Shown piece by piece: positions 1 through 64,000 of a stretch of 64,000 bases of DNA. The position numbers and the translations under genes were made by a program. Under the pieces are notes generated by a model. It saw nothing but the letters and a program-made list of their open reading frames with translations. It did no database searches and had not been told where the DNA came from. The stretch spans positions 160,001-224,000 of the forward strand of contig JBKAGE010000078.1 in NCBI GenBank assembly GCA_046290225.1. The letters run 5' to 3'. This DNA is from Bradymonadia bacterium. GTDB taxonomy: Bacteria; Myxococcota_A; Bradymonadia; UBA7976; UBA1532. Within the stretch, counting starts at the first letter, position 1. Each line of letters begins with the position of its first letter.

Positions 1-51
1 CCCTCGATGGCGCCGCCCTCGTGAACTTGAACTGAAGGCGCTGGGAGTCTT

Positions 52-789
52 ATGCACGACGCACCGACAGCGGGCATCATCCTCATCGGCAACGAGCTGC
101 TCAGCGGCAAGATCGTCGATCAGAACGCCGCCTACCTCACCCGGCGCCTGCACGGCCTCGGGGTGATGGTGCGCCGGGTTGTCATCATTCCGGATGGTGT
201 TGATCTCATCGCTGAGGAAGTCAGGGTCTTCTCCGAGCAGTTCGATCACGTCTTCACCAGCGGTGGAGTGGGACCGACCCACGATGACATGACCATTGCC
301 GGTGTGGCCCGAGCCTTCGGTGTGTCCGTAATCACGGATCAGACTCTCGCAGACATCCTCACCGGACACTTTGGTGATCGCCTCACCGAGGCGCACATGC
401 AGATGGCCACGGTGCCTGATGGGGCTCACCTCATCCATGGCGGCGAAATCACGTGGCCAGTGGTGTCGATGCGCAATGTGTATGTGCTGCCCGGTGTGCC
501 CCAGATCTTCCGGGCGAAGATCGAGACCATCATCGAGCGCTTTCGACACAAGGAGATGGTGCTCCAGGCCTTGCTGCTCAATGCCGACGAGGGCGAGATC
601 GCAGCCCACCTCGCCGAGGTCGAAGTGCAGCACAGCGTGAGCATCGGCAGCTACCCTCGCCTCGATCGTGACTCAGATCATCGTGTGAAGGTCACTGTGG
701 AGAGTCTGGACGGCGCAGCAGTGGAGGCAGCCATTCAGGCGCTGCTGGACAGGCTCGACGCCACCTCAGTGGTCCGCGTCGAGCGCTGA
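52..789 (+). CDS. CinA-like molybdopterin-binding domain protein (competence/damage-inducible family)
   Basis: IILIGNELLSGKIVDQN, VFTSGGVGPTHDDMT and LPGVP motifs of the MoCF_biosynth/CinA N-terminal domain; no PncC domain. Confidence 0.85.
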   Translation: MHDAPTAGIILIGNELLSGKIVDQNAAYLTRRLHGLGVMVRRVVIIPDGVDLIAEEVRVFSEQFDHVFTSGGVGPTHDDMTIAGVARAFGVSVITDQTLADILTGHFGDRLTEAHMQMATVPDGAHLIHGGEITWPVVSMRNVYVLPGVPQIFRAKIETIIERFRHKEMVLQALLLNADEGEIAAHLAEVEVQHSVSIGSYPRLDRDSDHRVKVTVESLDGAAVEAAIQALLDRLDATSVVRVER

Positions 790-792
790 CAC

Positions 793-1731
793 CTACTTGC
801 CGCTGACGAAGTAGTCAGTGCGATCTTTGATCAGCACATTGAAGGTGGTGAGGCTGCCGTAGCAGCGCCTGAGGTAGGTGGCCATGGAGTCGGCCTCGTC
901 AGGCACCACGTGGGGGTGCGCCGAGATGATCTCCTCGAGGGCGTAGAGCTGATCCCTGAGCAACATCAAACGTCGATAGAAGGCCTGCATCGACTCCTCG
1001 ACGGTGTTCTGCTCCACGATGTACCGCACCTTGCCACCGGCCCAGCGCTCGCCCATGTCGGGCACCTTCCGCGTCAGGCTGCTCCACCAGACCTCTTCGG
1101 TGAGCTCTCGCAACACGCGGGCTGCGGGGGTCTCTCCAGGGGCGAGCATCCACTGAGTGGCCAGCCGGGTGATGGCGCCATGGCACACGGTGATGCGCCG
1201 GTCGATCTCGAGCTTCTCCACGTCGTGCAGCTGGCTGTGGCTGTTGATCTTCTGCTCGAGCACCCGAAGGTTGTCGCGCATCATCACCAGCTTGTGGAAG
1301 AAAGTGTCGAGGGCAATCTCTTTGATTTTGAGACTCTCGTCGGCGGGCGTCAGGTGCATCACCCCCCCGGCCCAGGTGCGGCCGGTGTCTCGGGATGTGA
1401 CCAGCGTCGACTCCCCGAGGTTGGCCGTCAGATGTACCTTCAGCGCCCCTGCATCGAGGGCCGACAAGGCGATCTGAATGGTCTCTGCAGGCACATCTAC
1501 GGGATCGATGACCACGCCACCGCTGCTGCTGGAGCGACGACTTGAGCGTCGGCGGCTGGAGTCCACCACGACGGGTGGGTTGAGATCACCATGGCGGGAG
1601 AAGGAGGGGCATGCCCGGGTCGATTCGGGGATGACCCCCATGAGCTTCTCGAGACGACAGCGACCGAGGCGGCCATCATCACGGGTGCGCGTCTCTCTGA
1701 AGAACCGACAGCCACCGCAGTGCTGCTCCAT
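793..1731 (-). CDS. Hypothetical protein with N-terminal Cys cluster and an internally duplicated helical domain
   Basis: Starts MEQHCGGCRFF; two related blocks WAGG...FFHKLVMMRDNLRVLEQKINSH and WAGG...FYRRLMLLRDQLYALEEIISAH; ATG at 1731 chosen. Confidence 0.75.
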   Translation of the reverse strand: MEQHCGGCRFFRETRTRDDGRLGRCRLEKLMGVIPESTRACPSFSRHGDLNPPVVVDSSRRRSSRRSSSSGGVVIDPVDVPAETIQIALSALDAGALKVHLTANLGESTLVTSRDTGRTWAGGVMHLTPADESLKIKEIALDTFFHKLVMMRDNLRVLEQKINSHSQLHDVEKLEIDRRITVCHGAITRLATQWMLAPGETPAARVLRELTEEVWWSSLTRKVPDMGERWAGGKVRYIVEQNTVEESMQAFYRRLMLLRDQLYALEEIISAHPHVVPDEADSMATYLRRCYGSLTTFNVLIKDRTDYFVSGK

Positions 1732-1877
1732 CACACCTCCTCTGATCTGCACACAATGACTCAGCCCGACGAGTCACCGTATTCGAAGCTATCCCACCTG
1801 AGATCATGGCGCTACCCCCTTCCCCAAGGCAGAGCGATCGCACACAGATGTGCTGTGGCTCCGGGCTGGCCCCTGCA

Positions 1878-3671
1878 TCAGCGGGTCTCCAGGCTCTTCG
1901 GGCGGAGCGTCCACTCCACGGCTGGGCGCTTGCCCTCTCTCTCTGGCCGCTCGACCTGCCACACAAGTCCGGTCCAGCCATCGCGGTTCAGAGGTGTGGG
2001 GCTGGGCAAGGCCCGATCTGGGCTCACACTGAGTTGCTGATCGGGGCGGTGAAGAATGATCACCCTCGACGGCAACGCGCCGAAGAACTCAGGCACGTCG
2101 ATGCGCCCGGAGGTGGCGGCGGACGCCTTCTCCACCCACGCCTCCTGATGCAGGCCTCTCTCGAGAGGCAACGAAAGGAGCACTTCAGCCTCAGGGGGAG
2201 CGCCCTGCTCCGGCCCCGAGACGACCCGATGACTCAGCCGCCAGACGGCCTGCGTGTCGATCACGACGAGTGTGGTGGATCCTTTGGGGATATTCAGACT
2301 GTCGTGCTCCAGGATCTTCGACCAGCGGGGTTCGAGTGCAGGCGGGCGGGTACGCCAGCTTGCAACCTCGCCACCCCGAACAGCGGCCTCCTCCTTCGCC
2401 GTCTCTGCCCATGCCTGGGCCTCGTTGAGGTGCCAGAGACGCGCGAGGGCATGCCAGGGGCGCGGATCTCGAGGCACCTCTTCAGTGAGTGTTTTCAGTA
2501 TGGGGAGCGCGATCTGAGGTGAGGTGTCTGTCTGCAACCGGGCTACGGTCAGCCTGCTCTGAGCTGTGGTGTAGGGTCCTGCGCTCAGCACCGCCAGCGC
2601 ACGCCAGCGGCTGAGGGGCTTCTCCGCGCCAGCCCCTTCGAGCATGTTCATCGCTGCAGCCCACTGCCCGTCGGCATCGAGTGGCCACCTACGCCGCCAA
2701 CGCTCAACCATTTCATGGCGCAGGTCAGAATCACCCAAGAGCGGATCCGCCGCCCACCACCAGGCTTGCCGCAGGGCGGTCCACGCCCCTGGCCGGCGCG
2801 CCTGAGCTTCCAGCAGATCACTGTAGGTGCCTCTTGGCGTGCTCTCGACGGTCATGGGCGACATCGGTCGCCCGTGGGCCCCGTCGCTGCACTGGGGCAG
2901 AGGCCCAGGTGTTTCGCTCAGCAACCAGAGGGTGACGGGGGCATCCTGAGCGACGACGTCGAGACCTGCACCGCCAGCGCCCAGAGCCAACTGGCGCCAC
3001 AGGAAGGCAGCCCCCTGTTCTGAATGCTCGACGAGTTGCACGTCACCCCAGGTGATCTCCACTGGCCCTCTAGGCGAGCTCACCGCCAGGTGACCACGCC
3101 AGGGTGCGTCGAGTGTGCATCGCCAGTGTCCGGTGCTCACGGACAACCAGGGTACGGGGCGCCCCTCTGCAGGCAGCCTCGCCTCGAGCCAGGGCGTGAG
3201 CACAGCCAGCAACTTCACCTGGGGGTGTAGAACATTCCATGCCTCAGACACGGCATCAGGCAGCAGCTTTGGGCTGGGCCAGCCATCAGCGACCATCCGC
3301 CGCGCCACCGCGAGCAGCACAGCGGACTGAGGAGACGCCGGCTTCTCTCGGATGGCCCTCGAGGCTGCTGCGTCGAACTGCTCTGGTGCCCCAGCCATGG
3401 CTGCTCTGATGGCGATCCGGGCGTGGGCTTCTGGTGTGTCCAGGACCCGAGCCACGACGTCTGCCTGCTCGGGCGCGTCGCCATGAAAATCCAACAGCGA
3501 TTCCAAACGCCGCAGGCCCACCGGGCCCAGACTGCCATCGACGAAGTGGGCGGCCCTCAAGGACTCCATCTCCACCTGGAGAGGCTCGGGCTGCTCGTGC
3601 GCTGGTGGACGCTGTGGTGCGCCGCAGCCCAGCATCTGCAGTGTCACGCAGGCAATCACCAGCCACCTCAT
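1878..3671 (-). CDS. Hypothetical lipoprotein with TPR-like segments
   Basis: MRWLVIACVTLQMLGC signal plus lipobox; ATG overlaps the upstream stop (ATGA 3668-3671); TPR-like EEVPRDPRPWHALARLW. Confidence 0.6.
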   Translation of the reverse strand: MRWLVIACVTLQMLGCGAPQRPPAHEQPEPLQVEMESLRAAHFVDGSLGPVGLRRLESLLDFHGDAPEQADVVARVLDTPEAHARIAIRAAMAGAPEQFDAAASRAIREKPASPQSAVLLAVARRMVADGWPSPKLLPDAVSEAWNVLHPQVKLLAVLTPWLEARLPAEGRPVPWLSVSTGHWRCTLDAPWRGHLAVSSPRGPVEITWGDVQLVEHSEQGAAFLWRQLALGAGGAGLDVVAQDAPVTLWLLSETPGPLPQCSDGAHGRPMSPMTVESTPRGTYSDLLEAQARRPGAWTALRQAWWWAADPLLGDSDLRHEMVERWRRRWPLDADGQWAAAMNMLEGAGAEKPLSRWRALAVLSAGPYTTAQSRLTVARLQTDTSPQIALPILKTLTEEVPRDPRPWHALARLWHLNEAQAWAETAKEEAAVRGGEVASWRTRPPALEPRWSKILEHDSLNIPKGSTTLVVIDTQAVWRLSHRVVSGPEQGAPPEAEVLLSLPLERGLHQEAWVEKASAATSGRIDVPEFFGALPSRVIILHRPDQQLSVSPDRALPSPTPLNRDGWTGLVWQVERPEREGKRPAVEWTLRPKSLETR

Positions 3672-6586
3672 GGCGACACTTCCTCCGCTCTGGGTGTCAC
3701 GGTGACCGCGGCGGGCTGCGCCTCTCCTGTGACGTCGAGCTCTACCTGCCATGTGTCGACGTCCGAACGGGACCAGCGCTGCAGCCCCTTCGGGGGCTGC
3801 GTATCCCAACGCTCCGGCACGTTGAAGGTGCCTTCGACACGCACGCGCCAGGGCGTGGGCACATCGAGCGGTGGGAACGGCCACAGGGGCACACCGACAG
3901 GCTCTACTTCGGGGATGCGCAGGCTCACAGTGCCTGTGCGTCCGTCGCGTGCCCCATTGATCCATTTCGCAGCGGGAAACGCCTGTTCGAGGTGCGCCAT
4001 GATGGCGTCGCGTGCAGGCCAACGAGGTGCCAGCGCTGCAGGCAGTTGCACTGCCCACTGAACCAACACTGCGCCATCTGAAGTCACCTGCCAGCTCAGC
4101 GTCGAGGGCTGTTCAGCGGTCAACACGCCAGGGGATGGTGGCACCCATGGTCGAGGCGAGCCCTGCAGAGGGATCGCCAGATGAGGTGCTCGGAAGTCTC
4201 GTGGCACCGGGTGCAGTGTGCCCTCGTAGAAATACTTCTGTCGGGTGGGCAGCCACAGCGCTGGCTGGTCGAGCTCTTCGAAGAGCGCAGGAGAGTCGGG
4301 CAGCATACGGCCGGAGGGCCAGTGACGATGCGCCGCGACCACCAGGCTGTCTTCTCCCATCGAGGCCAGCATCGCCTGGAGCGCAAAGGCGCACCCCCAT
4401 GCGTCCACCCCGTGCAACCCCTCTGCGACACCGCTCAACATGCCCAGGCTATGGGCAGAGCGCCTCTGGCCACCGCATCGGCCCGTGGAGGACGTCCAGG
4501 CCGACCAGACGCTGAGAGGATCCCCCTGTGCATCGGCCCGCTTCGCCGAGATGTATGCGTCGTTCAGCCTGAGGCGCTCGACGGCGCGCGGATCCGCACG
4601 AAGCCGCGCCACCACCGACCAGTCCGCCGCTGTGCTCAGCGCGATCTGCGGGCGGGGTCCAGAGCGACGCAGACGCCAGCGTCGTACGGGGGCCTCCAGG
4701 CGCCCTGCAGGCACACTCTGTACGCCATCCTCCTCGATAAAGCTCACCCACAGAGGCAAATCCATGGGCGCCTCGATGTGCAGTTCGAAGTCTCCACCAT
4801 GACCGGACTCGGGGATCAGGGCCGAGAAGGCCCGTCCAGGGCGGGGGCGTCGATCGACTGGGGCCCAGACATCTCTCACGAAGAGGCGGCGCCCACCGGA
4901 TGGTGGCACCTCATCTCCGAGATACTCACCCGCGTCATTGAACCATCGTGTTGTCCGATGGCCCGCCACGAGGCCCCCTGGGGCAGTCTCTGGCAGTGGA
5001 AGCGGTCGAGTACCTTCACCAGTATCTGGAGGCGCCAGAATCATCAACTCACGGCACCACTGAGGGCGGCCTCCAGCATCGAGCCTCAACCACCACCTAT
5101 CGCTCAGAGTCGTGGGTGTGCTGACCGCCTCGGAAGGCGCCTTCATCACCAGAAGCGCTGGGGGCGTCGGCGCGTCGAGGTGACAGGGCGTCACGCTCGG
5201 ATCGAGTTCACCGGCAGCGGCAGCAGCCAGTCGCGTACGGTGTTCGACTTGATCTCTGCCTTCAAAGTCCCCCAGAGCCAACCCACGGCGCCAGGCCTCT
5301 CGAGCTTCCAACAACCGGCCTGCAGCCCAATGTGAATCGCCGAGGGCCGCCCACACTTCGGCGCGACCAGGGGCGAGCGCTGCGAGGCGCGCCAGGGCCT
5401 CTGCAGGCGACGCATTCGTTTGGGCCTCAGTGATGGCCCGGGTCATCGAAAATCCTGGGTCGTCTGGCCGCCGGCACCCGATCTCCCCCGGGCCGCACAT
5501 CCCGGAGCGTGCCCCCACGCTCAATCCCAGCCCCCACCCTGCCCAACGTTGTTCACGGGCCATCCAGTCGGTCATCTGAAGGCCCGAGCGGTCCTGGCTC
5601 AGCGAGAGCAGCCTGGCAAGCGCTCGCTGTCGAGTTGTGCCGGAGGCAGTCGCTGCAAGGGCAGTCCACCCCTGTACATGTGTGGGGTCCGCATCGAGGA
5701 CGGCCTGCCAGGCGGTCTCGGCGTCGATGCCTGTCACCGTAGCCCAATGGGCCCACTGCAGGGCACGTTCGAGGTCAGGCCGGGCCAGCCATGCGGCGTA
5801 GGCCGTCGCCTGAGGATCCATCCACGCTGTGGGATCGGCGCGACCCACCTCCATCTTGCCCGCGTCAGTGGCCTGAGAAGGCGGCAGGATCGGGACCCCC
5901 TCCCCCTCACCCTTCGACAGCCTGACGATCGCCTCAGCTGGCCGGCGACCACGACACAACAGCACCTCAAGCGTGTGCGCGCCGGGGCGTAGTCGGAGCG
6001 GCCACCGGCGGGCGTCCAGGCCAGGGCGGTGGCCTGCTTCACCAGAAGCCACCAAGTGCCCATCCACCCAGATGCGATATGGGCGAGTGGCGCCGATGCC
6101 GATCTGCACCCCGCCCTCTCCCTCAAACCGCGTACGCAAAGCCACCCCACCCTCAGCGTATCGGACGAGCTCGCCCGCAGGCACCACACCGTTCACCACA
6201 GCGGACGAGATGTTTCGAAGGTGCGCCATCTCCCCGCGCTTCCACGGCGGGGCGAGATCCTGGTCGGCACAGCCCCGCCCCACCACGTGCGGGTCCAGCT
6301 CAGCCATCTCCCAATCGACAAAGACCCCCTGCGCCTGGAGGGCTGCGTGGGCCTGCTTCACAGCCCCGCGTCGCCCCTCTACCCCGGCGAGGATCACCGC
6401 CCGGCGAGCTGCGAGCATCAGACCTGCAACTGGGGGCATGCGCTCTTCCACAGTCTCTGGAGGTCCGGAAAACACGACCCTCTCCAGGGCGAGGTGAGGC
6501 ATCGGATCAGGGACGGCGAGATCCTGCCCGTGGGCGAGCGAGACGCCCAACAGAGCACAAATCATGAAGGTGGGTGCGGTACGCAT
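3668..6586 (-). CDS. Large exported TPR-containing protein, probably a degenerate DUF3857/transglutaminase-like protein
   Basis: Signal peptide MRTAPTFMICALLGVSLAHG; TPR-like APGRAEVWAALGDSHWAAGRLLEAREAWRRGL; STAADWSVVA and DAWGCAFALQAMLASMG resemble a transglutaminase-like core. Confidence 0.5.
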   Translation of the reverse strand: MRTAPTFMICALLGVSLAHGQDLAVPDPMPHLALERVVFSGPPETVEERMPPVAGLMLAARRAVILAGVEGRRGAVKQAHAALQAQGVFVDWEMAELDPHVVGRGCADQDLAPPWKRGEMAHLRNISSAVVNGVVPAGELVRYAEGGVALRTRFEGEGGVQIGIGATRPYRIWVDGHLVASGEAGHRPGLDARRWPLRLRPGAHTLEVLLCRGRRPAEAIVRLSKGEGEGVPILPPSQATDAGKMEVGRADPTAWMDPQATAYAAWLARPDLERALQWAHWATVTGIDAETAWQAVLDADPTHVQGWTALAATASGTTRQRALARLLSLSQDRSGLQMTDWMAREQRWAGWGLGLSVGARSGMCGPGEIGCRRPDDPGFSMTRAITEAQTNASPAEALARLAALAPGRAEVWAALGDSHWAAGRLLEAREAWRRGLALGDFEGRDQVEHRTRLAAAAAGELDPSVTPCHLDAPTPPALLVMKAPSEAVSTPTTLSDRWWLRLDAGGRPQWCRELMILAPPDTGEGTRPLPLPETAPGGLVAGHRTTRWFNDAGEYLGDEVPPSGGRRLFVRDVWAPVDRRPRPGRAFSALIPESGHGGDFELHIEAPMDLPLWVSFIEEDGVQSVPAGRLEAPVRRWRLRRSGPRPQIALSTAADWSVVARLRADPRAVERLRLNDAYISAKRADAQGDPLSVWSAWTSSTGRCGGQRRSAHSLGMLSGVAEGLHGVDAWGCAFALQAMLASMGEDSLVVAAHRHWPSGRMLPDSPALFEELDQPALWLPTRQKYFYEGTLHPVPRDFRAPHLAIPLQGSPRPWVPPSPGVLTAEQPSTLSWQVTSDGAVLVQWAVQLPAALAPRWPARDAIMAHLEQAFPAAKWINGARDGRTGTVSLRIPEVEPVGVPLWPFPPLDVPTPWRVRVEGTFNVPERWDTQPPKGLQRWSRSDVDTWQVELDVTGEAQPAAVTVTPRAEEVSP

Positions 6587-6720
6587 CGGCGGCAGCATAC
6601 CCCAAACCGCCGACTCGACGACCCTTTGCAGTCTGCTTCGCGATTCAGCCCTTTGCGCCTGCGGCACAAGGATGACACACTGCCTGCGTTCGTGCCCCGA
6701 ATCACAACTCAAGGAGCCCC

Positions 6721-7533
6721 ATGGATCCCCGGCAAGCCATCATCGAAGAGGCCGCCGCCCACCCTGAAAAACGAGAGGCAGCCCGAGAGGCCGTCTTCAG
6801 CGTGCTCGACGACCTCGACCGCGGCGCTCTGCGGGTGGCAGAGCCCGGCGAAGGCGACGACTGGATCATCCACGAGTGGATCCGCAGGGCCATCCTGCTG
6901 TACTTCGCCCTGAGCCCCATGGAGATCATGGAGGCCCCCCCCTTCGAGTTCCGCGATCGCATCCGCCCCAAGCAGAACCTCGAGGCCGCCGGCGTCCGGG
7001 TGGTCCCCCCTGGCGTGGCTCGGTACGGCAGCCACCTCGAGCCCGGTGTCATCCTGATGCCGGGATACGTGAACATCGGCGCCCGCGTCGGCGCGGGCAC
7101 GCTCGTGGACACGTGGGCCACCGTGGGCAGCTGCGCCCAGATCGGTGCCGGCGTGCACCTCAGCGGTGGGGTGGGCATCGGCGGGGTGCTGGAGCCCCCC
7201 GGTGCGAGTCCGGTCATCATCGAAGATCACGCTTTCATCGGATCCCGATGTGTCGTCGTCGAGGGCGTGCGTGTGGGCAAGGGCGCCGTGCTCGGCGCCA
7301 ACACCATCCTCACGAAAACCACCCCCATCATCGACGTCACCGGTGAGGCCGAGGTCATCCACAAGGGTCGGGTGCCCGCAGGCTCCGTGGTGATTCCCGG
7401 TGTGCGGCCTCGACAGTTCCCCGCAGGCACGTATCATCTGCCTTGCGCCCTGATCATTGGCCATCGCACCGAGTCCACTGATCAGAAGACCTCGCTCAAC
7501 GACGCTCTGCGTCGCTTTGATGTTCCCGTATAG
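6721..7533 (+). CDS. dapD: 2,3,4,5-tetrahydropyridine-2,6-dicarboxylate N-succinyltransferase
   Basis: GVRVVPP, YVNIGA, VDTWATVGSCAQIG, HLSGGVGIGGVLEP hexapeptide signature; AAGGAG RBS upstream. Confidence 0.97.
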   Translation: MDPRQAIIEEAAAHPEKREAAREAVFSVLDDLDRGALRVAEPGEGDDWIIHEWIRRAILLYFALSPMEIMEAPPFEFRDRIRPKQNLEAAGVRVVPPGVARYGSHLEPGVILMPGYVNIGARVGAGTLVDTWATVGSCAQIGAGVHLSGGVGIGGVLEPPGASPVIIEDHAFIGSRCVVVEGVRVGKGAVLGANTILTKTTPIIDVTGEAEVIHKGRVPAGSVVIPGVRPRQFPAGTYHLPCALIIGHRTESTDQKTSLNDALRRFDVPV

Positions 7534-7541
7534 GCTGGCAC

Positions 7542-8393
7542 ATGGAAGACGATCTGACTCGTGACCCGCCACAGGCCTCTCCTGTGGACGATCTCTTCGG
7601 CGGCGATGCGCTCGATCTCGGCGAGGCCGAAGCGCCCTCCAAACCCTCGCGGCGGTTTGGCGGAGGTGGCCGCCGGCCACAGATGAGCTGGGTGATCATG
7701 GGGGTGGGCGGGCTGCTGTTCCTCATCATCTTCTGGTACCTGTCCAGCGCCCAGCGCGACCGATACTACATCGAAGTCGATGACGGTCAGGTCTCCGTGG
7801 AGCGGGGGCTGTTCTTCCCCTTCGGCTCTGGTGAGTGGCAGCCCAACCGCGCGTACAAACCCTTCACCCTGCCCCCCGGCGTCACCCCCGAAAAGACCGG
7901 GGCCATGACCGCCGAGGAAGCCGATCAGGTGCTCTTCTCGCTCTACATGACCATCGCCGATCGTCAGGTGAAGGATCTCGATGGCGGTGATCCCGAGCTC
8001 GCGGAAGAAATGCTGCTCCGGGCCAACAAGCTTAACCACACCACCACCAAAGATGATCGCAAACTGTTGTCCATGATGGGCGATGTGCACTTCACACGGG
8101 GCATCTCTCAGATTCGGGGCATCCAAGCCCAGTTCGACGAAGCCCTCGCGCAGTTCCGCATGGCAGCCCAGCGAGGTGGCGTCACGTACAAGGGCGCTCA
8201 CCAGTGGGTTGAGGCCATCGAACGCCTGCGCTCCGAGTTTCGGATTCTCTCCGAGCGCAGCGGCATCAACCCCGACGAGATCCTCGCCCGACCCCCTCGA
8301 CCTCTCGATCTCAAGGCGCGCTCCGAAGGCGCCGAAGGCGAAGAAGAGACAAAGGGTGACGCGGCCGACGCCGGACCCCCTGAAGAGGACTGA
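7542..8393 (+). CDS. Hypothetical single-pass membrane protein
   Basis: One hydrophobic helix (WVIMGVGGLLFLIIFWYL) then a soluble helical domain; 8 bp after dapD. Confidence 0.7.
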   Translation: MEDDLTRDPPQASPVDDLFGGDALDLGEAEAPSKPSRRFGGGGRRPQMSWVIMGVGGLLFLIIFWYLSSAQRDRYYIEVDDGQVSVERGLFFPFGSGEWQPNRAYKPFTLPPGVTPEKTGAMTAEEADQVLFSLYMTIADRQVKDLDGGDPELAEEMLLRANKLNHTTTKDDRKLLSMMGDVHFTRGISQIRGIQAQFDEALAQFRMAAQRGGVTYKGAHQWVEAIERLRSEFRILSERSGINPDEILARPPRPLDLKARSEGAEGEEETKGDAADAGPPEED

Positions 8394-8510
8394 TCTGACC
8401 TTCATTGGGAAGACGCTCGACCTGAAGACGATTAATCCGTGTGCAGGGCCGCCACCGGTGGCCCTGTGGCGGCATCCCACTTCTCTGATCGGCTATACTC
8501 TCGGCTTGTG

Positions 8511-9710
8511 ATGGGACGACACGCACCAGTCTGGCCGAGGCTCCTCCTCAGTACAGGCGTCTCGACGGCCATTGTCTTTGCCGCCTTGTGGCTGACGGTG
8601 AGCTACGTCCAGATCCCGTCGAAGAGCGAGATGAAGCCGATGTCGCTCCCAGCGCGGCAGGCGGTCACTCTGCTCACCGAGCGCGAAGTCCGGCAGATGC
8701 TCTCTCGCAAGAGCCCTCAGCGCCCCAAACCACCCAAAAAGAAAGAGCCCGAGAAGCCTGAGGAGAAAAAGATCGATCTCGCCAAGGGTCAGGTGGTGGA
8801 GATCCCGCCCCCAGTGCGAGAAGAGGTGCCCGAGAACACCAATCTGGTCTCTGATTACGACAGCAAAGTCGAAAAGCAGATGATCGCCAACACCAACAAG
8901 CCTCCATCTCAGAAGATGATCAAAGGGCCTGAGGTGAAGGTGTCGCCCGGTGACGATCCCGACGGCAACACTCGGGAGCGCAAGCGCCCGGCGAAACGCT
9001 CGAAGCGCAAGAGCAAGCGCCGCAAGGGCCCTCAGCGCAAAGACGACGGCATCGCACGGCAGAACCCGTCGGAGAAGGTGGGCCAGCAGAGCAACACCAA
9101 GACCAAGAGCGCCAAGTGGCAGGAAGAGGTCCCCGGCGTCAAGGACATGGCCAAGGTGGCCGACGGCAGCCTGCAGTCCGAGCAGGAGCGCCAGCGGGCC
9201 AATACTCAAGGCGGCAACGGGCCCATGGCCTCTGCCGGGGCCCCTGAAGACTACCGCTCTCTGCTGCCCACCATGGGCCTCACCGAGCAAGAAGCCAGCG
9301 TGGGCTCGGTGGACCGCGTCGAAGATGTAGCTGATGGCCCCCAGACCCTGCTCAACACCCGGTCTTCAAAGTACGCCTGGTTCTTCAACCGGGTGAAGAA
9401 CCAGGTGGTCCAACACTGGCGCCCGGGTCAGGCCTATCGGCGACGGGATCCTTACGGTCGGGTGTACGGCCGAAAAGACCGCGTCACTGTGGTGGAGGTC
9501 ACCCTCAACCCCAAAGGTGGCCTCGAAGACATCTACATCAAGAAAGACAGCGGCGTGGCCTTCCTCGACGAGGTGGTCATCCAGGCCTTCCAAAAAGCCC
9601 AGCCCTTCCCCAATCCCCCAGCAGGGCTCAAGGGGGACGACGGCATGATCACCTTCAGCTTCGTGTTCTATCTGGAGCTGAACCGCCCGGGGATGCGATT
9701 CTTCAGGTAA
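8511..9710 (+). CDS. TonB-family protein (N-terminal anchor, Lys/Pro-rich linker, TonB C-terminal domain)
   Basis: TM segment, KPPKKKEPEKPEEKK linker, C-terminal SGVAFLDEVVIQAFQKAQPFPNPP. Confidence 0.8.
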   Translation: MGRHAPVWPRLLLSTGVSTAIVFAALWLTVSYVQIPSKSEMKPMSLPARQAVTLLTEREVRQMLSRKSPQRPKPPKKKEPEKPEEKKIDLAKGQVVEIPPPVREEVPENTNLVSDYDSKVEKQMIANTNKPPSQKMIKGPEVKVSPGDDPDGNTRERKRPAKRSKRKSKRRKGPQRKDDGIARQNPSEKVGQQSNTKTKSAKWQEEVPGVKDMAKVADGSLQSEQERQRANTQGGNGPMASAGAPEDYRSLLPTMGLTEQEASVGSVDRVEDVADGPQTLLNTRSSKYAWFFNRVKNQVVQHWRPGQAYRRRDPYGRVYGRKDRVTVVEVTLNPKGGLEDIYIKKDSGVAFLDEVVIQAFQKAQPFPNPPAGLKGDDGMITFSFVFYLELNRPGMRFFR

Positions 9711-9728
9711 GGCTCAGTTGGGGCCCGA

Positions 9729-9766
9729 AGAAGAGTCTCAGAGAAGAGGCCCAGAGGAGAGGCTCA
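9729..9766. repeat. Three imperfect 13-bp tandem repeats
   Basis: agaagagtctcag / agaagaggcccag / aggagaggctca between convergent genes. Confidence 0.5.
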
Positions 9767-10153
9767 ACCCCCAGCGGCGAGCAGCGCGTCGTAGTCGGCG
9801 GCGCTCATGAGGCCCTCGAAAGCCCCAGCGTCCGCAGGCTTGATCTTGATCATCCACCCATCACCATACGGCGCTGAGTTCACCAGCTCAGGCGCATCGG
9901 CGAGGCCCTCGTTCACCGCGGTGATCTCACCAGCGATGGGGGCGAAGAGATCACTCACGGTCTTCACGGACTCCACAGTCCCGAACTGCGCTTCAGCGTC
10001 GACGTCGTCGCCCACGGCGGGCAGTTCCACGAAGACCACATCACCCAGAGCATCCTGAGCGTGATCGGTGATGCCCACGGTGATGGTGCCGTCGGCTTCG
10101 AGACGGGCCCACTCGTGGTCCTTGGTGTAGCGCAGCTCTGCGGGGCTTCCCAT
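9764..10153 (-). CDS. gcvH: Glycine cleavage system H protein
   Basis: [28 protein letters not shown], lipoyl motif [28 protein letters not shown] upstream. Confidence 0.97.
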
Positions 10154-10206
10154 GCTTGGCTCCTCGAATCGTAGGGTGACGCCCTCAGGCGCCAGGTGAA
10201 GATGAA

Positions 10207-11298
10207 CTATTTCTTGAGAAAAGGCGGCTTGACCACTTCGCCCTCGGCCACCCGGTTGCGAATCTGCACGCGGATGGGCGTGCCGGAGCGGTGCTGGCCC
10301 TGGGGCACGTAGGCCATACCGATGTTGACCCCGAGGCTTGGCGAGCGGGTGCCTGACGTCACCTCGCCGATGGTCTGGCCCTCGGCATCGACCACTGGGT
10401 AGCCATGTCGTGCCGGCGGTCCGCCTGGCAATGTGAAGGCGATGAGCCGACGCTTCAACCCTTCGGCCTTCTGAGCCACGAGGGCCGCCTTGCCGATGAA
10501 GTCCCCGGCGCCGAGTGGGGTGCACCAGCCCAGCCCTGCCTCGAGGGGGCTGGTGCTCTCGTCGATGTCGTTGCCATAGAGGGCGTACTTCATCTCGAGA
10601 CGCAGCGTGTCACGGGCGCCGAGGCCTACAGGGGCCACCACCCCATCGCCGGCCTCGATGAGCGCCTTCCAGAGTCCAGGGGCAGCCTCAGGGGCCATGT
10701 ACAGCTCGAAACCATCCTCCCCAGTGTAGCCCGTGCGGCTGATGATCATCGGTACCCCAGCCACGCTGCCCTCAGCGGCCCAATAGCGGTCGATGCTCGA
10801 CAGATCGACCTCAGTGAGCGTCTGGAGCACCTCGGCGGCTTTGGGGCCCTGCAACGCAAGCTGGGCGTAGTTGTCGCCTACGTCGACAGCGGAGACCTGA
10901 TCATCGCCGATGTGGGCTTTGATCCAGGCGAAGTCTTTGTCGCGGTTGGCGGCGTTGCAGCAGATGAGCACGCGCTCAGCGCTCAGGCGGTAGACCACCA
11001 GGTCGTCCACCACGCCCCCTTCGGGCGTGCACATGCAAGTATAGAGGGCCTGGCCATCGGCGAGTTTGGTGAGATCGTTCCCGATCAGCCGATCGAGCGC
11101 CGGAATGGCCCGGGGGCCAGTGATCTCGATCTCTCCCATGTGGCTCACGTCGAAGAGGCCTGCTGCGGTGCGGGTGTGGCGGTGCTCCGCCTGAATGCCG
11201 GTGTACTGCACCGGCATTTCCCAGCCACCGAAGTCCACCATGCGAGCGCCAGCGGCCACGTGGGCTTCGTAGAGTGGGGTACGCTTGAGATCAGACAT
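10207..11298 (-). CDS. gcvT: Glycine cleavage system aminomethyltransferase T
   Basis: [50 protein letters not shown]. Confidence 0.97.
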
Positions 11299-12163
11299 GG
11301 TCACCTCCTCGGCGAGCCTCTGCGGCAATGCACACATTCATCATGAGCTGAGCGATGGTCATGGGCCCCACCCCACCAGGGACGGGGGTGATGGCGGAGG
11401 CCACCTCGGCGCACTCGGCGAAGGCCACGTCACCGACGAGCTTGCCCTCGTCGTTGCGGTTGATGCCCACGTCGATGACCACGGCGCCGGGCTTGATCCA
11501 GTCCCCCTTCACCATCTCCCGACGACCCACGGCGGCGACGACGATGTCGGCCTCGCGGACTCGCTCGGCGAGATCGACCGTGCGGCTGTGGCAAATGGTC
11601 ACTGTTGCATTGGCACCGAGCAGCAACAGCGCCATGGGTCGACCCACGATGACGCTGCGGCCGATGACCACGGCTCGTTTGCCCGAAAGATCCGTGCCCA
11701 GCTCTTTGAGCATGCGCATGCAGCCCGAAGGGGTACAGGGCACCAGCTTGGGATTCCCGGCGGCGAGGCGTCCGAGGTTGTCCGGATGGAAACCATCGAC
11801 ATCTTTCGCCGGGTCGACACGCTCCAACACACGCTGGGTATCTTCAGCGCTGATGCCCGATGGCAGGGGGAGCTGTACCAGGATGCCGTCGACCTCATCA
11901 TCTGCGTTGAGTGCATCCACCTGGGCGAGGACTTCTTCGGCGCTCACCGTGTCTGGCAGCCGGATCGTGCGGGCGTTGATGCCCACCTTCTCGGCGACAC
12001 GGCCTTTGTTGCGCACGTAGACCGCGCTCGCCGGATCGTCTCCGGCGAGGACTACAGCGAGACCAGGGGTGATGCCACGGGCCTTGAGGGCCTCGGCTCG
12101 GTCTTTCGCTTCGGCCCGAACCTGGGCGGCGATGACCTTGCCGGAGATGAGGGTCGCTGACAT
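11291..12163 (-). CDS. folD: Bifunctional methylenetetrahydrofolate dehydrogenase/cyclohydrolase
   Basis: [44 protein letters not shown]. Confidence 0.97.
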
Positions 12164-12231
12164 AGGCACTCCAGAGGGTTCAGCCCGACCGTCGAGGTCG
12201 AGCAGAGTGCCAGAGCCACGCGCGTCGGGGA

Positions 12232-12819
12232 TCAGCTGATGGTGGAGAGATAAGTCTTCAGAGAGCCGGGGTCAACCTGAGTGAACCGTACGCCGAGGAG
12301 CAGGTTCTGATCTTTGTCCCGACGGACGTGCACCAGCTGGCAACGACCGTCCAGCGGAGGGGCGCCGTCGCCGGAGGTCACCAACAGGTTGAACTCCACC
12401 GGCAGGCTGCCGGCGGTGCTGTCGAGACCGCTGATCAGGGCACCGCCCATGGACAAGTTCACCACCTGGACAGCGGTGGTGATGGTGTTGTCCAGACCAC
12501 GGATCTCGCCGGTGAGGGTCACCGGGGTGCGGGGGAAAGCGCGGGCCTCGGGGCCACGGGCCACCTCGGGGGCGGGGGTGCGGTTGCGGCCCCGGGACGA
12601 CTTCTTGGTGGCCTGCTTCTCGTCGAACTCCGTGAGGAGATCGTGGGAGATGCCGTGCTCGTCCATGAACGCCTCGACACTCTCCCGGTAAATGCGACGC
12701 TCGTTGGAGCGCGGCAGCCGGAAGCCGTTCAACTTCTCTTCATCAAACCACTTGATGACGGTGTTGATGTTGACGCTGAAGATGCGCGCCACCTGACCTG
12801 TCGTGAATACCCTCTGCAT
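12232..12819 (-). CDS. Excisionase/MerR-like HTH fused to a PilZ domain
   Basis: N-terminal [23 protein letters not shown]...[13 protein letters not shown]-terminal RAFPR (RxxxR) and NLSMGG (NxSxxG). Confidence 0.8.
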
Positions 12820-12864
12820 GACTCTCTCCCCTTTGGAGGAAACACCCGCCTCCGACTGTGCTCC

Positions 12865-14205
12865 TCAGCCTTCCATGGCTGAATCGAGCGAGGCCCTTGA
12901 ATGCTCCGACAATTGTGGCTCCGCCGGGCGAGCCTCGTCGTAGTCTGGTTCCAGCTGCATGTATGCGCAGCGCCGGCAGAAAAACTCTGGGTTGATGAAC
13001 CGCTGCTCCCGAGCGCGAATGGCTGCGAGGCCTTCGTTGAGTCGCAGGAAGTTGTCGAGGGTGTAGAAGGCTTCTTCCCCCCGGTTCTTTCCTGTGACCT
13101 TCCAGAACAGCGAGTAGATGGGCACCACCCCCCTGGGGGTCAGGTACTCACCGCATTCCATGTTGCTCTCGTAGGCCTGCTCAGGGGTCTCGAAAGCCCC
13201 CTCGCCTTCAAGCTCGGCGCCACCGACCATGGCAGTCATGACGTCGTTGGGACCAAAGATCTCCGCCGCCTCGAGCAGCGAAGTGATCCACCGATCGCGA
13301 CCGATGAACTTGGCCTTGCCTGGGCACACGCGCTCGAACTGAGCTTTGTCCCAGACCTCCATGTTGTAGCAGGCTCCGCGTACCCCGAGATCCCTCAGGG
13401 TCTTCATGTGGGCCTTGGTGATGGCCCCTGATCCCAGGGCGATGTAGTAGCGCTCGTGGAGCCCCGCTGCGTTGAGCGTGCGGGCGATCTGAATGTAGCG
13501 CTCGCCCTCCTGCTCGATGTCGAGCACCGAGCCCCCCACCAGGTACAAGTGCCGGGCATGGGTCTCGGGGTGGCTGCAGGCCTCGGTGACCCGGTCGAGG
13601 GTCTCCTGAGGCAGCTCGGTCTTGCCGATGACCTGACCCAGGGGCTCGAGGCGCTGCTTGTCAGGCAACCCGTACAGGCAGAAAGTGCAGCTGAGATTCT
13701 CGGTTTTGCCCTTGCCCAGCGGATCCTTGCTCGCTGGGGCGAGGAAGTACTCGCACCCCGGCGCCACGTTGAGCACGAGCATGTCGCCGTGCTGGCTCAG
13801 GCCGGTGGAGCGCATGGGCACCCCGGAGGCCGTGAGGGCTTCGGTCCAAGCCCGCCGAGGCTCGAAACTCATGGGACACACCAGACGCTCCCCCTCCCAG
13901 AGGGTGAACATCGTCGGATCGCCTTCCACGGGGGTGATCCGGAAGGGTGAGTCCCGCTTGACGCGCATGCGGCAGTGGGTGGTGCCGTCGAGCACCATCA
14001 TGTACGGCACTGCCACCTTCATCTGCCCCTTGTAGGCCGGCTCGCCGGGGAGCAGCTGGTGAGGCATGTAGTTGGGGAAGGCCCACGATACAGCCTCGGG
14101 CAGGCAGGGGTGATACTGCACCCCAGCATAGAGCAAAGCGGCCTTCAGCCGCGCCATGGAGGGCGTGCTCGGGTACTTCTCTGCGAGTTGGTCGAGGTAT
14201 GTCAT
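12865..14205 (-). CDS. Radical SAM protein with expanded CX21CX2C motif
   Basis: C-EYFLAPASKDPLGKGKTENLS-C-TF-C at 13678-13755; LVGGS; NMEVWD...VCPGK; C-terminal CRRC. Confidence 0.8.
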   Translation of the reverse strand: MTYLDQLAEKYPSTPSMARLKAALLYAGVQYHPCLPEAVSWAFPNYMPHQLLPGEPAYKGQMKVAVPYMMVLDGTTHCRMRVKRDSPFRITPVEGDPTMFTLWEGERLVCPMSFEPRRAWTEALTASGVPMRSTGLSQHGDMLVLNVAPGCEYFLAPASKDPLGKGKTENLSCTFCLYGLPDKQRLEPLGQVIGKTELPQETLDRVTEACSHPETHARHLYLVGGSVLDIEQEGERYIQIARTLNAAGLHERYYIALGSGAITKAHMKTLRDLGVRGACYNMEVWDKAQFERVCPGKAKFIGRDRWITSLLEAAEIFGPNDVMTAMVGGAELEGEGAFETPEQAYESNMECGEYLTPRGVVPIYSLFWKVTGKNRGEEAFYTLDNFLRLNEGLAAIRAREQRFINPEFFCRRCAYMQLEPDYDEARPAEPQLSEHSRASLDSAMEG

Positions 14206-14377
14206 CACCTAGCCTCACATCGGTGCTCATCGAAAGAGCAGCACCGTACCAGAACACTTGCCTGCGGCGTCAGAATCTTGAATCGCCGCACACCTGCATG
14301 ACCTCAGATATGACTTCGTTTACTCCACCCTTCAAAAATCACCAAATAATCCAATGTTCAAGACGGGTGGTGAACAA

Positions 14378-14401
14378 CTGTGCCGAAACAGAATGGCACA
14401 G
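14378..14401. promoter_or_regulatory. Inverted repeat CTGTGCC-N10-GGCACAG, candidate regulator site
   Basis: Perfect 7-bp arms in an AT-rich intergenic region upstream of the radical SAM gene. Confidence 0.4.
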
Positions 14402-14473
14402 ATTGGGTCATCTGACGGTGACATCGGCGAACAGGGAGAAGCAAATTAAGAAAAAATGCTTCTACTGTGCTTT

Positions 14474-17400
14474 TCAATCTTTGCCAGAGGGCCAAATTCG
14501 CCGCAAATGCCCTCCGCTCCAGCGCCATGCTTCTAATATTGCAATCACCAACGCCAACAGCGCCAGGACACCCGACATCGGGGTGCCAGACCCAGCAGAG
14601 GCTCGAGTGACGGCCTCGAGAAGGGCCTGGGGCTCTCGAACGACCCGGCCGCCGGTGATCTCTGCTTGAAGAGCCAGGGCCTCGCTGTCCACACCCACGG
14701 TCATCTGCTCTGTGGAAGGCGGACGCGTGAGGCTGGCGCTCAGACCGCCTGTGGAGAGCGGCACATACACATCGAGGATCTCGACGGGGCCTTCTGGAAG
14801 GGAAAGGCTGGCGTGCCCCGGCGCCACGAGATGCCACGGCATCTCCACCGTGACGCCTCGAGGATCAGTGATGTGGGCCCGGAGAGGCAACGGCTGCTCT
14901 GGAGCGTACCGCATGGTCATTCGGCCGTCGGGCGTGATGCGGAGCACGCCGAGCTCGGCCTTCGGCGCCAGCGCAGGCCCGAGCAGGCCCGCCCACAGCG
15001 CAGCTGGGGCTTGCCAGGTGTCGGTGGCGACGGCGATCACGCGCCCTGCCCCCCACGGCCGCTCGGCGATGAAGGGATCTCCCCCACTCCGGGCGAGCAA
15101 CCGCGCCCCTGCGGCGAGCCCCACCCTCACCCGCTCGGCCACCGGCGGCGCGGTGACCCCCACACGGGCCGGCCAGGAGCCCGTAACGCTCACAGAACCC
15201 CCTGGCACAACCAGCTCACCTCGGGCCACCTCGAGCAAGCCCTCGGTGATGAGCCGGGGCAGCGACTCGCCCTGGCCCTCGATGATGCGTCCGCCGGTGA
15301 TGCGGGCGAGGCCTGCGAGCGGCTCTCGCTCAGGCTGCTCGCCCACCAGGATCGCCATGACCTGAGTGCGGGAGCGTTTCAGCCGTGGAGGGATGGTGGG
15401 CTCGCCCTCGTCGATGAAGCGCCCATCGGTGATCGTGAGGATGATCCGCCGGTCGACATCTACCGTCTCGAGGAGGCCAGCGGCGGTGATCAGGGCGGGG
15501 CCGATGGTGGTGCCGCCTTTGATCACTGCGGGCGTCTCCAGATCCTCTGGGTTGACCTGCCGGGCGGGTGTGGGGCTGAGCAACACGTCAGCGTCGGTGC
15601 CAAAAGCCACCACGGCGAGCTGATCATCAGGACCCTTCAAGCCGCGGGCGAGGCTGCCTGTCAAACGGGCGATGCCCTCAGCTCCGATGCCACCAGCCTC
15701 TTTGGACATGCTGCCGCTGCGATCCAGCAACACGGCGACCCCCAAGCGACTTGGCCGTTCCGGCTCGGGATCAGCAGTGAGAGGCGACAACACTTCGATG
15801 GGCGCTCCGGTCCATCCTCCGGGGCCGAAGGCCTTGTTTCGCCCCGCGAGAAGTAGAACCCCGCCGCCATCGACCCAGTCCGCGAGGGCCGCCACCGCAG
15901 AGGCGGGCAACGCCTCGATGTGCTGATCGTGCACTGCGACGACGGTGGCCTGTCTCAGCACCTCGGGTGTTTCCCGCAGGCCCTCGATGGGCAACTGCCG
16001 GGTGGTCAACCCGGCCCCCTCCAACCAGGGCACGGCCCCTGGGCCGATGGCCAGGGCGAGAGGGGCATCGGCTTCCACGGCCAGCGGCCACTGATCATTG
16101 ACGGGCCAGACATCCCCCGGCACCTCGATGCGCACTGTCAGGCGCGCCCGCTGATCTGCGGGATGAGGTACTGAGAGACGCGTGGTACGCACATCTCCGG
16201 CCTGCAGCTCGAGGGGGTGCTCCACCGGCTCAGCCCCCTCGAGCTGCACGATGAGCGCAGCAGCAGAGGCGACATTGGACCGCACCTGAGCACGCACGAT
16301 GAGGCGCCCTCCGAGCCGTCGTGCCTCTGCGGAGATGATGCCGCCATCTGGACCCTCGACCCCCACGGGCACCGGGAACACGGGCACCCCTGGGGTGACA
16401 GGGCCATCCTCCGCACGCCCGTCGGTGACCAGCACGACGGCGCCGCCGGAGAGGGCATCCAGAGCACCCTCGACCAGAGGGCCATGGCGCGTGGCGCCAC
16501 TGGGTGAGCCTTGAAGCGGTGCGCCTGGCGGACCAGCACGTCGCACCCGCTCTCCCCCCTCGACGCGGAGCGTCACATCGCCGCCGATGGCCTGTTCCAC
16601 CATGGCCACTACATTGCTCAAGGCCACCTCGGGCATGGAGGCAGAGGTGTCGACGGCGAGCACCACACCACCCTGGTCTCCTACCCGCCACTGGGGCCCC
16701 GTGAGCGCCACGATCACAATGCCGAGGGACAACCACGGCCAGGGTGCTCGCCATCGCCTGCTCAACCCCAGAGTCGCCAGCAGCGCCACGAGCGCCACCA
16801 CCAGAGGTACGGTGTGCCGAGGCTGCCCCGCTTTGATTGGGGCAGTGATGGCATCGCTCGGGGCCTCAGGGGCCCCGGAATCTGCGGAGCCCACTTCGGG
16901 CACCACGGCGATCCACGCGGTCTGGTCACCAGACTCGAGGGTGTAATGCCCCAACACGTCCAGGCCATCGAGCCGCGCCACGAGGTGGCCAGTCTCCGGA
17001 TGAGGCGCAGGCATGACGACGCGCTGGTGGCCCCCAGGCGTGGTGAGCCGAATCTCTCCTTCGGCGAGGACCATCAGCGGCTGGCCGGCTCGATGCGTCC
17101 GACACCGACCGCGGCGTGCCCGATCTGCCTGCAGCCGCTCTGCAAAAAAAGCAGGCCAGGCAGGACTCTCGATCAGCTCGGCATCCTCCATCGAGAAAGC
17201 GAGGCGCAGGCGCTGCCCGGCCCGGCCTCGTGTCAGATCGGCAATCACGGCCTCACCGGCGAACATCATCGGCTCGCCCGCCTCGGGGAGGGTCTGCCAC
17301 CGCGCCAGAGAGACACCAGGAATCGGCAAGTCACCCACGAGCCTCACGGGCCCTGGACCCTGGTCGAAGCGGGTCGTGGACTCAGGCCACTCGATCCACG

Positions 17401-18268
17401 TGATCTGGGGCAGGAAGGGCGCCCAAATGCCCTCAGGCAACGGCTCGTTCGCCGGTGCGGGCCCGGGTCGCCACTGGCTCTCTTCCAGTGGACCTCGGCG
17501 CACGTGTGGCAGCACAGGCCACAGCTGGGCAAGGGCCTCAGGCCACAGCCCCTCGGAGACGACGAGCGGCGCGGAATCTGGCAGGCAGATCGGGTAGCCG
17601 TCGTCTCCCTCGTACTCCTCTGCGACGATATGGGCCGGGCCAGCGGGCAGCGGACCAGCAAGGCGCCACCCCGCCCCAGCGCGACCCAAGGGGGCCTCTT
17701 TGCGAGCGCCAGCCTCTCGCCACCTCAAGATCGGGGTCACCCCCGAGGCCACCTGAGCCTCGACGATGACGCGGGACCCGGCCAGCACGGCACCGGCCCC
17801 CTCCACGAGGGGGGCGAAGTCACCGCGATCATCGAGATAGATCAGGCGACCCTCCGGGCTCAGGCGGCGGCCCATCACCAGCGCGGCCCCCCACTGTGGA
17901 GATGCCACGACGGGCTCTACCCCCTCAGGCTCGGAGACTTCGGACGGCGTGGAGCCTGCCCGGATGACCACCACAGGCGTCGACCACTGTGGATCAGGCG
18001 TGAAGGGCCCCGCGGTGAGCACCAGCGTGCCCCCTGAGGGCGGTGACACAAATCCGACAGCGGCGATGATCAAGGCGAGCGCGGCCACCGCGCGGGCGCA
18101 CAACAGCCAGGGGGCCCTCAACGTCCGTCGCCCACGGTCGCCCTTGACGAAGTGCAGCAACAGAAAGAAAGCGCTGTAGGGCTGATCTCCGCTGGGACGG
18201 GCCCCGCGGTGCAGCAGCCAGAGCACGGGCAACGCCACCAGCGCCAGAAGAGCCCAGGGCAGACTCAC
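14474..18268 (-). CDS. Membrane protein with BatA-like N-terminus and two VWA domains
   Basis: LPVLWLLH...PYSAFFLL...LLCARAVA BatA-like start; MIDAS motifs VDTSASM and LDRSGSM; VTDG/ITDG; C-terminal TM. Confidence 0.75.
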   Translation of the reverse strand: MSLPWALLALVALPVLWLLHRGARPSGDQPYSAFFLLLHFVKGDRGRRTLRAPWLLCARAVAALALIIAAVGFVSPPSGGTLVLTAGPFTPDPQWSTPVVVIRAGSTPSEVSEPEGVEPVVASPQWGAALVMGRRLSPEGRLIYLDDRGDFAPLVEGAGAVLAGSRVIVEAQVASGVTPILRWREAGARKEAPLGRAGAGWRLAGPLPAGPAHIVAEEYEGDDGYPICLPDSAPLVVSEGLWPEALAQLWPVLPHVRRGPLEESQWRPGPAPANEPLPEGIWAPFLPQITWIEWPESTTRFDQGPGPVRLVGDLPIPGVSLARWQTLPEAGEPMMFAGEAVIADLTRGRAGQRLRLAFSMEDAELIESPAWPAFFAERLQADRARRGRCRTHRAGQPLMVLAEGEIRLTTPGGHQRVVMPAPHPETGHLVARLDGLDVLGHYTLESGDQTAWIAVVPEVGSADSGAPEAPSDAITAPIKAGQPRHTVPLVVALVALLATLGLSRRWRAPWPWLSLGIVIVALTGPQWRVGDQGGVVLAVDTSASMPEVALSNVVAMVEQAIGGDVTLRVEGGERVRRAGPPGAPLQGSPSGATRHGPLVEGALDALSGGAVVLVTDGRAEDGPVTPGVPVFPVPVGVEGPDGGIISAEARRLGGRLIVRAQVRSNVASAAALIVQLEGAEPVEHPLELQAGDVRTTRLSVPHPADQRARLTVRIEVPGDVWPVNDQWPLAVEADAPLALAIGPGAVPWLEGAGLTTRQLPIEGLRETPEVLRQATVVAVHDQHIEALPASAVAALADWVDGGGVLLLAGRNKAFGPGGWTGAPIEVLSPLTADPEPERPSRLGVAVLLDRSGSMSKEAGGIGAEGIARLTGSLARGLKGPDDQLAVVAFGTDADVLLSPTPARQVNPEDLETPAVIKGGTTIGPALITAAGLLETVDVDRRIILTITDGRFIDEGEPTIPPRLKRSRTQVMAILVGEQPEREPLAGLARITGGRIIEGQGESLPRLITEGLLEVARGELVVPGGSVSVTGSWPARVGVTAPPVAERVRVGLAAGARLLARSGGDPFIAERPWGAGRVIAVATDTWQAPAALWAGLLGPALAPKAELGVLRITPDGRMTMRYAPEQPLPLRAHITDPRGVTVEMPWHLVAPGHASLSLPEGPVEILDVYVPLSTGGLSASLTRPPSTEQMTVGVDSEALALQAEITGGRVVREPQALLEAVTRASAGSGTPMSGVLALLALVIAILEAWRWSGGHLRRIWPSGKD

Positions 18269-19131
18269 GACGACAACGCCCGAAAGAGCTGAGTGAGGAT
18301 CTGCGGAAGCGGGGTGTCGGTGGAGACGTCGACGAGCGGTAGACCCCGCTGACGGGCGGCCTGTTCGAGGCGCTCGCGGTGGGCCTGCACGAGGCCTGCG
18401 GCGTTGATCCGGCGCTGGCCGTCGGGCACCACCACATGGCCCTCCCCTTCGGGGTCAAAGAACGCCACCCCTTCTGGCAACTCGAACTCCCCAGGCGCCG
18501 AGACCCGGCAAAGATCCACCCGCCAGCCCGTGCGTGTCAGGGCATCGATGACCGCCTCCGGACCCCGAGGGTCGAGGAAATCGCTGATGATCAAAGCGTC
18601 GCCTCTCACATGGCCCGTGGGCAACTGGCCGAGGGCGGCGGTGAGATCTGTCTGCCCTGAGGGCTGCTGCCCACCGAGAAACTCGAAGACGCGAGGGGCA
18701 AAGTCGAGGCCTCCGGTGAAGGGCAACGCTTCGAGTCGAGCGCCACGGGCCACGCCGATGAGCAACGGGTGCAGCTCGCTCAACCCTGCATAGGCCACAG
18801 CGGCGGCGATGGCCCGGGCGATCTGCCATTTGCTCGGCGCACCCACCTGCATGGATCCCGAGCCATCCAAGAGCACAGCGAGGGCCCCTGCTCCCTCGTC
18901 GACAAAGGTGCGGACATAGAAGCCCCGGGTGCGGGCATAGGTGGGCCAGTCGAGGTGCCGCAGATCCATGCCTGGGACATATTCGGTGAAGCCCTCGAAG
19001 TCGAGGCCCGCCGCGGCCCCACCTGGGAGTGGTCGACCGTGGACCGGAAACCCGCCCCCCTGTCTGATCCAGAGCGCCAGCCGGCTCATCAGAGCCAACA
19101 GTTGGGGATCAGGGAACGCCCCTCGGGCCAC
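18265..19131 (-). CDS. DUF58 family protein
   Basis: GLDFEGFTEYVPGMDLRHLDW..YAR, LLDGSGSM, IISDFLD; follows MoxR. Confidence 0.9.
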   Translation of the reverse strand: MARGAFPDPQLLALMSRLALWIRQGGGFPVHGRPLPGGAAAGLDFEGFTEYVPGMDLRHLDWPTYARTRGFYVRTFVDEGAGALAVLLDGSGSMQVGAPSKWQIARAIAAAVAYAGLSELHPLLIGVARGARLEALPFTGGLDFAPRVFEFLGGQQPSGQTDLTAALGQLPTGHVRGDALIISDFLDPRGPEAVIDALTRTGWRVDLCRVSAPGEFELPEGVAFFDPEGEGHVVVPDGQRRINAAGLVQAHRERLEQAARQRGLPLVDVSTDTPLPQILTQLFRALSS

Positions 19132-19132
19132 C

Positions 19133-20116
19133 TCAGAGGGCTCCCAGAACAGACTTCACCACATCGTCACCGGTGATGCCCTCCGCCCGGGCGGCGAAGT
19201 TGAGCAATACGCGGTGGCGAAGCACGGGCAGCGCACTGGCGACGACGTCTTCTCGAGAGACGTGCAGTCGACCGGCACAGGCAGCACGGGCACGGGCCAC
19301 GGCGAGCAGTGCCTGAGCCCCTCGGGGGCTGGCCCCCAACTGAACATAGGACTGCCAGTTGGGCGGCAGGCTCTCCGGACGGGTTTTGCAGATGATGTCC
19401 ACGATGAGGCGCTTCACCTCGTCGGCGACGGGCACACGGGCCACATGGGCCATGAACCGCAGCAGCTCGTCCACGGTCATCACCGGGGTCATCGCCGCCA
19501 AGCCCTCTGCAGGGCGCACGTCGAGAATATCCATCAGATCGTCAGCAGAAGGCGGCTCCACGAGCAGCTTCATCACAAAACGATCTGCCTGTGCCTCCGG
19601 CAGCGGGTAGGTGCCGTCCATGTCCACAGGGTTTTCTGTCGCCATCACGAAGAAGGGCGGCCCGAGGGGACGCGTCTCACCGCCGTAGGTGACCTGCCGC
19701 TCCGCCATGGCTTCGAGCAGGGCGCTCTGGGTCCGTGGGTTGGCGCGGTTGATCTCGTCGGCGAGGACGAGCTGGGCGAAGATGGGCCCGGGCTTGAAGG
19801 TGATGGAGGGGCCCTCGGGGCCCTCGATGAGGCTCTGAGTGCCCAGGATGTCGGCAGGGAGCAGGTCGGGGGTGAACTGAATCCGGGACACCGACAGCTC
19901 GAGGGCCCGACCAAGGGCCTTGATCAGGAGCGTTTTGCCCAGCCCGGGCACCCCCTCGAGGAGCACGTGCCCCCCAGCGAGCAGGCCGTAGATCAGCCCG
20001 TCCTGGATCGCACGTTGGCCCACGATGACCTTCGACAATGCGCCCCGGAGCGACAGCACAGCCTCTCTGAGGGCCCCAGCGGTCTGCTCCACGTCTTCTG
20101 GTGACAGCTGGGTCAC
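19133..20116 (-). CDS. MoxR-family AAA+ ATPase
   Basis: GHVLLEGVPGLGKT, RIQFTPDLLPADI, LADEINRA, GTYPLPEAQADRF, GASPRG. Confidence 0.95.
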   Translation of the reverse strand: MTQLSPEDVEQTAGALREAVLSLRGALSKVIVGQRAIQDGLIYGLLAGGHVLLEGVPGLGKTLLIKALGRALELSVSRIQFTPDLLPADILGTQSLIEGPEGPSITFKPGPIFAQLVLADEINRANPRTQSALLEAMAERQVTYGGETRPLGPPFFVMATENPVDMDGTYPLPEAQADRFVMKLLVEPPSADDLMDILDVRPAEGLAAMTPVMTVDELLRFMAHVARVPVADEVKRLIVDIICKTRPESLPPNWQSYVQLGASPRGAQALLAVARARAACAGRLHVSREDVVASALPVLRHRVLLNFAARAEGITGDDVVKSVLGAL

Positions 20117-21027
20117 TTCTTCTCCTTCACCTCGAGCCACGCCCGAATCACCGCGTGGTGACGCGCTGGCCACCGCCCCACGGTGGCGGGCAAGCCCTCC
20201 GTGTCTCCTGCAGTGGCCCACGCCTGACGGGCCTGTGCATCATCTTGTGGGAGCGGCCTGAGCTCAATGTCGAAGGCCTCGCCGTACACCGCCCCCACAC
20301 GACGTCGGCCTGGACCACCCGCACCCAACCGGCCCGCACGGCCCCCGACGCCGGCGGCCTGGCCACGGACGATCTTGCCACTAGGCTCGGCGCCCATGCC
20401 CGCGTCAGCGCCACCGGCGAGTCCAGCATCCGGGCGCTCGTCTATCCTGGGGCGCTCGACGCCCGCCTCAGGCTTCTTGCTGGTCTCGATTTGAGACGCA
20501 GTGCCACCTGTGGGCCCAGTCGCCACGCTGTCTGCCTGACCCACGTCTTTGGCGACGCCGGCCAGATCAGCATCGACAGCCTCACGGGTTCCATTGGGGA
20601 TCCCATCCCCTGACGCCCACACCGGCAAGAGACACAGCGCCGCCGGGAAAGCCCAGGCCCAATGTGGCCGCGGGCACACGTCAGTGGCCATCTCCGGGCG
20701 TAGCTTGCTCGCGATCTGACGACGCTGAGCCACCTCGAAAGGTCCGGGCTCTTCTCGGCGATCCCACGCACAGACGAGGCCTTGCTGCATGCCCAGAGCG
20801 GCGTCTGCTCGAGCCATCAGCACCCCATGAGAGCACCGGCGGGTCATCACCCAGCCCACGAGCACACCGCCCCCACCGAGGAGAGCCCAGGGCCACCCTG
20901 AGAAGACAGCCACGACGGCGCCGATGCCCAGCGCGGGGCCGAGGCCCTGGAGCGCGGACATCGCCAACGCACGACGCGCGAGGATGTCGCCGAAGCGCTC
21001 CAACTGATCAGTGGACGTGTCGGTCAC
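20113..21027 (-). CDS. Hypothetical membrane protein of the MoxR operon
   Basis: N-terminal TM helices, Gly-rich linker, C-terminal WPARHHAVIRAWL; GTGA overlaps at both ends. Confidence 0.6.
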   Translation of the reverse strand: MTDTSTDQLERFGDILARRALAMSALQGLGPALGIGAVVAVFSGWPWALLGGGGVLVGWVMTRRCSHGVLMARADAALGMQQGLVCAWDRREEPGPFEVAQRRQIASKLRPEMATDVCPRPHWAWAFPAALCLLPVWASGDGIPNGTREAVDADLAGVAKDVGQADSVATGPTGGTASQIETSKKPEAGVERPRIDERPDAGLAGGADAGMGAEPSGKIVRGQAAGVGGRAGRLGAGGPGRRRVGAVYGEAFDIELRPLPQDDAQARQAWATAGDTEGLPATVGRWPARHHAVIRAWLEVKEKK

Positions 21028-21527
21028 GCAGCCACCCACCAGATGAATGCGCCCCCTGTGGCGGCACCCAGGAGCGCCGCGGCAGACATGGGCACCCACG
21101 GCCGCGCCGCCCCGGCGACCACACCGGTCAAAATGGGCGCGGCGCCCACCTGAGCGAGGACGTCACCCACCTGACCGGAGTCGGCGATGCCGAGGCGTAC
21201 GAGCCAGATCCATCCAGGCACGGAGGCGAGCAACGCCACGAAGGCGGGCCACGCGCCGAGGGCGACACTTCGGACCGCCCGGCGCCGTGGATCCACCAGG
21301 GTCCACCCGGCGACGCATCCAGCGATGGCCAGCACTACGAGGATGGACCAGATCAAGGCGCCCGTCTGGACCACCTGCCCTCGCCAGACATCGCCGGTCT
21401 GACCGAACCAGTGGGTGCGGTGCACCGCAGCGGCATGGGTGTACAGCGGCAGCACGAGGGCCGAGATCACGACCACGCCCCACAATCCGCCGCTGGTGGC
21501 GATGCGCCAGACTCTCACCGATGCCAC
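21024..21527 (-). CDS. Hypothetical multi-pass membrane protein (possible ABC permease-like)
   Basis: Several hydrophobic segments; overlaps the ABC ATPase gene; start uncertain. Confidence 0.5.
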   Translation of the reverse strand: MASVRVWRIATSGGLWGVVVISALVLPLYTHAAAVHRTHWFGQTGDVWRGQVVQTGALIWSILVVLAIAGCVAGWTLVDPRRRAVRSVALGAWPAFVALLASVPGWIWLVRLGIADSGQVGDVLAQVGAAPILTGVVAGAARPWVPMSAAALLGAATGGAFIWWVAA

Positions 21528-22216
21528 CCCAGCGAGGCAGCCAGCCGATCGGAGAAGTCCGGCTCGCCTCGGCTCACCTCGAAGTGAGCAGCCCCGTCTT
21601 TGAGGCAAATCACCCGATCGCACACCGACTGAGTGAAATACGGCGCAGCTGCAGTGCAAATGATGGTGGCCCCTCCTGCGGAGGCCGCTCGAATCGCCGA
21701 CGAGATTTGTCGCAGCCCTGGCCCGTCCACGCCCTCTTCCGGGGCGTCGAGCAAGAACACCCGAGGCTGCAGAATCCAGAGCCTCGCCATGGCGAGGCGC
21801 CTCGACTCACCGCGAGAGAGCGCGTGCACTGGTCGATCCAGGGCGTACTCCATCTCGAGCTGTTCCGTGGCTTCGGCGAGGCGGGTGCGGGCGACATCCT
21901 GAGCCACCCCATCCAGATCGGCCCACAACTTGAGCCACTGTGACACCGTGAGGGCGTGCGGCCCTGGGAGCGTGTGGCCCATCCACCCGGAGATGCTCTT
22001 GAGTCGGCCTGTCTGGCGGGTGATGTCCCGGCCTTCGAGCTTGATGCGGCCGCGATCCGGGGCCCGCAGACCTGCGAGCACCTCGAGGGCGGTGGACTTG
22101 CCTGACCCCGAGAGGCCCACGATGCCCAGCACCTCGCCTGGCCGGGCGGTGAGATCGAGGCGGTTCAGACGCACCACCTCGTGATCCTCCACCACCACAC
22201 CGATCAGCTCAATCAT
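21515..22216 (-). CDS. ABC transporter ATP-binding protein with degenerate catalytic motifs
   Basis: Walker A GLSGSGKS, signature LSRGE, Walker B FLLDAP, H-loop lacking His. Confidence 0.85.
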   Translation of the reverse strand: MIELIGVVVEDHEVVRLNRLDLTARPGEVLGIVGLSGSGKSTALEVLAGLRAPDRGRIKLEGRDITRQTGRLKSISGWMGHTLPGPHALTVSQWLKLWADLDGVAQDVARTRLAEATEQLEMEYALDRPVHALSRGESRRLAMARLWILQPRVFLLDAPEEGVDGPGLRQISSAIRAASAGGATIICTAAAPYFTQSVCDRVICLKDGAAHFEVSRGEPDFSDRLAASLGWHR

Positions 22217-22293
22217 CGCTCAACCACCTCACATCGCGATGTGCCTCATGAGCCCGGGGATCGCACACCGCGCACCCAGACGCAAACACATCG

Positions 22294-23847
22294 TCAGCCT
22301 GGATCTTCGACCTGGGGCACGATCAAAGCCTCTGGTGTCACTGCGCGCCGAGGTGCTGGCTCGACCCACCATCCCGAGAGCTCGGCCGACTGCATGTCGA
22401 CCACCACGTCACCCAACGGCAGATGTGCGGCGCCGAGGCCGATGGGGCTTCGGGTCGCTCCGGCGAGGGCCCCTGCAGGCCACTCGGGGAATGCCTCCTG
22501 CTCACCGGCGACCTCGGCGGTGGTCTCTGCCGTGAAGGCGAAATACACGAGACGCCGCCGGTCACCGGGCTCGGCGGTGAGCATCCAATGGCCCTCCTCG
22601 GCGGCGAGGGTCAGGCAGGCCCCCACCGGGCGCGCCTCTTCCAAGCTGGCCTGCTCGGCCCCGGGCAGGCTGAAACCGCCCCCGACCGCAACGCTCAGAT
22701 CGACCACCCCCACTGAGAGCGCCTCGTCACCGACGGGGATCATCAAGGCTTCTGCCTGGGTCACGGCGATGGATGCACCCTGAGGCGGGAGCACACAGGC
22801 GCCGATCCAGCAGGCCAGCGCTGTCGCCACTCCAGCTCTGGGCATACGCAGCGCCAGAAGTGCAGAGACCACCAGGCCCAACAGCACCGCCCAGATCCAC
22901 CAGGCAAAAGCGCCCGCCGGGCGACCATCTACTGGAGGCCTCGCGGAGAGCCAGCTGAGTACGTGGGCCAGAGGTGCTGGGGGGCGCTCGAAGAGCACAT
23001 CGGTCACCGGGCCTTCAGTGAGGGCCTTCAGACGCACCCCCACCACCCGCACCCTGCCGAGGCCGAGGAACCATTCTGTGACCAGCGGCGAGCCATCGGC
23101 GGTGAGCAGCACCTGCCCCTGGCCCTCAGGAGAGACGGGCCGATGCCCGGCAGCCTGAGGCAGAGCGCCCTTGAGCGCCGGACCTGGGCGGCGGGCCGGG
23201 GTAAGTGCCCCTTCAATGAAGTCCTGCATGACGCCGGTCTCGTCGGCCCCCTCTCCCACAGCGATCACGAGCATGCTGCCCGAGGCCACCGCTCGGCGCA
23301 GGGCGCGACGTCGCTGGGGGGTCAGCGCCACGAGATCTGCCAGTTCGATGAGCATCCACGGGGCAAAGCGCAGCGCTGCGAAGTGCTGTGGCAGCTCTTC
23401 GAGGCCTTGATGTATTACGCGGTGCCCTTGAGGCTTGAGCAGGGCTGCGAGCTGAGCCCGACCCGCCGTGGCGCTCGAGATCCACAACGTTGGCGGGCCT
23501 GTCTCAAAAGCGACAGGAGACACCTTCACCGTCTCTTGCTGGCCCTCGGTGAGGATGTTCAGCTCTGGGGCTGGCCCCACGCTGCCATCAGCGCACTGCA
23601 CGTGCACCGAGGCCGTGGTGTACCCATCGAGGGACACCGCGAGTTGGAGGGCATTCTCCGGGCCCACCATCGCCTGGGTGGGGTGCAGCCCCACATTCTC
23701 GATCTTGATCTCGGTCGTGGCACCATCGCCCACCTTGGATGAGGTCACCGGCCCCGCCCCAAAGGCAGAGCCAGCCATCAGGCAGCAGATGGCAGGAAAG
23801 AGGATCGAGGCAGGATCAAGAGGCCAGATGCCCCTGAGGTGAGCCAT
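22294..23847 (-). CDS. Hypothetical exported/membrane protein
   Basis: Signal-like N-terminus, internal TM pair; operon position. Confidence 0.6.
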   Translation of the reverse strand: MAHLRGIWPLDPASILFPAICCLMAGSAFGAGPVTSSKVGDGATTEIKIENVGLHPTQAMVGPENALQLAVSLDGYTTASVHVQCADGSVGPAPELNILTEGQQETVKVSPVAFETGPPTLWISSATAGRAQLAALLKPQGHRVIHQGLEELPQHFAALRFAPWMLIELADLVALTPQRRRALRRAVASGSMLVIAVGEGADETGVMQDFIEGALTPARRPGPALKGALPQAAGHRPVSPEGQGQVLLTADGSPLVTEWFLGLGRVRVVGVRLKALTEGPVTDVLFERPPAPLAHVLSWLSARPPVDGRPAGAFAWWIWAVLLGLVVSALLALRMPRAGVATALACWIGACVLPPQGASIAVTQAEALMIPVGDEALSVGVVDLSVAVGGGFSLPGAEQASLEEARPVGACLTLAAEEGHWMLTAEPGDRRRLVYFAFTAETTAEVAGEQEAFPEWPAGALAGATRSPIGLGAAHLPLGDVVVDMQSAELSGWWVEPAPRRAVTPEALIVPQVEDPG

Positions 23848-23853
23848 GTGAGA

Positions 23854-24954
23854 TCACTTCGCGCCAGCGGCGTCCAAGGCTGCGTTCATGGAGATCACCG
23901 CACGGGCGGTGGCCAGGAGGGGGTTCCCCTCCCAGTACTTGGGATCGTCGTTCTTCCAGGACCCGTCGGCCTTCTGCATCGACATGAGCTTGGTGATCAG
24001 ATCGTTGGCCCAGTTCCGGGGCCGGCCCTTGCCATCAGGGATGGTGGCTTCACCGTAGGCCTTCAGGGCGCTGGCAGCAGTCTGGTAGTAGTAGAAGAGG
24101 CTGGTCTGGCCCATGCCGGGGTGCTCGTCGAAGGTGTAGTTCTTCTTGATCCAGCCCCAGGCGGCGCCCACCCGAGGATCGCCCTTCTTCACATCGGTGA
24201 AGATCAGGCTCTTGAGGCCGGCGAAGGTCATGGCACCGTAGCTGGCGAGCTTGCCCTCCTTGCTCTTCGACGCGCCGGGCTCGTAAACGAACCCACCATC
24301 ATCACCGGCCCACCCCTGATCGTTGGACTCGGAGCGGTTCTGGCAACGGGAGATGAAGACCTCGGCCTTGCCCCACACGTCGCTCTTGGGGTCATAGTCG
24401 GTCTCTCGCAGAGCCTCGAGGGCGTACTGCAGATTGCTCAGATCAGGGCGCTCGTCGCCGCCGTAACCGATGCCTCCATAGTACTTGTCGGTGGGCTTGT
24501 ACTTCTGGTCCTCGTCAGTCTGGAACCGGGCGAGGAAGTCCTGGCCGCGCTTGATTTGGTCCTTGAACTTCACCTTGTCCACTGCGTGAAGGGCGATGAT
24601 GGCCAGGGCGGTGTTGTAGGTCGGGGTGGCGTCACCGCTGATGGCGCCGTCCGCCCGGGACTGGCTCACCAGCCAGTCTGCGGCGCGGCTGATGTAGGGG
24701 CCGTCGGCGTACCCATACTTGCGGTGGCTGCGGGCGAAGGCGGTGAGCACCATCGAGGTGAGGCCCACGTGGTTGCCATAGGACCCGGTCTTCTCGTCTT
24801 GCAGGCCCCGCAGAAAGCGCAGGCCCTTGTCGACGGACTTCTTGGCCTTGTCGGCCACAGCGGGGTCAACCCCCTGGCTCGACGCCACAGTGGGGGTCAC
24901 CAGGGTGAAAGCACCAAGGGCCAGAGCCCCCAAAGCGATACGCATAGACTTCAT
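23854..24954 (-). CDS. Exported prenyltransferase/squalene-cyclase-repeat (alpha/alpha barrel) protein
   Basis: Signal peptide MKSMRIALGALALG; QW-type repeats QSRADGAI and QKADGSW; RPDLSNLQYALEAL, SYGAMTFAGLKSL; AAGGAG RBS. Confidence 0.8.
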   Translation of the reverse strand: MKSMRIALGALALGAFTLVTPTVASSQGVDPAVADKAKKSVDKGLRFLRGLQDEKTGSYGNHVGLTSMVLTAFARSHRKYGYADGPYISRAADWLVSQSRADGAISGDATPTYNTALAIIALHAVDKVKFKDQIKRGQDFLARFQTDEDQKYKPTDKYYGGIGYGGDERPDLSNLQYALEALRETDYDPKSDVWGKAEVFISRCQNRSESNDQGWAGDDGGFVYEPGASKSKEGKLASYGAMTFAGLKSLIFTDVKKGDPRVGAAWGWIKKNYTFDEHPGMGQTSLFYYYQTAASALKAYGEATIPDGKGRPRNWANDLITKLMSMQKADGSWKNDDPKYWEGNPLLATARAVISMNAALDAAGAK

Positions 24955-25649
24955 GGCGCGCTCCTTTCGGGCTGGCCAGCAGCGCGGATCGACCAGATCA
25001 GCGCCACCACCGCCCATGCAATCAAGACAACCAGGCCCCACAACCAGGAGATGGGGTGAGCTTCCACCACTCCGCTGAGGGTCCCGGCATAGAACCAGGG
25101 ATCTTGCAATGTCGACAGGCCTGCGGCGTCGAGGGCCGAGCCCACAGGGTGCAGGCCCACGGTCAGCGATGACAACCAGGGCGAGGCTGAGGTGACACCG
25201 AACCACGGCGCCAGAATCACAGGCATCGAAGCCCACAGCATCGCCAGGGCCACCACCGGGGTCCACGCCCCACCTGCAGAGGCTGCTCGCCGATCGAGGG
25301 CATCGGCGACGATCACCCACAGCATGGCCCATGCGATGAGGCTCAGCGCTGGCGCAACCCGGCCTCCGGTACCCAACAGCGCACCCGTGATCACCACCGT
25401 GAGGGGTGGTACGAGCTCGAGGCAGACCAGCCTCGGGGTCCGGCGCGCCATCCGAAGGGCGGTTCGAATGCCCCAGTCCCGTCGCTTCTGGTCCTGGCCG
25501 ATGACCAGCCACGGCGCCAGCAGGGCGACACCCGCGAGAACCCATAGACGGGTGGCGAGCGGGTCCGGCAGCCACAGTGGCAGGCTGAGGGCACAGGCCA
25601 TGCCCACCAACCACCTCACCCAGCTCAGTCGCACCACCAGGCGCAGCAT
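24951..25649 (-). CDS. Hypothetical multi-pass membrane protein
   Basis: About six hydrophobic segments; stop overlaps the next ATG (ATGA). Confidence 0.65.
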   Translation of the reverse strand: MLRLVVRLSWVRWLVGMACALSLPLWLPDPLATRLWVLAGVALLAPWLVIGQDQKRRDWGIRTALRMARRTPRLVCLELVPPLTVVITGALLGTGGRVAPALSLIAWAMLWVIVADALDRRAASAGGAWTPVVALAMLWASMPVILAPWFGVTSASPWLSSLTVGLHPVGSALDAAGLSTLQDPWFYAGTLSGVVEAHPISWLWGLVVLIAWAVVALIWSIRAAGQPERSAP

Positions 25650-25887
25650 CGAAACTCCTCTGCCGGATACACTCTGCCGAGCACATGTCTGCACACCGCC
25701 CGGCGGCAGCCTGTCACGGCATGTTCAGTGATGCAACTTGAGCCACATCGGACTCAGCGTGCTCCTCGAAGACCACACGTCGGCCAACAGTGGAAAAAAC
25801 ATCAGATTTTCAGGAGCAGACGCCGTACGAGGCGATCCATGCACCCGTAACTTCACCTATGAGATGAAGCGCGCGGTGGGGGTGGGG

Positions 25888-26442
25888 CTACATCTTGTAC
25901 TTGGTCAGGGCCTCAGGCTCGGAGCTCACCAACCAGGCAGCGAGCCGGTCACGGGCATCGTCGTCATCGGCGAGGGCCATGGGAGCCACTGGCCCTTCTT
26001 CTTCGTCCTCCAAGATCTCGGCCCCGAGCGTCTGGGCCTCGGCGAAGACGTTCGCAGCCACGCGGATCGGTGCCTTGTTCCTCAGCGCCAGGGCCACACC
26101 GTCAGAGGGCCGGCAGTCGATGTGATGTTCAAAACCGTCGATGTCGGTGAGCACGAGGTTGGCGAAGAAAGTGCCCTGCTCCAGTGCGCAGATGTCTACG
26201 CGATCAAGATGGGCCTCCAGGGCGAGGAGCAGCGTCGTGGTGAGATCGTGGGTCATCGGACGGCGGGGCTCTGCCCCTTCAGCGGCGGCGGCGATGGCGC
26301 TGGCCTCCGACATGCCGATCCAGACTGGCAGGAGCACTTTGCGCTGCTCGTCTTCGAGCAGCAGAATGGGCGCCTTCGAGTTCTGCTCGATGGCGATGCC
26401 TCTCACTTCGACCTCGATATAACGGTCATCGGCGTTGGACAT
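25888..26442 (-). CDS. Bifunctional nuclease (DUF151) family protein
   Basis: LPVWIG..EA.AI, RPMTHDL, IDCRPSDGVALALR. Confidence 0.92.
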   Translation of the reverse strand: MSNADDRYIEVEVRGIAIEQNSKAPILLLEDEQRKVLLPVWIGMSEASAIAAAAEGAEPRRPMTHDLTTTLLLALEAHLDRVDICALEQGTFFANLVLTDIDGFEHHIDCRPSDGVALALRNKAPIRVAANVFAEAQTLGAEILEDEEEGPVAPMALADDDDARDRLAAWLVSSEPEALTKYKM

Positions 26443-26518
26443 GACGTGCTCCTTGGGCGAACGCAGCCTGGGACGCCCAGACGCGTAATCTCAACCTAGT
26501 GAGCCCGCGAGCGCGCGG

Positions 26519-27838
26519 TCAAGCTTGGCGCCGGCGCCGGTGGAGGACCGCCACCGTCTCCACGTGCCCAGTGTGGGGAAACAGATCGAACGCCTGTACG
26601 TGCGCGAGGTGCCAGTGTGCCTTCATCTCCCCTACATCACGGGCGAGGGTCGCCGGATCACAGGCGACGTAGATCACCCGCTCCGCCCCGGTGGTGTGCA
26701 GCGCAGAGGCGAACGTTCGAGCACCCGCACGCGGTGGGTCGAGGATCACCACAGGTGCTTCATTCAGCGCCTGGGCGAGGGCTGGCGAGAGCCTGCCCAG
26801 ATCCGCCGGACCCTGATCGGCGTTGCCCAGGTGGAGCACGCTGGCGGCCAGCTCATCTCGGGCCTCGAGCGTGGCTCGGAGTGCTTGAGCGGCAGCCCCG
26901 TCATGCTCCACGGCATGCACCTGATAGCCTGCCTGAGCGAGGGGCACGGTGAAATTGCCGCTCCCAGCGAACAGCTCCACCACAGAGGCACCAGGTTCAG
27001 CTGCAGCCCCGACATGCGCCATCACGTGGGTGACGAGGGCATCATTCCCAGGTCGGTGAGCTTGTACAAAAGCCCCCGCAGGATGAGGGATGCCGAGGGT
27101 ACCGAGTAAATTCTCAGGTCGCCCGGTCTCATGAATCACGCGTCCGCGGCGGCCAAGGATGACACCGCCGTGGCATCGGGTGCTCCGGGCAACGAGCTGA
27201 TCGAGCGCGGTCGACAAATCACGAGGCGCCCCCTCCCCAGGTTGGATCGCCACCGTGCCCGAAACCTCTCCAGGCGCAACCGTGAGGCGGATGACCCCCC
27301 TACCCTTCAACTGGCGGGACAACAGCGTCGCCACATCAGATCTCAGCGCGTCGACCTCTGGGGTGAGGACCGGACAGGACGCCACGGGCACGACGGCGTT
27401 GCTCCCTGATTGGAAGAAACCCACACGCCCGTCGTGCCATTGCAGACGCGCGGTCGACCTCCAGCCACGATCGGTCTCGTGGCTCCAAATCGGGGCGATC
27501 TGCGCCGAGGGCTCGGCTCTGTGCGCCCACCGCACGGTGTGGGCCTGAAGCGCGGCGTGCTGCAACTGACCTGTAGTGGTTTGCCAGGGGCACCCCCCAC
27601 ACTGCTCGGCGTGGGCACAGAAAGCGTCCACCCGGCCCGGCCCGCTGGAGATGATCTGGTCAACCCGACCCTCAGCGAACTGCTTCTTGATCCGCGTCAG
27701 GGTCACGCGGACTTCGTCACCAGGGGCACCGCCGCGCACGAAGATGATCCGACCGTCGGCAGCCCTGGCCACCATGCGACCCCCGAAAGCTGGACGCTCG
27801 ATCACCAGGGTGACCTGCTGGCCACAGGCGAGCGTCAT
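26519..27838 (-). CDS. rlmD: RlmD/TrmA-family RNA (uracil-C5)-methyltransferase with TRAM domain
   Basis: CAHAEQCGGC Fe-S motif, FVQ, ELFAGSGNF, LDPPRAG, YVACDPATLARD, DLFPHTGHVE; exact substrate not provable from sequence. Confidence 0.8.
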   Translation of the reverse strand: MTLACGQQVTLVIERPAFGGRMVARAADGRIIFVRGGAPGDEVRVTLTRIKKQFAEGRVDQIISSGPGRVDAFCAHAEQCGGCPWQTTTGQLQHAALQAHTVRWAHRAEPSAQIAPIWSHETDRGWRSTARLQWHDGRVGFFQSGSNAVVPVASCPVLTPEVDALRSDVATLLSRQLKGRGVIRLTVAPGEVSGTVAIQPGEGAPRDLSTALDQLVARSTRCHGGVILGRRGRVIHETGRPENLLGTLGIPHPAGAFVQAHRPGNDALVTHVMAHVGAAAEPGASVVELFAGSGNFTVPLAQAGYQVHAVEHDGAAAQALRATLEARDELAASVLHLGNADQGPADLGRLSPALAQALNEAPVVILDPPRAGARTFASALHTTGAERVIYVACDPATLARDVGEMKAHWHLAHVQAFDLFPHTGHVETVAVLHRRRRQA

Positions 27839-28410
27839 CGTCGGGAGAAGGGTTGATGTGGTGAGCCCAACGCGTACTCGAAATCGAAGCGCACGGTGAG
27901 CTGGCCGAGGGCCTCTCCAGATCGGCCATCGGAGACCTGCAATGGGGAGATGCTGCCTTGCACCCGGTCGCCAGATCCCGTGCCGAAGCTCTGAAGCGCA
28001 AGGGTGCCACTGAACGCCAGGCTATGACGACCACCAGGGCAGGTATCGCCGAGGTGCAACCCCACCCGCACGTTCTCTTCCATGCCGATGGCGTTGTCAC
28101 CGATGACGAGGGCGTCAGTGTCTCTGATCTGAATGAACAGGCCATCTACATCAGGTGGGTAGTAGGACCCTTTCTGAATTCGAATGAAGGCCTGATCTCC
28201 GGTGACATCCATGGTGAAGAAGTCGGGATCGAGATCGAAGGCGCGACAATCCGAGACGCCTTCGGCGCACGTGAGGGCACGGGTCTCGCCATCTTCGCAC
28301 TCGGGGATGGTGAGAGAGCCGAAGACATCGCCACTCGAGTTGTTGTCGCACCCCGAGGCAAGCACCATCACCATCAAGATGCCTGGTGACCAGAGTTTGC
28401 TGAGACTCAT
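27835..28410 (-). CDS. Hypothetical lipoprotein
   Basis: MSLSKLWSPGILMVMVLASGC lipobox; ATGA overlaps on both sides. Confidence 0.7.
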   Translation of the reverse strand: MSLSKLWSPGILMVMVLASGCDNNSSGDVFGSLTIPECEDGETRALTCAEGVSDCRAFDLDPDFFTMDVTGDQAFIRIQKGSYYPPDVDGLFIQIRDTDALVIGDNAIGMEENVRVGLHLGDTCPGGRHSLAFSGTLALQSFGTGSGDRVQGSISPLQVSDGRSGEALGQLTVRFDFEYALGSPHQPFSRR

Positions 28411-28679
28411 GTGATCTTCCTCACGTGCACAGGCTCGCCCACTTCGAGGGCAAATTGTCGAGTTGCTGACCGCTCGCGCACCGCGCACTCTACGGTGCCT
28501 TCACTGCCGATGAGCGTGATCGGCGCGCCGATGTCTACCTCACTGTACGAGACAGCGGGGCCCTCCAACTCAGCGAGATCGACCAGGTGCGCCTCTGGCG
28601 CGGCGCTGAGCACACGGCCGCGCATTGCGTCCACAAAGCCATCGACGTCGCCGAAGTCGGTGAGGAGGGTGACGATCAT
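28407..28679 (-). pseudogene. Internally deleted SAM hydrolase/halogenase (DUF62) family gene, 90 aa
   Basis: N-terminal IVTLLTDFG..DGFV..MRG.VLS.APEA.LVDL joined in frame to C-terminal SYSEV..G....LIGSEG.VECAV...SA. Confidence 0.7.
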
Positions 28680-28763
28680 GGGCGGCAGGGTAACGAACAC
28701 CCTGCGTGGGCACCAGAGTTTGGGCGTGTCAGCGCAAATGTCGAGCAGGTGGCCGTGTAGAGC

Positions 28764-29393
28764 TCACTTGAGCACGTTGACGTGCACCTGCACTTTGAGG
28801 AGCAGCTTCAGCGCCAGGGCGTTCTTGGGCACAGGCTGGAAGGCTTCGAGGGTGAGTGCAGTGTCTACGCCGACTGAGAACGCCAGCTCAGAGAGTTGCG
28901 CGGAGGCGGATCCTGGCGCGCCAAGGTCATATTCGATCTCCCGAAGGGCGATGGCGGTCTCTGCGGGGATCCCCACAGTGCGCCCCAATCGCATGCCCTC
29001 GGCGACGTCGGCCATGGTGGGCGGGCCGAAGTACAGGTCGATGGGATCTACGTCTGCGGGGGTCTGGTTCGGGGCCCGTACTTCGTATTCCACGGAGACG
29101 AGTTCTACCCCTTCGAGCTTCTTTCGATGCTTCTTGAGCAGCTTGGCATCGTCTTCTCGGCCTGTCTCTTCAAGGTGGGCGATGACGTCCACTGGGAGCG
29201 AAACGGCGAGCCCGTGAGAGACGGACTCGGGCAGTCCCGGGAGATCCTGAGGTGGCAGCCGCACGGTGACGGGGATCTCGGTCTCTACGGTGACCCGCGG
29301 GACCTCGTCCAAGCCGAACACTTCTGAGAGGTTGCCACAGGCGGTGGAAGAAAAGAGCAGCGCAGCAGCGGCGAGGATACGCACGATGGGCAT
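28764..29393 (-). CDS. Hypothetical lipoprotein
   Basis: MPIVRILAAAALLFSSTAC lipobox; beta-rich mature domain. Confidence 0.7.
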   Translation of the reverse strand: MPIVRILAAAALLFSSTACGNLSEVFGLDEVPRVTVETEIPVTVRLPPQDLPGLPESVSHGLAVSLPVDVIAHLEETGREDDAKLLKKHRKKLEGVELVSVEYEVRAPNQTPADVDPIDLYFGPPTMADVAEGMRLGRTVGIPAETAIALREIEYDLGAPGSASAQLSELAFSVGVDTALTLEAFQPVPKNALALKLLLKVQVHVNVLK

Positions 29394-29461
29394 GACAGGC
29401 TCCGATCAGAGGTTTTACCTCTAGAACGTCAGCCCACAGCACAGATGGAGGGGGCGGGTCA

Positions 29462-30277
29462 TCACAGCACCTCGGCGCACCCACCCCGACCACAGCCACC
29501 GACGAAGGCCCGCTCACCGGGCACCACCACCCGCTTGCACTTGCGGCATGGGTGCCCTTCTGCGCGGGTATGCTCCAGGCCACTCGTCCGATCGCGCTCC
29601 AGCTCTTCGGAGAGGGCCTTCTGACCCGCACCGAGGGCCTCCAAGGACCGAACAGCGGGGCCGATCTGAGCGATCATTTCGTCTTGTGTGAGCTGCCCTG
29701 GGCCAGATGCCCTGATCTCCACCACACCGAGGGCCAGGCGGCACTCCCAGGGGGTGGGCCAGAGATCGCTCAGGCGCCTCAGGGCCCAGCGCACCCTCGA
29801 CTCATGGGTCCACCAACGCCAGAGGGCGTCGTCGTCTGTCTCCATCGACAGCACTGCAATGGCAGAGTCCTTGATGGACCAGACCACCTCCGACATGCCC
29901 TTCACCCAGCCCTCCAGCGGCGGCTGTGGGGGACAGCACAGCCGCCCGGCCACGGGCACGGCCTCAGGGCCGACCAGTCTCAAGGTCACGGACCACCCAC
30001 GGCGATCGAGGGACCACGAAGCTGTGATCTCTCCATAGTCGGAATGCACTCTGATCTCGGGACGGCCAGCGCCGCTCCAGTGCACCTTGAGCTCACCACC
30101 CAGAGCCTTCGCCGCAGAGCTCCACGCCGCCCCCGGCGACCGTTCACGGGTCAACTGCCTCTCTACCAGGGCCACGAGGGCAGGCAGCGCGAGGCACAGA
30201 CCCGCTATGGCCCACCAGAGCAGGTCGCCCTCTCGAGGCCCGAGGGCGGCCCACAGAGTTGTCACGTTCACCCCCAT
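29462..30277 (-). CDS. Hypothetical membrane protein with C-terminal Cys cluster
   Basis: N-terminal TM; C-terminal CRKC...CGRGGC; divergent from the sigma54 activator. Confidence 0.55.
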   Translation of the reverse strand: MGVNVTTLWAALGPREGDLLWWAIAGLCLALPALVALVERQLTRERSPGAAWSSAAKALGGELKVHWSGAGRPEIRVHSDYGEITASWSLDRRGWSVTLRLVGPEAVPVAGRLCCPPQPPLEGWVKGMSEVVWSIKDSAIAVLSMETDDDALWRWWTHESRVRWALRRLSDLWPTPWECRLALGVVEIRASGPGQLTQDEMIAQIGPAVRSLEALGAGQKALSEELERDRTSGLEHTRAEGHPCRKCKRVVVPGERAFVGGCGRGGCAEVL

Positions 30278-30293
30278 CTCCTATCTTCGAGCG

Positions 30294-33200
30294 ATGTCCA
30301 GAGGCAATCCACCCCCACCCTTCTCTCTGGGCCTCGCCCGGGCCCTCAACGGGTCGGACGTGGTCCCTGATCTCTTCGGCCGTGTAGATGAGCTCGGGCG
30401 ACTGAGAGGGCTGCTCGAGGAAACTCGGCAGACCCAATCGGGCCGCTCCGCGCTGGTCACCGGCATCCCAGGCATCGGCAAGAGCCGCCTGCTCACTGAA
30501 TTCAAGCGTGAGCTGACCGCCCGGAGCGAGGTGGTCTTCGAGGCCCGCTGCCAGCCTGCAGATGGCCGCCCATATGGTGCGCTCACTGATCTTCTGGGTC
30601 GTGGCGCTCAGCTGCTCGCCGATCTGGGCGCTCCCGGACACCACATCGATCACGCCCTGGCTCTCATCGCCGGCCAGCCGGGCCCTGTGGCGCATGACCC
30701 GGAAGCTGATCCCGTGGACCAGCGACTTCGCTTTCCGGAAACCCTCCGCAGAGCCTTCATCGAGCTCGCCGCCGTACGTCCTGTTGTCTGCCTCGTGCAC
30801 GACGTGCATCACGCCGATCCGGCCACCCTCCGCGTGCTCCACTACCTCGTAGAGAACCTGCTGGCCGATCCGGCTTTTGCCTGGATCACCGAGGGGCTCG
30901 CCGCCGATCAAGCGCCGGCACCTGAGCAATTTCAGGGCTTGCTGGTGATGTCTTTCGAAGAAGGGCCCACGACACGACCACTCATCGAGTTGTCCCAGGC
31001 GAGCAGCGCCGTGGCCCACCTCGCTCTCGAAGGGCTCGACGAAGCGGGGATCAGAGCATTCCTGCAGTCGGATCTGGTGGTGAAGCGGGTCATGCAGGCC
31101 ACTGAGGGGGTCCCGCTGGCTTTAAGCCACCTTCTGGCCTCGATTCCTCGACAACCCATCGACTTCTGGGCCCAGCGCCTGAAACAGGCAGCTCAAGCCG
31201 CAGGGCCGGTCCTCGACGTCCTGGCGGCCTTCAACCGGCCTGTGGCTTTCGAACAGCTGAGGGTTCTGCTGGCGTCACCGGAGATGGCCGCAGCTCAACT
31301 GCCTCTACTGGTGGAGAGTGGCCTGGTAAAGCGCACGCTCGATCGAGGAGAGGCGCTGTTCACCTTCGTCCGCAGCGACGCCCGGCTGACACACTACCGG
31401 GCCATGTCCGCCGATCGCCGACGCCTCGTACACGTGCACATCGCCGAGCATCTCTCCGGCGGCGCTGGCCTCGGAGTCCCTGCAGAAGAGGTCGCCCAGC
31501 ACTTCATCGCCGCTGAGGTCCCAGAGCGAGCGCTCACCTATGCCCTCATGGCCGCCGACCGCCTCGAGGCAGGGCAGTCCTATGCCCGGGCCGCCCGGCT
31601 TCTGGAGCAGGTGGTCGACGCGGCGAGCGGGGCAGATCGACTCACGGTGCTGGATCGACTCTCGGCCTTGTACGTGCTCACGGGGCTCTACGACGCAGGC
31701 ATCGAGACCACCATGGCCACCACGGCCGTCGATCCCGATGCGCTGCGCGATCCTGCACGGGCACTGCACCTCACCCGTTTGTACTTGCTCGCTGGTAAAC
31801 CGCGCCTCGCAGCACAGGTGGTCGATGAAGCCATCAGCACGGGAGTGAGCGTTCCCACGGCCCGGCGGGCGCTCTGGTCTCTCGCAGGAGAAGCGCAATA
31901 TCTGCTCGGCGCCGGTGACGAGGCCCTTGCCCGATGCGAGAACTTCGACACCTCGTCGGTCGACCGCCACGCCCTCTCGATCCGCAACACCCAGGGCAAG
32001 GTCTTTCTCTCGCGGGAGGCCCACGAGCGGGCCTACGAGCTCTTCGCCCGCAACCTCGACGATGCCCGAGCCATCGGCGACGCCACGCAGGAGCTCAAAG
32101 CGCTGCTCAACCTCGGCGTGGTCCATCTGCAACGGGGTGACACAGAAGGCGCCACCGAGGCCTTCGAGCATGCCCAACGTCGGGCAGAAGCCCACGGCGA
32201 CCTGCTCCATCTCGCCATCGCCTTGTTCAACCTCGGCGTGCTCTATCACCGCCACCAACGGTTCTCTCAAGCGCTCGAGGGCTACCACCGCGCAGCCTCG
32301 GCCTTCCGAAAGCTCGGAGAGCACACCAAGGTGGTGAGCGCCATCCTCAACCTCGCAGATCTCTACGTCACCGTGGGTGATCTCGATCGAGCCCAGCGCC
32401 TCGTGGCCATCGCCCGGACCAACATCACCATGGGTCGCGGCCCTGCGAGCACAGCCCAGGTGATGCTCCTCGAGGGCGACATCGCCCGAGCTCAGGGGCA
32501 GCTCGACCTCGCCGCAGCGCGATATGAGGAGGTCTGCCAGGAGGTGGAGCGCGGAGGTCACCATCTCCGGCTCGGGCAGGTCTTGTGGGCTCAGGCCGAG
32601 CTGATGCTCGAGAAAGGCGATCTCACTGCAGCAGGCCACCTTCTCGACCGCGCCGAGGAGCTGCCAGAGACCACGCGCACCAGCAGCCTCAGCGCACGCT
32701 GGCGCATGACTCGGGGCACGGTCTTCGAAGCCATGGGCGAGCCCCAAAAGGCCCTCGATGTGCTCAAGATGGCGTGTGAAGCCCTCGAGGCCCTCGATGA
32801 CCGCGACGTGCACGGTCAGGCCCTCTGGCGCCTCGCCCGTGCGCGCTGGGCGGTCTCTGATCGCCCCGGCACCCTCGAAGCTCTGGCCCGGGCGTCGGAG
32901 GCCATGCAGGCCGTGGCCAGCGAGCTGCCTGATCATCTCAAGGGCCGATACCTCAGCAGCGGCGCCCGCAAAGAGATCCGTGAGGCGCTGACGCGTGTGC
33001 GCGCAGGCCGAGCGCCCAAGGCGCCGCTGAAAGCTCAGCCCAGAACTGAGCAGATGCCCCGACAGTCCCTCGCCTTCAACCCCGCCTGGGAAGGTCGATA
33101 CCCCCACATCATCGGCCGCGCCGACGCGCTCTACTCTGTGTTCAACACCCTCGACAAAGTCTCGGGCTCGAGCAACATGGTCCTCCTCCGAGGCGAGTCG

Positions 33201-34238
33201 GGCACAGGCAAAGAGCTCGTGGCGGCGGCGCTCCACCGAAACAGCCCGAGACACGGCCACCCCTTCATCAAGGTGAATTGCGCAGCCTTTGTGGAGACCC
33301 TGCTGCTCAGCGAGCTGTTCGGCCACGAGAAAGGGGCGTTTACGGGTGCTGTGACCCGAAAGAAAGGCCGCTTCGAGCTCGCCGACAAGGGCACGCTGTT
33401 CCTCGACGAGATCGGCGACATCAGCCCCAACACGCAGGTGGCCTTGCTTCGCGTGTTGCAGGAAGGCGTCTTCGAGCGCGTGGGCGGCTCCGAGTCCATT
33501 CAGGTGGACGTCCGGGTGATCTGCGCCACCCACCGCAACCTCGAGGCCATGGTGCGTGACGGTGAGTTCCGCGCCGATCTCTACTATCGACTCCGCGGCG
33601 TGATCATCGAGCTACCCGCCCTCCGAGATCGCCAGGGCGACATCCCCCTGCTCGTGGAGCACTTCCTCAATCGCAGAGTTCGAGCCGGCCAGCGCCCCCT
33701 CCGGTTCAGCAGAGAGGGGTTGGCGAGCCTGATGGAGCACGACTGGCCAGGAAACATCCGCGAGTTGGAGAACGTGGTGCGCAGCGTGGCGCTCTTTGCC
33801 GACGGTGACACCATCGGCCTCGGCGAGCTGGGCGAGCTGACAGACATTTTTAAGCCGCCCTCAGAAGAGTCCCTTCTGCACCTCGACGAGCTCACTCACG
33901 CGCGGCAGACGCCCCCCCCGCCGATCCCCGTTTCAGCCGCAGTGGAGGCCCCTTCACCCACCCCTCCGGAGGGCCCCACGGGCGAGGCAGAGGCCCCTTC
34001 ATCCCCCTCCGCCCGCCTCGTAGAGGACTGGTTGAGTCAGCTGCTGGAGGAAGAAGGAAGTTTGTCCGATGTAAAAAAGCGCATAGAATTCGAGGCCATC
34101 GCCCGAGCTCTACGTTCGACCCACGGGAATATCACCCGGGCGGCGGAGAAATTGGGGATGAAAAGGCCGCGACTTTCGCAGATAATCCATGGGAATCAGG
34201 CCCTCGGCCAACTCAAACGAGAGGTGAGCCAGTCATGA
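30294..34238 (+). CDS. Sigma54-dependent enhancer-binding protein with N-terminal STAND-type NTPase and TPR array
   Basis: LFGRVDEL...GIPGIGKS; TPRs (ALLNLGVVHLQRGD, ALFNLGVLY, AILNLADLY); GESGTGKE, ELFGHEKGAFTGA, LFLDEIG, WPGNIRELEN; Fis-type HTH. Confidence 0.9.
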   Translation: MSRGNPPPPFSLGLARALNGSDVVPDLFGRVDELGRLRGLLEETRQTQSGRSALVTGIPGIGKSRLLTEFKRELTARSEVVFEARCQPADGRPYGALTDLLGRGAQLLADLGAPGHHIDHALALIAGQPGPVAHDPEADPVDQRLRFPETLRRAFIELAAVRPVVCLVHDVHHADPATLRVLHYLVENLLADPAFAWITEGLAADQAPAPEQFQGLLVMSFEEGPTTRPLIELSQASSAVAHLALEGLDEAGIRAFLQSDLVVKRVMQATEGVPLALSHLLASIPRQPIDFWAQRLKQAAQAAGPVLDVLAAFNRPVAFEQLRVLLASPEMAAAQLPLLVESGLVKRTLDRGEALFTFVRSDARLTHYRAMSADRRRLVHVHIAEHLSGGAGLGVPAEEVAQHFIAAEVPERALTYALMAADRLEAGQSYARAARLLEQVVDAASGADRLTVLDRLSALYVLTGLYDAGIETTMATTAVDPDALRDPARALHLTRLYLLAGKPRLAAQVVDEAISTGVSVPTARRALWSLAGEAQYLLGAGDEALARCENFDTSSVDRHALSIRNTQGKVFLSREAHERAYELFARNLDDARAIGDATQELKALLNLGVVHLQRGDTEGATEAFEHAQRRAEAHGDLLHLAIALFNLGVLYHRHQRFSQALEGYHRAASAFRKLGEHTKVVSAILNLADLYVTVGDLDRAQRLVAIARTNITMGRGPASTAQVMLLEGDIARAQGQLDLAAARYEEVCQEVERGGHHLRLGQVLWAQAELMLEKGDLTAAGHLLDRAEELPETTRTSSLSARWRMTRGTVFEAMGEPQKALDVLKMACEALEALDDRDVHGQALWRLARARWAVSDRPGTLEALARASEAMQAVASELPDHLKGRYLSSGARKEIREALTRVRAGRAPKAPLKAQPRTEQMPRQSLAFNPAWEGRYPHIIGRADALYSVFNTLDKVSGSSNMVLLRGESGTGKELVAAALHRNSPRHGHPFIKVNCAAFVETLLLSELFGHEKGAFTGAVTRKKGRFELADKGTLFLDEIGDISPNTQVALLRVLQEGVFERVGGSESIQVDVRVICATHRNLEAMVRDGEFRADLYYRLRGVIIELPALRDRQGDIPLLVEHFLNRRVRAGQRPLRFSREGLASLMEHDWPGNIRELENVVRSVALFADGDTIGLGELGELTDIFKPPSEESLLHLDELTHARQTPPPPIPVSAAVEAPSPTPPEGPTGEAEAPSSPSARLVEDWLSQLLEEEGSLSDVKKRIEFEAIARALRSTHGNITRAAEKLGMKRPRLSQIIHGNQALGQLKREVSQS

Positions 34239-35221
34239 AGATGCGACGCCCCATTCAGCGACACCGCTTCTTCTCCCGCACCCACGTCGGTGTGCTGGCT
34301 GGTGCCCTCATGGCGCTGACGGCCTGTGGCGAGGGTCTGCACGACGATGCTGGCCTCTCCGGCGCCGAAGCTGCCCCGACCCATGACTCTGCCGCTGACG
34401 GTCTGCACATCACCCCTCATGTCGAGCTCCTCGGTCTCGAAGACATCTACGCCGACTTCGAGCTGACGCACCTCGACTTCACCGCCCGCCTGTTCCTGTT
34501 GCCTGCTGATGGCAGTGCCGCGGGTGTGAGCGCCGAGCTCGACGTGGCCTTCGAGAACGGCCACGTCTACACCACACTCAACACAGAGCAGCTGGTCCTG
34601 GCTCAGGGCGGCACCTACGACGTGCTCCTGGGCATCTACCCCGCTTCGAGCCGCGCCTCGGTGGTCATCGGCGGCAAGGTCGACCTGCCTGCGCAGGACG
34701 TGCCAGGCCTCGACGCCCGCGGGAAGGCTGAAGAGGGCGACGACTTCGACGAGATGCCCAACCTCGAGCCGGTGCCCATGCCCGCCCGCAACCCGGCGGA
34801 CGATCCTGGCGAGGCCTCTTCGGGGAACGACGAGCCGGTGCCCATGCCTGCCCGCAACCCCGAGTCTTCTGATCCGCACTCTGAGCCGGTGCCCATGCCC
34901 GCTCGCAACCGCGGAAAGGGCGATCTGCCAGAAGAGCACGAGTCCAGCCACAACGAGGTGGGCATCCCCGGTGAGTACGAGGTGTCAGGCGCGGGTGAGC
35001 CCGTCTTCGTTCAGTCCCGTCGCATCTTCGAGTTCCGCGTGGGCCGCATCGCCCTCACGGATGACACCCGCGAGCTGTGGGTGACCTGGGATGTGAGCGA
35101 ATGGCTCAGCAACCTCATCGCCGATGCCTTTGGTGAGCCCACTGAAGACTCCACGTCGAACGATCCGAACGACGGCTTCTCGGATACGACCCGCAGCTTC
35201 TCCCTCTCGAGTCGCAACTAG
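34235..35221 (+). CDS. Hypothetical acidic lipoprotein with three EPVPMPARN repeats
   Basis: Lipobox LMALTAC; ATGA overlap with the activator; GAGG RBS. Confidence 0.8.
   Translation: MKMRRPIQRHRFFSRTHVGVLAGALMALTACGEGLHDDAGLSGAEAAPTHDSAADGLHITPHVELLGLEDIYADFELTHLDFTARLFLLPADGSAAGVSAELDVAFENGHVYTTLNTEQLVLAQGGTYDVLLGIYPASSRASVVIGGKVDLPAQDVPGLDARGKAEEGDDFDEMPNLEPVPMPARNPADDPGEASSGNDEPVPMPARNPESSDPHSEPVPMPARNRGKGDLPEEHESSHNEVGIPGEYEVSGAGEPVFVQSRRIFEFRVGRIALTDDTRELWVTWDVSEWLSNLIADAFGEPTEDSTSNDPNDGFSDTTRSFSLSSRN
34766..34909 (+). repeat. Three 27-bp in-frame coding repeats (EPVPMPARN)
   Basis: Copies at 34766-34792, 34832-34858, 34883-34909; only synonymous differences. Confidence 0.95.
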
Positions 35222-35224
35222 CTG

Positions 35225-35285
35225 GCTCCGGCGCTTCGGTGGCGCCAGCCGCTCTTTGCTCCGGCGCTTCGGCGGCGCCAGCCGC
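35225..35285. repeat. Two 28-bp REP-like hairpin direct repeats
   Basis: gctccggcgcttcggYggcgccagccgc at 35225-35252 and 35258-35285, one mismatch. Confidence 0.85.
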
Positions 35286-35500
35286 CGTGACGCCGACGAT
35301 TTCACGCACAGATACGACTTTTCCGTCCTCGACGCAGCGCTGCTGCGCCTGCGGGTGAAAACCCGCATCTGCACGCAAACTCGCCGACCTCACGACGACT
35401 GTCGCCACCTACGCACCTCCGCGGGGCACGTACATGGCGTTTTTTTGTTGGATTGGGTGCGGACACTTCTGATGAGGAAATTTGGCCTGCTGAGAAGGGA

Positions 35501-38113
35501 TCAGTTGGCCTTGTTGAAGGTCAGGTGGTTGCCATCGACGTCGATGTAGATGGTGTCGCCTTCGACGAAGTGACCAGAGACGAGCTGTAGGGCGAGAGGA
35601 TTCTCGAGGTGGCGCTGGATGGCTCTCTTGAGGGGACGGGCGCCGAAGCTGGGATCGTAGCCGGATTCCAGGATGAGCGCCTTCGCCTCCGGGCTCAGGC
35701 TCATCGTGAGTTTGCGGTCCGCGAGACGTCCTCGGAAACGATCCAGCTGCACATCGATGATGCGCTCCAACTCTGCTCGATCGAGGCGGTCGAAGATGAC
35801 CACATCGTCGACGCGGTTGAGAAACTCGGGGCGGAAGTGGCCCTTGAGCGCCGCATTGACTTCAGCTTGCATCTGCGCCCGCTCGTCTCTGCTGTAGCTC
35901 TGGATCGCCTCCGAGCCCAGGTTGCTGGTCATGATGATCACCGCGCTCTCGAAATGCACCACCCTGCCCTGTCCATCGGTGAGGCGACCGTCGTCCAGGA
36001 GCTGAAGCAGCACATTGAAAACATCAGGGTGAGCCTTCTCGATCTCGTCGAGCAAAATCACCGCATAGGGTCGCCGGCGCACAGCTTCTGTGAGCTGACC
36101 GCCCTCTTCGTAGCCCACATAGCCCGGGGGGGCGCCGATGAGCCGCGCCACGGCGTGACGCTCCATGTACTCCGACATGTCGATGCGCACGATGGCCTTC
36201 TCGTCATTGAACAGCGTCTCGGCGAGGCTGCGAGCCAGCTCCGTCTTCCCCACCCCGGTGGGCCCCAGAAACAAGAAGCTGCCGATGGGCCGGTTGGGAT
36301 CAGACAGACCTGCCCGTGAGCGGCGGACAGCGTTGGCCACCGCTTCGACGGCATCGTGCTGGCCGATGACCCGCCTGTGCAGGTGATCTTCGAGGTGGGC
36401 GAGCTTCTCCTGCTCGCCTTGCAACATGCGGTCTACGGGGATACCCGTCCAACGACTGACCACCGTTGCGATGTCGTCGGGGCTGACCTCCTGAATCAAG
36501 AAGCTGCCCTTCTCCTGGATGGCGTTCACATCTGCCTCGGCCTGATCGATCTGCTGTCGCAGGCTCTGCACCTGACCGGCGATCTCGGTGACCTCCTGAT
36601 ACATGCGCTCCCGCTCGGTGTAGCTCTGCACCAGAGGTAGACGCTGCCGCAGTCGCTCTTCCTGGCTGGCGGCTTCCTCCAGCTTCTCACGCAGCTCACT
36701 CACCCGCTCGATGGCCCGCTTCTCGGCCATCCACGTCTCCGTGAGCGCCTGTGACTGCAGCCGCAGAGCAGAGAGCTCTTCCTCCACCGAGGCGAGGCGC
36801 GCTCTGGAGGCGTCGTCGCTCTCATGGGTGAGCGAGACGCGCTCGATCTCCAAGCCTGTGATCTGCCGCTCCACGGCGTCGATGGCTTGCGGCCGGCTGT
36901 CCAGCTCCAGCCTGATGCGGCTCGCCGCCTCGTCCATCAGGTCGATGGCCTTGTCGGGCAGCTGACGATCAGTGATGTAGCGGTTCGACAAAGTGGCTGC
37001 AGCAACGAGGGCGGCATCCTGAATCCGAATGCCGTGGTGCACCTCGTACTTCTCTCGCAGGCCACGCAGAATCGAGATGGCATCGGCGACGGTGGGCTCA
37101 CCGACGTAGACCGACTGGAACCGGCGCTCAAGGGCGCCATCTTTCTCGATGTACTTCCGGTACTCATCGAGGGTGGTGGCGCCCACACACCGCAACTCGC
37201 CACGGGCCAGAGCGGGCTTGAGCATGTTCGAGGCATCCATGGCCCCCTCTGCGGCCCCAGCGCCCACCAGGGTATGCAGCTCGTCAATGAACAGAATGAT
37301 GCGGCCGTCAGCGGTGCTGACTTCTTTGATGACCGCCTTGAGTCGATCCTCGAACTCTCCTCGATATTTTGCCCCGGCGATGAGGGCGCCGAGATCGAGG
37401 CTGAGCAGCTGCTTCTCTCGCAGCCCCTCGGGTACGTCACCAGAGATGATGCGGGCGGCGATGCCCTCGACGATGGCGGTCTTGCCCACCCCGGGCTCAC
37501 CGATGAGCACGGGGTTGTTCTTGGTGCGCCGCTGGAGCACCTGCATCACCCTCCGGATCTCGTCATCTCGCCCGATGACCGGGTCGAGCTTGCCCTTGTT
37601 CGCCAGCTCGGTGAGATCACGGGTGTACTTCTTCAGGGCGTCGTACTTCCCTTCAGGATCAGCCTCGGTGATGCGAGTGTTCCCCCGCATCTCTACGAGG
37701 GCAGTGAGCAAAGCGCTCTTCTTGATCCCCCGCCGCCGCAAGGCCTCTCCGACCCCACCCTTGAGCTGGAGCATGGCGAGGAGCATGTGCTCGGTAGAGA
37801 CATACTCATCACCCATCTGGTCGGCTTCTTTGGCGGCCCCCCGGGCCACCTGTGCCAGCTCAGAGCTCTCGGAAAGCGAGTGCCGCCCCTGTACGACGGG
37901 CTTGCGGCTCAGGATACCCTCGCAGTCTCGCTTGAGGGCCTGATGCTCAACGCCGAGCTTGTCGAGCAAACTCCGGGTGATGCCCTCATCCTGGTTGATG
38001 AGAGCGACGAGCACATGCTCAGGATAAAGCTCGGGGTGCCCAGCCTTCTGGGCGCTGCCCACGGCTTTGCTGAGAGCCTCGCGAGACTTGATGGTGAAGT
38101 TGTCGTAGTTCAT
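35501..38113 (-). CDS. clpB: ATP-dependent disaggregase ClpB
   Basis: GEPGVGKT and GPTGVGKT, long middle coiled coil, [20 protein letters not shown]. Confidence 0.96.
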
Positions 38114-38291
38114 GGCTCCCTCCACGCAATCACAGATGAGTCAATCCGCACGGGTGCCCTGGATCAAAACTCGATCTCGGACACGACCTGCTGGCTTGTG
38201 AAGACTGTCAGTCACCACCTTTGGACAAAAAGGGCTGACTCACCTCGGGTTGGATCGACCGTAAACACGATCGTGAGGGCTGCAAGCTGGT

Positions 38292-38351
38292 GCGGGATAA
38301 GCTGAGGCGGGGCCAACTGGGGCGAGGCCAGCTGGCGTGAGGCGAGCTCTG
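38292..38351. repeat. Four degenerate 15-bp tandem repeats
   Basis: gcgggataagctgag / gcggggccaactggg / gcgaggccagctggc / gtgaggcgagctctg. Confidence 0.5.
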
Positions 38352-38364
38352 CGGCCATCAGACC

Positions 38365-41300
38365 TTAATCGGTGGTGTGGCCCACGACCTTGCGGAGGTA
38401 GCGGAGGTCGGACATCAGGTCCACCATCTCGCCCAGGCGGCGCTCAGCCTCCTGGTAATCAGAGAGGCGAGCCGCGATCTCGGCGTCGGTGAACTCGGGG
38501 ATCACCACCTCGCCATTCTCGTCCTCACTGGGCAGGGTCTCCTGCCAGGCGTCGAAGGCCGCCGTCCACTCACCGTCGACGTAGGCCTGAGCGCGGGTCA
38601 GCAGCTCGAAGCTGATGGACCCGCCCTCGTAGGTCTCGGGGGCCTTGTAGGTGAGGCCAGTGGTCGGGTGCACGAAGGTGGCCACCGGGGTGCCCTCGAC
38701 GAACTGACGATCCTCGCCAGAGCCCGCCTCGATCACCGTGATGTACTCCACGAAGTCGTTCTTGGCGTCGTAGGTCGAGGTGTTGAACACCGCGCTCATG
38801 AGCAGGCCACGCCATGCGATGGAGTAAGGTAGGCCCGACTGCAGGCGGGGCATGCCCTCGGTCTCCGGAGCGAGGCCCGTACCGAAGGTGTTGTAGTCGA
38901 TGAGGCGGGGGGGCACCACGCCGTCCTGGCTGATGGCGCTGTTGAACGAAGTCGCCTCGCGATCACCGAGCATGCTGAACACCATGTCGCGGATCAGGTT
39001 CACGATCTCGGGACGGAAGGTGCGGTAGTAGCCGATGGAGAACCGACGGCTGTCACCGAGCCAGGCCCGGAAGAACAGCGAGCTGGTGTCGAACATCGAC
39101 AGCAGGAAGTTGGCCTTGTCGTAGTAGGTACCGATGTAGTCGACGTACCCGAGGTACTGATCGCTGAACTCGATGTTCTGCTTGCGACCCACACCCTCGG
39201 CGATCTCGATGCTGTCGGCCTCACAGGCCTCGCGATCCATGAAGCCCGCAGGCATGTAGACGTTCTCGTCGGCGCTCAGGCAGTAACGCCCGGGCTCGGG
39301 AATGCCCAACACCTGGCTGATGAAGTTCAGGCCCAGCACCACCGACTGCAACATGTCCTGCTCCAGGTACAGCTCGCTGTACTGGTAGAAGTAGTAGAAG
39401 CGGAAGGGGTAGGTCAGGTAGGCCTGCAGCCGGCTCTGGCGACCGAAGAAGCCGTTGATGAAGCTGAACTCCGTCCGGCCGCGACGGTAGTTGTTGAACA
39501 TGTAGTAGTTCCAGTAGTTCTGGATGGCCGATGCCACAGCTTCAGTATGGTTGGCGCCCTCGTCCCAGGTGCGGCAGGTCAGGTTGCCGTTGTAGATGTC
39601 GGCGCAGTACTCGTAGGGCACAGTGCGGTCGATCCACCACTCGTCGGCGTTGATGCGACGGTTGCCGGTGAGCATCTCGGTGTTGCGGAGCACACCGTCG
39701 ACACGCTGCTGGAGCAGGTCGTCGAAGAGCACGTCCTTGCGGGCGTTGAAGTTCTCGCTGCCACCGAAGAGGGACGGCAGGTGCTCGAAGCCGTGGATGA
39801 GGTTCGAGATGAAGGGCGCGTAGTACACCACCTTGGGCACCACGTTCTCGTCCCAAGCCTCCACTTGGCGGAAGTAGCCGAACTTGACGGCGGCGTAGTC
39901 GTACTTGCCGAGGCCCTTGGTGTCGCTGTGGAAGCGACCGCCGTAGTCCATGATCGAGCCGTACTGGTACTCGGGCAGGCGCTCGTTCTTCCACTCAGCA
40001 GGGTCGACGTTCTGACGGATCTGCCAGTACTCGTCCTGGTAGTTCAGGCTGTCGAAGCTCGAGGCGAAGTTGTGGGTCAGACCCACAGTGTGGCCGATCT
40101 CGTGGAGCATGACGGCCTTGTAAATCTCCCGACGCAGGGTCTGGTAGATGACCTCAGGATCCTCACCACGCAGGGACAAAGCCAGGCCGATGACCGAGTC
40201 GTCCATGAACTCGGGCAGGTACATGTTGCGGTCCATGAAGAACTTGTCGCGACCCTGAAGCTGCTCACGCAGACGACCGGGCTGCAACGCGATGTCCATG
40301 GCGAGATCCTCGACGTCGATGTCTTCCATGCCGGGGCCCTTGAGCTTCTCGGCGAGGATGAGATCACTGTCGGTGAGGAGCAGCGAGCGCATGCGGGGAT
40401 CAGCCTTGGCGCGGTCAAGGCGCACCTGAGCTTCGTCGGCGATGGCGCCACCGGCCTCCATGAAGGACGCGCTGTTGTCGCCGAGGCGACCCTTGGCGAA
40501 CTCCATGGCCATGGCGGGGTTGAGCTTCTGAGTCAGCTGAGTGATGGGGTCGAAGCCCTCGTCGAGGCGCTGAGAACCCATGCGACGGCGGACCTCGTCC
40601 TGCAGGTCAGCGGTGAGGAACTGAGGCTGGCCAGCAACGTTGGGGGTGTCGTCGACCCAGTTGTTGTAGCTCTCGCCGCTGATCAGGCCGCCGACGTACT
40701 CGTCGTCGTTGATGGCCAGGACGATGTCGGCGGCGTAGCGAGCGTAGCGATCGACAGCGGCGCCGTAGACGTAGGCGTTGCCGCTGATGATCTCGCCGGT
40801 CTCGGGATCCTTGGAGCTGGGGCCGAAGCCGAGGGGGCCGCCGGCCTGATCCTCGTTGACCCAGTAGACGTAGCTGTAACGCACGTCACCGACCTGCTGC
40901 CACTCGAAGCTCTGAGCGAGACCGCGCTTGACGCTCTCGTTGCGCAGGCCGGAGCAGGTGCGGATGAACATCTTGGTGGGGCTGTCCTCCTTGAGGCCCT
41001 CGCCGTAGGTGGCCTCTTCGACCACGCTCTCCATCTCGGGGTAGAGCCCGAGGTAACGCTGAACGCCAGCGTAGGAGCAGTTGTTCTCGCGGATCTGGAA
41101 CAGGGCCCGCTGATCGTAGTCACCGGTGAGGAAGATGCCGAAGTCGCCGCTGGCCTCGTAGTCGGCGGCGAGCTGGCTCTCGATCTCCTCGCGGCTCTTG
41201 CCGGTGGCGGACATGGCGCCGGCCATGTAGGCCTCGTTCCAGTCCTGACCGATCTCCACGGTGAGGGCCTTGAGATCCTCGGGGTACTCCACGTTCAGGT

Positions 41301-42636
41301 AGTAGACGATGGGCTGCAGCTCGCGCTCCGACATGGGGAGCTCGACCTTGTTGCCCTCGTCGTCCCGCATGACGTTGCCCTCGGCGTCCAGCTCATAGCT
41401 GGTCTTGAAGACGCGGTGCACGGTGGCGTTGAACTCGCGGTTCTCATCGATGGTGCCGAGGCGGCGGTCGTAGCCGAAGCGCTCGGTGCGGAAGTAGCCG
41501 AAGCGACCGAACTGCTCCTCGGTGACCACGCTGCGGCAGTCGTTCTCGAGGTCGAGCCAGTCGGGGGAGATGACGCCGTCGAGGTACTCCTTCAGCGCGG
41601 GGGTACAGGCGAAGTCCACGAGCAGAGCGGTGCACTCGCCGGCCATGCAGGCGCGGCCCGGGCCACACTGGTCGTTGCTCTCGCACTGCTCGGCGCAGAT
41701 GCCGCTGTCACCCTGGATGATGCAGGTGGCGTCCTCACCACACTGCACGGGGGTGTCACAGCTCTCGCCGAGGTTGCGCACGCTGGTGGCGTTGGCCTCG
41801 ATGGCGAAGATGGTGTCCACGGGCAGGCCGATGGTGCGCACCTTGCGCTTGTTCTCGTCACGGGCCTCGACGATGTCGGCATAGTCCCGGGGCTGGAACT
41901 TTTCGATGTCGTTGGGGTTCACCCGGTGGAACGAGTGCCGCAGCCGGACCTCGCCGGTGCCGCAGTTGAAGTTCCCGTAGGTGAAGTAGCAGTTGTAGGT
42001 CAGATCTTGAATCGTGTAGGTCTGCGTGATCTGGATGTAATCATCGGTGACGATGAGCGCATCAGGATCGAAGGTCTCGGTCTCGCGAACGAAGTCCTTG
42101 CTGCCGCCGTTGGCGTCGAAGCTCAACACGAAGTCCATGTAACCGGTGAAGTCGGACCCGCTGTTGATCGACGTCGGCGAGGCCCAGTCCACCCGAACAT
42201 AGTCACGCTCGTACCAGGGACGATCGCTGGTGTTCTCGGAGATGACGTTCGACCGCTCACCGGTGGTGGCGTTGTACTCACGGATGATGTCGAAGTAGTT
42301 CACCGGCCAGCCGATGACCGGATCACCCTGAAGCTCGCCGCCAGGCAGGGCCTCATCTTCGTTGAGCCCGGGGACCGACTCGTAGAGCCGGCGCACCTCG
42401 AGACCACCGTTGGTGAAGTCGAACTTCACCTTCTCCAGGTTGCCTTCGAGGCCCTGGAAGACGATGTCGGCCACCTCGGGGGCAACCTCGACCACCGTCT
42501 GACGGTAGTACCACTCACCCTCGAACATGCTCTTCTGCTGATAGTGGGGCTGCACCTTGTTGATGTCTTCAACAGGCTCAGCACACCCGAAGCCCATGAC
42601 GGTCAACATGGCCATGGACAGAGTGATGCGCCTCAT
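38365..42636 (-). CDS. Large zinc-dependent metalloprotease lipoprotein (metzincin), paralog B
   Basis: Lipobox MGFGC; HEIGHTVGLTHNF; Met-turn SIMDY; Cys-rich insert. Confidence 0.88.
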   Translation of the reverse strand: MRRITLSMAMLTVMGFGCAEPVEDINKVQPHYQQKSMFEGEWYYRQTVVEVAPEVADIVFQGLEGNLEKVKFDFTNGGLEVRRLYESVPGLNEDEALPGGELQGDPVIGWPVNYFDIIREYNATTGERSNVISENTSDRPWYERDYVRVDWASPTSINSGSDFTGYMDFVLSFDANGGSKDFVRETETFDPDALIVTDDYIQITQTYTIQDLTYNCYFTYGNFNCGTGEVRLRHSFHRVNPNDIEKFQPRDYADIVEARDENKRKVRTIGLPVDTIFAIEANATSVRNLGESCDTPVQCGEDATCIIQGDSGICAEQCESNDQCGPGRACMAGECTALLVDFACTPALKEYLDGVISPDWLDLENDCRSVVTEEQFGRFGYFRTERFGYDRRLGTIDENREFNATVHRVFKTSYELDAEGNVMRDDEGNKVELPMSERELQPIVYYLNVEYPEDLKALTVEIGQDWNEAYMAGAMSATGKSREEIESQLAADYEASGDFGIFLTGDYDQRALFQIRENNCSYAGVQRYLGLYPEMESVVEEATYGEGLKEDSPTKMFIRTCSGLRNESVKRGLAQSFEWQQVGDVRYSYVYWVNEDQAGGPLGFGPSSKDPETGEIISGNAYVYGAAVDRYARYAADIVLAINDDEYVGGLISGESYNNWVDDTPNVAGQPQFLTADLQDEVRRRMGSQRLDEGFDPITQLTQKLNPAMAMEFAKGRLGDNSASFMEAGGAIADEAQVRLDRAKADPRMRSLLLTDSDLILAEKLKGPGMEDIDVEDLAMDIALQPGRLREQLQGRDKFFMDRNMYLPEFMDDSVIGLALSLRGEDPEVIYQTLRREIYKAVMLHEIGHTVGLTHNFASSFDSLNYQDEYWQIRQNVDPAEWKNERLPEYQYGSIMDYGGRFHSDTKGLGKYDYAAVKFGYFRQVEAWDENVVPKVVYYAPFISNLIHGFEHLPSLFGGSENFNARKDVLFDDLLQQRVDGVLRNTEMLTGNRRINADEWWIDRTVPYEYCADIYNGNLTCRTWDEGANHTEAVASAIQNYWNYYMFNNYRRGRTEFSFINGFFGRQSRLQAYLTYPFRFYYFYQYSELYLEQDMLQSVVLGLNFISQVLGIPEPGRYCLSADENVYMPAGFMDREACEADSIEIAEGVGRKQNIEFSDQYLGYVDYIGTYYDKANFLLSMFDTSSLFFRAWLGDSRRFSIGYYRTFRPEIVNLIRDMVFSMLGDREATSFNSAISQDGVVPPRLIDYNTFGTGLAPETEGMPRLQSGLPYSIAWRGLLMSAVFNTSTYDAKNDFVEYITVIEAGSGEDRQFVEGTPVATFVHPTTGLTYKAPETYEGGSISFELLTRAQAYVDGEWTAAFDAWQETLPSEDENGEVVIPEFTDAEIAARLSDYQEAERRLGEMVDLMSDLRYLRKVVGHTTD

Positions 42637-42722
42637 CGGGGCTCCCTCTCGAAACGTGCTCGCGCCCTCATCGAGGGGGGCGGATTGAAAGGTCTTGAAC
42701 CAGTTCATCTTCTCTCCTCCTC

Positions 42723-45700
42723 TCAGCGGGTGACGGGGTTGTGCAGTTCGTCGATGACCCGAGTGAAGAACCGCATGTCGTCCATGAGCTCCACGAACTC
42801 GAGGAGTTCCTCGGTCTGCTGCTCGAGCAGCTCACGACGGGCGGGATCGCTGGGGTCTTGATCGTAGCTGTTCTTCGCGGGCTGCCAGTCGTTCGCCAGT
42901 CGGCGGTTGGCCTGCAACACCAGGTCGTAGGCCACCGACAGGCCGTCGGTGGTCTGTACGGCCTCGTAGATGGCGCCGTTCAGAGGGTTCTCGAAGGTGG
43001 CCACCTCGACCACATCGCGGTCGATCTCGGCACCGTCGATGGAGCCCTGCTCGAAGATACGAATGTAGTTCACGAAGTCGGTCTGACGGTCGTTGGTGCT
43101 CGTGGCGAGGACCGTGGCGTAGAACATGGTGTTCTGCAGGATGTCGTAGGACATGCGACCGTAGACCAGAGGCGCGTTGGCCATGGCGTCGGCGTTGGGA
43201 TCTTCCAGGTTGAAGTTCTCCGCGCTCACCAGCGGGCTCGGGGTGACCACGCCCTTGTTGTCGACGCGGTTGTAGAACCCGAAGGTGCCCACGAAGCCCT
43301 GACCAGCAAACAACATGTCACGCACCAGGTTCACCAGCTCGGGGCGGAACGACCGGTAGTAGTTGATGCTGAAGCGGCGCTCGTCGCTCTCGTCGCCCCA
43401 CCGGAAGAACCGGGTGTTGGAGTCGAAGAGATGGAAGACGATGCTGGACTTGTCGTAGTAGGTGCCCAGGTAGTCGATGTTGTAGAAGTACTGGTCATCG
43501 AAATCGAGGCTGAAGTCACGGCCGAGGCCGAGGCCGACGTCGATGCCCTTGGGGTACCCGTTGGTGTTCAGGTCGTCGGTGCAGTCGAAGGGATCGATGA
43601 GCCCGGTGAACCCGTTGGGGAAGTACTGGTTGAACTGGCTGCTGTAGCAGTAGCGGCCCGGCTCGGGGGTGGCGAGCACCTGCTGAACGAAGTTCAAGCC
43701 GATGAGTGACGCCTGGAGCAGATCCTCGGGCAGGTCGAAGCCGGCCTCGTACACCTCGGGGTTATCGTAGGCGTAGTAGAACTGGTAGAAGTTCCAGGGG
43801 TACACGAGGTACTCGGCGAGACGCGCCTGACGGCCGAAGTAGCCGTTGATGAAGGAGTACTCGTTGCGGCCCCGGCGGTAGTTGTTGAACAGGAAGTAGT
43901 TCCAGTAACGCTGAATCGCCGACTCCACCGCCTCGGTGTGAGAGGGGCCGTCGTCCCAGGTACGGCACCACAGGTCACCGCGGTACTCGTCAGAGCAGAA
44001 GTAATAGGGCACGACGCGGTCCCACCAGTAATCGGTGACGGCGCGATCGGGGTTCTCCACGAAGAGCTCGGCGTTGCGCACGATGCCCTCGGCACGATCG
44101 GCCATGACGTCGTCCACGCCGACATCGGTGCGGCGGTTGAAGTTGTCGGTGGAGCCCATCAGCTCGGGCAGCTTGGTGTAGCTGGTCATCTCCCGCACAG
44201 CCTTGAAGTTCGGCGGCACGGTGACATCGTCTTCGAAGGCCTCGAGCTTGCCGCCGTACACCATCTTGATGGCGGCGGTGTCGTACTTGCCAAGGCCCTT
44301 GGTGTCGGAGTTGAAGCGGCTGCCGTAATCCATGATGGAGGCGTAGCGGTACTCAGGGGAGCGAGCCTCGAAGCGCTGGCGGCGGTTGGCGGCGGTGGCC
44401 GCGGCGTCGCCCTCGACGTCGGGGTACTGGGCCCGGATGTCCCAGTACTCGTCCTGGTAGTTCAAGGCGTCGAAGCTGGCCTTGAAGTTGTGGCGCAGAC
44501 CGACGGTGTGGCCGATCTCGTGCAGCTGCACGGCCAAATAGATCTCCTCGCGGAGCTGACGCCACAGGGTCTCGGCGTCGAGATCCTTGAGGGCGAGCGC
44601 CTGACCGACGATGGCGTCATCGAGGAAGCTGGCCATGTACACGTTGTGCTCGGCGAGGAACGCGTTGCGCGCCTCACGGGCCTCGTTGAACTTGGCGGGG
44701 TTGGTCACCATGTCGAAGGCCATCTTCGACATCTCTTCGGAGACGTCGTCACCGGGGGACCAGTTGAAGAAGGGCGAGACCAGGGCGAGCATCTGGGGCG
44801 TCACCAGACGGGCGCGGATCTCGGGATCCTCGCGGAGCTGCTCGAGCATCTGCTGGCCGCTGCTCACGGGGCTGAGCACAGCCTGACCGAAGGGGTCATT
44901 CTGGCTGGGGTTCTTCACGCGATCCCGCATGTGGCGCATCATCGCCGCGGGGTTGAAGGTGCCGTCGGCGGCGACGAACTTGCGGAAGCCGGGGATGTCG
45001 GTGGTGCCGATGCGGGCCTGAATGGCCTGCTTCAACGCCGGGGTCATCTCCACCCGCAGGCCGGACTCGGTGGTGCCCTGCTGGTTCTCGATCCACTCGA
45101 GGTAGCTGATGCCCTCACGCAGGTCGAGGGGGAGGAAGCCCTCCTCACCGTTGAGGGCCAGCACGGTGTCGGCGGCGCTGCGGGCGTAGCTGTCGACGGC
45201 GGCGCCGTAGACGTGGGCGTTGCCTGACATGATCTGGCCAGTGAGAGGATCGGCGCTGGAGGGGCCATAGCCCAAGGGGCCCACAGGCTGGGACTCGTTC
45301 ACCCACACCACGTAGCTGTTGCGGGGATCACCGAGCTGCTGCCACTGGAAGATGTCCTCCTTGGCGTAGTTCCACTCGGTGGAGAAGTAGTTCAGCCCGG
45401 AGCAGACGCGCTCGAGGTTGCCGGGGAGCACCCCCTGCCCTTCGCTGGCGTCGGCCACGACCTGCTCCATGGCAGGGAAGCGCTCGACGTAGTCGGCGAT
45501 GCCGTCGGCGGAGCAGGTGTTCTCACGGATCACGTAGAGGTGGCGATCACCGTAGCGGGCCTCGAGATCGGCCTCGATGTCGCTGCGGCTGCGGCCGGTT
45601 GCGGCCATGGCGGCGGCCATGAAGGTGTCGTTCCAGTCCTCCATGAGCTTGTGGGTGACGGAGATGGTGTTGCCGTCACGATCCTGCCAGAGGCCTTCGA

Positions 45701-46856
45701 TCTGGGGGGTCCAGAGATCCTCGGGGTAGCCCACGTTCGTGTAGTAGACGATGGGGCGCAGTTGGCGGTCGGCCATGGGGATCAGGTTGCCCTCGTCATC
45801 TTTGACGCGCTCCCACATACGGTGGTGGTTGGCGTAGTAGCGACGGGTGAGATCGTGGCCGGGCTCGAGGCGCCGATCGTACACGGTACGCTCGGTGCGG
45901 AAGAAGCCGAACTGCGTGTGCATGTCGACCTGCAGGTCGCGGCAGTCACGTTCGGTGAGGTTGGGGTTGCGCGTGGCGAGGGTGTCGAGGACCTCGGGGG
46001 TACAGGCCACGTCGATCATCTGGTCGCCGGCGCCCACGGTGATGTAGCGCAGGCGGTTGCCCTCGGCGTCACGGAGCAGCACGCGATCCTGGTACTGCAC
46101 GGGCTCGAAGAGCTGATCTTCAGTCTCGGTGTCGATCTTCACGAAAGCGCTGCGCACACCGATCTCGGTGGGGCCACAGGTGAGATCGCCGTAGAGAGGC
46201 TGGCCGTAGTTCACGAGACAGCCGAAGCCGCCATCAGACGCCATGAAGCGGTTGGTGAACATGATGGCGTCATCTTCGATGCGAATGCGCCGGGGGTCGA
46301 AGGGGTCGTACTCGTCGGAGACATACTCGGCGGCGGCGCCGTTGGCCCGCATCATGCCGTCGAAGTCCACCTGGGAGCTGATCATGTTGGTGGACCAGTC
46401 CACCCGGATGTAGTCGCGCTCGTGCCAGGGACGCAGCGACTCGTCCTCGACGAGCACGTTCGACTGACCACCTGTCTGCTCATTGAACTGACGGATGATG
46501 TCGAAGTGCTTGGTGATCTGGTAAGCCGCCACGGGCTCACCGAGGAAGTCCTCGCGCTCCGGGAGATCGTTGGCGTTGAGGCCAGGTACAGCCTCGTAAG
46601 ATTTCCGGGCGACGAGCTGGTCTTCCCGAATCTCCCAACGAATCCGCTCGAAACCGGCCTCGAGGCCCACGAAGGCCATGGCGGTCTCTGGGGGAACGTC
46701 CACGACGGTCTGGCGGAAATACCAGTCGCCGGAGAATTGTTGCTTCTCAACGTAATCGGGCTGAACCCGGTTGACGTCTTTGACCTCTTCGCCACACCCA
46801 AGGGTGAAGAGTGAAGCGGCGATCATTGCTGCCCCGAGCTTTCGGCTCAAGTGCAT
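42723..46856 (-). CDS. Large zinc-dependent metalloprotease lipoprotein (metzincin), paralog A
   Basis: Lipobox FTLGC; HEIGHTVGLRHNF; SIMDY; collinear similarity to paralog B. Confidence 0.88.
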   Translation of the reverse strand: MHLSRKLGAAMIAASLFTLGCGEEVKDVNRVQPDYVEKQQFSGDWYFRQTVVDVPPETAMAFVGLEAGFERIRWEIREDQLVARKSYEAVPGLNANDLPEREDFLGEPVAAYQITKHFDIIRQFNEQTGGQSNVLVEDESLRPWHERDYIRVDWSTNMISSQVDFDGMMRANGAAAEYVSDEYDPFDPRRIRIEDDAIMFTNRFMASDGGFGCLVNYGQPLYGDLTCGPTEIGVRSAFVKIDTETEDQLFEPVQYQDRVLLRDAEGNRLRYITVGAGDQMIDVACTPEVLDTLATRNPNLTERDCRDLQVDMHTQFGFFRTERTVYDRRLEPGHDLTRRYYANHHRMWERVKDDEGNLIPMADRQLRPIVYYTNVGYPEDLWTPQIEGLWQDRDGNTISVTHKLMEDWNDTFMAAAMAATGRSRSDIEADLEARYGDRHLYVIRENTCSADGIADYVERFPAMEQVVADASEGQGVLPGNLERVCSGLNYFSTEWNYAKEDIFQWQQLGDPRNSYVVWVNESQPVGPLGYGPSSADPLTGQIMSGNAHVYGAAVDSYARSAADTVLALNGEEGFLPLDLREGISYLEWIENQQGTTESGLRVEMTPALKQAIQARIGTTDIPGFRKFVAADGTFNPAAMMRHMRDRVKNPSQNDPFGQAVLSPVSSGQQMLEQLREDPEIRARLVTPQMLALVSPFFNWSPGDDVSEEMSKMAFDMVTNPAKFNEAREARNAFLAEHNVYMASFLDDAIVGQALALKDLDAETLWRQLREEIYLAVQLHEIGHTVGLRHNFKASFDALNYQDEYWDIRAQYPDVEGDAAATAANRRQRFEARSPEYRYASIMDYGSRFNSDTKGLGKYDTAAIKMVYGGKLEAFEDDVTVPPNFKAVREMTSYTKLPELMGSTDNFNRRTDVGVDDVMADRAEGIVRNAELFVENPDRAVTDYWWDRVVPYYFCSDEYRGDLWCRTWDDGPSHTEAVESAIQRYWNYFLFNNYRRGRNEYSFINGYFGRQARLAEYLVYPWNFYQFYYAYDNPEVYEAGFDLPEDLLQASLIGLNFVQQVLATPEPGRYCYSSQFNQYFPNGFTGLIDPFDCTDDLNTNGYPKGIDVGLGLGRDFSLDFDDQYFYNIDYLGTYYDKSSIVFHLFDSNTRFFRWGDESDERRFSINYYRSFRPELVNLVRDMLFAGQGFVGTFGFYNRVDNKGVVTPSPLVSAENFNLEDPNADAMANAPLVYGRMSYDILQNTMFYATVLATSTNDRQTDFVNYIRIFEQGSIDGAEIDRDVVEVATFENPLNGAIYEAVQTTDGLSVAYDLVLQANRRLANDWQPAKNSYDQDPSDPARRELLEQQTEELLEFVELMDDMRFFTRVIDELHNPVTR

Positions 46857-46989
46857 GTGACAACCCCTCTCGATCCCCGAACCAGGCGCTTCATGCAGCC
46901 CTTCGGAAGATCAGCTCAGTACGAAACTACTTATGGGCAAACGGCCGTGCGCGGACTGACGCCACGACGCACTACTCGCGTGATAATCC

Positions 46990-47004
46990 GCAAAGCCCGT
47001 GCCA
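46990..47004 (-). promoter_or_regulatory. Sigma54 (-24/-12) promoter
   Basis: Minus strand TGGCACG-GGCT-TTGC matches TGGCACG-N4-TTGC, oriented toward the protease pair about 130 bp downstream. Confidence 0.8.
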
Positions 47005-47183
47005 TTGTTACAAACATTTAAAGCAAGTGACTTGCATTTGGAGACGATCGACGGTAGACCGTGATAATCGTCAGGAATCTTTAAGTCCGCTGTGATCTGC
47101 AGCGCGCAAAAACCTCTGCAGGGTGACGATGTGCGTAAATGCACGCCACCAGCACAGAGGTCCCGCCAGAGCATCACATCGAT

Positions 47184-47660
47184 TTATTCGAATTCGACCT
47201 CAACGATCTCGTACTCGCGCACACCGCCAGGAGAGCGCACCTTCACGTCATCGCCGACCTCGGCGGTGATGAGAGCGCGGGCGAGAGGCGAGGTCACTGA
47301 CACCCGGCCTTTTTTCACATCGGCCTCGGCCTCACCGACAATCTGGAACGTCTGCTCTTTGTCAGCCTCGATGTCGAGGATGGTCACCGTGGCTCCGAAG
47401 ACCACACGATCACCTGACAGCTTGGAGGGATCGATCACCTCGGCCCGAGCGAGCCGATCTTCGAGCACATTGATGTTGGCCTCGAGGATGCCCTGCTTCT
47501 CTTTGGCAGCCTCATAGTCGGCGTTCTCCCGCAGATCGCCGTGGCCTCGGGCGATCTCGATCTCCCGGGCCACCTCCTGACGGTCGGCGGTCTTCATCTT
47601 CTTCAGCTCGGCCTTGAGGCGCTCATAGCCCTTGAGCGTGATGGGCAGCTTGTCGCTCAT
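47184..47660 (-). CDS. greA: Transcription elongation factor GreA
   Basis: ARGHGDLRENADYEAAKE, VVFGATV, SPLARAL; follows carB. Confidence 0.96.
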   Translation of the reverse strand: MSDKLPITLKGYERLKAELKKMKTADRQEVAREIEIARGHGDLRENADYEAAKEKQGILEANINVLEDRLARAEVIDPSKLSGDRVVFGATVTILDIEADKEQTFQIVGEAEADVKKGRVSVTSPLARALITAEVGDDVKVRSPGGVREYEIVEVEFE

Positions 47661-47807
47661 CGTGATCCCATATCGTATTGTCTGGATAAGTGGCCGCCCT
47701 CAGTGAGCAGCAATCCGGCATCATGAAGGAAAAGGTAGGCGCTTGACCAGAGGTTTACCGCTGACCAACGCGGGCGTCATAGCCGATGGCTTCTCGACGC
47801 ATAACTC

Positions 47808-50800
47808 TCAGAGGTTGTGATGTGCCTGCAGGGACTTCACACCGATGTCGGCACGGGCGAGGCTCTCGAGCGCCCGAACAGCGGCCTCGGCGCCGCGGAG
47901 GGTGGTGTAGTAGGCCACGCGGTTGCGCAACGCGGCCACTCGCAGGTTGCGGACGTTCCGCACCCCAGCAGGATCGCGGGCTGTGCACAAGACGAGTTGG
48001 ACCTCCTTGGCCCGAATCGCCGCCACAGCACGATCCCCCTCCCCTTCCGCCACAGGGCTCACTGGCACCCCTGCGACCCCGAGGGCTTCAGCGTCGGCGG
48101 GGACAGCCATGAGGGTGAACCCGATCTCTACGAGGCGGCGGCCGAGATCGACGAAGGCCGGACGATCGACGGTGGCCGCAGCCATGAGGACCACACCAGA
48201 GGTGGGCAGCTGCGTCGAAGCCGCGAGCTGGCTCTTGGCAAAGGCCACCTCGAAGTCGTCGCCGATGCCCATGACCTCGCCGGTGGACTTCATCTCGGGT
48301 CCGAGCACGGTGTCGACGCCCCCGAACTTCACGAAGGGCAGCACCGCCTCCTTCACGCTCACGTGGGTGGGCACCACCTTCTCGGTGAAGCCCAGCTCGG
48401 TGAGCTTCTCCCCAGCCATGGCCCGGGCGCCAAGCTTGGCCAGGGGTACCCCGATGGCCTTGCTGACGAAGGGCACGGTCCGGCTCGCCCGGGGGTTCAC
48501 CTCGAGCAAGTACACGACCCCGTCGCCCTGACCATCAAGCTGCACGGCGAACTGGATGTTCATGAGACCGATGACCCCAAGTTCGAGGGCCAGGGCGTGG
48601 GCCTGACGCTCGACCTCATCGATGACCTTCTGGGGCACTGAGTACGGCGGCAGACTGCAGGCGGAATCGCCGCTGTGCACACCGGCTTCTTCGACATGCT
48701 CCATGATGCCACCCACCACCACGGTCTCACCGTCGGCGATGCAGTCCACGTCGAGCTCGATGGCGCCGGCGACGAAGCGGTCGATGAGCACGGGGTGATC
48801 CGGGCTCACCTTCACCGCCTCGCGCATGTAGCGCCGCAGGCCCTCTTCGTCGTTCACCCGCTCCATGGCCCGCCCGCCGAGCACATAGGAGGGACGAACC
48901 ACCACGGGGTAGCTCACCCGATCGGCGATCTCCACGGCCTCTTCCACGCTGCGGGCGATGCCGTTGGCGGGTTGCTTGAGGCCGAGCTTGTCGAGCATGG
49001 CCTTGAAGCGCTCCCGATCTTCGGCACGGTCGATGGCGTCGGGGGTGGTGCCCAGGATCGGCACGCCGGCCTTCTCAAGGGGCACCGCCAGCTTCAGCGG
49101 GGTCTGGCCGCCGTACTGCACGATGATGCCCTTGGGCTGCTCGCGCTGGATGATGGACAGGGTGTCTTCGTAGGTGAGCGGCTCGAAGTAGAGACGATCG
49201 CTCGTATCGTAGTCGGTGCTCACCGTCTCGGGGTTGCAGTTGACCATGATGGTCTCGTACCCGGCCTCGCTCAGGGCGAAGGCGGCGTGCACACAGCAGT
49301 AGTCGAACTCGATCCCCTGGCCGATGCGGTTGGGGCCACCACCGAGGATCACCACCTTGGGTCGATCCGTGGGCAGCGCCTCGTCCTCCTGCTCGTACGT
49401 CGAATAGAGATAGGGCGTAAAGGCCTCGAACTCCGCGGCGCACGTATCGACCCGCTTGTAGACGGGCTTCACCCCGAGGCCGGTGCGGAGCGTGAACACC
49501 TCGGCCTCGTCGAGGTCGAGCAGCTGCCCGATGCGGCGGTCGCTCAGGCCCAAGCGCTTGGCCCGACGCAGCGTGGCGTAGTCCAAGGCATCTTGGCGGC
49601 CCCGGAACCCCCAAATCTCATCCTCGGCGGCGAGGATGTTCCGGAAGTGCATCAGGTACCAGCGATCGTAGAAGGTGATGTCGTACAGCTCGTCATCGGT
49701 CATGCCTGCCCGCATGGCATCGGCGATGTACCAGGGCCGCTCCGGGTGCGGAATCTTGAGGGCCTCGCGGATCAAGGTACGCGCCTCGGCGATGGCCGGG
49801 TCGTCGGGATCGTTGGCGTGGGCCTGGGCCTCGGTGAGCAGCTGGGGCTCGAGGCCACAGACCCCGGTTTCCATGCTGCGCAGCGCCTTCTGGAAGCTCT
49901 CGGGGAAGCTGCGGCCGATGGCCATGGCCTCACCCACGGACTTCATCTGAGTGCCCAGGATCGGCTCGGCACCGGGGAACTTCTCGAAGGTGAACCGGGG
50001 GATCTTGGTCACCACGTAATCGATGCTGGGCTCGAAGCTCGCCGGGGTCTCACGGGTGATGTCGTTGCGGATCTCGTCGAGGGTGTAGCCCACGGCGAGC
50101 AGGGCGGCGATCTTGGCGATGGGGAACCCGGTGGCCTTCGACGCCAGGGCGGAGCTTCGACTCACCCGGGGGTTCATCTCGATGACCACCACCCGACCGG
50201 TGTCGGGGCAGACACCGAACTGGATGTTGCAGCCCCCGGTGTCGACGCCGATCTCCCGCACACAGGCCACCGAAGCGTCGCGCAGGTACTGGTACTCTTT
50301 GTCGGTGAGGGTCTGAGCCGGGGCCACGGTGATGGAGTCCCCGGTGTGCACGCCCATGGGGTCGAGGTTCTCGATGCTGCAGATGATCACCACGTTGTCG
50401 TTGTGATCCCGCATGACCTCGAGCTCGTACTCCTTCCACCCGATGATGGACTCGTCCACGAGGACCTCGTGGGTGGGCGACACCGTGAGGGCCCACCGAC
50501 CGAACTCCTCGAGCTCGGCGCGATCCCGGGCCACGTTGCCGCCGCTGCCCCCCATGGTGAAGCTGGGGCGCAGAATCACCGGGTAGCCCGTCGTCTCCAC
50601 GATGGTGCGGATGTCTTCCATGGACCGGGCCACGCCGCTTCGGGGCATGTCGAGGCCGATCTTCTCCATGGCCGCCTTGAACAGCTCGCGATCCTCGGCC
50701 TTGTGGATCGACTCCAGGCGGGCGCCGATCATCTCGACGCCGTGCTCTTTGAGGGCCCCCATCTCCGCCAACGCCACCGCAGTGTTGAGGGCGGTCTGGC

Positions 50801-51074
50801 CGCCGAGGGTGGGCAGCAGCGCGTCGGGCTTCTCCTCGGCGATGATCTTCGCCACCACCTCGGGGGTGATGGGCTCCACATAGGTGCGATCAGCGGTCTC
50901 GGGATCAGTCATGATCGTGGCGGGGTTGGAGTTCACCAGCACCACCTCGTAGCCCTCGCCGCGCAGGGCCTTGCACGCCTGGGTGCCGGAGTAGTCGAAC
51001 TCACAGGCCTGGCCGATCACGATGGGGCCGCTGCCGATGATGAGGATCTTGTGGATGTCTGTCCGCTTGGGCAT
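47808..51074 (-). CDS. carB: Carbamoyl-phosphate synthase large subunit
   Basis: [51 protein letters not shown]. Confidence 0.98.
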
Positions 51075-51106
51075 CGCTCAGAGTCCTGCCGTGGGTAGAT
51101 GATTCG

Positions 51107-52225
51107 TCATGGGTCCGAGGCCTGCAGTCGACGCCACAGGTCCGCGAGAATTTGTTCTGCGTCGTTGGCCCCCGCCTGAATGTGGGCGCCTTTCTCCGCA
51201 AGGGCCTCGACCTCTTCCGGTCGAGTGAGCATCTCGGTCACCGCCTCGGCCAGAGCACCGGGATGGGCCGCTTCGAAGTATCGCGCGGCGGGGCCAGTGT
51301 ACGCTCTGATGGCGGGCAAGTCTGCGGCGACGAGGGGCCGGCCGCTGGCGAGGGACCAGTGGGCCCCCCAGGGGGTCACAGCGCCGGCGAGCACTGCATG
51401 CTCAGGTCGCAGCGGGCAGATGACCAGCCTGCTGGTACGCAGTCGGTGGGGCAGCTCATCGAGGCGCGCCAGGGTCACCTGACTCTCCAAGCCAAGACTC
51501 TGAATGAGGCTGCGGACTGGCTGAGCCCTGCCGTCGTCGGGGACGACGAGGGTGAGCCGCCAGGGCACCTTCACCCGCGCCATGCCGTGCAGCAGCTCCT
51601 GCCAGCCGCTCCAGGGCTGAAGGCCCTCTACGTACAGGCACTGTGGCAACGCGGGGAGCGGCCCGGGCGACTCGAGCGTCGGCGCAGGATCTCGCACCGT
51701 GATCACCTTCGACGAAGCGACGCCCCTGCGGACGAGGGCCGACGCCTCCACGGTGGAGCGCGCCACTACGGCATCGGCCCGGGCGAGCACCTTGTCCTCG
51801 AGGGTGGCGAGATCAGCGAGTCGCGCTGCTGGGAGATCCGGATCTTTCGCTCGAAGGGCCATGGAGGGGGTGATCCCCGGCTCCACCACCACCTTGAGAC
51901 CCGCACGGCGGCGCATGACCACGGGGACAGCTGCGGTGATGCCCATCACGTGCACCAGCTGTGGCCGGATACGGTCGAGGGCGGGGCCCACCCGGTCAGC
52001 AACCTCACGGGCGAGGGCGTCAGGCGCCGCCCCCGGAGGGGCCTGCAGCTGGATGTGTCGCAGGCCCACCACCTCGGGCCAGTGGATCACCGGCGAGGGG
52101 CTCAGCACTCGGCCGCCGCCCGTCTCACCGAGCAGGACCGCTCTGCGGGCCACACGGGTCACCTCGGGGCCTGCCTCGTGCATGGAAATGGCGCTCACCA
52201 GCACCCGCTGGCCCGAAAGGCTCAT
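51107..52225 (-). CDS. GT-B fold glycosyltransferase (family 4-like), divergent
   Basis: ADAVVARS, GLQPWSG, ASGRPLVAADLP; ATGA overlap with lipA. Confidence 0.7.
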   Translation of the reverse strand: MSLSGQRVLVSAISMHEAGPEVTRVARRAVLLGETGGGRVLSPSPVIHWPEVVGLRHIQLQAPPGAAPDALAREVADRVGPALDRIRPQLVHVMGITAAVPVVMRRRAGLKVVVEPGITPSMALRAKDPDLPAARLADLATLEDKVLARADAVVARSTVEASALVRRGVASSKVITVRDPAPTLESPGPLPALPQCLYVEGLQPWSGWQELLHGMARVKVPWRLTLVVPDDGRAQPVRSLIQSLGLESQVTLARLDELPHRLRTSRLVICPLRPEHAVLAGAVTPWGAHWSLASGRPLVAADLPAIRAYTGPAARYFEAAHPGALAEAVTEMLTRPEEVEALAEKGAHIQAGANDAEQILADLWRRLQASDP

Positions 52226-53214
52226 TCGGCGCCCTCTGATACAGGTGCACCCTGCTGTGCATGGAGCAGGGCTTCGGCAGCATTGTAGGAAGACCGCACA
52301 AAGGGCCCGGCGAACACATGCTCGAAGCCCAGGTCATCACCCCAGCGCTTCAGCTGGGCATAGGCCTCCTCAGTGAGATACTCCACCACGGGTACGTGGC
52401 GAATGCTCGGGCGCAGGTACTGACCGATGGTCATGATGTTCACCCCCGCCTCCCTCAGATCACCCATGAGGGCCTTGATCTCCTCAGGCTGCTCACCGAG
52501 GCCCACCATCATGCCGCTCTTGGTCACCGTCTCGGGGTGGTGAGCGCTCACGTGAGCCAGCACGCCGAGTGACCAGTGATATCGGGCCCGAGGCCTGACC
52601 CGGCTGTACAGGCGCGGCACCGTCTCCACATTGTGATTGAAGACGTCCACGGGCCCTGAGGCCACCACATCGACGGCATCGAGATCACCGCGAAAGTCGG
52701 GGGTGAGCACTTCGATGACCGCTTCGGGCATCTCTGCCCTCACCGCCTCGGTCACCGCTCTGATGTGGGCAGCACCGCCATCGGGCAGGTCATCGCGATC
52801 GACGCTGGTGATCACCACATGGGCGAGACCCAGCGTCGCCGCGGCTTCTGCCACCCGGCGAGGCTCATCGGGATCGAGGGGCAAAGGCACCCCGGTGTCG
52901 ACGGCGCAGAACCCACATGCGCGGGTACAAATACTGCCCATAACCATGAACGTCGCCGTGCGTCGCTCGAAGCACTCGGCGAGGTTGGGGCACCGGGCCT
53001 CTTCGCACACCGTCACCAGCTGGGAAGAACGCAACAGGCGGCGTACGTCGCGTACGCGCTCGCCCTTCCCCATCTTGCGTTTCAGGAAGTCGGGCAGCCT
53101 CAGGGCCTGGCGATCGCGACCGAAGCGATCCCCAGGGGGATGGGCCTGAAGGACCGGCAGAGCCTCACCCCGTCGGCGAGGCTCTGGAGGAGAGGCCCCT
53201 TGAGAAGATGACAT
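52222..53214 (-). CDS. lipA: Lipoyl synthase
   Basis: CEEARCPNLAEC, CTRACGFC, NHNVETV, GQYLRPS, RSSY. Confidence 0.97.
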   Translation of the reverse strand: MSSSQGASPPEPRRRGEALPVLQAHPPGDRFGRDRQALRLPDFLKRKMGKGERVRDVRRLLRSSQLVTVCEEARCPNLAECFERRTATFMVMGSICTRACGFCAVDTGVPLPLDPDEPRRVAEAAATLGLAHVVITSVDRDDLPDGGAAHIRAVTEAVRAEMPEAVIEVLTPDFRGDLDAVDVVASGPVDVFNHNVETVPRLYSRVRPRARYHWSLGVLAHVSAHHPETVTKSGMMVGLGEQPEEIKALMGDLREAGVNIMTIGQYLRPSIRHVPVVEYLTEEAYAQLKRWGDDLGFEHVFAGPFVRSSYNAAEALLHAQQGAPVSEGAE

Positions 53215-53275
53215 CACACGCTCCTGGGCTGGCGGGTTCCTAACACGGGCCTCGAAAGAAGACAAGTGAGGGTGG

Positions 53276-53304
53276 TTGACAACGGGGGGTGACCCCCTTA
53301 ACCT
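53276..53304 (+). promoter_or_regulatory. Sigma70-type promoter for rpsU
   Basis: TTGACA (53276-53281), 17-bp spacer, TAACCT (53299-53304). Confidence 0.7.
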
Positions 53305-53410
53305 CCCTGCGCCTCGGGCCGTATGTGTTTAAGGTTCTGCGGGTGGTGCTTCGTGCTCACCCGGTTTTTATGAAGCCCGATTATGAAACACTCTGAAAGG
53401 TGGTGGTTTC

Positions 53411-53665
53411 TTGAGCTCCAGCTCCGCTCCCCAAACCGAACTCGTCCTTCGTCCCCTCGAGGTGGTGGTCGAAGGCGACAACTTCGAGCGGGCCGTCAAG
53501 GCCCTCAAGCGCCGTGTGGCCCAGGAGGGCATCTACAAAGAGCTTAAGCGGCGTCGTTTTTATGAAAAGCCCTCGGTGAAGGCCAAGCGCAAGCAGCGCG
53601 AGGCCGAGCGTCGTCGTCGCAAAGAGCGTCGTCGCGCCATCCGGGCTGCAGCGCGCCGCAAGTAA
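53411..53665 (+). CDS. rpsU: 30S ribosomal protein S21
   Basis: FERAVKALKR, ELKRRRFYEKPS, Arg-rich tail; TTG start. Confidence 0.93.
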   Translation: MSSSSAPQTELVLRPLEVVVEGDNFERAVKALKRRVAQEGIYKELKRRRFYEKPSVKAKRKQREAERRRRKERRRAIRAAARRK

Positions 53666-53746
53666 GCCGCCTCCTGGTCCCTCCCTCTACCTCGACCTCT
53701 CGGTCCCCACTCCAATCACTTCCCACTCACTTCACAGTATCCTGCC

Positions 53747-53944
53747 ATGCTCACTGGTTATGAAGGCCTCAAGGTGTTCACCGCCGCCAAGTCATCAGAG
53801 CGCGAGCGTCTCGGCACTCGTCTCACCGACTGGCTCGCCAGCACCCCGGACATCGAGGTCGTGGACACCATCGTCCGCCAAAGCAGCGACAATCAGTTTC
53901 ACTGCCTTTCCATCCTCGTTTTCTACCGACGCAGAACTTTTTAA
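53747..53944 (+). CDS. Small hypothetical protein (65 aa)
   Basis: LKVFTAAK..ERERLG...TDWL...EVVD..VRQSSDNQFHCLSILVFY resembles, from recollection, a small myxobacterial family. Confidence 0.7.
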   Translation: MLTGYEGLKVFTAAKSSERERLGTRLTDWLASTPDIEVVDTIVRQSSDNQFHCLSILVFYRRRTF

Positions 53945-54022
53945 TCTCTGCCACCTGGGCTAAGTTGAAACCCGAGGCACGCCCTGTGTCGAACGGTCAT
54001 CACCCCAACCTCGAGTGAGCCG

Positions 54023-56416
54023 GTGGAGAAGAGCCCCACACCCGTGGCCACTTCGGTCACCCGGAAAGACGAGCCCTCGGTCAACGATCTCATCGATCGA
54101 CTGCTCGACATCACCCCTCGGTTCGAGATCCAGGGGGAGCTGGCCCGTGGCGCCATGGGCCGCATCATGGCCGGATGGGACCTCCACCTTGGTCGGCCGG
54201 TGGCCATCAAGCTGCTGCGCAGATCCACCCCTCGAGATCTCGATCGGATTCGGTTCCTCGAAGAGGCCCAGGTCACTGGCCAGCTGCAACACCCCAGCAT
54301 CATGCCGGTGTACGAGATCGGCCGTATTCAAGATCAGGTGGGCTTCGTCATGAAGCGCATCGAGGGTCGCAGCCTCAAGGAGATCATCGGCAGCCTGCAG
54401 CGCGGTGAGCCCGATGTGGAGCGCGAGTTCGGCCTGAACCGGATTCTGCAGATCTTCGGCCGCCTGTGTCTCGCCGTGGCCTATGCCCACAGTCGGGGCG
54501 TGGTCCACCGCGATCTCAAGCCTTCCAATGTGATGGTGGGTGACTTCGGCGAGGTGGTGCTCCTCGACTGGGGTCTGTGCAAGATCATCAGCCAGCAGAC
54601 GCGGTCATCGAGATCCACGAGCGGACGTTGGCGCACGGTGCACGGTCAAATCATCGGTACGCCAGCGTACATGGCCCCCGAACAGGCCATGGGTCAGATC
54701 GACGCCGTAGATCCTCGCACGGATGTCTATGGTCTCGGCGCGATTCTGTATCACCTGCTCACCCTGGCCCCGCCCTTTGGGGGCAAGAGCAACCGCGAGA
54801 TCATCCGCAAGGTGCTCAACGGCACGGTGCCTTCGGCGCGCAAGCGTGCCCCTCACCGGGACATCCCACCAGAGGTGGAGCGCCTGGTGATGACCTGCCT
54901 GTCACGTGATCCGGCGGAGCGCTATCCGAACGCCAAGGCCGTCACCGACGCCCTCGACCATCTGCGCAACGCCGGTGCGTTGAGCGAGACCCGCACCCAC
55001 CCCATGATCATGGACAGCGTGGACACCCGCATCGAAGAGTGTCTCGCCAAGGGTGTCGCGGCGCTGAACCGCCAGCAGAGCCTGCTCGAAGATGCCGCGC
55101 TGGTCTCCGACACTTTGCTCACGGGGCAGCTCGAAGTGGCCCCCGATGATCCGCCGGAGGCAAAGGCCGCCGTCTGGAGTGCCGAAGATCGGCTGGTACA
55201 GCTCGAGGCCCAAGTCGCGGAGGCCTATGCAGAGGCAGTCGCGGCGCTCACCACCGTCGTGGCCCTGGATCGTGATCACTACGAAGCTCGATCCATGCTG
55301 TGCGATCTCTTCATGGCCCGGTACGACAGGGCCGAGGCCAGCGGTGACGGTCCGGGGTTGTCGTACTACCGACGCCTCATCGCCGAATATCACGACGGTC
55401 GGCACCAGGCCTTCCTCGACGATCGGGGCAGTTTGCAGGTGGATATTCACCCGCCTGAGGCCGAGGTCTGGCTCACCCGGTTCGAGGCCCGCTCGCGACG
55501 TCTGACCTCGGAGGACCCGCAGCCACTCACCGGGCAGCCGCTCATGCTCCGAGATCTCCCCGCAGGGCGGTATCAGATCAGGGCCACAGCTCCGGGTCAC
55601 GAGGCTCTGATCACCACTTTGATCATCCAGTCGGGTCAGAGCACGCGGTTGCGGTTGCGCATGTTGCCTCACCACATGGTGCCCGACGGCTTCGTGCACA
55701 TCCCCGCCGGTACGTTCAGGTATGGATCCGCCCGCAGCTCTATCTGGATGCCAAGCGAGCAGGCCCTGCCGGACTTCCTCATCGGGCACAGGCCGGTCAC
55801 AGTGGCCGAGTACGGGCACTTCGTGCAGGACGTCGCCTCAAGAAACCCTCAGGAGGCTCTGGCCAGAGTACCGCGGACCCACGACGGTACAGCGCCAGCC
55901 TGGCAAATCAGTCAGAGGGGTGAGGTGCTGATTCCCGGTGTGAACGGGACCCCTGGCCCCTGGCAGGCAGAGAGCCCTGTGGTCTCCATCTCGGCCCACG
56001 ACGCCGCTGCTTACTGTCAGTGGCTCGGAGAGCGCCTGGGCGCACGTCTCCGGCTGCCCACCGAAGAAGAATGGGAGAAGGCGTGTCGGGGTGCCGACGG
56101 GCGACACTACCCCTGGGGTTTTCACTGGGAAGCCACATATACAGTGTGCCCGGAGACATGGTCAGGGCCGCTGCCCCCTGCAGTGGGCCATGCCCCAGCA
56201 GACTTGTCCCCTTATGGCGTGCAGGATCTCGCTGGCTGTGTCCGAGAGTGGACCGCAACCCTTGAGCCCGGACCACGAACCCAGGTGGCCATTCGAGGGG
56301 GCTCCTTTTTGACAGGTGGCCAAGGCAGCCGCCCGGCATGGGCCAGAGATGTGAGCCCTGCGAACCGAACAGCCCCGGATTTGGGCTTCCGCCTCGCCCG
56401 GGACATCACCTTCTGA
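54023..56416 (+). CDS. Ser/Thr protein kinase fused to an FGE-sulfatase (SUMF1) domain
   Basis: RGAMG, VAIK, HRDLKPSN, DWG, GTPAYMAPE; RLPTEEEWEKA, YPWG, DLAGCVREW, GFR. Confidence 0.92.
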   Translation: MEKSPTPVATSVTRKDEPSVNDLIDRLLDITPRFEIQGELARGAMGRIMAGWDLHLGRPVAIKLLRRSTPRDLDRIRFLEEAQVTGQLQHPSIMPVYEIGRIQDQVGFVMKRIEGRSLKEIIGSLQRGEPDVEREFGLNRILQIFGRLCLAVAYAHSRGVVHRDLKPSNVMVGDFGEVVLLDWGLCKIISQQTRSSRSTSGRWRTVHGQIIGTPAYMAPEQAMGQIDAVDPRTDVYGLGAILYHLLTLAPPFGGKSNREIIRKVLNGTVPSARKRAPHRDIPPEVERLVMTCLSRDPAERYPNAKAVTDALDHLRNAGALSETRTHPMIMDSVDTRIEECLAKGVAALNRQQSLLEDAALVSDTLLTGQLEVAPDDPPEAKAAVWSAEDRLVQLEAQVAEAYAEAVAALTTVVALDRDHYEARSMLCDLFMARYDRAEASGDGPGLSYYRRLIAEYHDGRHQAFLDDRGSLQVDIHPPEAEVWLTRFEARSRRLTSEDPQPLTGQPLMLRDLPAGRYQIRATAPGHEALITTLIIQSGQSTRLRLRMLPHHMVPDGFVHIPAGTFRYGSARSSIWMPSEQALPDFLIGHRPVTVAEYGHFVQDVASRNPQEALARVPRTHDGTAPAWQISQRGEVLIPGVNGTPGPWQAESPVVSISAHDAAAYCQWLGERLGARLRLPTEEEWEKACRGADGRHYPWGFHWEATYTVCPETWSGPLPPAVGHAPADLSPYGVQDLAGCVREWTATLEPGPRTQVAIRGGSFLTGGQGSRPAWARDVSPANRTAPDLGFRLARDITF

Positions 56417-56591
56417 GTACGTATCAAAATCCCATATTGAAAGCCCATATAGGCATCACTGCACATCGAGGTGTTGTGGTCGTTGCCAGCCTTTGGCAAC
56501 ATCAGCGCCCCTCATCGGCGCCGAGCGACGGCCCACCCTTTGAGGTCAAGGGGCTCACACTCCCCGTTCGAGAATTCTGGAGAAGCGCACT

Positions 56592-57458
56592 GTGACAGCG
56601 ACCGTGGTGGTGGATGAATCCGACATCAAGACCCTCGACGATCAGCTCTGGCGTCGTCTGGGCATTACTCAGACCTTCGAGCAGCTGCTCGTCAAGGCCG
56701 TGGCCACTCACCCCGGTGAGATGACCGCGGTGCGAGACTTCGCCGGCCAGAGCCTGCAAGGTGGCGCAGCGAAGTTCTGGGAGATGAGCTTCCCCAAGCT
56801 CGTCAAGGATCTGACCAAGCGACAGATCCTCGCCAGCAGCGATGGCCAGGTGGCCCTCTCTGACGACTTCGGCGATCGACTGAGCAAGCTCATCGAAGGC
56901 CAGCGTGCTGGCGACAGCCGCGTGGCCCCGACGCCGGGTGTCACCTTGGAAGACGTGCTCGCTCAGGCGAAGGCCCGTGAAGAGCGTCTCAAGGCCATCG
57001 AGAAAGAGAAGAAGAAGACCACCCGCAAGACAGCAACGAAGAAGTCTGCGGGCAGCGCCACGCCAAAGAAGCGGGCCGGCGACTCTTCCGAGGCCAAGGC
57101 CACGCCTGCAAAGGCAGCTGCGGCGAAGGTGGTGCCCACCGTCGCTGAAGAGCCTGCTGTGACGCAGATCCCTGCAAAGGATCTGTTCAACAGCCGTCGG
57201 GTGAACCGTTTGCTCGATGCCCTCGACAACAACCAGCTCTCCCTCGACCAGCTGGGCTCGCGTCTCGGGCTCTCAGGCCACAGCCTGAAGCGCTTCATCG
57301 ACACGACGAGTGCCCTGAACCTCACCCGGCAGCAGGAGAACCTCGTCGAGCTGCACTGGGATGGCCGGGAGCTGGCCCGCACCACCGACATCGATCGCCG
57401 CCGGGCGGTGATGGATACAGTGAAGAAACTGCGTGAAAGTGCAGAAGAGAACGAATAG
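56592..57458 (+). CDS. Hypothetical protein with Lys/Ala-rich linker and possible winged-helix domains
   Basis: KEKKKTTRKTATKKSAG linker; C-terminal LSLDQLGSRLGLSGHSLKRF...LHWDGRELA. Confidence 0.65.
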   Translation: MTATVVVDESDIKTLDDQLWRRLGITQTFEQLLVKAVATHPGEMTAVRDFAGQSLQGGAAKFWEMSFPKLVKDLTKRQILASSDGQVALSDDFGDRLSKLIEGQRAGDSRVAPTPGVTLEDVLAQAKAREERLKAIEKEKKKTTRKTATKKSAGSATPKKRAGDSSEAKATPAKAAAAKVVPTVAEEPAVTQIPAKDLFNSRRVNRLLDALDNNQLSLDQLGSRLGLSGHSLKRFIDTTSALNLTRQQENLVELHWDGRELARTTDIDRRRAVMDTVKKLRESAEENE

Positions 57459-57547
57459 CACCTCTGTATCCCCCAATACCTGACCCACCCTCAAGCTCAC
57501 TCACACCATCGACCGACATCTTATCTGTCAACTGAGGCAGACAAGGT

Positions 57548-57874
57548 GTGTTCGTGGCGACTACCCTTCACCGGTCTTTTCCCCGCATTCATATGCCCAT
57601 CGAGGTCAGCTGCGAAGAGCTGCCTCACTGTGGTCCGATCACCACACGAGACATTTCAGTGGGTGGGGTCTTTCTCTTCACCGCCTCCGAGGTTGCCCTC
57701 GGTACGGTCCTCCACATGCGATTTGTGTGTGATGGTGCCCGACTGAAGGCCACAGGTGAAGTCGTGCATCGACTTCCAGGCATCGGTGTCGGTGTGGCCT
57801 TCAGGGTGGTCGATGCGCGTTGGGCGGGTCAGGTGGAGTCGTTCATTCTCGCCGCCGAAGCACAGGCGGCCTGA
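57548..57874 (+). CDS. Single-domain PilZ protein
   Basis: RSFPR, DISVGGVF, GEVV...GVGVAF. Confidence 0.75.
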   Translation: MFVATTLHRSFPRIHMPIEVSCEELPHCGPITTRDISVGGVFLFTASEVALGTVLHMRFVCDGARLKATGEVVHRLPGIGVGVAFRVVDARWAGQVESFILAAEAQAA

Positions 57875-57882
57875 CCACACTC

Positions 57883-58956
57883 TCAGAAACGGCCATGGAG
57901 CAAGAGTCCGCCAGGGCTCGCTGTGACACCCACTGACGACTTTTGCTCTGGGGTCTCCTCGTAAAACCACAGGAAATAGACAGCTGTGCCCGCAGCTACG
58001 GCAGTCACAGCCCACCCGACATTGGCCAGGGTGCGCTTGCGGTTGAACTCAGCCTCAAGATCGCTGAAAGGCTCATTGGCAGCCTTTCGATCTTCTGCTT
58101 GTGACTGCAGGTCGAGGACATCCAAGCCAATGATGGTCGATGCCGTGGCCGCACCCAGAGCGATGACACCGGATCCAACACCCAACCACAGACCGGCGTT
58201 GTCGCCCTCGGTGGGTTTCTTCGGCTTGACCACCACCTCGGGTGGGGCAGGTGGGAGGGCGATCTCGATGGTGCGTGGTCCTTGGGACTGCTGCAGGCTG
58301 AACCGCTGAGTCACACGGCGAGTGTCCATCTCCACCGTGACACTGTGCTCACCCACTGGGAGCCGCATGGCCACTGGCGTACGCCCCCTCGGCCGACCGT
58401 CGAGGTTGATGCGCGCACCTGTGGGGTTGCTCAAAAAGGTCACCTTGACCTCTGCGGGGCGGATCTGACGCAACAAGATGTCGAAAATCTGCTCGGCGAG
58501 GCTGGCCTGCCAACCTTCCCCCTCAGCTCTCAGGCGGCTCTGTTGGAGCACCTTCTTGCTGTTGACCTCGATGATCGCCACTTCGAACCACCACCCATCA
58601 TCTTGAGTGGTGAGCTTGCCCCACATCAGCCAGTCCGCTTTGAAGTTGGCGCCGACTTGAGCCATGCAAACGGGCTGCTCGTCGAAGCAGCCCAAGGTCA
58701 GCCTGGCATCTTCGAGAGACATGACCACGGGGCCCACCTCGGTGAGATCCTGGTCACCCTCGATGAGCTTTCTCAACACAGTGAGCAACTCATCTGCAGC
58801 GCCGGTGTAGGCGGACTCCGCTTCAAAGGGCACGATGGCCAGAGAGACGCTGTCGGCAGCTGGAGGCGCAGCAACACTCTCACGGGGTGTAATTACGGTG
58901 ATCAGGAATGAAATGATCAGCCAGGAAAAGGCGCTTCGCACGGAGATCTCGACCAT
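57883..58956 (-). CDS. PEGA-domain exported protein
   Basis: Signal peptide; SNPTGARINLDG..RGRTP PEGA motif; C-terminal hydrophobic hairpin ending GRF. Confidence 0.85.
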   Translation of the reverse strand: MVEISVRSAFSWLIISFLITVITPRESVAAPPAADSVSLAIVPFEAESAYTGAADELLTVLRKLIEGDQDLTEVGPVVMSLEDARLTLGCFDEQPVCMAQVGANFKADWLMWGKLTTQDDGWWFEVAIIEVNSKKVLQQSRLRAEGEGWQASLAEQIFDILLRQIRPAEVKVTFLSNPTGARINLDGRPRGRTPVAMRLPVGEHSVTVEMDTRRVTQRFSLQQSQGPRTIEIALPPAPPEVVVKPKKPTEGDNAGLWLGVGSGVIALGAATASTIIGLDVLDLQSQAEDRKAANEPFSDLEAEFNRKRTLANVGWAVTAVAAGTAVYFLWFYEETPEQKSSVGVTASPGGLLLHGRF

Positions 58957-59044
58957 GTTCGCCGCTCTGTGATTCCTCTGGGGAAGACCATAGCACGGGG
59001 TAGCCTTCGTGACTCCCCTTCTCCGCCCTTCTCCGCCACCTCGC

Positions 59045-59518
59045 TCAGGGGATCATGCGGGAGAGCCTGATGGCGGTGTCGTCACCGCTGGGGGCGTTGG
59101 CCCTGAAGACCATCATCTGGCTGTAGATGGCGCCTCGACGTTTGGGGGTGATCCAGGCGTAGCCGGCGCCATCGATGCCGGGCTCTACACGAAATCCGTT
59201 GCCCTTGACACTCATCTTGAGCAACGGGAAGCGCTCCACGTAGTACCGCTTCATGATTTGCATTTTGGGGCCGCAGTGGAACCTGAGCCACTCTCGATCT
59301 GCCGCCTTGGGCACACAGCCTTCCGGAATGGAAACGCCCCAAAGGACATCTCCCGAAGGTTGAGGCAAACCTGCGAGTGGATCGACATAGCCTTCTGGAC
59401 GACCCGCATCAGCCACCACCGCATCAGGTCCGCTGACCTCAGCGTCGGGCGTAGACGTTGTCGATGAGCACCCAAAAAGCAGACAGAGGGTGCCGGCCAG
59501 GCCTGCTCTAGTCAGCAA
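59045..59518 (-). CDS. Hypothetical lipoprotein
   Basis: LCLLFGC lipobox; overlaps the end of pilY1. Confidence 0.55.
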   Translation of the reverse strand: MLTRAGLAGTLCLLFGCSSTTSTPDAEVSGPDAVVADAGRPEGYVDPLAGLPQPSGDVLWGVSIPEGCVPKAADREWLRFHCGPKMQIMKRYYVERFPLLKMSVKGNGFRVEPGIDGAGYAWITPKRRGAIYSQMMVFRANAPSGDDTAIRLSRMIP

Positions 59519-62500
59519 AGGAGCTGCCCCAATGGGTCACGGAGGTTGGGAACGAGCCTTGAGCAGGACGGCTCGTGGTGGCGCTTTCCTTCACGACGCC
59601 ATCGGCATCACAGTTCATGCACACGGAGAGGTTGGTGCCGCTGGACTCGGCGAACATGGCGCCGTCGAGAGCCTTCCGGGTCACCCCGCGGCCATCTTCG
59701 AGCGTCTCCACCTGCATCTGCTCGGTGGACATCTGATCGCCGCTGGCACCATTGCTCTCGTCGGCGAGGTTGAGCACTACCTGCTCCACTTCTGCACCGC
59801 CACCACAGGAAGGCATCCGCGCAGTGATGAGGCCATAGGCCACCCGCCCCGGCGGCAAGACCACCGCAAGGGCGCTCTCGTCATCTCCCAGGGGCAGCCC
59901 TGCCATCACACGTGAAGAGCGGCCGTCACCGAGGGCGCGTGCCTCGGGCTCCCCATCTGCATCAACGTGGGCGCCAACAGCCTTCACGCCATACAACTTG
60001 CCTTGGGCAGAGCCACAGGCATTGTCGTCTACCTCGGCGAGGGTGGTGAAGAGCACCGCATCGCCCATGGCGACGGGATCTCCCACGGCCCCCTCCCCCT
60101 CGCTGAGGGGGAGCACCCAGTTGGCGCTCACCGCGAATTCGCCGGACTCTCGATCACGTACATCGGAGATGCTCGCCGCAAACCCGCCATCACTCTCTTC
60201 CATTGCAGCACCATCTGCATCGAGGACGCGCTTCTCAGTGGTGAAGATGATCGTGGGCTGGCCATCCGTCCGGTTGACGATGACCGGCTTGCTGGTGATG
60301 GCGCCCCCGCCTTCGTACCCCTGAGCGTCGTCGCCTGCGACGGGCCAGATGGAGGAGAGCGTCCACTGGTTGGGCTGGTCGCTCATGAGGTTCAAGCGCC
60401 AGAGCCGACCCTCGCTGTCGCCGATGTACACCAACTTGGCCACGGCACCCGTCTGAGGTGGCCAGACAGCGGGCGCCCCCACCATGCCACCATCGAGTTC
60501 ACCGGTGATGCCTTGTGATCTGGCAGTGCTGAACTCTCGGATGACCTCACCCGTGAAGGCGTCGATCACGAGCACACATCGCCCTGGGCGATCTGCCCCT
60601 CGACCAGGCCGTCGCTCCGGATCCTCCCCACACCCCACGATCACTGCAGCCTTCGCCTGGTTGCCGATGCGCACCTGGGTCAAGGCTGGCTCGGAGACAG
60701 TATTGCCGAGGCTCTCGACCTCCCGGGTGCTCACCGACCATGGTGGAAAGGAGCCAATGTTCGCGGGGAACAAGAGCTGGTCGCTGATGATGGCGTTCTC
60801 CTCGAGCATGCCGAGGTTGGTGGCATCGACGCCGTAGATCCCCTTGCCGGCACGGCCGAGGGTGCCCACGAGGAACGTCCGGAAGTTGACCTGGGCGCTC
60901 CCGGCATTGGGGCAATCGAGGCCACCCTGAGCATTCATGTTGCGACACACCGGCAGATCCCCACTCACGAGATCACCATCGACCGTGAGCGTGTTCTCCA
61001 TTTGATCGAGCTTGGGCCAGACCTCTCGAGGCACCAGGTTGGCCAGCTCCGCACCGTCGTGTGCTCTGAAGACGTGCACCGCACCATCGTTCGCAGGCAC
61101 GGCGATGACGGTGGGCCGATCTTTGTACTCATCCTTGAAGGCTTTGTAGGCCGGGCTGGTGAAGCTCGCATTGGGACTCGAGATCGCAGTCATCTTGCCT
61201 GCGATCACTGCGCCAAGACGACGTGTACCCCGCCCCTGCGCCCGACGACCATCAGGCAACCCCGCCGGGCCGAAGAAGCCCGCAAGGGTTTGGCCGGCGT
61301 AGTCCACACGGTGCCGCTCATTGACATCAACTCCAGCTTCGTCGGCGTTCTCATCGGCATCACCATCTAAATCGAAGAGCGCATCGTCCATGCCCATGTA
61401 GTCCACGCCAATTCGGCGCCGCTTGGAGTCATCGGGTACGCCGTCTTCGTCGAACAAGGCGTTGATACCGCCCATGACCACCTCAACACCACCATCATCT
61501 GAAGGCGTGAAGGCTCTACGGCGTAGATCATCCTGGTTGAGCCCTTCGTGAAAGCCGGTGACGCCCTGGGAGACCAGGGCGTCGTTCCCGCCACATACAA
61601 AGTCCTCCCGATTGACCACCCCGAACCAGGCGTTGTCGGTGTCGGTGGCCAGCTGAGCATAGGCGCTCACCTGCCATACTTTGGTATTGTTGTTGCCATC
61701 ACCCATGGCCTTGAGATCGGCCTTGGTCGGCGTCACCATCAAAGGTGGTGTGCGGCCCTGACGGCTGGTGGAGTTCTTGGCTTTGATGACATTGAGGGCC
61801 CGCTTGAGCTCATCGGCATTTTCAGCCCAGAACCAGCCATCATTCTCATCTTCGCCGCCACTCGCAGCGGCGATGCTCGCCACCTTGGCCTGCAGGAGAG
61901 GATTGCTGTCTTTGGGGCCCACACCAATGACGTAGACCGTCACACCGCTGGCGTCGAGGGCCGCAGCAGCGGCCTCGCTGGTCTGGTACGGCCAGCCCTC
62001 GGGGTATTTACACGCCCTCAAGCCGCCCTGGCCGAGCTCGCAGCTGCCACCTGCACAGTCGTTGTTGTCATTGCAGGGCTGACCCCCGTAGTAGTCCGTG
62101 GGCACGCTGCCCAGGATCAACACCGCAATGCGGCGGCGACAGTTGCCCCCTTCTTCATTGCGTCGGCTGATGTGGGCTTCGAGATCGGTGAGGGCCGCGG
62201 CGACAGGGGCTCGCCCCATGGGCACGATGCGGCGCAGCTCGTCCATGACGTACCGGTTGTGGGCAGCGATCGAAGCAGGCTGCTCGGACACGACGATGTT
62301 AATGCCACCAGGGACGCCCCGCTCACCGTCGACTGAGCGCCCGTTGATGGCGTCGAAGGTGCGAATGCCCATGTTAGGTTGTGTCACGCCACCACCGGGG
62401 AACGAGGTGGCGTCGGCAACACTCTGGGGGACGTTCAGGACCTCGCCACCGAAGGAAGCAGTGTCTTGAGGGCCCTCTTTCTGCGCGGAGACGTCAAAGG

Positions 62501-63047
62501 ACATCACCCCGAAACGTACGGTTTCGATGTTCTGCTGGATGAAGCCATCGTCGGTGAACGCCTGCAGATTCCGCGTGGCGTCGTCGAACCCACGGGCCTT
62601 GCCGTGATCGTTGTTGCAGGGCGCCCAATCCTTGCAATCATTCGCAACGGAAAGCTCGCAACACATCGCCCGGGCGTGCACGAACGACAGCTGCCCGTCG
62701 TTGTAATGGTGGCCCTCTCGATTGTCGAGGACACACCAGTGGTCACCGAGCGCCGAGCGGCCGGCGAGGGCTTCCTGCACCACCATCATCCGGGTCTTGC
62801 TGTAGAGGTTGAATGCTCTCTGCGGGGTCATGTCATCCCGAACCGGACCCGCATCACAGCTGGGCTGGCCAAAGCCGACGATGCGCTGAGACATCTCCCG
62901 AGAGCTGTCGATGAGCAGCAACATCTCTGGGGCGTTGCCCCCGCCATCGAGAGCGACAGCGTTCTCCTGCCCATGGGCGACGCCCACAAGGGCGAAGCCC
63001 GACAGCAGCGAGATCAGCAGGGTCTGAGTCGTTGTACTGAGACGCAT
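59508..63047 (-). CDS. pilY1: PilY1/PilC-like type IV pilus tip adhesin with VWA-like N-terminal region
   Basis: Signal peptide; LLIDSSREM; propeller motifs RPTVIAVPANDGAVHVF and VYIGDSEGRLWRLNL; follows pilX. Confidence 0.8.
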   Translation of the reverse strand: MRLSTTTQTLLISLLSGFALVGVAHGQENAVALDGGGNAPEMLLLIDSSREMSQRIVGFGQPSCDAGPVRDDMTPQRAFNLYSKTRMMVVQEALAGRSALGDHWCVLDNREGHHYNDGQLSFVHARAMCCELSVANDCKDWAPCNNDHGKARGFDDATRNLQAFTDDGFIQQNIETVRFGVMSFDVSAQKEGPQDTASFGGEVLNVPQSVADATSFPGGGVTQPNMGIRTFDAINGRSVDGERGVPGGINIVVSEQPASIAAHNRYVMDELRRIVPMGRAPVAAALTDLEAHISRRNEEGGNCRRRIAVLILGSVPTDYYGGQPCNDNNDCAGGSCELGQGGLRACKYPEGWPYQTSEAAAAALDASGVTVYVIGVGPKDSNPLLQAKVASIAAASGGEDENDGWFWAENADELKRALNVIKAKNSTSRQGRTPPLMVTPTKADLKAMGDGNNNTKVWQVSAYAQLATDTDNAWFGVVNREDFVCGGNDALVSQGVTGFHEGLNQDDLRRRAFTPSDDGGVEVVMGGINALFDEDGVPDDSKRRRIGVDYMGMDDALFDLDGDADENADEAGVDVNERHRVDYAGQTLAGFFGPAGLPDGRRAQGRGTRRLGAVIAGKMTAISSPNASFTSPAYKAFKDEYKDRPTVIAVPANDGAVHVFRAHDGAELANLVPREVWPKLDQMENTLTVDGDLVSGDLPVCRNMNAQGGLDCPNAGSAQVNFRTFLVGTLGRAGKGIYGVDATNLGMLEENAIISDQLLFPANIGSFPPWSVSTREVESLGNTVSEPALTQVRIGNQAKAAVIVGCGEDPERRPGRGADRPGRCVLVIDAFTGEVIREFSTARSQGITGELDGGMVGAPAVWPPQTGAVAKLVYIGDSEGRLWRLNLMSDQPNQWTLSSIWPVAGDDAQGYEGGGAITSKPVIVNRTDGQPTIIFTTEKRVLDADGAAMEESDGGFAASISDVRDRESGEFAVSANWVLPLSEGEGAVGDPVAMGDAVLFTTLAEVDDNACGSAQGKLYGVKAVGAHVDADGEPEARALGDGRSSRVMAGLPLGDDESALAVVLPPGRVAYGLITARMPSCGGGAEVEQVVLNLADESNGASGDQMSTEQMQVETLEDGRGVTRKALDGAMFAESSGTNLSVCMNCDADGVVKESATTSRPAQGSFPTSVTHWGSSFAD

Positions 63048-63048
63048 G

Positions 63049-63711
63049 TCAACTCCCACACAGCGCGTTGGGGACCTCGGCGAGGTACATGGCAGATTTC
63101 ACCGCATGCTCCGCGAAGGGTCGGTCAAAGTTGAGATTCTGATAGTCGGCGGGCTTGGCCACGGCCTCGCTGGCCACGTAGCCAAAAGACGTGAACTCGA
63201 GCAGGCAATAGGTGTAGCCATCGCGTGAGCTCTGACCTGGCGGATCGCTCACCGGCTCGAACCCTTCCACCCGGACATAGTAGCTGGCCACGAGGCCCGA
63301 GGTTTCACCGAAGACGCCGAGGGCGTTCGGGGTAGCCCCACCAAAGAAGTCGGGTGAGGCCGGCTCCACGAACCCTTCAGGCTGGTCGAGCGGGTCCTCA
63401 GCCTCGGGATCATTGAGGCTGTAAGCGTCGATGTCACCGTCGCTCGTGACCTTTATCCAGCAGTCCCCGTTGCATCCTGTAGATTCCCGCAGCTGCATCA
63501 CGTTCGGATCACTGTTGAACAACGTGTTGGCGTGAAACAGCCCCGCCTCGGCGATGTACCGGGCCTGCTTGGAGAGCTTCAGGTTGCCTGAGCCTGCGAC
63601 GGTCTGCGTGGTGGTGTGCATGGCCATCAGGCCCAAGGCCAGCATGGCGCTCAAGATGAGCACTGCCAGGACCAGGGCGCTGCCACGCTCGCTTCTGCGC
63701 TTCACCCTCAT
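63049..63711 (-). CDS. pilX: PilX-like minor pilin
   Basis: Prepilin-like SERG-SALVLAVLIL without Glu5; QARYIAEAG motif. Confidence 0.8.
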   Translation of the reverse strand: MRVKRRSERGSALVLAVLILSAMLALGLMAMHTTTQTVAGSGNLKLSKQARYIAEAGLFHANTLFNSDPNVMQLRESTGCNGDCWIKVTSDGDIDAYSLNDPEAEDPLDQPEGFVEPASPDFFGGATPNALGVFGETSGLVASYYVRVEGFEPVSDPPGQSSRDGYTYCLLEFTSFGYVASEAVAKPADYQNLNFDRPFAEHAVKSAMYLAEVPNALCGS

Positions 63712-64000
63712 GGTGCCCCCCAGCTGTAGGACTTGACGATGTTGGGGGTCTCCACCACCGACGACAGCGTCGCCACTCTGGCGAGCGTGTCCTGAGCGCC
63801 GCCGCCCACCTGCACGTTGAACCAGTTGCGATCAGCCATCTTCTGGTTGGCGATGCCCAGGGTGAACTGATTGTCCTCTCGGGGTGTCCGCGCAGCGAGC
63901 AGCATGTGAATGCCCCGCAGTCGATGGGTCCGCAGGTTCATGGCTTCTTCTTCATCTTCGAGCCAGTTCCCCACGTCATCAGTGAGATCGTCATCTGCAG
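63708..64000 (-). CDS. C-terminal part of a probable PilW-like minor pilin (truncated by window edge)
   Basis: Frame open to the window end; LRGIHMLLAART...LSSVVETPN; ATGA overlap with pilX. Confidence 0.5.
   Translation of the reverse strand, partial: ADDDLTDDVGNWLEDEEEAMNLRTHRLRGIHMLLAARTPREDNQFTLGIANQKMADRNWFNVQVGGGAQDTLARVATLSSVVETPNIVKSYSWGAP

What the first reader, a model, noticed from the sequence alone, without database searches (positions are those of the whole stretch)
30294..35221. Candidate signalling system: STAND-TPR-sigma54 activator coupled to an exported repeated-peptide protein
Seen: the two genes overlap by ATGA. The first has an NTPase, a long TPR array, an intact GAFTGA AAA+ domain and an HTH, with no receiver domain and no adjacent kinase. 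The second is a lipoprotein with three identical Pro-rich nonapeptides in an acidic low-complexity loop. Known: TPR arrays bind short peptides in RRNPP quorum-sensing regulators, and STAND NTPases such as MalT are ligand-triggered switches. Inference: the peptide, released by proteolysis or exposed on mislocalisation, could be the TPR ligand, making a peptide- or envelope-sensing sigma54 circuit. This is my best candidate for an undescribed system, but it is a hypothesis.
Basis: partly seen in the sequence, partly recalled or inferred. Interest (0 to 1): 0.7.

Follow-up and report, generated by a model that had tools for sequence, protein, structure and literature searches.

The report
Sigma-54 activator with proline-motif lipoprotein
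A large cytoplasmic sensor-activator gene is followed, across many families of predatory Myxococcota bacteria, by an exported lipoprotein whose only shared feature is a short proline motif, which points to an unstudied peptide-sensing circuit, though binding has not been shown.

Summary
The pair is conserved: in the window's class, 51 of 58 genomes have both genes, 7 have neither and none has only one. It extends to Polyangiaceae (Sorangium So ce56, Chondromyces), Sandaracinaceae and Haliangiales.

Outside the class the partner's folded body is replaced or absent (93-374 aa). What persists is a lipobox plus a P-x-P-x-P-(W/F/small) motif: 65 of 75 partners, against 10.8 in shuffles and 27 of 283 own-genome lipoprotein-like ORFs. 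A later set gave 11 of 13. The conserved unit is this core, not the nonapeptide.

The TPR keeps an Asn/Lys groove. The STAND NTPase is often degenerate. The partner has a sigma-70-like promoter inside the activator's HTH codons.

Best reading (0.45): a membrane-tethered propeptide whose protease-resistant core is released, imported and read by the TPR. Binding is unshown, co-folding was unavailable, and no target promoter or route is known. Ten literature searches found no description. This scan reported the same pair before on other DNA (e1-7077095, e1-358221).

The parts
30259..30287 (+). sigma-70-like promoter match ending 7 nt before the activator ATG (possible leaderless transcript; weak, not seen as conserved)
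   Evidence: 9 of 12 matches; 3 sites found against 0.5 expected; upstream regions of relatives
30294..34238 (+). STAND-like/TPR/sigma-54 enhancer-binding protein, 1314 aa (P0001); the only STAND-TPR one among 42 sigma-54 AAA+ ORFs of the genome
30372..30857 (+). AAA_16 (STAND-type) nucleotide-binding domain; Walker A at 30462-30485 canonical, first Walker B Asp replaced by His169
31881..32393 (+). conserved core of the TPR array (residues about 530-700) with groove-type residues E533, R564, N565, K569, K602, N606, N646, N686: proposed peptide-binding site
   Evidence: placement on the concave face inferred from the TPR consensus register
33108..33608 (+). sigma-54 activator AAA+ domain, GAFTGA at 33333-33350
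34080..34169 (+). Fis-type HTH; its recognition helix is a family signature
34158..34186 (+). internal sigma-70-like promoter (ATGAAA-17-GATAAT) in the HTH codons, probably driving the partner gene
34235..35221 (+). partner lipoprotein, 328 aa (P0002), no Pfam/NCBIfam/PADLOC family
34235..34327 (+). lipoprotein signal peptide ending in lipobox Cys31
34403..34681 (+). first half of a class-specific beta-sandwich (transthyretin-like/MbnP-like arrangement, weak match)
34718..34726 (+). R-x-K site before the repeat block (candidate processing site)
34766..34792 (+). proline motif copy 1 (residues 178-186)
34832..34858 (+). proline motif copy 2 (residues 200-208)
34883..34909 (+). proline motif copy 3 (residues 217-225)
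34910..34918 (+). R-x-K site after the repeat block (candidate processing site)
34997..35215 (+). second half of the beta-sandwich

Best explanation
The two genes form a dedicated receptor-ligand pair. Shown: the partner is a lipoprotein with its own sigma-70-like promoter signal, and its only phylum-wide feature is a short (G)-(D/E)-P-x-P-x-P-(W/F/small) motif in an acidic disordered stretch; the activator has an intact sigma-54 motor behind a STAND-like scaffold and a TPR array with a conserved Asn/Lys groove. Inferred: the lipoprotein is a membrane-tethered propeptide. Proteolysis of the disordered stretch (in this family perhaps at the flanking R-x-K sites) frees the proline core, which resists general proteases. 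The core enters the cytoplasm through an oligopeptide permease, binds the TPR groove, relieves MalT-type autoinhibition and lets the AAA+ domain oligomerise and activate sigma-54 promoters elsewhere. Extra copies raise the dose. The input would be cell density, or envelope proteolysis and damage; the sign of regulation is unknown.
For: Co-occurrence is 51 both, 7 neither and 0 discordant among 58 class genomes. A lipobox ORF starts within -40 to +260 nt of 149 of 154 activator ends, 75 of them with a 4-nt overlap. P-x-P-x-P occurs in 65 of 75 partners against a shuffle mean of 10.8 (max 18), and the Trp-ending form in 29 against 0.18. The own-genome baseline is 27 and 1 of 283. A later set gave 11 of 13 against 2.5. 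The partner body is not conserved: its profile finds 0 of 243 genomes outside the class, and Polyangiaceae partners are mostly about 95-160 aa of low-complexity sequence. The pair duplicates as a unit with different motif variants (L109, L102/L136, L176/L199). R-x-K flanks both sides in 12 of 19 family rows against 3 of 142 background windows. The TPR keeps N606 98%, N646 99% and K569 93% in 96 sequences. Its closest solved natural TPRs are the peptide binders LGN/Pins and KLC, and PMC7430634 (passages) notes LGN is structurally similar to RRNPP TPRs. The genome has rpoN and 9 oligopeptide-type binding-protein loci.
Against: No binding, processing or import was observed. No protease or transporter is a conserved neighbour. 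In this family many partners carry 5-9 copies, often in gapless tandem; such a block looks too long for permease import unless trimmed (inference). Asn at TPR position 6 is common in this TPR class, so the groove signature is not specific (own knowledge). The STAND NTPase is degenerate in 32 of 53 homologs, so nucleotide switching as in MalT may not apply. The partner has no sigma-54 promoter upstream, so there is no obvious autoinduction loop. Genomes are related, so the counts are not independent.
Confidence: 0.45

Rival explanations
1. Export monitor: the TPR binds the same motif, but on unexported precursor that builds up in the cytoplasm when Sec export jams; tandem copies act as a multivalent scaffold that nucleates activator oligomers and turns on an envelope-stress regulon.
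For: It needs no protease or importer, and none is linked. The separate sigma-70-like promoter fits a constitutive reporter. Gapless tandem arrays suit avidity. Lineage-specific neighbours include clpB, a cyclophilin and DsbD.
Against: A lipobox is kept in 24 of 24 homologs chosen by similarity and in 149 of 154 loci. Any Sec signal would serve a cytoplasmic monitor, whereas lipidation matters only after export (inference). Those neighbours are each limited to one lineage.
Confidence: 0.17
2. The motif is read outside the cytoplasm by another receptor, for example the PrsK-like membrane histidine kinase that lies next to or near the pair in Polyangia; the activator is only co-transcribed or acts in the same pathway indirectly.
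For: The kinase's membrane domain is found in 45 of 160 loci examined, including 17 of 18 Polyangiaceae loci, mostly as the next gene. The window's genome has a copy on another contig. It solves the compartment problem.
Against: The kinase domain was not found in 27 of 27 genomes of family f6 or 8 of 8 of f3, where the pair is almost universal. It is present in 18 of 18 f21 genomes, of which 3 match the activator signature. The activator has no receiver domain.
Confidence: 0.15
3. Contact or kin tag: the lipid-anchored motif is passed between cells by vesicles or outer-membrane exchange and read by the TPR of the recipient, with lineage-specific motif variants as identity; it may inhibit rather than activate.
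For: The lipobox is invariant, and the motif variant is uniform within a protein but differs between genera and between duplicated pairs. Lipoprotein transfer between myxobacterial kin is established for M. xanthus (PMC11287280, seen as listing and start of abstract only).
Against: No TraB reaches the family cut-off in this genome. Close relatives share the same variant, so strain-level diversity is not evident. Cytoplasmic entry is still unexplained.
Confidence: 0.08
4. Inert proline linker or modification site in an ordinary lipoprotein that merely shares an operon with an orphan sigma-54 activator.
For: Pro-rich linkers are common: 27 of 283 lipoprotein-like ORFs here contain P-x-P-x-P. Tandem copies can arise by slippage.
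Against: It does not explain why the motif, with a terminal Trp/Phe in many lineages, survives where the rest of the protein is unrelated or unstructured, nor the joint duplication and joint absence.
Confidence: 0.1

Closest known systems
RRNPP peptide quorum-sensing pairs (Rap-Phr, PlcR-PapR, NprR-NprX, Rgg-SHP, PrgX)
   Same: A cytoplasmic TPR regulator with a cognate exported partner gene next door and a short variable peptide; per PMC7430634 (passages) the peptide is secreted, processed, reimported and bound by the TPR.
   Different: Gram-negative host; the TPR lies in the middle of a 1300-aa STAND/AAA+ protein with the effector at the C-terminus; the output is sigma-54; the precursor is a lipoprotein of 93-374 aa with an internal, often repeated, proline motif; no RRNPP family hit.
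MalT / LAL-type STAND transcription activators with a TPR sensor (PMC6468293, passages)
   Same: Order of NOD-like domain, helical arm and TPR sensor before a C-terminal effector; Pfam AAA_16 and TPR_MalT above cut-off.
   Different: The effector is a sigma-54 AAA+/Fis-HTH module, not a LuxR HTH; Walker motifs are degenerate in many homologs; the proposed inducer is a gene-encoded peptide.
Bacterial enhancer-binding proteins (NtrC/NifA/PspF class, PF00158 + PF02954), notably PspF-PspA with a separate partner protein
   Same: Intact GAFTGA AAA+ motor and HTH.
   Different: The input module is STAND/TPR; all NCBIfam hits shown are below their cut-offs; the partner is exported.
PEP-CTERM PrsK/PrsR/PrsT module (PMC1569441 seen as listing only; details recalled)
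   Same: A sigma-54 regulator, a TPR component, a membrane kinase and exported proteins with a short proline motif; the kinase near the pair in Polyangia resembles PrsK below cut-off.
   Different: Here the motif is not a C-terminal sorting signal with a transmembrane helix, the activator has no receiver, and the kinase is missing from two families that have the pair.
Bacterial NLR-associated amyloid signalling motifs (BASS; bioRxiv 10.1101/2020.01.06.895854, passages)
   Same: An NLR-like gene beside a partner gene with a short, sometimes repeated motif.
   Different: BASS motifs are depleted in Pro and shared by both partners; here the motif is Pro-based and found in only 6 of 72 activator linkers.

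Membership tests
Bacterial enhancer-binding protein (sigma-54 activator) | AAA+ domain PF00158 with GAFTGA, Walker A/B, Arg fingers and sensor II | tested here: met
   228.7 bits; motifs invariant or nearly so in 14 orthologs
Bacterial enhancer-binding protein (sigma-54 activator) | C-terminal Fis-type HTH and rpoN in the genome | tested here: met
   HTH_8; one rpoN
Bacterial enhancer-binding protein (sigma-54 activator) | Identified sigma-54 target promoter and enhancer | tested here: inconclusive
   only two-mismatch sites within 28-39 kb, none placed before either gene
STAND NTPase with TPR sensor (MalT/LAL) | AAA_16-type NBD followed by helical/TPR sensor | tested here: met
   AAA_16 87 bits, TPR_MalT 46.7 bits
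STAND NTPase with TPR sensor (MalT/LAL) | Working nucleotide switch (Walker A, and Walker B with two acids) | tested here: inconclusive
   Walker A canonical here and in 21 of 53 rows; the Walker B acid pair in 0 of 53; activity not measured
STAND NTPase with TPR sensor (MalT/LAL) | NBD-HD-WHD-arm fold | not testable with these tools
   no structure prediction was accepted for the activator; no solved-structure sequence match for residues 21-420
STAND NTPase with TPR sensor (MalT/LAL) | LuxR/GerE-type effector (LAL membership) | tested here: not met
   the effector is sigma-54 AAA+ plus HTH_8
RRNPP | N-terminal effector domain plus C-terminal TPR domain | tested here: not met
   TPR is central, effector C-terminal, 1314 aa (definition from PMC7430634)
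RRNPP | Gram-positive host | tested here: not met
   named relatives are Myxococcota
RRNPP | Adjacent cognate gene for an exported propeptide | tested here: met
   149 of 154 activator ends have a lipobox ORF behind them; it is lipidated and longer than RRNPP precursors
RRNPP | Processed, reimported peptide binds the TPR | not testable with these tools
   complex prediction unavailable; needs experiment
Bacterial lipoprotein | Signal peptide with lipobox Cys | tested here: met
   Cys31 invariant in 24 of 24; residue +2 Gly/Ala in 22 of 24
DUF4382 / MbnP / transthyretin-like lipoproteins (partner body) | Family profile or clear fold match | tested here: inconclusive
   no Pfam hit for 24 members; VIA best Z 7.1, MbnP Z 6.2 over 152 residues, rmsd 3.9; Atlas TM 0.35 to DUF4382
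BASS amyloid motifs | Pro-poor motif shared by NLR and effector | tested here: not met

The most novel reading that the evidence does not exclude
Predatory and social Myxococcota carry a widespread peptide-signalling system unrelated by architecture to Gram-positive RRNPP. A lipoprotein stores a protease-resistant proline peptide at the envelope, and an NLR-like STAND/TPR sigma-54 activator reads it after release, as a density or self-damage signal with lineage-specific motif variants.
Probability: 0.4. Interest if true: 0.9.

Novelty: categorically new. Interest (0 to 1): 0.74.

Why it matters
Intracellular peptide signalling through TPR receptors is documented for Gram-positive bacteria (PMC7430634). 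A conserved receptor-peptide pair in Gram-negative predators would be a separate solution, built from an NLR-like scaffold and a sigma-54 motor. It names a candidate ligand for an orphan STAND/TPR sensor, a 6-7 residue peptide that can be synthesised. Cultured carriers exist (Sorangium cellulosum So ce56, Chondromyces apiculatus), so binding and regulon can be tested directly. The activator alone is a new variant of a known protein class; the rating refers to the pair, whose ligand-receptor link is inferred, not shown.

Tried and rejected
Complex prediction of TPR plus motif was not available, so there is no verdict. No structure model of the activator was obtained. The co-variation test between motif variant and TPR groove was not carried out, so that question is open.

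Foldseek gave no match at E<=0.001 for the partner, and VIA matches are below Z 8. Atlas hits were all under 0.9. PADLOC gave only generic AAA+/TPR hits, with no Avs-type match.

A 31-column motif profile run on 5 genomes ranked the cognate gene first in two (circular, as both were in the alignment) and missed it in three, so it was uninformative. An internal pseudo-ligand was rejected: P-x-P-x-P is in 6 of 72 activator linkers. A RiPP precursor reading was rejected, since no modifying enzyme is a conserved neighbour. An X-Pro pro-spacer removed by dipeptidyl peptidase was rejected, since nothing conserved follows the motif. A sigma-54 feedback promoter before the partner was not found. SbmA/BacA was not found in this 99% complete genome. 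A leaderless activator promoter was not evidently conserved. Presence in Myxococcus and close kin was not established; no such record was among the 80 shown.
Full report
OBSERVATION. Both genes are as described. The activator (30294-34238, 1314 aa) has AAA_16, TPR, Sigma54_activat and HTH_8 domains, and no receiver among the families shown. Its AAA+ catalytic motifs are invariant or nearly so in 14 orthologs. It is the only STAND/TPR-type protein among 42 sigma-54 AAA+ ORFs of the genome, which has one rpoN. The partner (34235-35221, 328 aa) overlaps by ATGA, has a lipobox and matches no Pfam, NCBIfam or PADLOC family. The three nonapeptides are unique in the genome. AlphaFold2 on a 24-row alignment (mean pLDDT 71.6) puts them in a disordered loop between two confident halves of a beta-sandwich. 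That fold is only weakly like transthyretin-type or MbnP domains (best Z 7.1).

THE PAIR IN THE FAMILY AND CLASS. Each gene was found in the same 22 of 24 same-family genomes. In 18 of 19 other partner loci the activator ends directly upstream. In a 301-genome phylum sample, the partner profile matched 49 genomes, all in the window's class, and 0 of 243 outside it. For the 58 class genomes I counted activator hits at E<1e-60, set aside one partner hit limited to the signal peptide (G036), and added three divergent partners read directly behind their activators. The result is 51 with both genes, 7 with neither and none with one. The genomes are 79-100% complete and related, so this is a pattern, not a statistical test. 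In at least four genomes the partner has moved away (G015, G032, G244, G303), so adjacency is usual but not required. Titled records with this beta-sandwich partner are Bradymonadia, Bradymonadales, Persicimonas and Lujinxingiaceae, so the class is probably Bradymonadia.

WHAT IS CONSERVED. In the window's family the motif is a 7-residue unit in 3-9 copies, uniform within a protein and different between genera. Other families of the class mostly have one copy ending in Trp or Phe. Outside the class the result is sharper. In 75 of them a lipobox ORF of 93-374 aa (median 130) follows. Five were dropped: two are cut by contig ends and three failed the filter, of which L177 and L192 show a lipobox ORF with a proline motif on direct reading. 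The bodies differ by lineage, and most Polyangiaceae partners are about 95-160 aa of low-complexity sequence. Yet 65 of 75 contain P-x-P-x-P (shuffle mean 10.8, max 18), and 29 contain the Trp-ending form (shuffle 0.18). The consensus is (G)-(D/E)-P-x-P-x-P-(W/A/S/F), with one copy in 32, two in 22 and three or more in 11. Nine of the ten misses have a shorter P-x-P variant. As a baseline, 27 of 283 lipoprotein-like ORFs of the window's genome have P-x-P-x-P and 1 has the Trp/Phe form. In 20 further regions fetched afterwards, 14 held a flagged activator end and 13 of these a lipobox ORF, 11 with the motif (shuffle 2.5; one repeats a protein of the earlier set). Two more (L282, L284) show it on direct reading, and five regions held no activator end. 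Over all distinct activator ends with 500 nt downstream, 149 of 154 have a lipobox ORF, and 141 have a motif by a broader pattern chosen after the fact. Where the activator is duplicated, each copy has its own partner with its own variant (L109, L102/L136, L176/L199). No other neighbour is universal.

THE SENSOR. In 96 TPR sequences the best-kept polar residues are N646 (99%), N606 (98%), K569 (93%), N686 (89%), N565 (88%), E533 (85%) and basic residues at 564 and 602. By TPR register they fall on helix A, which lines the concave face (register inferred; curvature toward the A side from PMC6468293, passages). The nearest solved natural TPRs are LGN/GPSM2, Pins and kinesin light chain, and PMC7430634 (passages) links LGN structurally to RRNPP receptors. 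This fits an acidic extended peptide but is not specific, since such Asn ladders are common in this TPR class (own knowledge). The STAND part looks partly decayed. A canonical Walker A is present in 21 of 53 rows (14 of 18 in this family, 0 of 17 in family f6), and the Walker B acid pair in none. It may act as an autoinhibitory scaffold rather than a MalT-type switch.

TRANSCRIPTION SIGNALS. A sigma-70-like match lies at 34158-34186 inside the HTH codons. In 19 family loci, third-position GC falls to 5-47% at several of these codons against 87% in the AAA+ domain. The drop is absent in G023 and G015, where the partner is set apart and has a similar element in its own upstream DNA; G032 and G244 show TTGAC-type sites before their detached partners. 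So the partner probably has its own promoter. No sigma-54 site precedes either gene, and the regulon is unknown. No RNA run was listed.

MECHANISM. Shown: obligate pairing, export signal, motif conservation independent of the body, and groove conservation. Inferred: the motif is the TPR's ligand. I favour release after export, because the lipid anchor is invariant and matters only after export, because Pro-alternating cores resist proteolysis (own knowledge), and because R-x-K flanks both ends of the block in 12 of 19 family rows against 3 of 142 background windows. The genome has 9 oligopeptide-type binding-protein loci but no SbmA/BacA hit. Against this, no protease or importer is linked, and long gapless arrays suit a multivalent cytoplasmic ligand, which keeps the export-monitor rival alive. 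The PrsK-like kinase near the pair in 45 of 160 loci is a real alternative receptor in Polyangia, but it was not found in two families that have the pair and is present in many genomes without it. Co-folding was unavailable and the co-variation test was not carried out, so direct support for binding is lacking.

KNOWN OR NEW. It is a bona fide enhancer-binding protein, not a LAL regulator and not an RRNPP member, though it may work like RRNPP. Ten full-text searches listed no paper describing the pair. I read passages of four papers (PMC12316311, PMC7430634, PMC6468293, bioRxiv 10.1101/2020.01.06.895854) and saw the rest only as listings with the start of the abstract. No supplements were read, most subscription papers are outside the library, and domain-architecture tables in supplements may list the activator. 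This scan's own notes, read after my reading had formed, report the same pair on other DNA and an analogous kinase-STAND-TPR-GAF activator with a Pro-rich peptide in WOR-3. They are unchecked AI notes and not counted as support.

VERDICT. A real, widely conserved and apparently undescribed regulator-lipoprotein pair built around a short proline motif. Some form of TPR-motif recognition has about 0.7 probability (sum of three readings), and the release-and-import route about 0.45. Interest 0.74.

Noticed in passing
window 35225-35285: Two 28-nt direct repeats (96% alike, 33 nt apart), each able to form a G+C hairpin with a TTCG loop, between the partner and the convergent clpB; REP-like or terminator.
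   Followed up: no
window 38365-46856 (-): Two tandem lipoprotein-like genes of about 1400 aa with a zincin (DUF4953-like) motif.
   Followed up: no
window 29462-30277 (-): Divergent gene only 16 nt from the activator start, no Pfam family; a divergent gene at this position recurs in family f1.
   Followed up: partly
window 23854-25250 (-): Prenyltransferase/squalene-cyclase-like exported protein inside a cluster with an ABC ATPase and membrane proteins (seen by eye, not scanned).
   Followed up: no
L139:6756-8894 and G000 C34:196261-198456: A single-copy PrsK-like membrane/GAF histidine kinase without an adjacent response regulator in the loci read; matched 121 of 301 phylum genomes and lies beside the pair in Polyangiaceae.
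   Followed up: partly
L121:2858-4276, L122:2200-3762: In these Sandaracinaceae-type loci a second sigma-54 activator (apparently FHA-type, by eye) lies directly upstream of the STAND/TPR activator.
   Followed up: no
L125, L126, L142, L146, L148, L189, L205, L206, L217, L220: One lineage has a variant partner motif in which the third Pro is displaced by two residues, some with a second ordinary copy.
   Followed up: no
G000 C37:409594-410751 (-): Another lipoprotein-like ORF with several Pro/Asp-rich repeat blocks and Cys-rich domains, unrelated in context.
   Followed up: no
L127, L128, L129, L284: DsbD/thioredoxin genes follow the pair in several small families; a cyclophilin precedes it in families f3 and f6.
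   Followed up: partly
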